A DNA stretch of 64,000 bases, taken from NCBI GenBank assembly GCA_026936335.1, contig JAPMXV010000030.1, positions 248,001 to 312,000 on the forward strand, written 5' to 3'. The DNA is from Mantamonas sphyraenae STR306. Lineage: Eukaryota > Protista > CRuMs. The notes beneath the pieces are model-generated. The model was given only the letters and a program-made list of their open reading frames with translations, was not told where the DNA came from and did not search any database. Made by a program: the position numbers and the translations under genes. Below, in pieces: positions 1-64,000 of the stretch; position 1 is the first letter of the stretch; every line of letters begins with the position of its first letter.

Positions 1-3000
1 TTCCCAGCAACGCCGCCGCCCACATCCACGCTCTTGGCTGCACGCAGAAACGCACCGCCGCCTCCCGTCGCAGGTGTCACCGCTCCCGTCGTCTTCATAC
101 CGCTCAGTGGCGTGTTGCTGCTCTCACGCCCAGGCACAACCAGGTGCGACAGTCCCGTGCGTCCGCTCCTTTCAAATTCCAGCTTGTTGTGTTTGTCAAT
201 GATACCCTTGCGCGAGAGCCCAAAGTCCGTCAGCTTCACGTGGCCGTCCGCCCCAATCAGGATGTTGTCCGGTTTCAAGTCACGGTGCACAATGCCCTTT
301 CCGTGCAGATACTCCAGCGCAAGCACCAGCTCTGCCACATACCGCTTCGCCACGTGCTCCTGCAACCGCCGCACCATTTGCAGCAGCGAAAACAGGTCTC
401 CGCCGGGCATGTACTCCATCACCATGTACAGGTACTTCTTCGACTGGAACGAAAAGAACAGCTTCACCACATAGTGGTTGTCCGTGCTGATCATGATCTT
501 CCGCTCAGCCTTTACGTGGCCCACCTGGTTCTTGCGCACCATCTCCTCCTTGCTCAGCACCTTTACCGCGTACACGTCGTCTGTGCGCACCTTGCGGCAC
601 AAAAACACACGCCCGTACGCTCCCCGGCTGATTGGCTTCAGCACTGTGAAATCACGCACTCGCGGAGGTTTGATCACATCCCTGCGTCGTGCTCTTCGAC
701 GTGACCGCCTACCACTGCTGCTGCTGCTGCTGCTACTGCTGCTACTGCTGCCAGTGCCCCTGTCCTTCTTGTTGTCGCCCCCCACACGTCCGTCCAGATG
801 GATGCTCGTCTGCACAAACTGCAACGTTGTGATCGCCTTGCGCTTGCGCCTGCAAAGCTTCTGCACACGCGCAGCCACAAACCGCTGCGCCTTGTTCAGC
901 TCCTCGTCCGCTGCAATCAGCCGCAACGATCGGATGCATTTTGTCATCTGTTTCGGCGCCTGCTCTGTGTTGTGACGCACACGACGCGCACGGCGCACCT
1001 GCGCCACAAGCATACGCCACGTCTCCACAGTGCGGCTCAGCAGCTTCTGCTCCTCTGATTCCTCCGTGTCCCGTGGCGAGTCTCGCCCGTCCTCTCTTTC
1101 ACCACTCACAGACGACGTCGTAGACGATGACATCGACGAAGACCGTGACTCATCCCCTCCTTCCTCTGACTGTTCCTCCAGCACAATCAGAGGTGTCTTT
1201 TGGCTCGGATCCCCTGCCCCCGGTGCCTCTGGGAACAGCAGGCTGTTGCCCAGCTGCTGCCGCTCCAGCTCGTGTATCTTGCTCTCCAGCTTGCGTTCAA
1301 TTACTTGCAGCTGCTGGTTACATGCAACCACTGCCAGCTGCGTCTTTTGCTCCGGCAGACACACTTTCACGTGCTCCAACACCTTTTCCGCAACCACCTC
1401 TTGCTCACACACGCGACACACGACCATCGGCTCACGCTCAAGTGTTGTCCCCGACCCACGTCGGCTGCCGCCTCCCTTCAACGCCCCGCGCGGGCTGTTG
1501 CGAGGACTGCGAGGCGACAACGCTCCCAGTACGGGGCTCTCCGAAGCAAACACTTCCGATGTCCCGCGTGTGATGGCAAGGGCGCTCGATCGCCGGCTTG
1601 CTGCATCCCCATCGTCATCCGCATCCATGGACGGCGACCCACGCACCTCGTGGCTCAATTTGCGTCCCCATGCAGAAACGCGGCTCACATCAAAGTCCAC
1701 CTCCTCCTCCAAATCTTCGTCCACGCTGTTCAAGCGGTTGGTGTTTGCCGACGCCCTGCGCAGCCCTTGTTGTTGTGCGTGCTTGCTCCTTGTTTTTTCA
1801 GTGCTCGTCGACCGCCCTCGCGAGTTGTCATCCACCTCAAAGTGCTGTCTAAGCGGCGTCTGCGGTGTGGATGGAACTTGAGCAGCCACAATGTCGCTCG
1901 TTCGCCGCGACAGCTTGTCGCTCTGCGATCCCTTCCCGTTCCTCTCTCGAGGGCTGTCGTCATCGCTTCTGTCGTCGTCGTCGCCCCACGGATGCTGGCT
2001 GTACCCTGCCGTCGCCGACGCCAACGCCACTGCAGTGCTTCCAAACGTGCGAATATCCACCTCACGAATGCTCGATGTCTTTTCCAGCGTCAACGGTGCC
2101 ACGCGCATCGCAACCGCCATTTTCTCCTTGGGCCGCAGGTCTGTCTGCGGTGGCGACGTCCTTCTGTGCTTCTCCTGCCTCGGCGTGCGCTCTTCTTCCT
2201 CCTCCTCCTCCTCCTCCTCCTCCTCCTCCTCCTCCTCCTCCTCCTCTTCTTCTTCTTCTTCTTCCCCTTCCTCCTGCCTGTCGTCGGCACTCAGTTGCAG
2301 CTCTCCGCTGTCATCCTCACCAAGCTCTCCTCCCGTTTCCAGCCCTGGCACGCGCAAGTCCAGTTCCAGCATTGGAGGTTCCTCGCCAACAAGACTGTCT
2401 CCGCTCGTGTTCGAGCCCGCAGACGTACGCCGTTCGTGCAGATGTTTCTCCGGTGTCGTCAGTGGTGTGATCGACGCGTCCGTCTCCGCTTCCTCCTCTT
2501 CCTCCTGCTCGGCGTCCGCAGACACGCTGTTCTGCATCTTCACGTCCGCAGCAACGCGTTGTTCACGGATCATGTCCACGCTGTCCACCGTCGTCGCACG
2601 CCCAGGCCTCTTGCGAAACGACATCAGCGACGCCACATACGACGCCTGTCCGTTCAGCGCTGCCTCGCGCCTCTCCTCGTCGCTATCCTCCTGCTCATCG
2701 TCTGCTGCCAGCTCGCTGTCCGACACGCTGTCGTGCGTGAACCGTGTGCTCGCATTCGACGACATGTCGCTGTCCGATCGATCTTGCCTCATGACCAACC
2801 CCTCACGTAGCGGCGACTTTGCGTACCGCACCTGCCGTGTGCCGTCGTCCGCCAGCAAACGCCCGCGTTCCAACTTTCCCTCTGAACTCACGCGCCTGCC
2901 TGCGTCCTCGTTCACCTCTCCATTTTCTTTTCGCAGATCGTTGGTTTTCGTTTTCCCCTTGGTGTTGCTCTCCAGAGATCCCGCACGTGGCCGTCGTCCG

Positions 3001-5542
3001 TGCACGGGCGACCGACCACTGTGGATGCTGCGCTTGGCCACTTCCAGATTGCCTGTGCCCGGAAGAAAGTTGTTCACTTCTTCCAAATCCAAGTGTGCAT
3101 GCACGTGTGTGTGTGTGCTTGGTCGCCGCTTTCGATCTCGGCTCTCCGGGCCGCTTGCGTACGCGTCCGACCCAACGCTGTTTGTGCGCTGGTGCGACCA
3201 GCTTGTGTTTGTGCCTGCCGTCGATGAACTGTCCATCTCCGATCCAGAGTCTGCACTCGACACCATCTCGTCAAACTCCGCCAGGAAGGTGTAGTGCGCC
3301 TCCTCGTCGTCCTCCTCCTCGTTGTTGAAATCAATCGCACGGATCAGCTCGTCCAGATCGTCCTCGTCGTCCAGTTTGTACACGCCCTTGGGTGCATTGG
3401 GCACCTGCTGGTGTCTGCGCTCATGCCTCTCCTGCACCTCGCGCTTGGCCGTCAGCAGCGGCTCCACCAGGCGCGAAATGCGCGAGATGATGCGCAGCAT
3501 CTTGGCGGCCAGATCTCGCCCAAACACCCAACCTTCTTCCCAGTTACTCTTGACCCGTTGGATACGTGTCACTACGTTTGCACAGATGCTCGTCAGCCGC
3601 AATTCCTCCAGCGAGCACATCGTCACGGTGTCGATGCAGTCCACCAGCGTGTCCAGCGCCTCCTTGTACGCATCGTCATTCCGGTCCATCTCCACAACCA
3701 CCTCTTCCATCACCTCGTCCCAATTCTCCTCTGGCTCCTGCATATGTGCAACCTCCAAGTCGTCCATGGCCCCAATGGCCGAGTTGGGACTGCTGTCTCG
3801 TAAACTGTCTTCGTCCTCCTCGCCCACAACCTCCAGCCGTTCCATGGTGGGCACGCTCGCACTGCGGTGCATTTCTCCGCCCGATGAGCCGTCGGAGGTC
3901 GAGCTGCGAGGTGTGACCACTTCCGAAGAGCCCGCCGAGTCTGTGCTGCGCTGTCGCGACCGTGGCTTGAAGTGGTTCTTGCGAAAGGCCACCAGCAGTG
4001 AGCGGATGAAATCGAGGTCGTTGTCCACGTGCCGCTTCTGGATGGCGATCTGGTCTTCCACGGGCAGGAGGGCAAGCGAGCCGTCCGAAACCACACGCAT
4101 GTCGCTTGTGCTCTTGCTGCGTTTTGCACGCGAGTTGCCTCCCTCCACCGTCAACGTAGGCAGCATTTGCCGCATGCCTCCGCCTGCGCTTGTGCTCGAC
4201 GCGCTCGTCAGCGTCGGTCGCGGGTCCGAGCGCGGCTGCCCGTTCACCGTGAAAGCCGACTGTGTGCGTACACGATTCGCCCATTCCGAAAACGGGTCAG
4301 GCGACGCTTCAGACTCTTCGTCTGCTTCGCCTCCACTGCTCGCCGTCTGTACCAGTAGCGAGGGCACACCCAGCTTCTGTGCCCTGCGTTGCAGCGGCGA
4401 CATCCCGCGCGGCACTGGCCCATCTCCGTCTCCCGCTGACTCTGTGCCCGATGAGAAGCTACCTCGAGGCGAACGTGCCTTGTTGGCCGCATCCGTTTTG
4501 CGCGCCTCAATGGCCAGCCGTTCCATGAGCGTTGCGCCCAGCGCGTGCATTGTGCTCAGCGCACGTCGGGGCGGCGGCTGTGCATTCAGGCCCGAGTGAG
4601 ACGTGGATGTGTGTGTGTCGCTTCCAGGAGATGTGTTGCCGTCTCCCAGGTCGATGCGAGACTCGGATGACGTGTGCCGCAGGCCCCGACCGGCGCGTTG
4701 CAGCCTGCTCAACCGCGAGCCTCCCATACCCTGCCCACGCTGGGGCGCAGAGCCTGGGCCTGAGCCGACACGTGTGCTCCGCCCATACAGTTCGTCAGAC
4801 ACCTGTGACTCGGACACGGATGTCACCAGTGGCTGTGTAGGCACCCCGCCCACTTTCTCCCGAGGACTGCTGCTGCGAGCCATTTGTTCTTCCGATGTCC
4901 AGCCCTTACCCATTCGCCCTGCGCTTCCCCACTTTCCGTTCCGTCTTCGCTCGACGTCATATGCTGTACAGGTGACCGTTCGCTCGACCGTGAGGTCACC
5001 GACGTGGTGCGCGTGCTTGCTGTGCTGGAATCCCGGCTCGCAGTGGTGCTGCTGCCGCCCAGGCCTGGCTCCGTTTCGTTGATACTGCTGCTGCCCCAAA
5101 AAGTGTGTGTCGACTTGGACAACGGCCCCGTCGGGCTCGTGGGCCCCTGCGCCGTTGGACTCCCAATGCCAAACTCACTGGCGCTCACTTTTGGACTGGT
5201 GATACTCAGAAGCGCCGTTGTGCGTGGCGAAGCCGGCGTTCGCCGACGTGATCGCTTGCCCGAGCTGCTCGATCGCCTGCTGCCTCCTGGCGACTCGCCT
5301 GTGGTCCTTGTGCTGTTGCCACTCTGCAAGCTGCCCATGTCAACGGGCTCGCGAGCACTGTCCAGGCCCGTGGAACTCCTCCTGCGTGTCGTGAGCCGCC
5401 CCTTGCCAGACGTGCGGTCGCTCCTTTCCGCTTCCTCCTTCGCGTTCGACAGCCCGCCTTCATCCATGGGCTGTTCGATCACGTCGCACTCCTCCTCGTC
5501 CACTTCGTTTGTCGGCGAACGTTGAGTGCCGTGTTGTGCCAT
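1..5542 (-). CDS. Large AGC Ser/Thr kinase, Greatwall/Rim15/IRE family (runs off the left edge; one frameshift at ~4900-5170)
   Basis: Manual minus-strand translation near 200-660 gives DFTVLKPISRGAYGRVFL, YAVKVL, VMEYMPGGDL, HRDLKPDNILI and KLTDFGLS. Upstream are CRVCEQ..LEHVKVC (~1360-1430) and a helical pre-kinase block (~3450-3680), as in IRE/Rim15 kinases. The ORF is absent from the track because its stop lies outside the window. Confidence 0.88.
2192..2265. repeat. (TCC)n/(TCT)n microsatellite encoding poly-Glu in the kinase
   Basis: Trinucleotide run visible in the sequence. Confidence 0.9.
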
Positions 5543-5800
5543 CGGTGGTGGATGGGCTGTGGGGTTTTTGCTGCCAGCGGGAATGCAGGAAACTTGCGTC
5601 GTCTCGTTCAAAATTGGAAAATGACGAAATCCTGCGGTGTGGTGTGCACTATCAAACAATGCAACAAACACACGAGGCAAGGCTGCTGCAAACAGAGGCT
5701 GGCTTTTGTCTTTGCGTCCGGGGCGCAGAGCGCGCTGCCAGCGCTCCCAGCCCCAACCGAAACGTCGCCTTCCGTGCTCTTGACCGTCCCCCAAGTTTGC

Positions 5801-8800
5801 ATGTCCAAACACACGTCCAGGACACAGCAGAGGGAGGAAGTGCACGCCGAGCGGGAGCTTGACACGGCAGCCGGCGCTCGCATCGACGCCGTGTTGGCCT
5901 GGAACGACGACAGCGTGGCAACTCGGCCCTCGTCCACGTCTGCGCGCTCCCAGCATGGTCGACACAGCAATGGGGCAGGCGGGAGCAGACGGGAAGACAC
6001 ACACGAAAGTGGACACAGGCAGCGTGGACAGAGCAGGCAGAGAGTGGACTGGGGCCAGCCCGTGGTGGCAAACCAGCGGCTGGTGGACACTCGGCGCGTG
6101 CTCGTGTCCGAGGACAATGACAACGAACGACGCGTGGCCTGGGACATCAAACAGGAGGTGCAATTGCGAGAGCGATCGGCACACGTCAATCTGGATTATG
6201 CATTGGAGGAGAGTCTGGAGACAACGGGGAGCAAGCGACGCGGGCGCCGAAACCGTCCAACGGCCAGGCCGCCAATCCCCAAAACCGCCCCACCCAAGCC
6301 GCAGCTGCCCAACTTTGCCAAGGCCATGGACGAACACAGGAGTTATGAAAGCACTTTGAAGTGGAACACGCCCTCGAGCCCCGGTGGCGCACATGCCACC
6401 AACGGCCACGCACGCAAACCTGGCCGCAGGAAGAATCGCCGCCCACGCAGCGCCCCGTCCAAGACGCCCTCGTTTGCTCAACCCACCGTCGCCTCTGCCG
6501 CTCGCCACGGACGCAATGTACAGTCGGCCAAGCGTCCTTCGACTGCTCATGGCACGGCACGACCTGCCTCGGCCAAGACCCAACGGCCCGTGAGCGCCCT
6601 GTCCCGCTTGTCCTCGGCAAGCCGCGCCACCTACACAGGCACAGGCAACCGCGCAGACCGCGTGCGCTTTGTACAAACACACCACAGCGACGATAGGGAC
6701 TCTACACACAGGCCTCGCAGTGCCATGCAACCGTCCACCAAGCAGACGCCAGCGCAAAAGGTGCGTTCTCGCTCCGCCACCACGCGGCCTCAGTCCGCAC
6801 CTCTACGTCGCATCCCCACCACACCGGTCTATGCCAGCAAAGTACGCTACAAACACTCGCAAAGCAAGATGGATCTGAGGAATTCGCCGTATCTGGTGCC
6901 CGTAGAGGCACACATCCGCGTCAATCCGTCCGTTCGCTGGCGACGCAGACCAAAGTCTGCCACCATCGCCACGCAGACGTCGCCTGAACCCATGAGACCC
7001 GATCCACAGCAGCAAAACTACAACTACAATGCCAAGCCATCATCCAACCACAATGTACAGGACAGGACCAGCCATGGCAACAAGGAAAATCAAGATTCCC
7101 AGCTGCTCGAGCTGCTCGACGACGACGACGACGACGACGACGAGGAAGAGGACGATGCAACCACAACGACAACCACAACGACCACCACCGCCAACCAGAC
7201 AAAGGCGCACACGCCCCCTCCTGCGACCACAGGTGAACAAACGGGAACGGAGAACGACGACAGCGACGACCGCACCGTCACACCGCCCCGGCAGAGTCCA
7301 GAGCCCAGAAGTCCCAGCATCCGTGTGCAAGAATCCGTTGAACCTGTGGGAGCGCCCCATCTGAGCAGGAAGCAAGTGGAGGAACACACGGAGGCAACGC
7401 GGATCAGGACCGAGCAGGAGGACACGCTGTCGCCCTTGGCAGAAGCGCTCTCGTCTCCGTCGGCCCACCACGACGCAAGCACAGCCGACGACACACAATC
7501 TGTGGTTTCGATGCATTCCAGGTACAGCAGCAACCCGCAAAACGCAGAGGATTCCAAAGAGGATCTGTTTGCTCTCTTCACCGACAGCAACAACGAGTTC
7601 AAGATGGCCCTGCTTGAAGCCTTCCAGCCATGTGTATTTATGGATGGCGAGTTCATCATCACCGCCGGAGACGTGGGCAACGAGATGTACTTCCTGACGA
7701 TGGGCACCGTGGAGGTGTGCAGTCTGCAGGGAGACGTCTTCAAGGAGCTGGAGGAGGGCACCTTTTTCGGCGAGATTGCCTTGCTGTTTGACATCCCACG
7801 CACAGCTTGCATCAAGGCCAAGGGAGAGTGTGCGTGCTACATGCTCGAGCGTGCTGCGTTTGAAGATTGCCTCGACCGCTTCCCGGAAGAGGCTCAGAGG
7901 CTCAAGCGCGCCGCAGAGGCTCGCCTGACCGACTTTGGCGGCGAAGCCGGAGACGTGGACACCAAAGGCAAGGAAAGCGAGCATGGCATGGCCAAGAGCA
8001 GCAGCCGAATGTCTGCAGACGGCGAAAACACAAGCATGGAAGCGGCATCCAAGGCCAAGGGCTCCACAGAGGAGGGCCAGGACATCAACATCTTTGAAAT
8101 GCTGCTTCAGATTGTGTCCATGTTTACAGACACGCACGACGAGTTCAAAACGGCCATTCTGGACGAGCTGGAGGCGATGCACTTTTCAGCCGGCGAGCCG
8201 ATCATCCAAAAGGGCGAAATCGGAGACGCGATGTACTTTGTCACCGCCGGAGAAGTGGAAGTGGTCAACAACAAGGGGGTTGCCTTCAAGACGCTCAAGG
8301 AAGGCAGCTACTTTGGAGAGATTGCGCTGTTGTTCGAGATGAAGCGCACAGTCGACGTGCGCGCAAAGGGGGCGTGCTCGTGCTACAAGCTCACCCGCAC
8401 AGGATACCAACACGTGGTGGGGCTGTATCCTGAAGAGGCAAAGCGCATCACAGAAACCGCCAAGAGCAGGTCGGGAAACAACCCGGATGCGCCCGCAGCG
8501 CCTGTGTTCAGGCCCCCGCCACTGAAGCGGCAAAAGACGGTCAACTTGTTCAAGGAGATTGCACACAGGTGGAAGCGAAAGACGTTTGGGACAACAGAGC
8601 ACATGCGCGAGGTGGTGGAGGAGGCGATGGCCGACGAAGAGGAGCAGAGCAAACAACGGGCAAAGCGCAAGAAACGGAGCACAAAGCGCGGCCGCAAGGG
8701 CAGACCCAAGTCGGCACGGCCAAAGTCGGCTCGCTCACGCGTACGGTTCCACGACAAAACGGACGACATGGACGAACGCACACGGCGCCTGATGGAAAAC

Positions 8801-11487
8801 GAAGACGAACGCAAGCGGTTGCAAAAGAAGTTTGCGCAACGACGTGTGCGACGATGGGTTGGCGACGTGTTGGAGTGGATGCTGGATCACGATGACGACG
8901 GCCTGTCGATTGGCGACTACAGCGATGCGGAAAACGCGGAGTTTGAAGTGGATTTGGGCTCGCAGTGGTCTGGTGACTCAAGCGAGCCCGTGCGCTACGG
9001 CTTGGACGACGACGAAGAAGAAGAGGGGGACAACGCATACGACGTCGATGCAGACACGAACGAGGAGCTAAGCGAGGCATCAAAGAAGCGCGAGGTGTCC
9101 CGAGCCGAGAGCAAGGAGGCAAACGAACGCGGAGGAGCAGCAAGCAAGTGGGCGCTGCGAAGGCAACAAAGCGCACGCTCGAAGCGATCCAACGGAAGCG
9201 GAGTCAACTCCCCGCTGCTGGGAGAGATGACTGGTGAGGAAGACAGCGAGTACGGGAGCGATTTCGACGAGGAAAGCCAGTGGAGCGAGGTGCGCGAGAC
9301 CACGCCGCAACGACAACCAAAGGAAACCAAGTACGCACGTCGGGAAAAGGCGGCTTCGCGTGGAGCTCGCAAGACACGCACATGGGTGGCGCCGGTGCGT
9401 AGGTCGAACCAGGGCTGGGGCGTCGATCAGGGAGGCGTTGGAGGCGTGATCGAGGTGATCGATGACGAAGAGGAGGAGGAGGAAGAAGAAGATGAGGAAG
9501 ACGACGACGAAGAGCGTGATGGACAGGATGAGTTGACGCCGGGTACAGGAAGCATGATGCTGGACGACGGGGGACTCAGCGTACCGAAGGAACCGCTGCA
9601 GCCTTCCGGGTCGTTCTCACACGAGGTGGAACAACGGCTGAAGAAGATCGACGACATGCAAGCCATGCTGCAGGCGACGTCATCGACAGTGTCGAGTGAC
9701 GACAGGTCGGACCGCGAGGCCTCGCCGGCGTGGTCCAGGCGAGGATCGACGGTGGTGCACGAGGAGGCAAACAAGTACGGCGATTTGAGCAAACAGGAGG
9801 AAGAAATCCTGGCACAAATGATGGAAGAGGAGGAAGCGCGGCTTGTAGCAGAGGAGGAGGCGGAGAAAAGGCAGAAGGAGGAGCAAGAAGCGCAGGAAAG
9901 GGAGGACGAAGCAGCCAAGTCCACAAAGGAACAGGTGGAAGAACGACGACTGGATGCGCAAAAGAGAATGGTGGAGGAGAGGAAGGCACGCGTGGCAGCG
10001 AAGAACGCAGAGAAGAAACGTCTGGCAGAACTAGCCAACGAGACCAAGGTGAGCGTTCAGGAGAACGCCGATGAGGTTGATGATGAGAACGAGGCATACT
10101 ATGAGAGTGAGTTCGTGGAGAACGGCGAGGATTCACGAGGAGTGGATGACGAGGAGGACGCTGGCATGGATGGAGCAATGCGAAACAGGAAACAACGGAG
10201 GAGGAAGAACAAGAGGAGGCGGAGGACATTGCAGACACTTCAAAGGAAGAGGAGGAGGAAATGGACGAAGCGGCACGGCAGAAGGCAGAGATGGAGAGGA
10301 AGATCGCAGAGCGCAAAGGCGAAACGGGAAGCAGCAAAACAGGCTGCTGCAGAAGCGGAGGATGAGCCAGCCGAAGAAGCACCGAGGAAGCCCCCGAGGA
10401 AGCCCAGGAAGAGGAAGAGATGGACGAAGCAGCGCGGCAGAAGGCTGAGATGGAACGAAGATCGCAGAGCGCAAGGCGAAACGGGAAGCAGCGAAACAAG
10501 CTGCTGCAGAAGCGGAGGATGAGTCCACGCCAGCCGAAGAAGCACCGGAAGAAATACCCGAGAAAGCCCCCGAGGAAGCCCAAGAAGAGGTGGAAATGGA
10601 CGAAGCAGCGCGGCAGAAGGCAGAGATGGAGAAGAAGATCGCAGAGCGCAAAGCGAAACGGGAAGCAGAGAAACAGGCTGCTGCAGAGAAGCGGAGGATG
10701 AGCCAACCGAAGAAGCACCGAGTCCACGCCAGTCGAAGATGCACCCGAGGAAGCCCCCGAGGAAGCCCAGGAAGAGGAAGAGATGGACGAAGCAGCCCGG
10801 CAGAAGGCTGAAATGGAACGGAAGATCGCAGAGCGCAAGGCGAAACGGGAAGCAGCGAAACAGGCTGCTGCAGAAGCGGAGGATGAGCCAGCCGAAGAAG
10901 CACCGGAAGAAGCACCCGAGGAAGCCCCTGAGGAAGCCCAGGAAGAGGAAGAGATGGACGAAGCAGCGCGGCAGAAGGCTGAGATGGAGACGAAGATCGC
11001 AGAGCGCAAGGCGAAACGGGAAGCAGCGAAACAAGCTGCTGCAAAAGAAGCGGACGATGTTGTCGAGGAGAACAAGTCGGCTGAGGAATCACAGCACGAG
11101 GAAGAAGTGGACAAAGCAGCCCATGAAACAGCAGAGGCAGAAGAAGCGCAGCCACAGACCAAAGACGACGGACCCATCGATGCCACGACAACCACCACCA
11201 CCACGTCGACGTCCAGCGAACCAAGCGAGGAGGTTTCCACATTCGAAGAGATGCCTGTGTCCACGGAACCCGAGTCTGAGCCAAAGATCGAAGCGGCCGA
11301 CCCAAATGACAAGGAGGAAAACGACGACACAACCAACCATCAAGAAGACCAAGACGAGCAAAAACGCCAGCGCGAGGAACTCGAGCGCAAGCTGGCCGAG
11401 AAACGCCGCAAGAAAGAAGCCAGGAAGGCTGCTTTGCTCAAGAAGCAGCAGGAGCGTGAAGAAGCCCTCGTTGCGGAATCCCAATGA
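5801..11487 (+). CDS. Large protein with two cyclic-nucleotide-binding domains and a repetitive acidic coiled-coil C-terminus (frameshifts in the repeat region)
   Basis: Two CNB motifs, GDVGNEMYFLTMGTVEV..GTFFGEIALLFDIPRTACIKA and GEIGDAMYFVTAGEVEV..GSYFGEIALLFEMKRTVDVRA (~7600-8450). The gene continues as the 10783..11487 ORF. Confidence 0.75.
10250..11050 (+). repeat. Coding minisatellite, 5 copies of a ~160-190 bp unit (MDEAARQKAEMERKIAERKAKREAAKQAAAEAEDEPAEEAPEE)
   Basis: Units start with atggacgaagc at about 10261, 10420, 10596, 10783 and 10954. Confidence 0.9.
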
Positions 11488-11532
11488 TATTCCATTCTTC
11501 TTTCTTTGCATTCCACTCTTTCACTTCCCCTC

Positions 11533-12657
11533 CTACAGCATCCTGAACTGGCCTGATTTCGGCTCAATCAGGTCTGAGGAATGAATCAACGCCGCAATGG
11601 CATCGTACACTCGCTGAGACGGTATCATGGACATATGCGGCCGTTGTTTGACCCAATCCACGATAAATGGCCGCAGCACTCCAATCCCCTCCTGGTTGCG
11701 CTGCTGCATCTCCTGCTGCACGCTGCGAACACACTCCAACACCTCTGCCTGCACATCCGCGTCCATAATCAGCATGTACTCGTCTGCGTCCCGGTCCACA
11801 ATACTAAGCAGGCCCTTTGATGCAATCTTGCGTACCAGAGAGCCCAGTGATAGCCGCAGTGTACGCTCAGAGCTCGTGTCTTCGCCAAGGTTTGCTACAA
11901 TCTCCTTTGCCTCCTCCAGCTCGACCAGCTCGTCAAACAAAAACCTACGCCGCTCACCGTACTTTTCCATCATTAGCTTCCACATCAGCGCGCTAGCTTC
12001 CAGCATGGGCCTCTTTTTCTCCTTGTCCAGTTGCTGCTCAAGGCTGATTTGCTTGGCGCCACTTGCCCCGATCTTGGGCCGTTTCGTGTACACCTCGTCC
12101 CGCAGCTGCTTCATCTCAAGCCACCGCAGCGTTTCCTCATTCTGGTCCTTCACAGGCACGATCTGGTGCACGTTCAGCCTGTTGAACGAGTACCGCGCCA
12201 ACTTGCCGCGCACCACCACTTGCGCTCCCAGTTCGTAGCTGCCCACATCCTCGTACTCCTCAAACCCGTGCGCACTCAAGCTTCGCTTCTTCCACTGCAC
12301 CGCACTGCACACACCCGTCCCGTCGTCCACTGTGGTTGGTTTCCCCGCCGGTTGTCAGGAACCTTTGTCTGCACGCCCCATCCCCCCTCCCGCAAAGCAC
12401 TCACATAAATAGTACACAAACTTGGTCTTGTTCTCCACACCCACAACGATGCCACACAGCTCCGCCCGCGCCACAGCATGCCCGTAAAAGTCAAACGACG
12501 TCTCTGCGTCGCCGCCCGCGAAGCTCTTCAACGTAAGCAGCTCGCCACAGAACATCTTCACATATGACCAGAACAGCGGATCCAATCCCCAGTACCGCAC
12601 CTGCTTCGTCGCTTCCTGGATCTCCGGATTCTCCTCCTCCTCGCCCTTGGTGCTCAT
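11533..12657 (-). CDS. STN1: CST complex subunit STN1-like (OB fold plus winged helix); intron 12330-12404
   Basis: WGLDPLFWSYVKMF, ELCGIVVGV, LDDGTGV, VVVRGKL and NEETLRWLE match the STN1 OB fold. The 75-nt GT-AG intron keeps the frame. Confidence 0.75.
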
Positions 12658-12687
12658 CTGCGTTGGCGCCGCCAACGCTTCCTCGCC

Positions 12688-13611
12688 ATGTTCCTCTTCT
12701 GGCTCCTTGGATACCTTGGCACTGCCGTTCTCTTTGCCTTTGGCGTGCTTTGCCTTGCCTGTGGCCTCTACTACCTCGCAGAGCAGGTCGAGGAGCATGT
12801 GGTCCTCACCAAGAAGCTCCTCAAGCTTTTCATGCTGGTACGCGCCCATTCTCCGCGCAAACTCTCCTTTTGGTCTACTCACAACACCCACACACACGCA
12901 CACACAATCCATCCCGCACACGCACGCATGCACGTGGGTTCTCCCTTGCACAGTGCTCGGCCCTCATCCAGCTCCTTCTCCTCCTGGCAGACAGTCTCCC
13001 GCTCTTTGAGACGATCGTCGGCGTTGCTGCACACGCCATGTATTTCCAGAATCTCCCTCGCTTCCCCGAGGTCGAACTCACCTCGTGGCAGTTTGTGGGC
13101 AGCTGCAGTGAGTTGTCCTGCCCACCCAGCGTCCACACAACCCCTTGCACGCCGGCTTTCCGCGCCACGTCATTTCCAGTATGCGTTTCGGGAACCCCGG
13201 CCTTGCTTCCACACCCGTCTGTTCACTCACTGTCCCGTTTCCCACCTCCCAACTCCGTGCCACACACCCACAGTCATGCTCATTCTCCACCATAGCGTCG
13301 TCTTTCGCCACTTTGCAGCCTACTACTACCCGTTCCGCCAGGTCATTTCCTTCTTTGCGCTCTGTGTCTGGCTCGTGCCCTTCACCCTGTTCATATCCCT
13401 CAGCGCACAAGAAGAGACTCTTCCTTTCAAGGTCGCTTCCTCCTCCTCCTCCTCCAAGAACGGCGTCGCCGACTCGCCCAACCTCGACGATCTCCTCGCC
13501 AAGCCCAAGCGCCGCCAGAACCTGCTTCTCTCCCTCTACAACTACCTTGGCTCGCGCAAGGAAGAGATTTTGCCTTCCTCCAAGGCCAGTGCAGCATCGA
13601 AATGGCAGTGA
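12688..13611 (+). CDS. TEX261: TEX261/Svp26 (Erv26) ER-export adaptor; introns ~12838-12953 and ~13108-13273
   Basis: CLACGLYYLAEQVEEH and FFALCVWLVPFTLFISLSA are the family signature. Confidence 0.85.
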   Translation: MFLFWLLGYLGTAVLFAFGVLCLACGLYYLAEQVEEHVVLTKKLLKLFMLVRAHSPRKLSFWSTHNTHTHAHTIHPAHARMHVGSPLHSARPSSSSFSSWQTVSRSLRRSSALLHTPCISRISLASPRSNSPRGSLWAAAVSCPAHPASTQPLARRLSAPRHFQYAFREPRPCFHTRLFTHCPVSHLPTPCHTPTVMLILHHSVVFRHFAAYYYPFRQVISFFALCVWLVPFTLFISLSAQEETLPFKVASSSSSSKNGVADSPNLDDLLAKPKRRQNLLLSLYNYLGSRKEEILPSSKASAASKWQ

Positions 13612-13653
13612 GGTCCAATCGAACAATACACGCGCGCTTCATTCGTCACCCGC

Positions 13654-15211
13654 TCAAAGCAGCCCTGGGAGCACATAGTACGGAACCATCTCGCAGTACT
13701 TGGTCCAAGCCTCTCCATACTTGCGGGCACACACGTCGTCATCCATGCGTGCGCGGTGCACAAGCAGCAGGACCAGCAACACGCACTGGATGTACGGCGT
13801 AATTGACTCGGTGCCTGCAGTCAGACTCCAGAACACAGTCATGGCCACCTCCCATGCGTAGTGCACATGTCGGGCAAGTCCCCACCAGCCAGAAGCCAGC
13901 AGGATACTGCCGTGCTCCATGCCATCCGAGGTGCGGTACCGTGCGTGCACCACCTTGGGCGCCTGTCCCCAGATTTGACATTGGCCCCAGGTTCGACGAA
14001 AGTGCATGCGCTGATAGTCCACCTCGTATGCAAACCAGATGCACAGCAGACCCGACAGCACAATGAAAAACGTCTCGGAAAACACCATGTACCTTGGGCG
14101 CTGCACCAGATACAGGGTGCTGCACGGTGCATACACAAGCACCCAGTTGCTGCTGTTCCACAGCTGGTAGAAACCCAGCCGGTGGTATTTCATGTCGATC
14201 GAGCTAAAGTATCCGCCTTCCCACGCCATGTACTTGAACAGGTACGTTTGCTGCAGCAGCACGTTCACAATCAGACTGTTGCTCACAAGCCGCTCATTCA
14301 GCTCCAACTGGCTCAGCGCATGCATGTTCAGCAACACCGACCAGCCCAGGATCGAGAACCGTGACGAAAGCAACTGCTTCAACTCCACCCCGAGGAACCG
14401 CGGGTGGAGCTCCGTGCCCCAGTACACGTCCATCACCAGGTTTCCTGTGCTGCCCGAGTCGTTCGACGAGGGCGCAACCATGCCCTTGACGCTCAGCACC
14501 ACGCACACAGCCAGCGCCACGTAGTTCAGCGTTGCCAGCAGCTCCGGAAACAGCTCCATGAAGCCCGTACCCGTCCACCAGCCCGCTCGTGCACCCACCA
14601 CCATAGTTACGTGCGTCACCACAAATGCTCCGACTCCGTTCAACACATACTCTGGCCGGTTGCCTGCAGGCGTGATGCTCCCTGAGCACTGCTTGCCTGG
14701 GAGCACCTTCAGCAACACCAGTTGGAACGCTGCAAACCCTCCAATCACCTTTAGGGCACGCATTGACGCCTCTGGATAAATCTGGGCCGTCGTGACCATC
14801 CCAGGAGTCCCGTACGCACGCGCACACGTGTCAGTTTTGTTCGCCCTCCGAAAACGTGCGCACCCTTCCACGAGGTCGCTCACACTCGCTGTCAACCACT
14901 TGTCGGCGCCTTTGACAGTGCATGGCATTTGCACAGTTGCCATCCATCGGCTACTGCCGCTCACATACCGATCGGATCCACTGGAACGAGTTGAGCGGGT
15001 CGGTTGGCCTGATGTCCACCAAGGACCACAGGTACCTGACCAGTCCACCCACAAAGTCGCCATACACGGGCGAGTCACGCGCCAGACACACGTGTGCCAT
15101 CAGCGCCACCAGTGTCGGGCTCAAACACATCACCACCAGCGGAAACGCAGTGTTTCGAAGCTGTACGCGCGCAATGTCAGCGCTCGTCCGCTCTCTTCCT
15201 CCCCTCTCCAT
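13654..15211 (-). CDS. DHCR7: 7-dehydrocholesterol reductase-like (ERG4/ERG24 sterol reductase family); one intron at ~14782-14968
   Basis: YWGTELHPR, LLASGWWGLARHVHY and HRARMDDDVCARKYGEAWTKYCEMVPY. Confidence 0.85.
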
Positions 15212-15346
15212 GCACACGATTCCATGGGCCCACACTGCCTTGTCGCAATGCCTCCCATCACCTCTACTCTCCTCTCTCTTACTTTGTCAAGGGTGCTTGT
15301 CGACATTGTGGCCTGTTGATGCGCTGGGTCGGCCAGAGCCTCCACG

Positions 15347-15357
15347 ATGTCGTCGCC

Positions 15358-15389
<32 letters not shown>

Positions 15390-17781
15390 CCGACAACAAA
15401 GAGGCCGATCTGCAACACCTCAGCCTGTCGGTGTCCCAGTATGGCTTCAGCACAGACGTGTTTGCCTCCTCCAACTTCAAGGTCGACGACTTTATCCGCG
15501 ACTGCCGCACACGCCTCTCTCTCGCCGCCCTTGGCAAGGATCTCGACAAGTACGCCCTGGCGCTGCGCCGCGACCTCGTTGACCTCATCAACAAGGACTA
15601 CGCAGACATCGTTAGCCTCTCCACAAACATGGTCGGCATCGAGCCCGTCATCCACGCCCTGCGTCGTTCCCTCACCTCTGTCCAGCAAGAGCTCAAGGTG
15701 CGTTCTTGCCCGGCCCTCTCCGCTTCCCCAGAGCACGCGCCCTGACACGCGACCCGCCCTCCCCCTGGGGCCCCCCGCCACTTCCCTGTCCCACACAGCA
15801 AGCGCACATGCATGTGTCGGGCACCTTGCAGGACTTTGAGCAAGAACTGGACAATCATCGGCAACTTGCAGCCCGTGAAGCCACCCTCCAGCTCTGCCTC
15901 AACATTTCGCATTCCGTATCCAAGATGGAGCGCCTGCTGCACTCGCAGGAGAGCTACAAGGTGCTGGAACAGAATCGCACCACACTTGCCGAGGGCAAGG
16001 CTGTCCTCACTGCCTCCTCAGCCTCTACATCGGCAGGCGGGGACGCCAAAACGGAGGACCCCGTAAACGAGGCCGACGCAGACACAGCCGCAGCAGACCT
16101 GGAGCAGGTTCAAGCCTTGTGCCACTTTCTCGAACGCATTGCCACAGAGTTTAACCACATGCAGTACCACGTCTCCCGTGCCCAAGATCTCGCCTTTGTC
16201 CGTTCCCTGCACCCTCGCATCAACATTGTCGAGCGCGTCTTTCACGAGCGCCTCAGCCACGCCTTTACACAGGCCATGAACACGCACACACGAGAAGTGG
16301 TCCTCCAGTGCCTTCGTGCCTACTCGACCATCGCCCAGGAGCACAGGGCCGAGGAGCACGTGCGCGTGATCTTTACACGACCCGTCCTCGCCCAGTGGGC
16401 AAACTCACAGTACATTAGCCAGCACGGACTCGCTTCACTCTACGACAATGTGATGCGCTTTCTCGCCAACGAGCTCGAGCTGCCCATGAGCCTCACGGCA
16501 GGCAGCAACGCAGAACTCTCGGGCTTCCACTTTGCCACCCACTCTGTGTTTGCCGAGCTCGTGGAGCAAATCACTGCAAACGTGTCCACCGTGTTTGCCT
16601 ATGGCATTGCCGACAAGTTCCATGCCAACTTCCACGCCACCACCGACTTTCTTGCCCAGCTCGAGGCCACTCTCAGCACCGTCCAAGAGGTACAGCAGTT
16701 TCGCACCTCGGCACCCTACACCCAGTTTATGGCCGAGTGGAACCTGGTCATCTACTTCCAGCTGCGCTTCAAGGAGATCACAGAGACGCTGGAGGCGGCG
16801 CTTGGCCTGGACGTCCACCTAGCCGACTCCCTCAACGCCGAGGACAGGGGGCTGTCGACCCACGGCTTCCGCTTGCCTAGTGCTGCCGTCCTGTGGCAGT
16901 GTATGGAGCGCTGCTGGGCCGACGACGTGTACATTTCCCAACTTGGCCATCGGTTCCTGCGCCTCCACCTGCAACTGCTCAAGCGCTACGCCGTGTGGGC
17001 CACCGCCATGGCCGACCACGTGGCGCAAGCCGTGGCCGACAACGCCAATGTGCTCTCCAGTGGCATCAGCTCTCTGGTGCTTGTGTACAAAGACGTGCGC
17101 CGCATGGCGCACAGCTGGGATGCGCTCGTGGACGGCCACATCGCACCCAGGCTCAGCAGGAGAGTACAAACCGCGGGTGGAAGCTTCTCCCAGCTCGTTG
17201 CCGAATGCTTCCGCGATATGGAGGCCGAGCTGGACCAGGCCGCCGATGCCGTGCGTGCACAGATTGTACAGATGGTGGTCGAACGCTGCAACACCGCCGT
17301 GCCACGCGTCAAGACAATCAGCACGCTGCAGCGACGCAGCAAGGGCATGCCTGTGTCTGCTTCCACCTACATCCAGCAGATTGTCCAACCCTTGCAGCGC
17401 CAGATGGAGACCCTGACGTCCACTGAAGCACAGGCACTGGGGGCGTCCATCGACGCTCAGGAGCAGAGCCAGTGGAGCACAGAGGTGTTTGTGCAGGTTT
17501 GCCAAGAGTACCACAGTCTGGCCAGCCAGTTTCTGGACGATGTGCGCACAGCAGAGGAGAGCATCAGCAAGTTGAAAAAGACCAGTGCCAGCAGCAGCGG
17601 CGGCGCAAATTCAAACGAGACCGACCATCTGCGCAAGGTCATGATCCAGCTGTACCTGGACGTCCAGGCTCTGGAGGAGGCCATGGCTGCCCTGAACGTC
17701 AATCCTGCCGACGTGCCCGTTCTCGGAGATCTCAACGCCATGGTTGAGCGAGGAAAAGAACTCCACGCAATGAACAGCTAA
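15347..17781 (+). CDS. COG2: Conserved oligomeric Golgi complex subunit 2; intron near 15698-15800
   Basis: FKVDDFI..LVDLINKDYADIVSLSTNMVG at the N-terminus and WNLVIYFQLRFKEI. Confidence 0.88.
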
Positions 17782-17888
17782 GTGCTTGTCCTCAGAAATT
17801 GTACATGCGCAACAGGCAGAAGCGGCAGTGGAAAAATGAAGCACAGCACCGCGCGACGGACGCCACGGAATTCGCTTGCAAGCTGACC

Positions 17889-20800
17889 ATGGACGGATTT
17901 GGCTTTGGCTCTCTGTTTGACGAAATTGAACCGACGCCCCAAGCCAAAGCGCGCAGCGTGACGCCTCCCCCGTCCGATCGGTCGGGTCGTGCAGCTGCGT
18001 TGTTGCGCAAGAGCGGCTGGATGTTTGATCCGCGTGGCGACGCCGGCTACGTCGGCCTGCTAAACCAGTGAGTGCACACAGTGCCAACCGCACCACGTTC
18101 ATGTGCACGCACATGTGTGATGCATGCCCACCTTTTTGCACGGGCAGAGGATTTGGGCGGTCACACACGAGCAATGAGGCGACGGCGACGCTAACCACGG
18201 GGGAACAAACACACGCGACACCCAATCGCCACACGCACACAGAGGAGCCACGTGCTACCTCAACTCGCTGGTGCAGATCATGTACATGACCCCAGAGCTG
18301 CGCAAGGCACTGTACGAGCTGCCGGAAGCGTCCCTGGCGCCGCTGGAGGGCATTGAGGACGAGAACGACCTGCAGGCGGTGAGTGAGAGGGGAGCCACGG
18401 TGGAAACGCGATCAACAGCCCTCTCGCACGCAAACGCACACCTGCTGACTCCCCGACCCGCTTCATGTTCACCCACGCCATCTAAACACATTGGCTACTC
18501 TGTTGGATCAACGCACACACGCACAGAATGCCACGACGCTGCAAGAAGAGGCTGAGAAGGAAGAGCAGGAATCCAGCACCAAGGACGAGGAGCCCGAACC
18601 CGAACCCGAGCCCGAGCCCGAGCTGACGCCGCTGGAACAGGTCAACCAGGAAGGAGATGACTTTCAAATGCTCACTGCGTTTGGATTCGAGGCGGAGGAC
18701 ATTGCCAAGGCTTTGCTCAAGTTCCCCGGGAGCGGCGACGACGTCATGCAGCAGCGTGCAGACTACATCGCAAGCGGGGACGTGAAGCACGATCGTCGCT
18801 GGAAGCCCAAGCCCAAGAAGAGCACCAACAACAGCGCAGGCGGTGCCCGGCGCGGTGGAAGCGGCCCCAGCGGAGGGTATGCCGAACGCAAGCGGGCACA
18901 GCAGGAGCAGGCACGCGCACGCCAGCTGGAACGCAAGGCACAGCAGGAAGATGACTCGCTGGATGAGGATGACAGCGAAAGCATGGACATGATGGGCGAC
19001 TTTGACCTGTTTTCCAGCTCGGGCAACCAGCTCAATCTGGACGAGGACAACGCACGCGAGCTGGGTGGTCTGCCTCCCAGTGCCACCACAGACGAGCAAC
19101 CAGGTGCCATCATGTCTCTCTTTGACGACGAGTACCTGGCCGGCGACTCGGTGGTGCCCGTCGTGGACGACACACCGCGCGAGGCGCCCACCCTCATCAC
19201 CTCGGGCAACACCACATCCACCAGCACCACGGGCACAGACGACGACCTGGACGACGATATGAAAGCTGCCCTCGAAGCATCCAAGGCGTCCTTTCAGGCC
19301 GAACAGGCTCGCAATGACGAAGCCAGTGATCCAAGCAGCGCAAACACCGAAGGCCAGAGCGAGACCCAGGGGGAGCCAGAGACCAGCGCCGAGGAGCCCA
19401 AGGACAAAGACACGGAGCAAGAGCAGAAGCAGGAGGACAAGGAGGATGCCGAGGAACAAAAGGTGGAGGCCAAACGCCACCCGATGCTCATCCCGACGCA
19501 GTTCCAGAAGCTGTTTGCCCAGATGCAGGAGATGGACGTGCGTGCGCTGAGCACGCAGCCTGTGACCAACAGCTTTGGGTGGAACAACTCCGAGGTGACT
19601 GTGCAACACGACGTTCACGAGCTCAATCGCGTCCTCTTTGACGTGCTCGACCGCACCCTCGCTTCGACCCCCAGCGCAAGCACCATCAACACGCTCTACC
19701 GAGGCATTATGTCCAATCTCTTGCACTGCACCGAATGCAAGACCACGCGCGAGAACGAGGAGCACTACTTTGATGTCGGCTGCATCGTGAAGAACGTCCA
19801 CAACCTCAACGCAAGCCTGGACCAGCTCACAAGCTTCGAGACCCTGGACGGCGACAACCAGTACCACTGTGAAGTGTGCAACAAAAAAGTGGACGCCAAG
19901 AAGGGCGTGTGCTTCAAGACGCTGCCCCCCATTCTCACTTTCTGCCTGCAGCGCTTCGAGTACGACTGGATGGAAGACCGCCGCGTCAAGCTGACTCAGG
20001 ATTTTGCCTTTCCGCCCGTCGTTGACATGGCACCCTACCTCAACATCTCTCCTGAGGATGCCAAGAGCAACGAGGAGGCCATGTTGGCCGCCGTCAAGGC
20101 CTACCAGGAGAACGAAGACCTCGGCCTCGAGCAACCCGAGTACGACCCCACTTCTCCGCACCTCTACGATCTCTTTGCCGTTGTTATCCACGAAGGCGGT
20201 GCGTACGGTGGCCATTACCACGCGTACATCCGCGAGGTGCTGCCCAACACGCACACCAACGCCGACGACGGTGAAGCCTCCTCAGCCGGCTCCTCCTCCT
20301 CTTCCTCCTCCGTTGAGGACAAAGCGGTGCCTCTGAACGCTGGCTGCACTTTAACGACAGCTCTGTGGAAGTGGTGCCTGTCGAACGCCTGGCCAGCCAG
20401 TACGGCGGCGCCAAAAGCGCTTGTGAGTTTCCGTCTGAGTTTTCCATCGTTTCCGACGCCCATACACGCACCACGCACACACTGACACACCTCTCTGCGC
20501 GTTGCACACAGACATGCTGGTGTATCGCGCACGCAGTTTCAACTGGACGGGCGAGCAGCTGGCGATCCCGCAGCATCTGCAGGCAAAGATCAGCGAACAC
20601 AACGAAACGATTGTGGAGGAGCGCCAAGTGTACGACGAGATCGTCAACATGCGCGACTACTCGTATTACCTCAACGACTACTTTGACGTGGTCAACTCGA
20701 CCATGCAGCGCAAGATGATCGCTGTCGAGGGGCAAGATGAACCCGTGGAGAACGAGGCGTCCATGGAACGGGTGCGCCTGCACAAGAAGTCCACCATCAA

Positions 20801-23223
20801 AGACTTGAAGAAGCACATTGTAGAGACGTTTGGAGAGCGGCTGGGCAGCCTGACGGCCGAGACGATGCAGATCCACGAGGTCAAGTTTCGCAGCACAAAC
20901 GTGCAGATCACGCGTGCATTCCATACGCTGGACGACAAGGACACGCTGACCAAGTGCAACTTGTACGACAACTCCGATTTGCTCATTTGGGATGGCCAGT
21001 CGATCAACGGCAAGCCGTGGAGCGGACGCGAGATGCAGCTGCACATCAACTACTTTGAGGGCTCCATCGAACCGACACCCATGGACATCTACCTGCCAGA
21101 AAGCATCACCTTGACCGACCTCAAGATGCGCCTGGCAGACCTTCTGCAGCTGCCACCCGAAGCCCAGTACGTGTGCCTCACCGACAAGGAAGGCATCCTC
21201 CCGCTTACAAGCGACTCCGAGACGCTCCTGGCCATTGGGTTGTACAACGAGTGCACCCTGAGTGTGGAGTACAAAGAGCCTGTGGACGAGAGCGCAGCAA
21301 CAGCCGAGGCTGCAGAGGGGAACCCTGAAGAGGGCGGGGAGGAGAGCTCCAGCACCCCGAAGCCGGTCGAGTTCCAGTCGCTGGCCGAGCTGGCCTTCCT
21401 CAACAACCTGAACAAGCTGGAAGTGCACATCCGCAGTGAACTGGCCACGCCGCTGGCCAAGGACGGCGAACGCTTCGAGCGCAACTTTAGCGTGATGTGC
21501 GAAATGACAGCCACGCTGGGCGACGCGAAGATGCTGGCTATCTCCAAGCTGGGATTCACGGTAAACAGCAGCGAGGTGCGTCTGCGACGCGTGCAGCCTG
21601 GAGGTGGTGAGGGTGCCCTGTTTACGGACGAGGACGTGTACCTGGAGGACGCCGGAGTGTACGATGGTTCCCGACTGATCATCGAGGATGGCGAGCCGCC
21701 GCTGGCCGGGTACCTCTTCCTGAGGTACGTGGTCGTGCACGACGGCCGCTCGGTGACCATCCAAAAGTCGGACATCACGCTGCACAAAAAGACGGTGCTG
21801 CGCGAAGCCAAGCGTCTGATGGTGCAGAAGATCGAGGGCGACGCAAGCAAGTCGATCGACGAATACCGCCTGCGCAAGACAGACTTTTTCGAGAACCCCA
21901 CCGACTTGTACACGGACGAAGACGTGACGCTGGACGATGAGGGCCTGAGCAACGGCTCTGTGCTGTGGCTGGAGGAGGGCAAGGCACCAGTGCCTGGTCA
22001 GATTGCCGTCGACGTGTACTGGATGAACCCGAAGATCTGGGGCCACATGAACGACTTTACAGGCTCACGTTGGCCAAGGATCTGGCCAATGAGTCCAGCG
22101 GCTTCACGCAGATGAGCAGCGTGGGCGGCGCAAAGGTCGAGCTGGAAAAGGCCATGGAACGCGACGCACAGACCGAGGGCCAGGCTGAGGACCAAAGCGA
22201 GGAGGCACAAGAAGGTCAGGAGGAGGCGGGAAGCAGTGCATCTGATGCACAAGAGGGGGCCAAGGAGCAGGAGGCAGCGAAAGCAGCAGCAGCTCAGCCG
22301 GAGGGGTGCGTGTGCAGCAGACCAAGATGACAAACGTGGTGATGAACGAGGGCGAAGACGAGGTGTACTACGTCGAGTCGCTGTACCGTGCGAACCCAGA
22401 TCCGCTGATGACGGTGGAGCACGCGGGGGTGCTGGACACCTCGAGCTTCAACACACTGGCAAAGTTCAAGGAGGAGCTGTACGCCATGCCGATGTTCAGT
22501 GTGGCCAAGAGTGCCAAGCACCTGCGTGTGTGGTGTGACAACAAGGTGCTGCGTCGCGAGCAGTCGATGATCAAGTCGTTGCACGTGGCCAACGGCAAGA
22601 TGGTCGTGGTGCAGATCCTGGAGGAGGAGGAAGAGGAGTTGCCGGTCAGCAAAATGGTGCTGTTTGTGACACGCCGCAACCCCAACGTACGCATGTACGA
22701 AGGACCCTTGCGTGAGTTTGTGTTTGACGCAGGTTACTCGCCGCAGGTCGGCGACCTGAAAGACGCCATCAGCACCGAGCTCGGCATTGCCAGGGACAAC
22801 GTGGTGCTGGCCAAGTACGACCGCATGCGCACCACTCTCTGGGTTCTGGATGAGTATGGCAACGGCAGCGGATCGTCCACCAAGAAGGACGAGCCTGAGG
22901 AGGACAAGCAGAAGCAAGGCGAGGCAGCAGAGGGTGAGGCCCAGGAGCAAGACAAGGAAGGCGACAAGGACGGCGACAAGGCCAAGGACAACAAGGGCAA
23001 GGACAAGGCCAAGAAGGCGTCGCTGAAGGGCAAGCCGTACAACCTGAAGGAAGGTGACCTGCTGATTGTCAAGGACTCGAGCGAGGATCCGGAGGACGAA
23101 GACGACTTTTTGGTCCATTACAAGAGCAACGCACGCAACTTTTGGCAAAGTGCGTACGCTGGAGGACCGTCGGGCAGCCCGGGATCGCGACCGAAGGAGG
23201 TGGGGCTGAAAATCACAATCTAA
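17889..23223 (+). CDS. Ubiquitin-specific protease, USP40/USP47-like; several introns, frameshifts at ~20330 and ~22070
   Basis: Cys box GLLNQ|GATCYLNS split by an intron, QHDVHELNRVLFD, His box VVIHEGGAYGGHYHAYIR, and C-terminal ubiquitin-like repeats. Confidence 0.85.
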
Positions 23224-23240
23224 TCAGCCGCCCTGCGATT

Positions 23241-23827
23241 TCATTTCTTTGTGTTTTCCAGTCCATGGACCACCTGTGCAATGTCTTCGAGCAGATCGTC
23301 GGTCGAGGCGATCTGGTCTGCGTGAAAGAGGCGCGTTTCATCGTTTGCTGCACGAGGCGGAAGCGGCCGTGGTTAGCGCGAGGGCTGTGTAGGCAGAGGG
23401 GAGCAGATGAGGGGTGGAAACCACACACAGTGGACAGTAAACGGCACTGGAAAGGCACGTACAAAAGGTGACTGCGATCTGGGAAGCCTGTGTGTCTGTA
23501 TCGGTGACGTTGAAGGAGGTCTTGCAGTCGGGGTTGCTCTTGCGCGCGTTGGAGCTGCTGACACGGGCAACAAACTCGCGTGTGGCAGCAAGGTTGGCGC
23601 AATGCGGATAAATGTCCACCTGGATCTTCTTGAGATGCTTGAGGGAGGTCTGTGACGAGAGCGGGGCAAACACAAGGCGCAGTGGTGGGTCAGCATGCGG
23701 AGGAACGAGGGCAGCAGGGGAGACACAGGCACCCATGACACAACACAGGGCGACATAAGCACATGTGTCCATTTGCCAAAGAACCCGCCCCAGCAAGCAA
23801 TGCGAGGACAGGATGCACACTCACCAT
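23241..23827 (-). CDS. Mitochondrial ribosomal protein mL53-like; two introns, first coding exon is the ATG only
   Basis: LKHLKKIQVDIYP..TREFVARVSSSNARKSNPDCK..IAVTF resembles mL53. ATG|gtgagt at 23827. Confidence 0.65.
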
Positions 23828-23877
23828 GGTCACGAGAAAGAAAGTGGATTTGCGCTGGGTGTGGCAACGCCGCCTGG

Positions 23878-26253
23878 ATGTCGCATTGGGTTCCCGTGTG
23901 GGTCCAGGACCTGCAGTACGCATGGGGCACTGCAGTGCAAGCAAACGGGCCGGGTCTGTTTACTCGCAAGCAAATCCGCCATCGTGTACTTTGCTCGCCG
24001 GGTGTGACGGCCGGGGTGGTTTCTGGGACGGCTCCCTACTTCCAGAAGGTTATGGGAAGCAGCACGGCGCTGGAGGACGACGAGACACTGAACGAGAGTG
24101 TGTTGGACCACACGCGTGACGGGTCTGTGTCTGTGCGGGAGCAAGGAGCCCGGGCGCAGACTTGGGGAACAGCAGGAAAGTGGACGGAAGCGCAGGACAT
24201 ACTCAACACAATGCGAGCACAGCTGGACGAAGGGGTGCTGCGCTGGACAGCATTTATATGGCGTGTGGTGAGTCCGTCGATGTTTGATGGGGTGCTGGTG
24301 GACGACGCCGAGGTGCTTCGCGTGTGTGTGCATGACGCAGCCCAGCAGCGACAAATCGAAGAACGCAAGGCGCAGCCACACAAAGACACACGGCGACGCA
24401 AACGGCCCGACGAGACAAAGATGATGCAACGCGTGGGTGGAGGTGGAACCAGCAACATTCCGCTTGTGTATCTGCCCACACACAGGTCACATCTGGATTA
24501 CGTCGTGTTGTCAGACGTGTGCTTTGCGCACGGACTGCAGCTTCCTGTGATTGCAGCAGGGAAGAACCTGAACAGCAGTGGGCTGGGATGGTGGTTGCGT
24601 CGGTGTGGTGCCTTTTTCATCCGACGCAGGAGCACGAGTCCGCGTGACCACTTGTACCGTGCGGTGTTGACCGAGTACGTGCAGGTGATGCTTGAAGAGG
24701 GCAACAGCTTGGAGTTCTTTGCCGAAGGGGGCCGTAGCCGCAGTGGACGTGAGTTGCAACCACGTCCGGGTCTGCTGGCAGTCGTTCTCGACGCGTACCT
24801 CCACGGCAGGGTGGACGACATCTGTCTGTGTCCAGTGGCATTCAGCTACGAAAGGGTGCCCGAGCACACGTTGTACGTGAGCGAACTGGGCGGCCAGCCG
24901 AAACAGCAGAACGAAAACCTGGGTGGTTTGTGGCGCGGGGTGCGTTACGTGCGTGGCGATCGACGCCTCAGCTATGGCACCGTGGACGTATGCTTGGCCC
25001 AGCCTGTGTCCCTGGCCCAATGGTACGATGATCACGTGAAGCGTGTGCGCGCCAATGGCCACGAGACTTACGCACCAGAGACGGAGGAGGACGATCGAGT
25101 GGCCGTGGTGGAGGCGCTGGGCAAGTGGGTGGCAAGGCAGCATGTGCGCAAGGCACGCGTGAGCGCAGCAAGTATGGTGGGCACGTTTGTGTTGATGGGA
25201 GACGCATCGTCGAGTGCATGTGTGGCGTGGTGCAGGGAACGACTGGAGTGTGGGGAGGAGGTGTTGCAGATGTCGCATCTGGCCAATGGGCGCATGAGCC
25301 CTTACCGCTTGGTCCAGCTTGTACAGTGGCTTCGCGTGGGATTGGAGCAACGTGGCATGCGCCTTTCGTTGGACTTTGAAACCCACTCGATGGAGCAGTG
25401 TATCGATCGCACGCTCGGCCTGTTTGCCCACCTGCGCATCGATACGCGAGAGACACAGACACAATCGTCCACGAGCAAAGGTATGTTTGCGAGGCAGTTG
25501 AAACGAACGCACACCAAGCTCCACGGAGACTTTGCCCAAGACCTGGAGGAGGCGCAGCAGAAGGCGATTGTGACGCGACTGCACGGACCCATCCAGTACG
25601 GAGGCTGCGACATGACCATGGCCAAGCGCATGGATCTGGAATACCATCGCAGCCAGTTGCTGCCTGTGTTTCAACTGGAGGCGGTGCTGGTGCGTTGCAT
25701 GGCGGTGCTTGTGGAACACTTTCTGGCACAACAACAGGGCGACAGCAGCATGGAGGGCCAAGACGCCACCGACGTGTGGGTTCCTCATGCTGCTTTGTTT
25801 TCGTTGTGCACAGACACGTGTGCCCTTCTCAAGTGGGAGCTCGTCACGCTTGTGGACGAGTGGGAAGAAGCCGGCGACAGCGTTCTGCCCGCCATGATCG
25901 ATCAGGGCATCCTACGCGTGCAGGAGGTCGATGGTGGCCTTGTGTATGGGTTGCCTGTCGACAAGGCCCCCATGCGCATGTTTGTGTTTCTGATGCGTAT
26001 TTTGGTTGGCGTGCTGGATCCGCTCGTCGGAGTTGCTGAGTCGTGCGACACGGGAGACGCACTTGCAACACAACGTCGGTGCCTGGCCATGGTGGAAGAT
26101 GGAAACCTGTGTGCGACAGCATGTGATGCGTCGGCACTACAACGTGTGCAAAAAGCTGTGTCGGCAAATCTTCGCAGCAGAGCGACGGCAGTTGCGCTGC
26201 TGCTGCCAGCACAAAGGACAGCCGCCGCAAACTCAGAGAGCAGGAGAGAATGA
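23878..26253 (+). CDS. Glycerol-3-phosphate / DHAP acyltransferase (PlsB/GPAT family)
   Basis: Acyltransferase blocks LPTHRSHLDY, GAFFIRR, FFAEGGRSRSG and PVAFSYE. The start codon is uncertain. Confidence 0.88.
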   Translation: MSHWVPVWVQDLQYAWGTAVQANGPGLFTRKQIRHRVLCSPGVTAGVVSGTAPYFQKVMGSSTALEDDETLNESVLDHTRDGSVSVREQGARAQTWGTAGKWTEAQDILNTMRAQLDEGVLRWTAFIWRVVSPSMFDGVLVDDAEVLRVCVHDAAQQRQIEERKAQPHKDTRRRKRPDETKMMQRVGGGGTSNIPLVYLPTHRSHLDYVVLSDVCFAHGLQLPVIAAGKNLNSSGLGWWLRRCGAFFIRRRSTSPRDHLYRAVLTEYVQVMLEEGNSLEFFAEGGRSRSGRELQPRPGLLAVVLDAYLHGRVDDICLCPVAFSYERVPEHTLYVSELGGQPKQQNENLGGLWRGVRYVRGDRRLSYGTVDVCLAQPVSLAQWYDDHVKRVRANGHETYAPETEEDDRVAVVEALGKWVARQHVRKARVSAASMVGTFVLMGDASSSACVAWCRERLECGEEVLQMSHLANGRMSPYRLVQLVQWLRVGLEQRGMRLSLDFETHSMEQCIDRTLGLFAHLRIDTRETQTQSSTSKGMFARQLKRTHTKLHGDFAQDLEEAQQKAIVTRLHGPIQYGGCDMTMAKRMDLEYHRSQLLPVFQLEAVLVRCMAVLVEHFLAQQQGDSSMEGQDATDVWVPHAALFSLCTDTCALLKWELVTLVDEWEEAGDSVLPAMIDQGILRVQEVDGGLVYGLPVDKAPMRMFVFLMRILVGVLDPLVGVAESCDTGDALATQRRCLAMVEDGNLCATACDASALQRVQKAVSANLRSRATAVALLLPAQRTAAANSESRRE

Positions 26254-26729
26254 TTGTGCAACGAAGTGGAGTGGTCCACTGGACGCCGCGTGCAATGAAA
26301 CAGGGTAGCAAACGGCTGGACACGCTCAAGTCGTCTCGGGATTTCCAACGCGTGCGTGGCTCGCCACACACCACACGCTTCAACGGCAAAGCCTTCCAGC
26401 TGAACGCACTGCCGTACGACGACACAGTGCACATGCGCCACCAGGAGCGTGTGCGTGCGCAACTGGGACAAGGCCCGTTGCGCATCCCGCAACTGCCCGC
26501 ATGGCGTGTGGGCTTTGTGGTCACCAAAAAGGTGTTTGGGAAGAAGGCAGTCACTCGCAACCGTGCACGGCGTCGTCTTCGTGAGGCCTCACGTCTGGTT
26601 ATGCTGGAGAACGACTGTGCAGAGAGCGGGTACGACTATGTGCTTTTCGCGCGTCCTGCCGTGCTCACCATTGACTTTCAAGATCTGTGCCACGAACTGG
26701 CCACGGGACTGATGCATGTGCTGCGCTGA
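26250..26729 (+). CDS. rnpA: Bacterial-type ribonuclease P protein component (RnpA), probably organelle-targeted
   Basis: LKSSRDFQRV, RVGFVVTKKVFGKKAVTRNRARRRLREA (RNR motif) and GYDYVLFARP. Confidence 0.85.
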   Translation: MIVQRSGVVHWTPRAMKQGSKRLDTLKSSRDFQRVRGSPHTTRFNGKAFQLNALPYDDTVHMRHQERVRAQLGQGPLRIPQLPAWRVGFVVTKKVFGKKAVTRNRARRRLREASRLVMLENDCAESGYDYVLFARPAVLTIDFQDLCHELATGLMHVLR

Positions 26730-26768
26730 TCGTGAGGGTGTGTTGTGTGTATTGTGTGTCTACGTGGC

Positions 26769-28632
26769 TCACGGGGCGTTGCCAAACACACGGAAAGGAT
26801 GCGCTTCGGTGTTGAACACGTACTGGTCCAGAGGAAGTACCGTCGTGGGCGAAAAGATGAGATACAAATACTTGAGGGTCTCTGCCCAGAAGAAGGACTG
26901 CATGGAGTTATTGTGCAGCGGGTTTGCGCGACCTGGACGCGCGTCCTTGTGGATGCGAGTGACGTCCTTGAGACCCGAAAAGGCGGTTTCTGTGCGACAG
27001 TGTGTGTTGATGGCCTGGAACGCCTGCCAGGCCCATTCCTGGTACACACTCTCGCCCGTGATGCGGTAGAGGACAAACATGCTCTCAATCGTCTCTGGAC
27101 GCAACAGGTAGTGGGTGGCGCCTGGTGGCACGCGATACTGGGGGCCGTCGTCATTGTCATTGTCAGTGGCGGGAGGAAACTCGACGGCTTCAGGGCCCAA
27201 GCCTGTGGGCTGGTCGGTGTATGTTTGCCAGCAGGTGCGAAGTAGTTCGCGTGCAAGAAGGAGCTCGCGCTCTTTGGTGTCGCCTTGTGCACCGAGGGCA
27301 AGCATGCCTGGCACGTAGCACACCAAGTGGTCCTGTTTGTCGATGGGCCGCTTGCTTTGCATCTCGCGAATAAAGTAGAGAGCGTGCTTGTGGAGGTCGG
27401 CTTGGGTGTGGCCCAGCAGCGTTTCAATCATGCTGCGTGTGGACTGGTCGTACATGCGTCTGTACAGCGGCTCCGTCTTGTTGCTCAGCAGGTGTTGCTT
27501 GAGTAGATACTCGTAAAACGAGTCGCCGAGGCCGCCGTAGCTGATGTGCTGGTTGCCTGCACGGCCCGTTTCCGGGTTGATGTAGGTCGGATACAGCCCT
27601 GGAGAGATCGGTGCTCATGCGACTCAGCTGAGTCATGACACGCGTGGCAGCCTCGGCGTACTTTGTGTCCTGCACGAGGTAGGAGAGGTATTTGAACTCC
27701 AGCTGAACAGACCCCAGTTCCGACAGCAACGAGTTGCCCTGGGTCCAGCTGGGATTGAATGCTTTGCCCGTGCGAAGGTTGACAATGGAGTAGGGAATGC
27801 CTGTGGGCGAGTCAAAGGCGGGCAGGAGGCGGTCGGCAAGCTGACGGGCCTTGTCGAGAAAGAGTGGATCTTCAGAGAGGGTGTAGGCACCCAGGAGGCC
27901 ACCCAGATAGCGGATGGTTGTCTCAAAGAACGAAGCATTCCAATCTTTGTCCCAATCGATGCCCTGGATGTGTTTGCGTGTGGCCTGCATGGCCTCCTGC
28001 AGGTTCATGATGATCATGGTGTCCAGGCCATCCACCAGCGAGACACCAAAGCCTCCCCACGAGTCATTGGTGGCGTTTGTCACAGGGTGTACCTCGTCGT
28101 GACCCATGGCGTACTTGGCATAGCCGTTGAAGCTGTGCAGCATGGCCTCACGCACAGCCTCGCGACGTTCAGCAAGCACTGCGTCGCGCTTCTTTGTGTC
28201 CGCGGACGTCTTTTGCCGCGCTGCTCGACGGATCTGCTGGGCACGCATGGCCTTCATCTCCTCCATCTTCTCTTTGACCAGCTCTTGGTTGCTTTTGTGC
28301 GGCGTCTGCGAGTCCTGTGGTGTCGCGGGGGGAGCTGTGTTCAAAGGCGGATCGAAGCCGACGTCATCCCCGCCGGGAGTGGTCACGCCTGGCGAATTGT
28401 CGGTGGACGCCGAGCCGCCTGAAAAGAAGAGAGCCCAGACAGCGAGGATGAGGAGGCCAAGCGCAGAGAGGACCTGGAGGACAAAGAGGGGATTGTGGAG
28501 ACGGTTGAGGAAGCGATTGAAGTTCAGCCGCAGGCTGCGACGCAGGTAGTGTGTGGACACGCCAAACACCTTGAACATCAATGGACTCTCGTCATGGGGC
28601 CGCAGGTGACGCGTGTGTCTTTGCCGCAACAT
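26769..28632 (-). CDS. Class I alpha-1,2-mannosidase (GH47), type II membrane protein; frameshift at ~27600
   Basis: N-terminal TM segment, GHDEVHP, FFETTIRYLGGLL, YLLRPETIES and MQSFFWAETLKYLYL..FNTEAHP. Confidence 0.92.
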
Positions 28633-28728
28633 GGAGTGAAGGAGTGTTGGTGTGAGGGAGCGAGGGTCTGGCCTGGGTGTGGATGCGCAGTGGTTCATAG
28701 TTGCTTTCATTTGGACACATGGAGGATG

Positions 28729-29172
28729 TCATCCCTCAAAGCGTGCAGGTTTGTATGGATGGTATCCTCGCTGGTTGCGAGTGTTGCTTGGCTGGACCTT
28801 GCCGCTGCCGCCGCTATTGCTCTTGGTGTTCTGTTTCAGGATGGCGCTGAGGCCTTGGAAGGCTCGCATGTTGCTGTCGTTGGTTGAAGAGGAGGAAGGA
28901 GACATGGAAGAAGAGGAAGACGAGGTGGATGTCGTACTGGTGGACGATCCTGTCAGGTTGCGCATCGAAGCAAACGGGTCGACGGACATCTGTTGGGAAT
29001 TCGAGTTGGTGTTGGTGTTGGTGTTGGTGTTGCTGCTGACATTGGTGTTGCCTGCACCCGTGCTCTTCAGCAGCTCTGTGAGGCCGCTAAGGCCATTGAG
29101 AGCGTTGATTGCGTTGATGGCATTGATGCTCGATGCGAGCTGCGACGTCATGTCCACCTGCTGCTGGCCAGT

Positions 29173-29207
<35 letters not shown>

Positions 29208-31033
29208 GCGGTTGTTGCATGTAGCCACCGAATTGCTGCTGCTGCGGCTGCTGCTGCTGCATGGGTTGCATCTGTTGCTGCTGAGGCTGGCCGTAACCGC
29301 CACCAAACATTTGTTGCTGCGGCTGCTGCTGTTGTTGCTGCTGAGGTGGGGGACCTCCGTATCCTCCACCTCCGCCGCCGTACTGTTGCTGCTGGGGCGC
29401 TTGTTGCTGCCAGCCGCCACCGCCACCGCCTCCACCGTACGACTGTTGCTGTTGCTGCGGAGGCGGGCCTCCGTATCCATAGTTGTCTTGCTGTTGCTGC
29501 TGCGGGGGCGGGCCTCCGTACTGATTCTGTTGGCCGTACCCTTGGGAATGGCCTCCGTAGCTGCCTCCACCGCCTCCACCGCCATACTGCTGCTGCTGCT
29601 GCTGCGGCGGGGGTCCTCCGTACCCTCCACCTCCTCCTTGGTACGGCTGGCTGCCTGTGCCGCCATAGTTGGGGTTGCCTCCTCCGCCTCCACCTTGGTA
29701 CGGCTGGCTGCCTGTGCCACCGTAGTTGGAGTTGCCTCCACCACCGTACCCGCCACCTCCACCTCCATATCCACCACCTCCACCTCCATATCCACCACCG
29801 CCACCTCCGAATCCACCACCGCCACCGCCACCACCACCCCACGAGTCACGCGGTGGTGGTCCGCCGTACGAGTCTCCGCCGCGAGCATTGCCCAGCAAGC
29901 CTCCATATCCTCCACCTCCGCCGCCTCCTCCGTATCCACCGCCTCCGTAGTCGTCACGACGTCCTCCCCATCCGCCACCAAAATCGCGGTCTCGGCCTCC
30001 GCCACCGCCGCGACGACGGTCATCAAAACGGTCTCGGCCGCCGCCGCCGCCGCCGCCACCTCCTCCACCGCGGTCGCCGTGAGTAAACTCCTTCTTGGCA
30101 GCCGGTTTGACGTCTACGAGTTCTCCCTGGATGGAATGTTTCTGGATGCGCAAGCAGGCGCGGACGATGTCATGGCTGGCAAAGCGCACAAAGGCAAAAC
30201 CGCGCAGGCGGCCGGTGTCCTTGGAACGAGGCAACAGCACTTCAACAACCTGGCCATACTGGGAAAAGTAGTTGCGCAATACGTCTTCGGTTTGGTTGTC
30301 GCTCAGACCACCGACAAACACCTTTTGGGACTCTTCACCTGTGGTGAGAGGTTCCACGGTGCCGTGGCGACTGACGGCGTCTTTGATGGTGATGAAGCTG
30401 GTATTGCCGCGGAAGCCAATGCTTCCTGCATTCAGGGCATTGCGTCGCCCCTCCTGCGTCAAGAAGGTGACAAAGCCATAGCCGCCGATCGATTTCGTGC
30501 TGCCATACTTTGACTTGATGTCCACCAGCCGGACGGGCCCAAACACGCTCATCACTTCTTCGATTTCGTTGGGCACGGCGTCTGTGGGGAAACCACGCAC
30601 GTATACCTTGCTGCAACGGCCAACAGCGAGAGAGAGAGAGAGAGAGAGAGGAGAGCAGCGAGCAAACGCAAAAATAGGACGACGAAAACACACGGAATGT
30701 GAGCCGGGCATGTAAACGCAAACGGGGTGGGGGAACCGGCAGGGAAGAGGACACTGAGCAACAGGCACACCTGTGCACACGCAAACTGCTGTCCCAAACT
30801 CACGTCTCGCCTTCGGCAACAATGCCATCTGTGCCTTCGGAGAGGGAAACCAGCGGAACGTAGGAACCAGAGTCAAGTTTGACAACGGGTTTGGCAAAGG
30901 AGGAAGAAGAAGAAGAAGAAGAGGAGGAGGAGGAGGATGAGGCTTGCTGTGTGTTGGGGCTGCCAAACAGGCTGCCAGAGTTGTTGCTAGCTTGCTGCTG
31001 CTGCTGCTGCGGCGAGGCCGCTTCGGTGCTCAT
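28729..31033 (-). CDS. Two-RRM RNA-binding protein (hnRNP A/D, Musashi-like) with Gly/Gln/Tyr low-complexity tail; one intron
   Basis: KVFVGGLS (RNP2), RGFAFVRF (RNP1), YGFVTF and C-terminal RGYHPY. Confidence 0.85.
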
Positions 31034-31258
31034 GTGGTCTTGGTCGCTCATTTTTCCAACGTCACAACGGGAGCACTTTTACGAGAGCTACAGGCGATAG
31101 AGAGAAATGTGTGTGCTTTGTGGGTTCACTGTAGAATGGAGCAATGGATGACGACGACGTTGGATGACGTGCGTGCGTGTGTGCGTGTGTGTGTGTGCGT
31201 GTGTGTGTGTGCGACGGGGAAGCAGCGCGACGCGAGAGACACAAGAACCCAACGAAGA

Positions 31259-31981
31259 ATGTTTGCCCGAGCAAGCGCATCGGCCAAGCAGAGCTCAAGG
31301 GTTGCGTGGAGCAGCGGGATGAGTGTGTGGGGGTCGAGCGTGGAAGGCAGCAGTGCAAGTGGGGTGCTGCATGCATGGGAGGGCGGCCTGCAGGAAACGG
31401 CACACATGCGCGGATTCGGGACGGCCAGCGTGCAGGCGCAGGAGGAGACACAGAACAGCACAGACGGAGGGAACGATAGCGAACGGGAAGCACCCGTGCT
31501 GAGCAGCGAGATGGGGCACGAAGTGTCCACAGACGCGGCCCTGGACGACATGTTTACGGTGAAGACGGAAGACGCCGCGGAGGTGGAGAGCGATCTGGTG
31601 GGAATGTATCGATATGGACTGACGGAGGAGGACGTGGCGGGCTATTCGGACACTGTCAAAACGCTGCTGTCGCTTGCGTATGCCCCGCAGGCCGAAATCA
31701 ACCAATACCGCGTGCGCAAGGCCCGCGCGGCTCTTGCCCGAGACGAGGGCGACACGGGCTCGCCCGAAGCACAGATTGCCGGGTTCACCGAACGCATCCA
31801 GTACCTGAACAGACACCTGAAGGAGCACAAGAAGGACAAGCACTCTCGCCGTGGCTTGGTCATGCTTGTCAACAAGCGTCGCAAGCTGCTGAAGTATCTG
31901 TACCGCAAGGACCCACACCGCTACTTTGGTGTCATCGACGAGCTGAACCTGCGTGACACCTTCAGCGAGCAGCGAGGATAA
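31259..31981 (+). CDS. MRPS15: Mitochondrial ribosomal protein uS15
   Basis: [45 protein letters not shown], with a presequence-like N-terminus. Confidence 0.9.
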
Positions 31982-32135
31982 ACAGGAGAGAAAGAGAGGC
32001 AAAAGCGAACGAAAGCGAGAGAAGTATGGACGGCATGGAGGGAGGGACGACGCAGACCTGGACAACAAAACCCAAAAACCACACCCACGCTCACCTACCG
32101 TCACTTTTGCGACACCAGCCGTTGTTGACAAAAGC

Positions 32136-34302
32136 ATGCAGCATCCGCCAAGCGCATCGACGGTGGGCACACCCACGGTGGGCTCGATTTCGGTGCACCA
32201 GATGGCAGAGAACGAGGCGTCGGCAGCTGTGGCGCCTGCTGCGGCGAGTGCGACGCCGCAGATGAACGTGCCCATCTTCATCCGCATGAAGAACAGGCTG
32301 GGACTGGACGGGCGAAGCAGTCAAGCGGTGGAGGCAGAGGTGAACGCAAGCGTGGCCGAGGCGTTTGCACCGGAGGGCAAGGATAGCATGGATGAGGAGA
32401 CGGTGCAGAAACGCAGGCAGCACCGAAAAGGGAGGCTGTTGACACGCCGTAAGCAGGAATTGAAACGACACAAGCGACAGGCAAGCAAGCTGCGGGTGAG
32501 CGCAACCAGGTCGGCGCGCAAACGCAAAGCTGAAGAGGCGCTGGAACGGATGGTGGACGAATACTCGGAGGGGTATGCAGACTACTTGGATGCACTGGAG
32601 GCAGGGGAGTTGGAGGTCAAGTCGCTGGACAAGGAAGAATTGGAGGAGGAGAAGGCCAAGGCGGCAGACGGGAGGGGCGGCGTGTTGCAATCCAAAACGG
32701 AGGTGTCGCCCGTGTCGACACGTTCACGACGCGTGGTACCACGTAGCCGGCGAGCAGCCACAAGCAGTAGCAGCAGTAGCAGCAGCAGCAGCGGCAACGG
32801 AGGAGGCAAGGACGGGGACGACGAGCAAGGGGAGGGCAGCGGAGAACACGACCCAGCAAACGAGGTCGCCCACGTGGGCGGCGCTCGCGTCACAGGCCTC
32901 CAGCTGGCCCTGGACTACTGGATGCAGACCAAGATGGAAGACCGCATCGGCGTCGTCAATGCGCGCAAGAAGCGCAAGAAGGTAGGTTGTACAGCAGACG
33001 GTTGTGTATCTTGCGGGGTCCAAAAGGAACTCAATGCGCGCGATCACACAGCCGCGCCCTTTTCCCCCTTTGCTCGCAAAGAAAACACACAGCCAGACCG
33101 TGTGATCCACGCCCCGCCCCTCACACAGACACTGACACGCATTACACGGATTACACGCATTACACGCACACACGCACATGCGCACACCCATCCACTTGAC
33201 GCCACACCGCAGCAATCAAGCACGACGGCCGACTTGTCACAGTCGCTGAAGCTGGACCTGCTGGACGCAGCCATCAAAAACACAGAGTTGTGTGAGGATG
33301 GAAGGTTCACAGCGGGCCGCCACCTGGTGGACCAAGTGGACGTGGGAGTGACCATGGTGCTGAACCTGTACCCGGGCGGGTTTTCCATCGACAACCAACG
33401 CATGTACTACACATACGACAGCCCCTACCGGGTGCTGCTGCAGGCCATCGACACGGGTCGACTGACGTCTGACGTGCGGGACATGCTGAAGAACACACCG
33501 TGCCTGTACCACGACGGCTGCCTCGTGGTGGACATCCACGACTACCGATACAACAACTCGCCGACAAGCGCCCCCACTGTACAGCGGGTGCTGCTGCGTC
33601 CGGACCCCACGTACGTGGCGGCGGACGTCACCGAGTGCTGGGAGGACCACAGGGACGAGCTGGGAGGCGGGTTCAACCAACAGGACATCGAACTGGAGGT
33701 GGAGAAGCGCATCCTGCTCGCCACACGCGAGGTGGACACAAACCCCAGCCAGCATGTGTTGCGTGTGGCCAATGCCCAACAGTACAACGCACTCAAGTTC
33801 AACCGAGCGTGCAAGCCGCGCGTTAAAAACCCTCGGTTCCGTCCACCATCCAGCGCAAGGTGGTGCAGATGAACAAGGAAGTGCACCACCGCGTCACATA
33901 CAACTACGTCACCAACAAGACTGCGTTTGGGCTGCTTTCCTTCCTGCGCGAGCGCAAGGAGGAAGAGGAGCGACGCAACAAGCGCCGCGAGGCCATCATG
34001 CGTCCTGCTGCAGGCGCTCCTGCAATGCCGCTGTCTGTGATTACCACATCCACACGCGCAGGCACCACCCTGTCCCAGCTGCCCAACATCATGACGCCCA
34101 ATCCGATGCAACTGGCCAAGCAATTGGGCCAGGTGGCAAGCAACCTGACGCCGCGCAAGCTCGCCTTTGGCGTACCGGGCGCCTCTGCCTCTGGCCTGAG
34201 CATCGTGGAGCGCCAAGCGCAGCAGAAGCAAATGATGCGACACACCTCTATTGCCAGTCTGGGCGACGGCATGGACCTGGAGGAGCAGAGCGAAGACGCC
34301 CT

Positions 34303-34338
<36 letters not shown>

Positions 34339-34947
34339 GAAGCAAACAACGAACCCAACACGAGCGCAAGCACAAACACAAAGCACGAGAAGCACCGTGG
34401 CGTGATGACGGGGTCAACGGAACAACAGGAGGCACAGAAGGCGAGCATTCCTGTGGAGAATGTGCCCAGCCATTGGGCGCTGCACCGTGTGCTGCGCTTC
34501 GAGTCGTTGAGCAAGCGTGGCCATCAGGTGTGCTACATGGATGTGTACCGATGGGACACGGAAACGCTGGGCATCATTCGCGTGCAGCAGCTGACCACAC
34601 GCGGCCACGCCAGCAAGAGCACCATGGAGAGTGCGCGTGACAGCACAAAGGGCATGCAGAACGCTGTCGCCGACGTGGGCTCGCGCGTCAATCTCAGCAT
34701 CCCCACAGACGCCATGTGCTTTGGGCTAGGACCCACCGGCCGCCACAAGGCCTTCATCCAGCAGTTTATCGATCTGTTTTCCCGCGAGGGCTTCATGCTT
34801 GTTGCAGACTCGCACACAGGCCTCGATACAGAGTTGCCTGTGTCCTCGTCCAACAACAGCTCCATCAGCAGCCGGCGCATGATGAAACGCATGCAGAAGC
34901 CAAGCCTCAGTGCCAAGCAGATGATGGAAGTGTTTTCTACGGAATGA
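32136..34947 (+). CDS. SPT20: SAGA subunit Spt20-like (SEP domain); intron ~32982-33212, frameshifts at ~33850 and ~34320
   Basis: VLNLYPGGFS, YHDGCLVVDIHDYR, RVLLRPDP and EVEKRILLAT. Confidence 0.75.
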
Positions 34948-34958
34948 AGAGACTCCCC

Positions 34959-34966
34959 CTCCGTTA
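34959..34966. repeat. Target-site duplication CTCCGTTA, copy at the omegaRNA end
   Basis: Identical to 41009-41016. Confidence 0.75.
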
Positions 34967-35144
34967 TTGTTGAATCCACCGTGCTGTGCACATCCGGAAC
35001 AACAACGAAATACGCAGCGTCGTGTAAACTTCGCCACTGATGAACTATCTGAGAGGCTGCACGTGAAAGTGGTCCCAGCAGATCCTCGTTCATCATCGTT
35101 GTTGGTTGCCTGATGCCACACAGCACGTGTGGAAGGTTTCACAC
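34967..35144 (-). ncRNA. Candidate Fanzor omegaRNA scaffold (guide would continue into 34966-34947)
   Basis: Lies between the nuclease stop codon and the element end. Long imperfect inverted repeat 34975-35008 / 35096-35133, with inner stems 35038-35045 / 35088-35095 and 35047-35051 / 35079-35083. Confidence 0.65.
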
Positions 35145-38100
35145 TCACTCATCCCCACCTCCACCCTCTTCAACCACCATCCCATGATCTTGTGGACCCT
35201 CGACCGCCTTCCTTCGTGACTTGAGTTTCTCCAGCACCAGCTTCTTTGCCGTTTCTTGCTTCTTCTTTTTGGGATTGCGGCTGGAGAACGACAGGGGCTC
35301 CTTGCCAAAAAGCCATAGATGCAGTTGCCTCACAAGGATCCCCTGTGCTCCTCTGACGTCCCTGTCGGAGAGGGGCGTCATTCCTCCGGCTTCGTGGGCC
35401 ATGTGATACATCAGCGTGTGCTTGTTGTGGTGGTTGCGGCTCACAGCACAATGAGGGCAAGTCACAACCCTGTCCCATCTCGAGAGACTGAACCCATGCG
35501 GGTGTGCAATGCCACCTCCACAGATGCATGTACTGGAAGTCATCCACTCTGCCACGTCGGCCCAGATCATGTGTCTTGCGAAAGCGTGATGGATGCGTGT
35601 GCTGAGGGACAAACCTCCGTAGAACTTCGACTGCGCAAGGTAGATCATGTTGTGCAGGCCAAATTCGTCCATCACGTTCCTCACGGACCTTACCGTGCGC
35701 AGAACATATCTCTCCAGCACATCACGCCCGTGTCGCCGCAACTGCCCGTACTTTTTCGGCTCGTCCTCCTTCTTCACCTTGGCAAGTCGGTGCAGATGCA
35801 TTTTTTCCCTGAGGTCCCGATGTGAAGGGAAGGGCAGTTTCCTTTGCCTCAATCTCCCCTGGTGCCAAAAGAAAACCACCAAGGTGTCACTGCCTCGGCC
35901 TATGTCGTTCACCAGAAACACTGTGTTCGCGATCAACCGTGTAGCCTCATCATGGTCTCTCACCGTAATCTGCTTCTTGAAGCGCACGTCGATGCGCCCG
36001 TTGCGCTTCGGCTTCCCCAGGTGCCGGAACCCGAGCTGCTGGCCAAGTGCGTCTTCAACCTCCTTGCCCAGCCCACACACGTGTGCCACGGTACACACAG
36101 TAACGAGCTTTTTCACCAGCTGTCGCTGTCGATCCTTGCTCCACTGGGAGTGGCTTTTGCTGCCTTGGTGTTGTGTCGCGTCTTTGTCATCACTCTCGTA
36201 TCGTCGTTCCTTGGCCGCTTCCATCGGCTCGCTGCTCTCTCCCATGTCCACAATGTCTTCCTCGCCTGCGTCATCCAGTTTGGCCCGCTTGGTGTCCTGG
36301 AGCGATGGTGGCTGCGGCTGCAGCTCGTGTTCCTCGCTCTCGTCCTCGTCTTCCTCGCGTTTCTTCTTCTTCCCCTTGCCAACGTCCTCCTTGTCCTTGT
36401 TCTTGGTCTTGGCACGCATGGCTGCAGCCGCTGCGGACACCTCTTTCTTTCTCACCTCTTTCTCAGCCCTGTCAATTGCTGCCTCCAGAGACTTCAGTGG
36501 TCGCAACATTTCACACATATCTGCACCCAATGTGCCACCTTCGACGGTGCTCGGGCGGTACACCACCAGACGAATCGGACGCTCGTGTTGGATAGTGATG
36601 CCACCTCCCCACTGCTTCAGGGTGTTGGATTGCATGGAGTCCACCAGCGTAGGCCAGAGCAGCAAAAGCGGCAACAATGCACGTGTCTCTGGGCCAATCT
36701 TCTGGTCCCTTTGGTTGTTGTTCAGTGCCGGCAGGCGCCAGACCCTGGACTGTTCAAACTTCATGACGACCATGAAGATGGCACTGTGTGTGCAGATATC
36801 CTCCATCACCACATCATCCCATTTTTCCTCTGCTGCACGCTGCTTGCTTGCTTGCAAATCAACGTTGTGATGCTTTGCCCAGCTGTTGAATAGAGGTGCC
36901 AGCCCCCCCTGCCAAAGGGTCCCGGTGATGGTGAAGGATTTCGACGTTGATGCGAAATGTCGCCCCGCCTGGGCGTAGGCACGAATCTCCTCCGGCGTCA
37001 CGTTCTCCTTTTCCGTCCTTTTCTTCTTCAGAAACTCGCGATACGTGTAGCGCTCGTCCAGGCCCTGAAGCACATCCACGTACTGGATGTAGTCCGTCTT
37101 GTAGAGAGCACGAACGTGTGCGTTCCACTCCTCCCACGTTCGCCTTGCCTCACCGCGGCGCTCTAGCTTCTTCCACTCTTTCAAACCGCACCCTGTGAAT
37201 GATACACCGGCCTTCTGCAATGCCCTCGTGGTACCCTTGATCGAGAAGCCCAGATGGGCAGAGACGGTCGCCGTTGCAACTTTCATCAGGTGCGCATGAG
37301 TGGGCTCCCCGTTGCTGTGCCGCCTGCAGTCCTCCATGACCTCGCCGAAACGTACCGCGACTTGGTGCTTGGTCATGTCAGCCCGCAGCTCACTTGTACA
37401 CCATTGAACCACAGTTGCCAGAAGGTTCCTGGTCAACGCAGTGACGCCCTCTCTCAGCCAGGATGGGCGAACGCTCTCTGCCGCTTTGCGTACAGCTTGT
37501 TCCGATGGCAGGACGCTGGTAGCACCACCTCCTGTGATGGCAGTGTTGATACCATCGACGACAACTCCCTTGACGTCGTCGAGGAACACGGCCAGATCGT
37601 CACCGAATCGCTGAAGCAGATCAGGCGGTCGCCTTGCTGGCACAGACGCCGTGTGGCTGTTTGCATGTGATCTTTCGACCTCGTGTATCTCCTTGTGCCG
37701 CAACACCGTTGTCGGATCTCTTCCCACGTGTGCATCGAGCTCAACTTTCAGCTGGGTCACCCGGTGCAGCAGCTGCTGTACCACGAGGCTGTCCTCCTCT
37801 TCGTCGCCAGTGCCATCCAAGCTCTCACTCAGCTCCATTTGCTCACCGTCATTGGTGCTGTGTGAGTCCTGCTCGTCCTCCTCCGGGTCCAACAAAACGA
37901 TGTCGTCCGCATCGCCTTCCTCCTCACGCTGTCGCGTGTCCATGTGGACTTCCATCGTTCTGAACACACGCCTATTGTCCTCGCACAAGAACGCGTGAGG
38001 CGTGATATCGTGTGCACGTACTTTACGCGCTTCACCGTTCTCCTGAACCACGCGAATGCGCACAACTTCCTTCTCTTTCACGTGCTCTATCTCGCGCTTG

Positions 38101-40184
38101 CCTGGGATCTCCATGCTGGTGTTCCACTCAGACAGTGGGGCTGTAAAGTCGTACAACACGCCACGCGAATGGAAACAAGCCGCGTCTGCGAGGTGCTGCT
38201 TGATCAGTGCGTTGTCCCTCCCAAACGTGTCCCCTCCCAGCTGCATGTACTGCTCCACCGTCCACGCACCGTGTGGCTCCACACCATTCATGTCTTGCAC
38301 CGTTTGCGCCTGCAGTAGAGCCAAATTCCGCCCTAGCTGCTTCCGTTTGCGCCCAACACACAGAAGCGCAGGTACCTGCTCCGGGTTGTCCTTGAGCGTG
38401 GCGTAGATGGATCTGCGTTCCGCGGGTTTGAACGTCGGTGCAGTCATCCCCGCATACATCCCCGTGACCACGCTGCCGTGGAAGGTCCTGCCAATGTCCC
38501 GCCGCTGCATGGTCCGCATCCAAAATTTTGTGTGTCCCACGTCCTGGTCCACAACCTGGTCCACAACCTCCACCAACATCTCGTCGGCCTCCACCTCGTC
38601 CATCCCATCCAACATCTTGTCCACCACAACCTCGCCCTCCGCTTCACCCACCTCATCCGCCTCATTCTCTTCGTTCCTGGAATCCGCTTGCACACGTGTC
38701 CGTTCGTCCGTGTCCTCCACCACAACCACAACGCCTCCCTCCTCCTCTTCCTCCTCTTCCTCCTGCGTCTCAACGGCGTCGATGTCGACGTCGGCCAGCT
38801 TTGCAAAAAGCCGTGGTTCGGTTACGTTGACCATGAAGAGATCCTGCTGGCAGCCCTTGCTGTACATCATTGTTTCGGCCTTTGCATTGGATGACACCAT
38901 GGCAATGCAATGGGTGCTGCTCTGTAGCAGCTCGTCCAAGGAGATCAGGCGCTCTTCCGCCACAACACTCGTCAAAAACTCCAATCCCAAGGCAACTGCG
39001 GCCTCTCTCGCAGCAAGCACTTTTGCTTTCTTCTTGTGCTTTGCGTTTGGGTCCTGGAGCACAGAGGCGGTGACATGAGCCGTGAGGTCAGAACAGAACT
39101 GTTTCTGCTCTCCCACACAAACGTTGGTTCCGTTGCAGCGCTCCTCCAAGGAAGAGACTGTCCGCACAAAGCAGACGGGCAGGTCCGATGCCTGCAAAAT
39201 CTCTTCCAGCTGGTCTGCAAGGACTGTGCCCGTTTCGTTGAACATGAGGGGTGTGCTCACAGGACCTGAACGATCGACATGCTGAACTGCAAACACGTTG
39301 CAGTCCACCACGATGCCGTCGCAATCACAGACCTTGCTCTTGATGGTGTCCAGGTCTGCGGCGGTGTGTCGGGGTGTGTTGAAAATTTCTCGCGCCTTGG
39401 CCAATCCGCGCCTCTTGCCTTCAGTCGGCTGTTGCTGCAACTCGCTGGCCACATTGACAATCCCATCGTACGTTGCGAGTTGTTCTTCCACCATCGTACC
39501 CAAGGCTTCGATTAGGGCGTTCTTGTTCAACTTGGAGGGCACGAGAGATGCAAAGAATTCATGGCCGGCCACTTTCCGGCTACCACTTCCGATTCCGCTG
39601 CTCGAGCTGGATGACTTGGTCGTGTCTGAAGAATTCATCGTCTCCTGTGCTCCCCAGTTTCTCTTGTATGCCACCACCACTTCCATCAACGTCTCATTCT
39701 TGTTCTGGCTCAGTAGCTGGGCAAAACCTTGCTGCGTGATTTCGTCAGCTGGCTGTTGGGCGTGGCCGTCTCCATGCACGCTCATCAGAGCTTTAATGTC
39801 CTTGTGAACAAGGGAGTCCACTTTAAGCCGTTTCTTGCTCCACCTCAGGAACGTGGTTACGGTCACGGTCTCTGTGGCCCTCTTGGCAAGAGTCTCCACG
39901 CCACCCCGCAGACTCGTCGCCGCAGCGCACTTAAGAAGAGCCACCAGGGCTTCTTTGGTCAACTCCTGCACTTGCTCTTTGCTGACATATTGTACGCCGT
40001 CGTCTTCGTCGTCGTCGTCGTCTTCGTCATTCGATCTGCCGGCTACACCAGTGGCGTACTCGACAACGGGTGGTTCAGGCGGGTCTGTCGGCGTGGTGAA
40101 GACTAGATCGATGTGTCCGAGATCTTCTTGGGCACTCCGCAGCCGAGGAACCTGCTCAACAAGCTTCTGCAACTCGTCTTCCAT
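35145..40184 (-). CDS. Giant Fanzor (eukaryotic TnpB/OMEGA RNA-guided nuclease), 1,679 aa, intronless
   Basis: RuvC-I LVNDIG (D1427), VAEWMTSSTCICG (E1546 plus Zn ligands), RVVTCPHC and RuvC-III SDRDVRGAQGI (D1609), followed by the basic tail RNPKKKK. Confidence 0.85.
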   Translation of the reverse strand: MEDELQKLVEQVPRLRSAQEDLGHIDLVFTTPTDPPEPPVVEYATGVAGRSNDEDDDDDEDDGVQYVSKEQVQELTKEALVALLKCAAATSLRGGVETLAKRATETVTVTTFLRWSKKRLKVDSLVHKDIKALMSVHGDGHAQQPADEITQQGFAQLLSQNKNETLMEVVVAYKRNWGAQETMNSSDTTKSSSSSSGIGSGSRKVAGHEFFASLVPSKLNKNALIEALGTMVEEQLATYDGIVNVASELQQQPTEGKRRGLAKAREIFNTPRHTAADLDTIKSKVCDCDGIVVDCNVFAVQHVDRSGPVSTPLMFNETGTVLADQLEEILQASDLPVCFVRTVSSLEERCNGTNVCVGEQKQFCSDLTAHVTASVLQDPNAKHKKKAKVLAAREAAVALGLEFLTSVVAEERLISLDELLQSSTHCIAMVSSNAKAETMMYSKGCQQDLFMVNVTEPRLFAKLADVDIDAVETQEEEEEEEEGGVVVVVEDTDERTRVQADSRNEENEADEVGEAEGEVVVDKMLDGMDEVEADEMLVEVVDQVVDQDVGHTKFWMRTMQRRDIGRTFHGSVVTGMYAGMTAPTFKPAERRSIYATLKDNPEQVPALLCVGRKRKQLGRNLALLQAQTVQDMNGVEPHGAWTVEQYMQLGGDTFGRDNALIKQHLADAACFHSRGVLYDFTAPLSEWNTSMEIPGKREIEHVKEKEVVRIRVVQENGEARKVRAHDITPHAFLCEDNRRVFRTMEVHMDTRQREEEGDADDIVLLDPEEDEQDSHSTNDGEQMELSESLDGTGDEEEDSLVVQQLLHRVTQLKVELDAHVGRDPTTVLRHKEIHEVERSHANSHTASVPARRPPDLLQRFGDDLAVFLDDVKGVVVDGINTAITGGGATSVLPSEQAVRKAAESVRPSWLREGVTALTRNLLATVVQWCTSELRADMTKHQVAVRFGEVMEDCRRHSNGEPTHAHLMKVATATVSAHLGFSIKGTTRALQKAGVSFTGCGLKEWKKLERRGEARRTWEEWNAHVRALYKTDYIQYVDVLQGLDERYTYREFLKKKRTEKENVTPEEIRAYAQAGRHFASTSKSFTITGTLWQGGLAPLFNSWAKHHNVDLQASKQRAAEEKWDDVVMEDICTHSAIFMVVMKFEQSRVWRLPALNNNQRDQKIGPETRALLPLLLLWPTLVDSMQSNTLKQWGGGITIQHERPIRLVVYRPSTVEGGTLGADMCEMLRPLKSLEAAIDRAEKEVRKKEVSAAAAAMRAKTKNKDKEDVGKGKKKKREEDEDESEEHELQPQPPSLQDTKRAKLDDAGEEDIVDMGESSEPMEAAKERRYESDDKDATQHQGSKSHSQWSKDRQRQLVKKLVTVCTVAHVCGLGKEVEDALGQQLGFRHLGKPKRNGRIDVRFKKQITVRDHDEATRLIANTVFLVNDIGRGSDTLVVFFWHQGRLRQRKLPFPSHRDLREKMHLHRLAKVKKEDEPKKYGQLRRHGRDVLERYVLRTVRSVRNVMDEFGLHNMIYLAQSKFYGGLSLSTRIHHAFARHMIWADVAEWMTSSTCICGGGIAHPHGFSLSRWDRVVTCPHCAVSRNHHNKHTLMYHMAHEAGGMTPLSDRDVRGAQGILVRQLHLWLFGKEPLSFSSRNPKKKKQETAKKLVLEKLKSRRKAVEGPQDHGMVVEEGGGGDE

Positions 40185-41008
40185 GTGTTTGTTTTACTTG
40201 GAGGGATGCGGGGGAAACCGGCTCCGGATACCCACGTGTTTGGCCACAAGAGAACACGGGCAGTCTTTGCATACTGAACATGGCCCATATTGGTGGACGA
40301 CCATTCATTGCTGACCACCACGTCCTGACCCCGGGACTCCCTCTTGACAGTGCTGCACGCGCCCGCCTCTTCAACGTCGCTCAACGTGACCATGGCCTCA
40401 GTCGTCGTTCCCATCGAGCAATCACTTCGTGGCGCACCTTGTTCACCTTGTCGTACACAGCGTCGACTACGATCACCTGGTCCCCCGCGGACAGAGTGCT
40501 CACAATCGTTTCCAACGTCACGCCCGGGAAGGGTCGGTGTTGGCATGTGTAGGCCCATCACGACCGCATGGACTCTCTCTTTTGCAAGCAAGCGGGTGCA
40601 AGACGCCTACGCACAGGCATTTTGCATTGAAATGTGCCGGCGCGAGATGCGCCTGTTGTTGATGTGCAGCAATTGATGCAACGCTCATCCGCGGTCTAAA
40701 TATCCCCCTGGCGCCTCATACACCAAGAGTGTGGACATGGGGAAGCGCAAAAGGGAATAAATTTGCAACTTACGCCATGATACAAGTGTCAACGGGGTTG
40801 CTGGTGCCCCTGTGACCCGCTAGAGGCTGTCCATGCCACCTATTGGCAGCGTGTCCATCGTGCACGTCACAACATCGCATCCAATGGCGAGGCATGTCAA
40901 AAGCAACACTGACATCAGCTTTCCGGTTGAAAATACGGTTTGAATGATCGCTGGCGTTGATTTGTTGGAGCGCGAGGGGCGCCATGAGTGTGCACAGTGC
41001 CCTGACAA

Positions 41009-41016
41009 CTCCGTTA
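41009..41016. repeat. Target-site duplication CTCCGTTA, copy at the 5' (left) end of the element
   Basis: Identical to 34959-34966. Confidence 0.75.
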
Positions 41017-41186
41017 AAACCCCTGGATGAGTTGGTTGTGTAGGTGCTAGAGGCAGTGCTGGTGTTGATGAACGACGGAAAAAAGAGACACAATTCCTGT
41101 ATTGGTTGCGCAGCGCATTGCAGATCCCCCTCCATCAAAACCCCCTGGATGAGTTGGTGGAGGTGCTGGAGGCAGTGCTGGTGTTG
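41009..41186. repeat. Degenerate direct duplication (~60 bp) of the eIF4E 3' end: 41009-41067 vs 41130-41186
   Basis: aaaacccctggatgagttggttgtgtaggtgctagaggcagtgctggtgttg vs aaaaccccctggatgagttggtggaggtgctggaggcagtgctggtgttg. Confidence 0.85.
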
Positions 41187-42748
41187 GAAAGGGCCGACGT
41201 GTTGCTCTCGCTCCTCTTGATGGACACAGCCTTCTCGCTGAAAGCAGAGTGGGCCCTGCATGGCTTGAAAAAGGGCGGTTTGAACATGTCTGGGGCCTTG
41301 GTGTCGGTGATGAGGAGTTCGCGCACGCGGTCGACCACTGTGGATTGCTCCTGGTTGACTCGTCCACACCACAACTGCACAATGTCGTCGTGCTGGCGCA
41401 TGCTGACGGTGAGGCCGAGGATCTCGTCCCCTTTGCCCAGATGGCCTTCAAACTGCTCGCCGATGCAGGCCAGCACGAGTTCCCTCCAAATGCGGTTGGT
41501 GAACTGCTTCTTGACGCGGAACACCCAAAAGCCGCCTTCGCAGGTGCGCGGATCTTCCCAGATGGGCTTCACCCCCTCGCGCATCATATGGTAGCTGCTC
41601 TTTGCCGTCAGCTTGTCCAGCGGAGGCAAGTTGTTGAACGTGGCCCAGAAGTCCTTCACGTTGTCAAACTGGTAGATCATGTTCAGGTTGTCCTCGTAGT
41701 CCTCGGCGGTTTTCCCGCCACCAATGTACTGTGAGCGCGGCCAGTGCGTCGGAACTGGGTGTCAGAGGGCATACGCGAGCGTGGATTGTGTGTGCGTGTC
41801 ATTTTGGAGCACAACGGGGCAGGGCAAGGTGTGTGTGTGTGCGTGTGTGTGTGCGCGCGGGGTTTCGAGAGGGGAACGGAAACGTTCGCGCGGGAAACGT
41901 ACACAATCGTGCCAGAAGCACCAAGTATGCTCGAGCTGGGGCACGTCGGGCTCCTCTTGGTCGTCGTCGTCCTGGAGCAACGAATCGTCTTGGGAACTGG
42001 CCACCACATCGTCGTCGTCGTCGTCGTCGCTGTCCTGCGTTACAAACGCCTCTTCGCTCTTTCCGGCACCGTTGATGACATCCACGCGCTTGGGCGAGAA
42101 CAGCAGCGACTCGTCTGCGTTGGCCCCAATGGGTTCCGGGTTGCGGTGTGTCTGCACGCTGGGTTTCTGCGTCTGCGTCTCTGAGCTCTCGCTGCTGTTC
42201 GACGTTTCCTCCGTCTCCTCTTGCTGCTGCTGCTGCTGCTGCTGGGCTTCCTCCTTGGCCGCAGCTGCAGCCTTTTCCTCTTCCTGCTGCTTCTTGTACT
42301 CGCGCCACGAACCCGGCCCACTGCTCTTGGTGCTCTGCTGCGTCGTGGTCTGCTCTTCCGTCCGGCTCGAGTTGCTACTGTTGCTGTTCGACCCTTGGTA
42401 GCCAGAATTCGACCCGCCGTTGCCGCGACCTCCGCCGCGACCTCCACCACCACGTCCGCCTCCACGGCCGCCGCTGTAGTTGCCACGTCCACCCGACTGC
42501 GACCGCGGTTGATATCCGCCGCGTCCTGCGCCGCCGCCGCCGCCGCTGCCGCCGCTGCTGCTGCGCCGGTTCCCGCTTCCACCATTCCCGTCCTGCGAAC
42601 GAGTGCGCGTTGTCCGCTGCTGGCCGCCTCCGCTGCCTCCACTGCCTCCGCCTCCGCTCCCTCGTCGCACCCCTCCGCCACGGCCGTTTCCGCCGCCCGA
42701 TGTGTTGCTGTTTGTGCCACGGTTGTGGTAGGTTCGTCCAGATGACAT
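41135..42748 (-). CDS. Cap-binding protein eIF4E (class III/eIF4E3-like) with RGG/Q-rich N-terminal extension; intron ~41730-41901
   Basis: LEHTWCFWHD, DFWATFNNLP, SYHMMREGVKPIWED..GGFW and WRELVLACIGEQF. Confidence 0.88.
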
Positions 42749-42825
42749 GGAGAGAAGGAGTGGCCGGCGCGGCGCGTCCTGGCCGCAAACCGATCTCCAG
42801 CCGGACTGCAAAGAATTGAACACAC

Positions 42826-44263
42826 ATGGACATCGAAACCACCGCCACAACTGCCAGTGTCAGTGTTCACACAAAGGTCGAAGAGCAACTGGATGTGGAC
42901 GTTGACGACGATGCCTTGGATGTCGACGACACCGTCACCACGTCCAGCAGCAGCAGCAGCAGCAGCAGTATGACCATGCAGCAGGACGGGTCCCTTGTGG
43001 AGACCGAGGAACACGACGTGGCTCCGTCACTGCTCATGCACCCTCGTTTCCTGGTCCAGTTGGAGAGCCACTACCCGCTGAACACAGACAAACCCATGTG
43101 CCTGGGAATCGACGAAGCTGGCCGTGGCCCTGTCCTCGGACCCATGGTCTACGGCACTGCGTTTTGGCCCATTGAACAGGGCAAGGAGCTTGCAAAGCTG
43201 GGCTTTGACGGTCAGTGTTCCTCTCTCTCCTCTTCCCGAGGAAAACGCCGTGCTGCGTTTTCGCCGCGCCCTGATCAGACCTGATCAGCTCCAGCTCCCG
43301 TTCCGCCCCTCCTGGCCTCCCACAGCCTCCTCCACTGACACATACGCGTGCCCACCCGTGTCCCACACATGCCAAAGATTCAAAGAAGTTGAAGGAGAGT
43401 GAGCGCGACAACCTGTTTGACATCATCAAGGGCCACAAGGACATTGGCTGGCAGGTCATTGTCATTTCGCCCGAGGAGATGTCAGCCAAGATGCTGCGCA
43501 AGTAAGTTTGGCCCTCCCACTCCCCAAACAGTTCCACCAGCAGGCGGTGCTGCCACCCGCCCACCGTTTTCACCCTGCAGCGGTGCAGGACGTCGTGTGA
43601 TGTTGGTGTGGTGTCCTTCTGACTCTTCCTCGCTGTCGCTGTCGCGCACAGGGCCAAGTACAATCTGAACGCAATCTCGCACGACGCAGCCATCGAACTG
43701 ATCCGTCGCACGCTGGAGCGTGGCGTGAACCTGACCGAGGTGTACGTGGACACCGTGGGCAAGCCCGAAGCGTACCAGGCACGGCTGTCGCAAATCTTTC
43801 CGCAGCTTCAGATCACTGTGGCCAGCAAGCCGACTCGTTGTACCCCGTGGTGAGTGCAGCGAGCATCTGTGCAAAGGTCACACGCGACGAGGTGCTCCGC
43901 GACTGGGTGTTTGGTGAAGAGGGCCTCGAAACACATCGCGAGTTTGGTTCGGGCTATCCAGGGCAGGCAAAGACCAAAAAGTGGCTGTCTGATCACATGG
44001 ACCCTGTGTTTGGCTTCCCTTCCGTGGCTCGCTTCAGCTGGAAGACCTGCTCAAACATGCTCAAGGAGGGCGGCGTTGGCATGGAGTGGTACGACGACGC
44101 CACCATTGAGGAGGACATGGACAAGAGTTACGACATGGGCCAGAAGCACATCCCAAAGGGAGAGCGCATGAAGCAGCGCAAACTCTTTGAGCAGCCGGGC
44201 AAGAGTGTCTCCCGATCCGCCTACTTTCGAGACCGTTCTATGGACATTGTCACTGACTTGTGA
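42826..44263 (+). CDS. RNASEH2A: Ribonuclease H2 catalytic subunit A; two introns, frameshift at ~43830
   Basis: [43 protein letters not shown] and FGSGYP. Confidence 0.93.
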
Positions 44264-44328
44264 TCCCTCCTGCTCCCCCCCACACGACTCATTCTTCTCT
44301 GAATGAACTGTACAGCTGATTCATGCAT

Positions 44329-44802
44329 TCATTCCGCCTTGATTCCGTCGAGCTGGCTGCGCTGTACTACAGCTGCGCTTCGCTCACCTTTTCGAAGCTC
44401 CTGTGTCCGTGTCTGCACCAGTCCCATCACCTGGTTTTCACTCGGCACTTCATCCTTCACCTTTTCGATTTGCTGTGTGTGTTGTGTGTGCGTGTGGTTT
44501 CCGCGTGTGTCAGGACACAAGCCACGCTCCTGCCTCCGGTTCATCAGCCATTCCCCTCATACACAGCCTCTCGTTGCCATTTCACGTTGCCATCGCAACC
44601 TTTTGCAACGTTTGCCTCCCATCCCTTGGCTGCAGGACGGCGCATTGCGACGTGGGGGCAATCGACCGCCGGAACATTCACCTACCAAGTGCAACACCGG
44701 CGCCGGAGGGTCGTTAAAGTACACCACCGCACCCACGGGCAGCACCAGATAAATGGAAAACTTGATGGCTTCCAAAACCTTGCGCTTGGTGATGATGAGC
44801 AT
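44329..44802 (-). CDS. Small membrane protein, possibly a PET100-like COX assembly factor; one intron
   Basis: KVLEAIKFSIYLVLPVGAVVYFNDP resembles the PET100 N-terminus. The second exon QIEKVKDEVP..GIKAE* follows a CA-rich intron. Confidence 0.5.
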
Positions 44803-44900
44803 GATGGGATGAGTGCGTTTGGGTTGTGCTGGCCGATCGCTCGCGTCGCCTCCCTCCTTGCCCGCTGTTGCGCGAGCGCCACCAAAACAATCCACCACCG

Positions 44901-47581
44901 ATGAGCAGCACCGATGACGACTCATCCATCATTCTGTCCCGCCTGTCTCCGGAGAGCCAGGAGGCGGCGCAAACAGTGAGCAAGTTTGTCAAGCTTGCGA
45001 GTAGCATGGGCAACACAGCACGCCGCCTCATCCGTGGCCTGTCGGCCATTGCCAAGAGTCCTCCTGCGCAGGCGGAACCGACCAAGACGGCGCTTTCTGT
45101 TGTGTTGTTGCTGCCCTTTGCCGAGGACAAAGGAGGCGTGCTGCAAGAGGTTGCGGTTCAGTTTGCCAGCGTCGAAGAGGTGCAAGAGACCATCCAACGC
45201 TTCCACGTGGCGTACGACGTGTTTGCAGCCTGCGACTTGCGCGACGCATGCGATGCATTGGCCACCACATGGACCAATTTTGCTCTGGCTCTGGTCGACG
45301 CAGGCTACTTGGCCATAGCCCACCAGCAACTGGCCGAAATCATCGAAATCTACGTGCAGCTGGGCAAGATGGAAATGATCATTCAGACGGCGTCGTGCAT
45401 CCACGACCTGGCCCTGGTGGTGCAGAATATGGGCGACTTGCCGCAAGCCAACCTGCAGCTCACCGATGTTGTGGCCCTCTTCCAGCGCATCCACGGCACA
45501 GAGACGCACGCAGATGTGCTTGCAGCCATGCACAACACAGGTGTGTGTCTGGTCCAGATGGGCATGTACGAAGAGGCCGTGAACATCCTGCAAAAGGTGC
45601 AGGAGGGTCATCGCACACTCTTTGCCGACGACGCCAGCCACATGCAGCCGCTGCTGGCCGACTTTTCCTTGGCCACCGCCATGCACAAGTCGGGTATGCT
45701 TGAGGCCGTGAGTGACCTGTACATTGACCTGATTGGGCGTGTGAAGGAGCTGAGCAGGGAGTCGCCCAGCCCCGACCTCGCCTGCCTCACCTACCATCTG
45801 GCCTGTGTGTACAGCGATCTGGGTGACGCCGAAGTGGCTGCGGCCATGACGGAGATGGCCTTGGACCAGAATGTGGGCGTGTTGGAAGAGGTGCGTCCGT
45901 ACTGGGTGGACTACATGAGTTTGGACGACGGCGGAGGCCCGCTGGCCTTTGTGGCCCATGGGGTGTCGTTTCTGGGACGCAACGAGAACGGAGTGACGGC
46001 AGTGGGCGAGAATGGCCGCTATGTGGTGAGCATGTTTGCACGTCCAATGGACTGTGCTCGCAGGTTGCCGCTGACGAGCGGCAGCAACCAGGGCAGCCTG
46101 CGTGTGCAACGCAAGGGTTCGTTGCCGCCTCTGTTTTCGTTTACGCAGCTGCACGGCCTGCGGGACATCGAGCAACTGGACATGCGTGACATTGTGCAGG
46201 AGGTGTTGTCCTCCCTGATGACCACCACCAAACACCGAGCGGAGGAGGCGGAGAAGCGCGAGGCATCCACTACGGATGGCAGCAGCAAGGACAAGAGCAA
46301 GTCTGAGCCAGGAGGCGGCAGGGCGCACAAGGCACGCATGCAGTACGCGGTGTTGGAGAAAATGGCACAGCTGTGGCCCAAGTTTTTCGATCCGCAACGA
46401 GAGGAGTACCAGGACATGGAGCGAATGATGGATCTTGTGTCTGGCCTGGGCAAGCTGAGTGTGCGTGTGCACGGCACGGAGCAGCACGTGGACGTAGCAC
46501 ACACGCTGTTCTGCTTGAACCTGGTACTCCTGGAAAAGGGCCAGTACAAACAGGTGCAGGAGGGAATGCTAAAGGTCATTTCCATCCTTCAAGCCGTGTT
46601 GGGCTCAGAGACAAACGACGAGGTTGGTTTGTGCATGACTGTGCTGGCTCGCATCTACATCATTCGTGGCCTGTCCGAGTTGTCGCTCAAGACCCTGGAG
46701 CGTGCAGAAAACATCTTTGTACGACTGTACAAAACCAGCGTGAGCTGGGAGAACGCCGTGTGCCAGCACCACTTTGGTTCGCTCTTTCTCACCACGGGCA
46801 ATCTGGAGGGGGCCGTGCGAGGTTCACACGGGCGCTGGAAATCCTGCTGACGCTGCAGCAGACGGAAATGAGCCGCGCGTACGCCACAGTGCTCAACAAC
46901 CTGGCCTCAGTGATGTACCAGCAGGGCGACCTGGTACAGGCCAAGGATGCGCTGGTGCGTGTGATCGACATCCTCAGCATGTGCTCGGAGGCGAGCTCGG
47001 ATGCAGGCGAAATGGCGTCGGCACTGAGCAACCTCGGCTCCGTGTTGGGCTCGCAGGGCGAATATGTGCTTGCGCGTGAGTGTTACGAAAAGGTGCTGAG
47101 CATCAAGCACATCGACTACGATTCGTTGAACCTGAACGCGGCGCAGACGATCCACAACATCGGCACGGTGTTGTACGATGAAGGCGAATACCAAGCGGCA
47201 CAGGAGCGCTTCCAGGTGGCCCTGCGCATCATGCTGGAGGAACTTGGAGAGAAACACACCTCGCTCAACATCACCATCCAATATCTAAAGGCATGCGAGG
47301 AGAAACTGGGCGGAAAGACAGACAAGGAGGAGGCCGGGAAATCCAAGAGCAAAGGGGACGGGAGGAGCAACAGCTCATCAACAGGGACACAGAGATCGGC
47401 CACGCGAAGGAGCAAGCGCCGAAGCACGGATGGTGCGGGCAGCAGCAGCAGAGGCCACAGTCCAAACGCAGGCGGCGGAGGAAGCAGTGGAGGCCTGGAC
47501 GACGCTGCCATGCGCGAGGTGGTGTCTGGGGAAGGTGGAGGCAAGAGGCGGCGAGGCAAGCGAAGCAGTGCGAATGGATGA
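44901..47581 (+). CDS. TPR-repeat protein (kinesin light chain / NPHP3-type TPRs); frameshift at ~46820
   Basis: Repeated motifs such as AMHNTGVCLVQMGMYEEA, ATVLNNLASVMYQQGDLVQA and ASALSNLGSVLGSQGEY. Confidence 0.75.
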
Positions 47582-47624
47582 GCTTCATTGCTTGTTTCCA
47601 TTGCAGATTTGTTTGCAGAACAGA

Positions 47625-49502
47625 TCATCCGCCTCGTCCGGCTTTGGCTTGGGCTTCCCGGATGGATTGCAGGAGGGCAGAGGCCTGTGCATGGACAGCG
47701 AGTCGCTCGTCAAAGAGCTGTTCGGCGTAGGCTTCGGCAGCGTCGAGTTCACGGATGTTGAGGCAGTGGTTGGCAAGGAAGGAGATGGCTTCGACGAGGG
47801 TGCTGTCCTGCAGCTCGTCGCGCTTGTCCAGCACAAGCTGGTAGTAATACGCAGCCTTGTCATCGTTGCCCACAGAGGCAAAGAGCTTGGCCAGCTTGGT
47901 CTTGGCGAGGGTGTCCTGGTCCTGGGTGCCATCAGCGCGCTCGTAGCACTTGATCGCTTCTGCGGTGCGTCCGGGCAAGTTTTCGTAGCAGTGGCCCAGG
48001 GCAGTCCACATGCGCGAGTCATATGGACGGATGGTGGCGGCCTTTCCATAATAATACAGGGCGTAGAAGGGCATGTTGAGGATTTCGTAGGTTTGACCGA
48101 GGGCGTACCATGCGCGGTAGTCGCGCGGGTTGATGTCCACAGCCTGACGGTAGGCTTCGATGGCTGCAGCTGTGTTTTTCATCTCCACATACTCGTGTCC
48201 CATCAGGGTCCAGGCGCTGAGGAAGCGTTTGTTGAGCTTGAGGGCGCGACGGAAGTACATCACCGCCTTTTCGTGCTCCGCCTTGAGTGAATAGTAGTTG
48301 CCGATGATACAGCAGGTCTCTGGGCGTACTTGTCGGTTTGATTTGCGTTGTGTGCGAGCTTGCTCAGCGCTGCGCTGGACTCCTTGACGTAAAGGATGTT
48401 GGAAAAGGTGTCCATGTTCTCGAGTCGGTACGGATCCTTGGTGCGCACGCTTTCAAACAGCTGTTCGCTGTCATCAAACTCGCGCATGTTGTACATAGCC
48501 ATGGCTGTCTGTGCCTCCAGGTAGGTGCTGTCCGGGAAGGTGTCTGTGAGCGAATTGAGGAGCTGCAAGGCACGCTCGTTCTGCTGCATGTCCAGTGTGT
48601 AGTGTGCCAGGAAGAACGTGCTCATGATGTGGTCGGGCAGGGTGAGCTTGTCCACAGTTTCCACCTGGTCACACAGTCGCGCCAGTTCCAGCCACGCTGC
48701 CCAGTTGTACGGCGCCAGCTCCACTGCACGCAGCAACAGGGCACGCACTTCCTCCACGGGTGTCTCCAGCTTGTTCAACACAAGGGCATACAGATAGTGT
48801 TCGTACCCGTCCAGGGGAACCTTGTGCGCCTGTGTCTCGTCTGCCTCGTCTGCGTCCAACAGGCCGCTCTCTTTGCTGCTGTACGCCTCATAGCACTCTT
48901 GCAGCTCCTCTCGGATGCCCTTGAGCTCCTCATTGACCAGTTGCTGTTCGATCTTGCCCTTCAGTTCCAACTGTTTCTCGTCCTTGCGCTTCTCACCGGC
49001 CTGGAGCGGGAATTTGGCGCGCGCCCTTTGCGTGAGCTGCCGCGCAGGCGTGCAGGTGGGCAGGAAACCGGAAAAACAGGTGCCCCCACGCTCGCACACA
49101 ACTTACCAAATACATTGAATAGAGGCGGAGGAAGCGAGCCTGGTGGCCGTGGCACTTTGCGAGCGCGTGTGCGGCGCGCCGGTACTCGCGCAGATCAAAA
49201 TAGCTCTTGCCCAGCAGGAAGACAGAGGTGTTGTCTACGGGCCAGGGCTCCACCACCAAAGTGGGATTCCACGTAGAGATCTGCTCCCCGTAGCCTGCAT
49301 CGATGCCGACCGACTGCTCGGCGAGCCTGGAGCGAGGTTGTGTGACGGGCGAGTTCGAGTGAGTGAGTGGTGAGTTGTTCCGTGGGCCCTTGCTCACGCG
49401 GCAAACAGCATACCAGGTGGTTGTGTTGAGCAGACCTCGTGCAGAGGCTTCTTGCACTGCAACAAGCAGCTCCTGTGCGTTTGTGGTGTCTGTGGTTTGC
49501 AT
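47625..49502 (-). CDS. CDC23: Anaphase-promoting complex subunit 8 (Cdc23); introns, frameshift at ~48320
   Basis: [33 protein letters not shown] and [44 protein letters not shown]. Confidence 0.93.
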
Positions 49503-49551
49503 TGTGGGGCTGGTGTTGTGTTTGCGACGAGGGCGTCACCAACAAAAGTCC

Positions 49552-49615
49552 ATGTCCGAATCAATGGAGTTTAGCTCGCCCAGCGAGTTTGAAGTGCTTG
49601 AGGTGTTGGGTGGGT

Positions 49616-49654
<39 letters not shown>

Positions 49655-50712
49655 TGGCAGTGACGTCTTGCTCACCCGGGGGTGCAGACAACAGGGGCAA
49701 GCAGGTAAACGTGCTGGCACGTGTGCGTAGCGAAAGAACCACTGAAAAGGGCGAGGAGGATGGGGATGAGGAGGAAAAGGCTGTGATTCTGCTGAAGCGC
49801 AGTGATTTGGAAGAGGAACACGTACAGGCGATCTTTTCGGCAGCGAGGAGCAGCGGCTCGTCGTTGTCGAGCACAATGATATGTAAGAAAGGATGGAAAG
49901 AGTGTACAAGTGCACTCGGATCCACTGACACTGGCAAACACGGCCCAGTTACCGTCAGTACCGCGTGGAAACGGCGTCGGCAAGCAACCCGATGACAATG
50001 GACGTCATCTACCCTGCGACGCAGAAGCACATCCGCAAGGTAAGTCAGCCTCAAGTGCACTGCAATGAGAAAGAAAGGAAGTGAGCCATGCGACATACAT
50101 GGAGATGTGTGCTGACCACCACCGCGTGTGTGGCAGAACCGCTTCCAAGAGCACTTCTTGCTGCGAGAGACGCCGCAGGTGTATGCAGAAAAGACGCTGC
50201 CGTGGATCGAGAGCCAACCAGAGTCGGATTTGCAGTGGGTGTACAACATCCTGGAGGGCAAGGCAGAATCTGAAGCCGTGGTGTACCGTGACGAGCAGCT
50301 GCTACTGCTTCCGGACTTTCTGAAGGGCGGCGACCAGCAGACGAGCAAGCTGTACCTGCTGATGCTGGCCATGGAACACGGGATCCGCAGCATGCGCGAC
50401 CTGCGCGAGAGTCACCTTGAGTTGCTGCGTCACGTGCGTGACACGGTGCCCAAAGTGGTAGCGGAACAGTACGGCCTACAACGCGATCAACTGAGGTTGT
50501 ATGTGCATTATCCGCCTTCGTTTTATCATCTACATGTGCACGTGGTGAATGTGAACCACATGCTGGGCTGGGGCCAGCAGGCAGGACGTGCTCACTTGCT
50601 GGAGCACGTCATCAGCAACCTCGAGCTGCTTCCGGACTACTACGAGCGTGCCACGCTGCAGGTGGACGTCGGGCAGTCGGATCCCCTGTACGAAGCGCTG
50701 ACAAAAGAGTAA
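49552..50712 (+). CDS. DCPS: Scavenger decapping enzyme DcpS (HIT family); introns
   Basis: QWVYNILEGKAESE, IRSMRDL, YVHYPPSFYHLHVH and RAHLLEHVISNLE. Confidence 0.9.
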
Positions 50713-50732
50713 AAGAGTAGCTCATGCGGGAA

Positions 50733-51286
50733 TCAACGCTTGGTCACCTTGTGTGCCAGCGCAGCCACGTTTTGGTCGAAGCGCTTGCTGGAGATGCTGG
50801 TGCCCGGCACGTAGAACGGGTTGCACAGCACGTCCACGTAGCAGTTGTGGAATCCAGAGAAGAACTGGAAACCGCAATGAGGTGGGCGTGCGTGGGAGGA
50901 GGCGCGCGTAGGGTTTTGTGTGAGCGAGTGTGTGGTGTGTGCGTGTGGAAAAGTGGGGGATGGCAAAGCCCTCTCACCGTGCGCAGGTCGCTGTCCTTGG
51001 TGTCCTCCTCGTCGACCACGACGACAAACTTGATGTTTGTGTTGGTTACGTAGCCATAGACGCGGTAGTCTTCGGTGGGGAACAGCATGCCCAGGTAGTT
51101 GTCTATCGAGCCCGAGGAAGACGACGAGGAACTGTTGCCCGAGCTCCCTTTGCTCAGCGACATCTTCTCCTCGATCAGGTCAAGACTGGTGTGAATAATG
51201 TACACAAATTTAAGATCATCGCCCACCGAGCGGATGTACAACGGGTTGTTCGTTTTGCCAATCACGGCTGCACACACCACAGGCAT
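50733..51286 (-). CDS. TRAPPC2L: TRAPP subunit 2-like (sedlin family); one intron
   Basis: AVIGKTNNPLYI, HTSLDLIEEK, YLGMLFPTEDYRVYGYVTNTNIKFV and YVDVLCNPFY. Confidence 0.9.
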
Positions 51287-51323
51287 CAGGTTTTGTGCGC
51301 TTCGTTCGTCGTTCGTCGTGGCC

Positions 51324-52748
51324 TCACAGGCGCAGGGCCGTCGCCACACTGCTCGACGACGACGATGACGAGGGTGTCGAAACCACGCTTGCGTCGTCCA
51401 TGTCTGCAAACAGGTTGGATGAGGACGTCAGCACGTCCGGTGTGCGTTGTTCAGGAACAGGTGCGGACGGATGTTCCACCGTTTCCTTCTGCGGCCAGTT
51501 TGCCTCGTATGCACTGTGCGACGGTGCCGATTTTGTGTGAGCTCGTGTAATTTGTGCTGGAGAGTGCGAAAGTGGCATCGTGCGGCGTCACGTACCTCCA
51601 AATGATGTCCACGCAGGGCTCGAGCGCGTCAAGCGCCCAGCCACCGCCAGTGCACATGTGCGTGCTCCAATCGTCCATTTTCAGCGCGCGGCGTGCGCAC
51701 ACAAGCGCACTCATGCATACCTGCGAGGGAAGAAACTTCAAGCAGGTGTGTTCTGTGCGTGCGGGGTCAGTGTCGGAGGTTGGTTCAAATTCCACTGCAC
51801 ACCTTTTTTTCGCGCGGAACGCAAACTTTCGGCTCGCCGATACTCACCTTGTTGGGCGATCTCGAGGAAAAAGTCGCAGTAGCGCCGCGTGTACTTGCGC
51901 ATCTTGCGTGTGGTCATGTTCAGGGGCGCATCCACGCACGCAAAAGGCAGGAAGTAGCTGAGAAAGTCGTCGGCCGTGATCCGCAGCAGTGCCCACTCCA
52001 GGCGTGTCAGCACCAAAAACTCCATTTCTCGGTACTCGTTCTTGGTGACGGTGTCGCCGCCCAGTGTGTGCAGGATGTGGTCCACAGAGAGCTGGTACAC
52101 TTCCAGAAACTTGGCTGTGCGAGGTCATGGCCGCAAGGGGCGTGTGTGAGCAGGACGTCACACATGTGAGGAAAATCCGCGCCACACCTGCACAAACGGC
52201 GCAAACTCACCTGCAAGGGACAGGCAGCACAGAGAAACCAACTCCAGCTGATCCTTGGACACGCAGACACGCGCCATCAAAATGTCCATGTACACAATGG
52301 CCATGTGGATTGTGTGCGAGGGCATTTGAAGGTCGGCGCCCACGTCGCTCAGGTAGTCCACCACGTGGCGCCGGTATGCGTTGTACGGCCGCTTCACGTC
52401 GTATGCAATCATGTCCATCTGGTCGACTTCCCTCCTGCGCAGCTGCTCCAGCTGCTGCACAGCCATCTCGCTAAGCGGGCTGACCAGCACCCGCTTCTTT
52501 TCCTGCGACGCCACCCTCTCTGCACACGGCTTGGTTGTGTCTTCCATCTCCGCTTGGCTGTGCCCCTGCACACTTGCATTCTCTTCGCCCAGGCTGGTGT
52601 CGCCAAACTTGCGCTTGCGTCCACTGCCTCCGTTCCCGTCGCCCTGGCGCGTGTTTTCGTTTTCCTTGTCCACCTCGCACAGCACCAGCGTCTTTGTACG
52701 TTGCTGGCCCATGTGCAAGGGCTGGGCAGTGTCCACGTAAGCACTCAT
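51324..52748 (-). CDS. Cyclin (cyclin J-like cyclin box); introns
   Basis: RRHVVDYL..TIHMAIVYMDIL..LELVSLCCLSLA(A)KFLE and EMEFLVLTRLEWAL. Confidence 0.75.
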
Positions 52749-52926
52749 GCACACAGACAGGGGTGGGGAGGCAAGCGGGGGTGTTTTCGTTGGACCGGAT
52801 GAAGCTGCGCGCGTTTGCAGCGTTTGCAGGACAATTCTGGTTCCCTCTCTCTCTCATTCTCTTTTTGCTGTGTCTCCATCCATTCCTTGCTTCCTTCTCT
52901 CTCTCACTCTCAAAACAACAACCCGT

Positions 52927-55496
52927 TCACATGCGCTCCATCGGCTCAATGGTGAGCAGGCGCAGACAGTTCTCGATGACGGTCTTGAACGTGCGGACGA
53001 GATGGATGCGCGCATGCATGGACGGGATGCCATCGCCCTTTTGCAGGATGCGCACGCGTGCGTAGTACGAGCTAAAGTCACGCACAAACAGAGTGACAAA
53101 CTCGCTGACCTTGTGCAAGCCAAAGTCGGGCAGCTGCGGGGCCGATGGCACCTTGGGCAGCGCCGCCTGCTTGACCATGGAGGGCATCTCCAGGACATAG
53201 GTGAGGAACAGCTCCCACTCCTGCTGGTCGTCCAGCAGCGAGTAGTCGATGTCCTCCAGGGAGGGCAGGGGCTCGCAGTCGCCACGCTCCACCTTGGCGT
53301 CAAACTTGTGGAAGAGGGTGTTGAAGCGGGCGCTGTTGTACAGCAAGAAGGGCGCCGAGCTGTCCTCGAACGACGTCACCTTCTTGATGTCAAAGGAGAT
53401 GACAGTGCGCGCGGCGCTGCTGAGGAGGGCATACTTCATGGCCGCGGTGGACACCTCGTGCAGGACCAGCTCCTCCTGCTCCTCGTCCAGCGTGCTCTCA
53501 CGCGCCTCCATGTTCTCCTGGATGGAGCTGCGCAGCTCATTGTACAGCTCGTCTGCCAGCAGGTAACGTCCACGGCGTCCGCTCATCTTGCCCGTGGTGA
53601 GCTTGACCACCTCGTAGTTGAGATGATACATCTTGCGCTCGGCCTGCGGGTGCAGCAGGTTCAGCGACAGGGCCACCTTTTCCTGGGCCAGATTCTGCTC
53701 GGCACAGATCACGTTGATGATCATGTCCGCCTGCGCCTCCTTCTTGAGCGAGTAGACGACGTCGCGGAAGGTGTACAGAGTGCTGTAGTCCGGGCGCAGC
53801 ACATACAGGTTGGGGTACTTCTTCTGGTAGCCCTTCTTGCCCACGGGCAGGCCTGCATCCGAGATAAACTCGCTCAGGGCGAGGTAGCCTCCTTCGGGCA
53901 CGCCCTTGTCGTTCTTGTCGGTGGGCGGCGTAAAGTACGGCGACGACTTCATGATGTCCAGCACCTGGTCGTTGCTTCCATCCCATCCCAGCTCCGACTC
54001 GTAGTCCCACTGGTCGTGGCGCACGCGGTACGTGTCCAGGGTCTTCTGGATGCCCGAGAGGCAGTCGTTGACCATCTTGCGGAAGATGGCCACAGCCTCG
54101 GGTTCGCAGCGCTCGTAGGCCAGATTCAGCTTGCCTGCAGCCACCTTGATGGGCTCATCCAGGCTGATGCACTCGGCCAGCAGGGCGGCGTGCAGCTCGG
54201 GCTGGCGTTCCTTGAGGTCGGCGTAGATGTCCAGCCATTCGGGCAGCTTCTCGGCCAGCTTGGCATCGACACCCTCGCCAGCTTCGACGGCAGTGCCTGC
54301 TTGCAGCTTCTCCTCGAGAGTGGTGAGGTCGACGCCGCACTTTTGCAGCTCGGCAAAGGTGTTCATGATGGCGTACATGAGGCCAATCCACTGGTCGATC
54401 TTCAACTGCGGCTCCAACTTCTCGTAGATGCGCGTGTAACCCAGGGCAGTGAGGCCAATCTGAGCACCCAGGTCGTTGACGTAAAAGTGCTGGCGGACGT
54501 TGTAGCCGACGGCGGCGAGGAGCTGGGTCAGGTGCGAGCCGACCAGCACGTTGCGCAGGTTGCCAATGTGCAGCGGAGCGTTGGGGTTGCTCGACGTGTG
54601 CTCCACCAGCGCCGTCTTGCCCTTCATCTCCTGGCACTTGCCGTAAAAGGTGCCCAGCGTCTGCACCGCGGAAATGCACAGCTTGTACACAAGCGGTCGG
54701 TTCAGCATCACGTTCAGGTATCCTGCCGTGGCGTCCACAGACACCACATACTTGTCACTAGCCTCGCCGCGTTCGCTCTGTAAAAGTGGACGGCCATTTG
54801 CGTGTGCGTGCAGCGTGTCCCACGACGGCGGGTGTGTCAGCGGCGTGCAAGCCACCTCTGCCAAAATGCACTCGGGCGATTCGCCGAAACGTCCGCGCTG
54901 CGTTCGCGTGCCTCGTGTGTGTCCACGCGGCTGCACAGCAGACAAGTAGCATGGACATAGGGTGTAGCACACGTGCGTTTCTGGGCAGGCGGCGTCTGTG
55001 AAGCGTGGCGCTGGGCAGGAAAGAGAGGGCTGGCACTCACCAGCTTCGCAGTCAACTCCTCGGCGAGCTTGGCCGTCAGGTCGTTGGGCTTCATCTTGAG
55101 GGCAGCAGCCTGGCGGTTCATCTGGAAGGTGACATCGGCCTGCTTGAGCTGGCGCGACTGTGGATATGTGTGGCGCCGGGTGTGTGTGCGTGGAAGCACG
55201 CGAGAATCGAGGAGGGTCAGCCGAGACGGATCAAGCACACGCCGTCGCCGGAAGATGGCAAGTCGGAAAGTAGGCAAGAGGGAAAACGGGCACGGGACGC
55301 AACGCGATGTGGAAGAGCGTACCTTTGTGGGCAGGGGCAGGTCAAACGAGGCGTACTCGGTGCCTGCGAGGAGCTCGCTGACCTCGGCCTGGATCGACTC
55401 CATGAGGGGCTCCATCAGCACGGGGTTCTGGGTAAACTCTCCGCTCATGTCCGGGAATTGGCCCTGGCTGGTGCCCACGGTGCTGCTGCTCACACC

Positions 55497-55536
<40 letters not shown>

Positions 55537-55538
55537 AT
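52927..55538 (-). CDS. argS: Arginyl-tRNA synthetase (prokaryote-like sequence type); introns in the 5' part
   Basis: VEHTSSNPNAPLHIGNLRN, FYVNDLGAQ, KMSGRRG and PFLLYNSARF; ends IEPMERM*. Confidence 0.9.
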
Positions 55539-55612
55539 GTGTGGTGAGTGGGTTATCGGTGGACGCGCTCGCGCGCTGCGGTCGCTGCGCAAACACATTC
55601 CCCCCTGTCACC

Positions 55613-58600
55613 ATGTCTGAGCACGACATTCACGTGCCCAGCGTGCCGATGGAGGGTAGCGTATGGACGGCACAGGACGACCAGATGTCGATTGGCCGCG
55701 CCGAGGGGCCTGAGGAAGAGCAGCAGGGGCTGCAGACGCCTCAGGCAAGGCCGCAGCCGCATGTACGACAGATTCAGACATCATCGCCGGCACGCTCGCC
55801 CATGAGTGTCAAAGTAGTCACACTGTCGCCGTTTGGGGAAGAACCGCAGGGCGGGCGGAGTGGAACACAAACGACGAAACGCTCGCGGTCGGCGGCAGCA
55901 GCAGCAGCAGCAGCAGCAGCTGGCTGCAGGCACAGGATCAGGACCTGACGGCAGACGACTTTGCTCAAAGCAGCCGACGCACACGAGATGAGGAGCACGA
56001 CGGAGTGCAGTCCTCGTCGACGCCCAAGGTTGTGTGGAACAAGGCGGGCAAGCCTGGCGTGACGGGCCGCGTGCGAACAATGGACTGGATGCCAGACTCA
56101 CCAGGGTCTACCGTGTCCAGCATTGCGCCTGTGGGCGAGGAACACCCGCTACAGTGGCGAAACACCATCAAGAAGGAAGTCAAGGCACGCAGCAAGCTGT
56201 TTGAACGCACGCAAGCTCGGGCAAGGCGCCGCGCTCAACACGGCCGCGCGTCGTCGCGCACAGGATCTCCCATGGGTTCACCAAGCACACCCGCGCGTGC
56301 ACAAACCTCACTGGCCATGGCAAAACCGCGCAAGGTGGTCCGCGTGGGTGATCTGTCGGCCATGCTGGACGAAAGCAGGCTGGAGCGTTCGCGGTCAGCG
56401 CTTGGCCAGCTCTCAGGCACGCGGCGCAGTCCGAGTGCACTTGCGGCCCAACAGCGCGGAGCAAGCAGCCGAGCAAGCAGCGTGTCTTCGATGGCCAGCG
56501 GCCACGATCAGAGCTTTGCCACGTTTGTGCACCGCAATCTGGTTGAGGAGATTGACAACCCTCTGGCAGAGAGCAGTGCCAGGATGGACACACGACGCAG
56601 CGGGAACGAGGGCCACAGTGACCAATGGGCGGAGAAGAGCCGGTATGGTCGGTTGCATGTGGCATCACGTGCCGAGTCGCGGCTGGCGCAGAAGCTGAAT
56701 CACAGCCAGGACGAACTGGCACAGGTGCACCTGGAAGAGTTTGACACACCGCAAAAGTACGAAACACGCAGCAACGAAGAGTGGATGACGCATGCCTATG
56801 ACGAAGAGCTCGGCGGCGTGCCATGCTTCTCGCGGTGGTTTGACAACCAGGGCCAAGGCGAGTGGATGCCCTGCAAGGCGGTGGACTACGACGCCACCGA
56901 TCAGATGTTCCTCATTGAATGGATCGAGTGGAAAGAGAGCGCAGAGGATGAGGCAGAGGCATTGCAGGCGGCTGTAAACGACGGGGCGCTGCCTGTTCCG
57001 GGCGAGCGCAAGTGGGCGTCACGCCTGAACGTGATGTTTGCCGGCGAGAACGCACGACTGTTTGCCAAGCGTGTGCAAGAGGCCAAGAAGAGGCGCGAGG
57101 CGTCGGTGCGTTTGCACCAGAGCCTTCTGGAGCTGAAAGAGGCGAAGGAAACGACGGCGATGGTGATGCAGCTTAACAGCTCACTGCAACAGGAGGAGTA
57201 CGAAGAGGAGGGCCCATCGATTGACGCCGCTCAATTGCGTGCCATGCTTCAGCGAGTGGGGTTGCCGCGCGAGATGCAGGCAACCCACCGACCGCACATC
57301 ACTGCCATGCTCAACGAGATCCAAGGCGACTATGCAGAGATCATCGACGTGTTTTCAGAGTATTTGGACCCTAGTGCGCCTGACTGGACCGCCAGCATGC
57401 AAGAGCGCATTGCACACGAGCTAGAGCTGTTGGAGCATGAGTTGTTGCTTGCAAAGCAGCGGCAGGCGTCCATTGCGAGTCGATTGAGCATTGGACAAGT
57501 CAAATCATCAGCAAACGAGTCTGTGGATGATCTGGAGGAGTCTGAGGAGGACGGGGATGAGGAAGAAGAAGAGGAGGAGGAGGAAGAGGAAGAGGAGGAG
57601 GAAGTAGACGAAGATCAGCAGCGGCTGCAACAGCTTCAGCTGATCACGTCGGGCGTACAAGCAGCACGAGAAAGGCAGCAGGCGCAAAGCCAAGCTGTGT
57701 ATGCGACCTTGGACTTTGAACAGTTCCGGGAGCGGCGAAGGGAGCTGCGTCGTACGATGGCGCAGGCGGACCAGTCTGTGCTTGGGGCTCTGCAGTCGTG
57801 CCATGATTTTGTGCATTTGATGTTTGGCAACGCGCTGCTCGAGGTGGACATGCGTGCAGCACTGAATGTGGAGCAGTGGCACGCGTTCCTGCGCGAGCAG
57901 ATGAGCCACTTCTTTTTCGATCTGAAGACGGCGATCCTGACCACGTGTGTGGAGGTGGTGAACTACTCCATCAACACACGCAGCAACACCGAGAAACACA
58001 TCCACAGGTACCAAAAGCTGGTGCGGCTGGTCAACCAAATCTTGGAGGGCAAGCTGCACACAGTGCTTCCTGAACGGCTGCGTGCGTACGCTGCTCATCT
58101 ACAACGTTTCGTGCCAGCACAGGCGTTTCGCAACCTGGAGAGTGGTGGGAGTGGCAGCTCAAGCAGCAGCAGCGGCAGCGGCGGAAGTTCTTCCACCGGA
58201 CACGTGCAGGGCAAATCTGCTTCGGGACTGGGCTCAGGAGGCGTGATGCCAATGGGGGCGCGGATGAAGCAGCGTGGCGGTGGACAGCGCTCGTTGGCCA
58301 TGTCGTTGCAGCGCACTGCGGCGGCGAATGCGAGCGCAAACGCTAGCGCGGCGCAGCCCATGATCTGGCTGCCGGAGAGTCAGAGCCACAACGACGTGAA
58401 GCCGATATTTGCGTCGAGTCTGAGCATGCAGGCGAGTGAGAAGCACGCGGGCAGGTGGGTGCTGGCGTTTGACGAACCGTTGACGCACTTTCGTGATGTG
58501 GCGCTGGACACAGTCAACCGCCTGGTCCTCTTGTCCAAGACGGTGCCGTCGTTTGAAGCGCCGATGGTGGCGTTTCCAGACACGTATCGTCCCGCGGAGT

Positions 58601-61600
58601 TTCTTTCTGGATTGAGTCGAAAAGACGAGACGGTTGTTGCCGTGAAGCGACACATCCAGCGCATCTTTCACATCAGCTTCAAGCTGCCAGACAGGTTCCG
58701 GGAGCACCTGGCGTCGTCTTTTGGAGACGTACTCAATCACAGCAACGAGGAGTACCGCGCGCAGGTGAGCAGCAGGGGTGAAACGGTGGACCATTTCAAG
58801 GCAGAGGTAGCGAGGCTGAGGCAGATGCAAGAGGTGGTAAGCAGCAAGCTACCAGATCACATCCGTTTCGGGATGTACGACATCGAGTGTGGGCAGTTGC
58901 GCAGGGATCTGTTTGCTCGGCTGGAGGAATGCGTGCAAATCCTGTTTGACATGCTGCGCGAGCTGACACACGAGGAGGTGCGGTCGCATCTGGACGCGCT
59001 CAAGAGTGTGCACGAGCGGCTTGCTCGCGAGGTGCACGGCGCACCTGCGATCTCTGAGCAGCGTGAGCTGCTGGATTGGTTTCGTACGCAACGCACCATG
59101 CGAAAGGCAGATGTGCAGTCGGTGATGATCAAGTACGCAGCGATGGAACAGCTTCGATGCAGTGTGAGTGACGAGATGATTGGGCTGCAGTGGCAGCTGT
59201 TTGCGTACGAAGGACGGCTGGCGCAGGTTTACAACACAGCACTGCGTCGGCTTGAGGAGGCGACTGTGGCCACAAAGAAGGAGCTGGAAGCACGGGAAGC
59301 AGAGCTTCACGCACGCGTGGACACAGTTCGTGCGGCCATGCGCGCAGTGCGGCGACATGGGAACACGGATCAGGCAGAGGAGGCAGCGAAGGAAACGCAG
59401 GAGACAAAGGGCAAGGTGGAGCTGTGGCAACGTGACGTGCAAGAGTTGAGGGATCACCAGGCCATGGTGGGCATGGTGCCGATGGAAGGAGATGCTTTGG
59501 AAGAGGATTTGGAGGTGTTTGAGACGCTGCATGTGTTCTGGAACCTGGCCGCAGACTGGACGTTTGCGTTGGCCGAATGGGCCATCACCCCGTTCTCGGA
59601 GATGGACAGCGCGAGTGTGGAGCAGCGTATGCATGGGTTCCACGACGGATTGGCACGGCTGATGGGCCTCCTGCAGGAACTTGGAGACGTGACCGCACAG
59701 GCGTTGGGAGCTGCGTATGCACTGAACGAGCAGATGACGGCCAGTGCCTCACAAATCAGGCTGCTGCTGCTGTTTACACAGGCTGGGCTTGCGCGCAGGC
59801 ATTGGGAGAATATGTCAGTTACGCTGCAGGTGGACTACTTGTCGCCCGAATCGAGCCTGGACATACTGATGGACATGGGGTTGGATGTTCGCCGTGCAGT
59901 GGCCCTTGTGGAGCCTGTGGCCCACCGCGCGCGCCAGGAGTATGCGATGGAGCAGCGTTTTCAAGCCATGCTCCAGGAGGCGAGGTCGTTCGAGCTGGAT
60001 TTGGAGCCATTGGAGGAGACCGGTGGACGAGTGATGGTGGGCGGGGAGGAGCTACTGGTGCTGGTGGAGGAACACGAGACGCAGGTGCGCCACATGAGCA
60101 CGAGTGAGTACGTGGAGCCTGTGCGCATGGACTTGATGGAATACTTGGACAGGCTTCTGCAAACGCGTGCACTGCTACAGCTGTGGGTTCAGTTCCAGGA
60201 GTCGTGGGTACACGTGAAGAGGGTGGCAAGCCGTGTGGATCTTTCGCGGCAGCTTCCAGTGGCCATGAGCATGTTTTCACAGGCAGACTCGTTGTGGGAG
60301 GGGTTCACTGATTCTGTGGCGCGAAACTCGCACGTGGTGCAGTTTGCGCATCGTGCGGGACTTAAGAAACGAAGCGGGATGGCGTTGAAGCTGCTGGAGT
60401 CTGTGCATGTCGAGCTGGGTGAATGGCTGGATTCCGTACGATCCACTTGTGCGCGTCTGTACCTGCTTTCGGATCCGGAGTTGCTGGAGGTGATGGGATG
60501 TGCCAACGCCATGTTGGAGGCGCCGCATCTGCTGGCAAAGTGCTTTGACCATGTGCGGACATTTGTGGACGACGGCAAGCACATTGTGGGAGTGGTGGGC
60601 ACAAACGGAGACGAGTTGACGGTGCACCCAGGTGTGGATTTGGGGCTTCCCGTGACGATGATGTTGAATGAGCTGCCACCGCGCATGGTGCGATCCATGC
60701 GTTCGCTGGTGAAGCGGTCTATGCGTGCTAGCGGCAGCGTGGCACAGGAGGCCACAGGCGCTGAACAGCGCCTCCCCAGCCAAGTTCAGCTGCTGGTGTC
60801 GTCCATCCGCTTCACGGACAGCGTGGAGCGTGCTCTACGTGCCCAACGCACGTCTGCAGAGCAACTCGACGCACTTCAAGCCTCGTTGAAGACGCACACG
60901 GAGAACGAAGTATCTCGCATTCGTGAATTGGAGGCTGCAGCGGATGCTGGTGAAGATGAAGAAGCACGGGCGGCCTCGCATGCCGCGCGTGCTCGCTTGT
61001 TGCAGCTGCTGCATCAGCGCGATGTGCTGCAGGAGTTGAAGGAAGAGGAGGCGGAGAGTACGTCGGATCTTGTGTGGACCAACCAAGTGCAGGTGTATGT
61101 GGACAGCAAGATGCGTGTGCATTTGCAGAGCATGGACATACGGGTTGCGTATGGGTACGAGTTTTGCGGGGTAGACAGGCACACGCTGGTTACACGGGGG
61201 ATGCAATCATGCTTCCGAGGCCTGCTACTGGCACATAGCATGCATGCTGGAGGAGTGCTGATTGGCGAACCCGGTTCGGGCAAGAGCACGACTGTCCTGG
61301 AGCTGGGACGCATGGCAGGACGGCTGACGGTGCAGTTTCATGGATCGCATGCAGTAACAGGTCAGGTGACGTCGCGTCTGGTGGCGCTTACGTGTGGTGT
61401 GGGAGCGTGGGCCTGCTTGGACGACGTTACACGTGTTCCCGACGGGGTGCTGATGGCAGTAGCAGGTCAACTGGCCACCCTGCACCGAAGCATCGCCACA
61501 AAGAGGCACTGGATGGTGGTTGGCAGCACGTACACGAGTGTCCACCCAGAAGCTGCCATGTTTGTCACGCTGAACCCGAGCATCCGTCACGGCCACCGCG

Positions 61601-64000
61601 TCCCGTCCAGCATCCACAGCCTGTTTCGGCCTGTGTCATTTGTGCAGCCCGACCACGCTGTCGTGTGCACAGCACTTCTCGCTGCGCATGGATGGGCAAA
61701 CAGCGACGTGTTGGCACGCAAGGTGGTCGGCGTGTTGGAGTGTGCGTATCAGCAGCAGGACAGGCGCCATTCGTTCCTGGACAACAGTTTGCGACTCTTG
61801 CGCCACATCATCAGTGCGGCCACTCGGTTGCGGTCTGTCGCCTCGCTGAGTGGCTCGCAGACGGAGGAGCAGCTTGTTGCTCAGTCCATGTACGAGGTGG
61901 CGGGCACAAAACTCAGTCCGCCGTGTCGCCAGCGCCTGATGAGGCTTCTCGAGCGCAGCTTTGGCTCCGTGCTTCCACCAAGTGGGCCACTGGACAGCAA
62001 GGAGGAGCAGCTTGGCGAACGCTTGCATGACGTGTGCGACGACCTTGGGCTTACCTTCCACGCAGGGATGCTGGCCAAAACGACGCAACTACTGCACAAC
62101 TTGGACACCCGCATGGGGGTGATTGTGTGTGGGGCGGCTGGTTCGGGCAAGACCACGTGTTTGGATGTGCTTAGCCGAGCTGTGAATCTGGACGATTTGC
62201 GAGCTGTCGAGGTTGATACACACGTGTTGCATACGCAGGCGCTGAGCAATCAACATCTCCTGGGCTGGTACGACGAACACAGCGAATGGCACGATGGCCT
62301 TGTGGCACGTGTCGTGCGTGAGGCGTTGGCGTCGCAGGGAAGACGCCTGGATGCGCTGGCAAACGGGATGCCAGAGGTCGATGCGGAGGGAGCCGAAGGC
62401 TATGGCACAGTGTCTGAACAGAGGGAAAGCAACAAGCCGCTGCAGCACTGGATTGTCTTTGACACGGCACCTTCGTCCGATTGGATGGATGTGTTTGGAT
62501 CGGTGCTGGAGGAGCCGCACAGGCTCTGTTTGGCAAACGGAGAAACCCTGGAGGTTCCAGAGTCGCTGCGCTTTGTGTTTGAAAGCAGCGACATGAAGCA
62601 CACGTCGCCCAACATTGTGTCCCGGTGCGGGATGGTGTTCTTTGACGAGGCTGATTTGCACTGGACGCACCTTTTTGACGCCTGGGTGGACTCGTGCGTA
62701 GAACCAATTGCAGAACGCCGCGGAGCAATGGAACACGTCCTGGAAACATGCGTGGACGAGCTGCACCAGCATGAACGGACACACCCACAGCACTACACGG
62801 TGTTGAGCAGCAGCACGAACACCACTGGCGCCCTGTTGAACCTACTGGACGCGATGTTGTCCATGCTGTGTGCAGATGTACGTGACCTTCCAATGGGCAA
62901 GCAAGATGTGGCGTTGCAGTGCGTGGCGAATCGGTTGCGCGAGAGCGTGGACGACACAGACACAGACCCGGAGGAGGAGGTGGATTTGCTGTCCTTAATC
63001 CCAGAGGAGCAGCTGGGCGACGTACTGGCAGCGGCAACCGTGTTTGCGGTGGTGTGGTCGTTTGGGGCGAATTGCACGCTGGCAGGGCGCACGTGGATGG
63101 ATGGCAGGTTGCGTGAGCTGTTACCCGCCAAGTGGCTGCCGCCCAATGATGGCGACGAAGGACACCGGGGCGTGTTTGGGCATGTGTTGAACATGGCCAC
63201 ATGCGCATGGGAGCCATGGGAGACCAGCAGCGTGGTTGCACCGGCGATGTGCACACCGATGCACGTCAACAGCATGCCCATTCTCACTCGAGAAATGCGT
63301 CCTGTGTCATACCTTTCTCACCTGTTGCTTTCGAGTGGATACCCGGTGCACGTGGTTGGGGAGACCGGCTCGAGCCGCACCACGCTTGTCGACCAACTGA
63401 TGCACACGTTTGGCAGCGACAGCATGGCGGGCAAGCTGCATTTTGTGCTGCGTTTGCACATGTCGCATGGCGCCACAAGCTCAGAGCAGCTGCGTGACAC
63501 ATTGTCCGGCGTGGCATCGAAGCGTTCCTTGACACGGCTTGGACCACGACCGGGCGGCAAACTGCTGCTCTTGCTGGAAGACGTCCACGTGGGCGGCAAG
63601 ACACACAGTGAAGGATTTGTGAGAGCACTGGTGGAGCGCAGGTCGTGGTACGCGGAGCAGACTGGATCGTTGATGCAGCTGGAAGATTTTGGAGTGCTCA
63701 TGACGTCTACGACGGGTGACCAGGCATGCCACGATGTGTCGACAAGGCGGCTGTTGCGACATTTCAACACGGTGACACTGCAATCACCGGGAGCTGCAAG
63801 CATGGTGGCCATCCTGGAAACGAGCAGTCTGGCGCGTGTGCACTTTCACGAGGCGGCGCGCGTGGCTGTGCTTCGCCCTCTGCTGGGATGTTTTGTGGAC
63901 ACCCTGCAATGGGCAAATGGGATGTCGTTGGGGCGATTGTGGTCGTTGCGAGACCTGCAACGGGTTGTAGAGTGCATGTTTCGTGCAGACACCCTGGGAT
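55613..64000 (+). CDS. Divergent dynein heavy chain (axonemal DNAH1/DNHD1-like), runs off the right edge; frameshift at ~55850-55900
   Basis: Manual translation gives RLYLLSDPELLE, YGYEFCG..LVT, AAA1 GEPGSGKST (61264), LFRPVSFVQPD, AAA2 GAAGSGKT (62131), EWHDGL, WIVFD..LCLANGE and SPNIVSRCGMV. Confidence 0.85.

Follow-up and report, generated by a model that had tools for sequence, protein, structure and literature searches.

The window analysed here, a 64,000-nucleotide stretch of the Mantamonas sphyraenae STR306 genome, carries a 6,042-bp element at 34967-41008, with CTCCGTTA directly abutting both ends (34959-34966 and 41009-41016). The element, a transposase-less member of family A1, lies on the minus strand; in the orientation of its sole open reading frame (ORF), the upstream end (LE) is at 41008 and the downstream end (RE) at 34967. 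That ORF encodes 1,679 aa (35145-40184, minus strand) and is intact, as the first-pass annotation had stated. Upstream of it on the same strand lies a leader (40185-40988), bounded by an LE terminal repeat of which 20 of 26 bp are present (40989-41008), and a search for a transposase remnant in the 824-bp leader found none. At the other end, a non-coding stretch (34993-35144, minus strand) runs from the stop codon to a complete 26-bp terminal inverted repeat (TIR) of the form TTGT-N13-CTGTGCACA (34967-34992). In Fanzor and TnpB elements the guide-RNA scaffold would lie between the stop codon and the RE-side end, to which this stretch corresponds by position only; an Rfam search of the window gave zero matches.

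From its conserved residues and structural models, the giant ORF is predicted to encode a strongly diverged Fanzor/TnpB-like protein whose N-terminal part contains SAP-like and FEN1-like folds. Its RuvC-like (RNase H fold) and zinc-ribbon region spans aa 1412-1623 (35316-35951, minus strand), where D1427, E1546, C1553/C1555/C1576/C1579 and D1609 do not vary among three families sharing 17-27% identity. The split RuvC residues D, E and D, with a zinc ribbon (TNB) of the equally invariant pattern CxC..CxxC between motifs II and III, follow the same order as in TnpB. Further upstream in the protein, and likewise encoded on the minus strand, are a putative SAP-like helix pair (aa 68-124; 39813-39983) and a predicted FEN1/Exo1/T5-exonuclease-like fold (aa 231-695; 38100-39494), interrupted by an acidic insert. 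Purifying selection acts on the ORF over its whole length (dN/dS 0.29-0.39).

Searches with this protein returned next to nothing: no sequence or profile match to TnpB, Fanzor or Cas12 reached significance in Pfam, NCBIfam, the PDB or 1.84 billion representatives. Pfam PF07282 (TNB) was sub-threshold in 8/8 members (best E 0.0047, 17.5 bits vs a cut-off of 26.3), the NCBIfam search of the giant ORF and the PDB profile search with aa 880-1679 each gave zero matches, and the profile of the same residues against the representatives found one weak match to a 207-aa fragment (E 1.5e-4). For the N-terminal 1,300 aa, a word search found no homologues, and no acidic residue there, the FEN1-like fold included, is invariant across families. 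The nearest Atlas feature clusters were TNB/DUF8286 (score 0.87-0.89), and structure matches included CasPhi (Z 7.7, 147 aligned, rmsd 4.2) and Cas12f (Z 6.3), with ASKHA ATPases interleaved at similar Z and a model pLDDT of 46. Foldseek with both AlphaFold models, which are poor (pLDDT 46-49), gave nothing at E <= 0.001.

The state of the site before insertion was tested by joining the flanks in three ways and aligning each join to the uninterrupted paralogue at about 41113-41190, where the counterpart of the target, CTCCATCA, lies at the 3' end of an eIF4E gene (41130-41137). With a single CTCCGTTA copy the score was 101 and the junction aligned ungapped, whereas retaining both copies gave 93 and required a 7-nt gap, and retaining zero copies gave 82. 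As the one-copy join fits the paralogue best, the 8-bp duplication is the true target-site duplication (TSD) of the window insertion. To judge from this alignment, the site held one CTCCGTTA copy before insertion. The original observation of CTCCGTTA on both sides and a single copy in the paralogue was thereby borne out, and the proposal of a genuine mobile element that arrived by staggered, DDE-type insertion is supported.

Both boundaries are confirmed by two near-identical copies at different, unrelated loci, C45 (98.5% identity) and C33 (97.2%); two further related copies share 72-76% identity. C45 and C33 continue for 6 extra bp past the right boundary, and neither has the 8-bp TSD; the first-pass annotation had named both findings as ones that would count against its reading. 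Their flanking dinucleotides are mismatched (GA/TG and TG/TA), for which an exchange of flanks between the two was considered and set aside as fitting only in part (TG/TA yes, GA/TG no). The insertion had been called recent, which is true in relative terms only (dS 0.03 vs the closest copy, at 98.5% nucleotide identity).

Across the genome, about 25 related elements, which fall into four families (A-D), have the common end signature TTGT-N13-CTGTGCACA. This pattern has 39 matches in the genome vs 3 in the control, and the matches fall at the ends of families A-D, except for two lone sites assigned to no family. Full-length copies of the family have a 26-bp imperfect TIR that starts TTGT and contains a conserved inner palindrome, TGTGCACA. 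The LE of C45 fits the signature in register and that of the window does not: TTGT and CTGTGCACA are 13 nt apart at one end of the window element and 7 nt at the other, which confirms the earlier remark that its ends share these motifs at different offsets. Missing from the window copy are 6 bp (TTGTCG, the outermost bases, kept in C45 and C33), a loss that accounts both for the offset and for the 8-bp TSD (2+6). What had appeared to be atypical, unrecognisable ends is thus a regular 26-bp family TIR, one copy of which has lost its outer 6 bp.

Elements of the Tc1/IS630/mariner type duplicate 2 bp, classically TA. Among 26 related insertions, a matched 2-bp TSD was found in 17 (TA 10, TG 6, TC 1), the remainder being mismatched (4), ambiguous (1) or LE-truncated (4); a non-TA dinucleotide in 7 of the 17 is unusual for Tc1/mariner/IS630. 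The counts leave aside copy L035 (family C2), the left end of which is either an 11-nt truncation or an internal 6-nt deletion, as well as the left junctions of C33:104812, the right flanks of family C1 on C68 and C29, and other giant Fanzor families. Long TSDs were confined to four insertions, namely the window (8 bp), C34 (9 bp), C52 (8-10 bp) and a 36-bp mini-element on C44 (10 bp), all of which lack the outer 5-8 nt of the LE. The length of the TSD equals the number of missing LE nucleotides + 2 in three of these four insertions and + 3 in the fourth, and in every one the RE is intact and followed by T (TA, TA, TG, TC). In the window, the RE-side copy of the duplication (CTCCGTTA on the plus strand, TAACGGAG in ORF orientation) begins with the canonical target dinucleotide TA, and bases 3-8 of the LE-side copy sit where six LE nucleotides are missing. 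An 8-bp TSD cannot be taken as a property of the family, considering the 2-bp TSDs of most related insertions and the two sibling copies that lack it.

Which transposase moves these elements? An autonomous partner with termini identical to those of family A1 was sought in the genome and none was found. In the sister family C1, a giant Fanzor-like ORF is preceded by a gene for an intact DDE_3 (Tc1/IS630) transposase (E 2.7e-27), together with an HTH_Tnp_Tc3_2 match below Pfam's cut-off (E 0.0022); this family is represented by eight copies of at least 99% identity with open frames. Families A and C have about 14 of 26 TIR positions in common, while the intervening positions differ. DDE_3, of which the genome contains 19 loci, is the only transposase found with the TTGT-N13-CTGTGCACA end signature. 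Given this shared signature and the intact transposase of C1, that sister family is the most likely source, in trans, of the enzyme that would move family A.

We consider it likely that the window element belongs, as a non-autonomous member, to a cut-and-paste group of the Tc1/IS630 type (DDE_3) with a giant Fanzor/TnpB-like gene as its sole cargo, and that the window copy represents an aberrant insertion. As a rule, members of this group target a T-purine dinucleotide and produce a 2-bp duplication. In the window, the RE would have joined normally at TA, and the outer 6 nt of the LE repeat would have been replaced by the six target bases after TA, giving 2+6 = 8 duplicated bases. We infer that strand transfer failed at the LE; the gap from the 3' end of the target to the recessed 5' end of the non-transferred LE strand may then have been filled with the target strand, still intact, rather than the transposon strand as the template, before being ligated. 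Similarities to IS630/Tc1/mariner elements (DDE_3, PF13358) include the transposase and weak Tc3-type match of the sister family, short TIRs and the 2-bp TSD, and the internally deleted mini-element suggests cut-and-paste; the window element differs in being transposase-less, and its group in the share of non-TA targets.

The first-pass annotation had instead compared the insertion with hAT, P and Merlin. That it belongs to one of these, or to another DDE superfamily with 8-bp TSDs and unconventional ends, has a negligible probability in our view. The duplication in the window copy is indeed a perfect 8 bp, and Fanzors elsewhere often go with hAT ends (PMC10530073). Yet the two other A1 copies lack such a duplication, 17 of the 26 related insertions have 2-bp TSDs, the TIRs become regular over 26 bp once the missing 6 bp are restored, and the sole transposase with this end signature is DDE_3. 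The comparison was therefore wrong, the TSD of the family being 2 bp; the likeness is limited to the duplication in the window copy, the termini differ and no transposase of these superfamilies was detected. The hAT dimerisation domain PF05699 was not found in the genome, in contrast to the 19 loci with DDE_3, although this is a weak negative since the controls gave no signal. TATE/VIPER elements, considered for GC content and intronless genes, were rejected as tyrosine-recombinase retroelements (PMC6681497) and because the window has Spt20 and ERG24-type genes.

Could the long duplications instead reflect a different route of insertion? An excised linear element may have been captured by host end-joining at a staggered break, made for example by the Fanzor nuclease, so that the TSD equals the overhang length. 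The 5' overhangs of several nt that result from cutting by TnpB/Cas12-type nucleases would suit TSDs of 8-10 bp, and three of the four truncated LE junctions show 1-2 nt of microhomology (zero at the C44 mini-element). Such a capture is nonetheless unlikely: in 4/4 cases an intact RE is joined at T, pointing to a transposase-made junction on that side, random capture does not predict a TSD length of LE loss + 2, and the target is unlike the RE flanks of other A1 copies, so that it was not guide-directed. Guide-directed homing of the window insertion was rejected in its own right for this lack of resemblance. A one-ended replicative mechanism (rolling-circle or Helitron2-like), starting at the 3' end, would produce qualitatively the same pattern, and was proposed for the Chlamydomonas Fanzor1 elements CRe-1, CRe-2 and CRe-3, in which TSDs vary among the 5'-truncated copies and are absent from full-length ones (PMC3627910). 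In both systems long TSDs occur only with a truncated ORF-upstream end (7-19 bp there, 8-10 bp here), but those elements have Helitron2-type ends, no TSD at full length and deep truncations, in contrast to the TIR ends, canonical 2-bp TSD, loss of just 5-8 nt and fixed length relation described here. With inverted repeats as ends, a co-varying 2-bp TSD rather than zero at full length, such short truncations and a DDE_3 transposase in the sister family, we regard this mechanism as highly improbable. Membership of Helitron/Helitron2 (Rep/Hel, no TIRs, no TSD) was likewise rejected on the TIRs and 2-bp TSDs, and the Helitron-like Rep domain PF14214 was not found in the genome, again a weak negative as the controls gave no signal.

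Finally, the giant ORF might itself be the transposase, with its RuvC and FEN-like domains cleaving and joining DNA, which would make families A and B autonomous. Each of these families carries only the giant ORF, under purifying selection throughout and intact in several copies, and zero transposases elsewhere have exactly the same termini. Against this, in family C1 a DDE_3 transposase is encoded separately, next to an ORF of this kind, TIRs with a 2-bp T-purine TSD are Tc1/IS630 chemistry, and the N-terminal 1,300 aa contain no invariant acidic residue. Moreover, we know of no TnpB or Fanzor that performs strand transfer, and we hold this reading to be very unlikely.

The window element has parallels among Fanzor1 elements, which share TIRs and 2-bp TSDs whether or not they have a Mariner/Tc1 transposase (PMC3627910, PMC10530073); PGv-1 and PUl-1 carry the transposase, and PUl-4 and SPu-1 a Fanzor only (Bao & Jurka 2013; PMC3627910). 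As in that group, we find autonomous forms paired with ones that lack a transposase, their TIRs being related (PMC3627910), a 2-bp TSD and a Fanzor-like ORF placed downstream, its 3' end near one TIR; as in PUl-4 and SPu-1, the window element encodes a nuclease-like ORF alone. The differences lie in the size of the ORF (~1,680 aa here vs ~600-900), in the predicted addition of SAP-like and FEN1-like folds without detectable sequence relatives, in a T-purine TSD (TA or TG) where theirs is strictly TA, and in a TIR that starts TTGT and has the inner palindrome TGTGCACA.

What do these results mean for the group? A false lead is removed, as the window does not reveal a new superfamily with 8-bp TSDs. 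Of some general interest are a Tc1-like family that uses TA and TG targets about equally, and the junction in the window and those like it (2 + lost end nucleotides), which would be natural records of the outcome when one of two strand transfers fails. The cargo protein, constrained by selection and almost without database relatives, is the more unusual object. At least 25 elements with such ends occur in this 25-Mb intron-poor genome, alongside 19 Tc1/IS630 transposase loci and giant Fanzor-like genes by the dozen; the group is abundant there and has probably been active recently. More speculatively, and with a low probability in our estimation, the junctions in which the TSD equals lost nt + 2 could represent an alternative integration pathway of Fanzor-bearing Tc1-like elements; such junctions make up 4 of the 26 insertions, always at the ORF-upstream end. 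If so, the transposase would transfer only the putative guide-RNA-proximal end, processing of the other end would fall to the FEN1-like/RuvC nuclease that the element itself encodes, and the giant Fanzor fusion would take part directly in integration. Together with the relaxed T-purine target, this would set these elements apart mechanistically as a branch of their own within the Tc1/IS630 superfamily.

Orientation follows the only long ORF of the element, which lies on the minus strand of the window: LE, the ORF-upstream end, is thus the right end (41008), and RE, the ORF-downstream end, the left (34967). The 6,042-bp insert (34967-41008), family A1, is directly abutted by two copies of CTCCGTTA (34959-34966 and 41009-41016). 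The eIF4E gene (Pfam IF4E, E 3e-35) is its neighbour, and a short duplicate of that gene's 3' end was the target. This duplicate begins directly after the stop codon of a 397-aa ORF without a Pfam match (33754-34947, +), whose end lies 19 bp short of the element. The flanks were joined in three ways and each version was aligned to the uninterrupted eIF4E 3'-end paralogue: with one copy of CTCCGTTA the score was 101 and the junction gap-free, with both copies it was 93 and a 7-nt gap was required, and with neither it was 82. As the one-copy join aligns best, 8 bp were really duplicated by this insertion, and the 8-bp target-site duplication (TSD) claimed in the first-pass annotation stands. It also noted that TTGT and CTGTGCACA recur at both ends with unequal spacing, which likewise holds for the window copy.

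Searching the 25-Mb genome from which the window comes recovered five related family A copies, the window's included: siblings on contigs C45 (98.5% identity) and C33 (97.2%, ORF broken and 132 bp inserted), and two copies of subfamily A2 on C43 and C18 (72-76%). The C33 insertion (L003, C33:142598-142729) sits in the leader, ~180 bp from LE, and the ORF of that copy carries stop codons and frame breaks. RE starts at the identical base in all family A copies. At LE, the C45 and C33 copies have 6 additional bp (in ORF orientation, TTGTCG) before unrelated flanks start, and the 8-bp repeat is absent around both. On this comparison of sequences, the window copy is a 6-bp LE truncation; the motif appeared offset because its LE is 6 bp short, and with these bases restored the spacing from TTGT to CTGTGCACA is 13 nt at LE and RE alike. 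The ends had been called unconventional, but with the missing 6 bp supplied from C45 and C33 they form an imperfect 26-bp terminal inverted repeat (TIR) matching at 17 of 26 positions, and in A2 at 25 of 26. The genome has 39 matches to the pattern TTGT-N13-CTGTGCACA, compared with 3 to the reversed control; the C45 LE is one of the 39, that of the window is not.

Both junctions were read for 26 insertions across the group. A matched 2-bp TSD was found in 17 (TA in ten, TG in six, TC in one), mismatched dinucleotides in four (the C45 and C33 siblings among them), an ambiguous TSD in one (L035), and a long TSD together with a truncated LE in the remaining four; the base following RE is T in 25/26. 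Such 2-bp TSDs, and siblings lacking any 8-bp repeat, do not bear out the comparison with the 8-bp-TSD superfamilies hAT, P and Merlin. For the long TSDs, the window copy has lost 6 (or 5) nt of LE and has a TSD of 8 (or 7) bp, the C34 copy (family B1) 6 (or 5) nt with 9 (or 8) bp, the C52 copy (family B2) 6 to 8 nt with 8 to 10 bp, and a 36-bp internally deleted mini-element on C44 8 nt with 10 bp, the alternative values arising from 1-2 nt of junction microhomology. TSD length equals the number of lost LE nucleotides plus 2 in three of these cases, and plus 3 in the fourth. Read from the junction sequences, the canonical 2-bp TSD is kept, and the target bases that follow the dinucleotide on the opposite side take the place of the LE tip, base for base. 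The mini-element (C44:38498-38553) holds only the inner LE and RE of family B, fused at a TGTGCACA palindrome common to both ends, and the 10 bp of its TSD match perfectly; the mini-element resembles a product of abortive gap repair, in keeping with cut-and-paste excision.

Protein searches with the window ORF found two related families with a giant ORF, B (about ten copies, 5.45-5.6 kb) and C (about ten copies). Family D (~5.4 kb) has the common end signature and TA TSDs, but the 1.5 kb adjoining its RE contain no long ORF; its copies are L036, L037 and L039 (C15:264235-269605, C33:161432-166822 and C68:269001-274369), along with L038, a 172-bp fragment of RE only. In family C1, the 2.6 kb upstream of the ORF code for a protein that matches DDE_3 (E 2.7e-27) and, under the Pfam cut-off, HTH_Tnp_Tc3_2 (E 0.0022). 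This C1-type transposase has eight copies (identity ≥99%), their frames open; a second group of transposases, at 50% identity, adjoins other Fanzor families, and DDE_3 loci total 19 in the genome. For family A we found neither a transposase remnant in the element nor a partner with identical termini in the genome. Domain searches of the genome detected neither a hAT dimerisation domain nor a Helitron Rep domain; both negatives are weak, as the control genomes gave no signal for these two families.

The window and C45 copies both keep the 1,679-aa ORF intact; its dN/dS is 0.29-0.39 overall and 0.16-0.29 in the C-terminal part. Families that are 17-27% identical to one another all keep D1427, E1546, a CxC..CxxC ribbon and D1609, the Pfam Cas12f1-like TNB domain is matched in 8/8 members, all under threshold, and among Atlas feature clusters TNB/DUF8286 proteins of giant viruses lie nearest. 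The RNase H-like region matches CasPhi (Z 7.7) and Cas12f (Z 6.3), with ASKHA ATPases of similar Z interleaved; in the N-terminal part, aa 231-695 match Exo1, T5 exonuclease, GEN1 and FEN1 (Z 6-7.7), and aa 68-124 match SAP domains. A Fanzor/TnpB-like C-terminus with N-terminal FEN1-like and SAP-like folds is thus probable, not proven, because the two AlphaFold models are of low confidence (pLDDT 46 and 49) and sequence searches with the ORF were essentially blank. Within the FEN1-like fold (window 38100-39494, -), no acidic residue is invariant across families A-C; perhaps this fold is catalytically inactive, or an identity of 14-21% may be too low for a reliable alignment. Between A1 and A2 (window 35145-37500 versus L017), synonymous divergence reaches 1.33 over the N-terminal 880 codons but 0.21 over the C-terminal 340, a contrast which suggests either inter-subfamily recombination or that the 3' end is further constrained, for instance by an overlapping RNA. 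Genome-wide, the TNB domain has 39 matches (29 over the Pfam cut-off); the open frames that hold them are mostly 1,500-1,980 aa long, and four measure 633-849 aa. Adding families A-C brings the count of Fanzor-like genes in the 25-Mb genome to >60.

Taking the TIR architecture, the canonical 2-bp TSD, the DDE_3 transposase of a sister family and the length relation of the aberrant junctions as established, we propose that family A could be mobilised in trans by the C1-type transposase. In the aberrant events, RE would be transferred normally at T-purine and LE transfer would fail; the gap to the recessed LE 5' end would then be copied from the uncut target strand, and not from the transposon strand. 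The observation itself is confirmed; the first interpretation gives way to an ordinary explanation that has some details of interest. Most of this picture is already covered in the literature: Fanzor1 elements, some with a Mariner/Tc1 transposase and others lacking it, have common TIRs and TA TSDs (PMC3627910, section 7), Fanzors are associated with autonomous Mariner/Tc1 elements (PMC10530073), and non-autonomous Fanzor-only elements with TIRs and short TSDs are known (PMC10711439). In the CRe elements of Chlamydomonas, whose ends are of the Helitron2 type, long TSDs occur only in copies truncated at the 5' end (PMC3627910, section 8). Compared with published Fanzor elements, however, the group to which the window element belongs differs in the size and domain make-up of its nuclease, in its TA/TG target and in its regular n+2 junctions.
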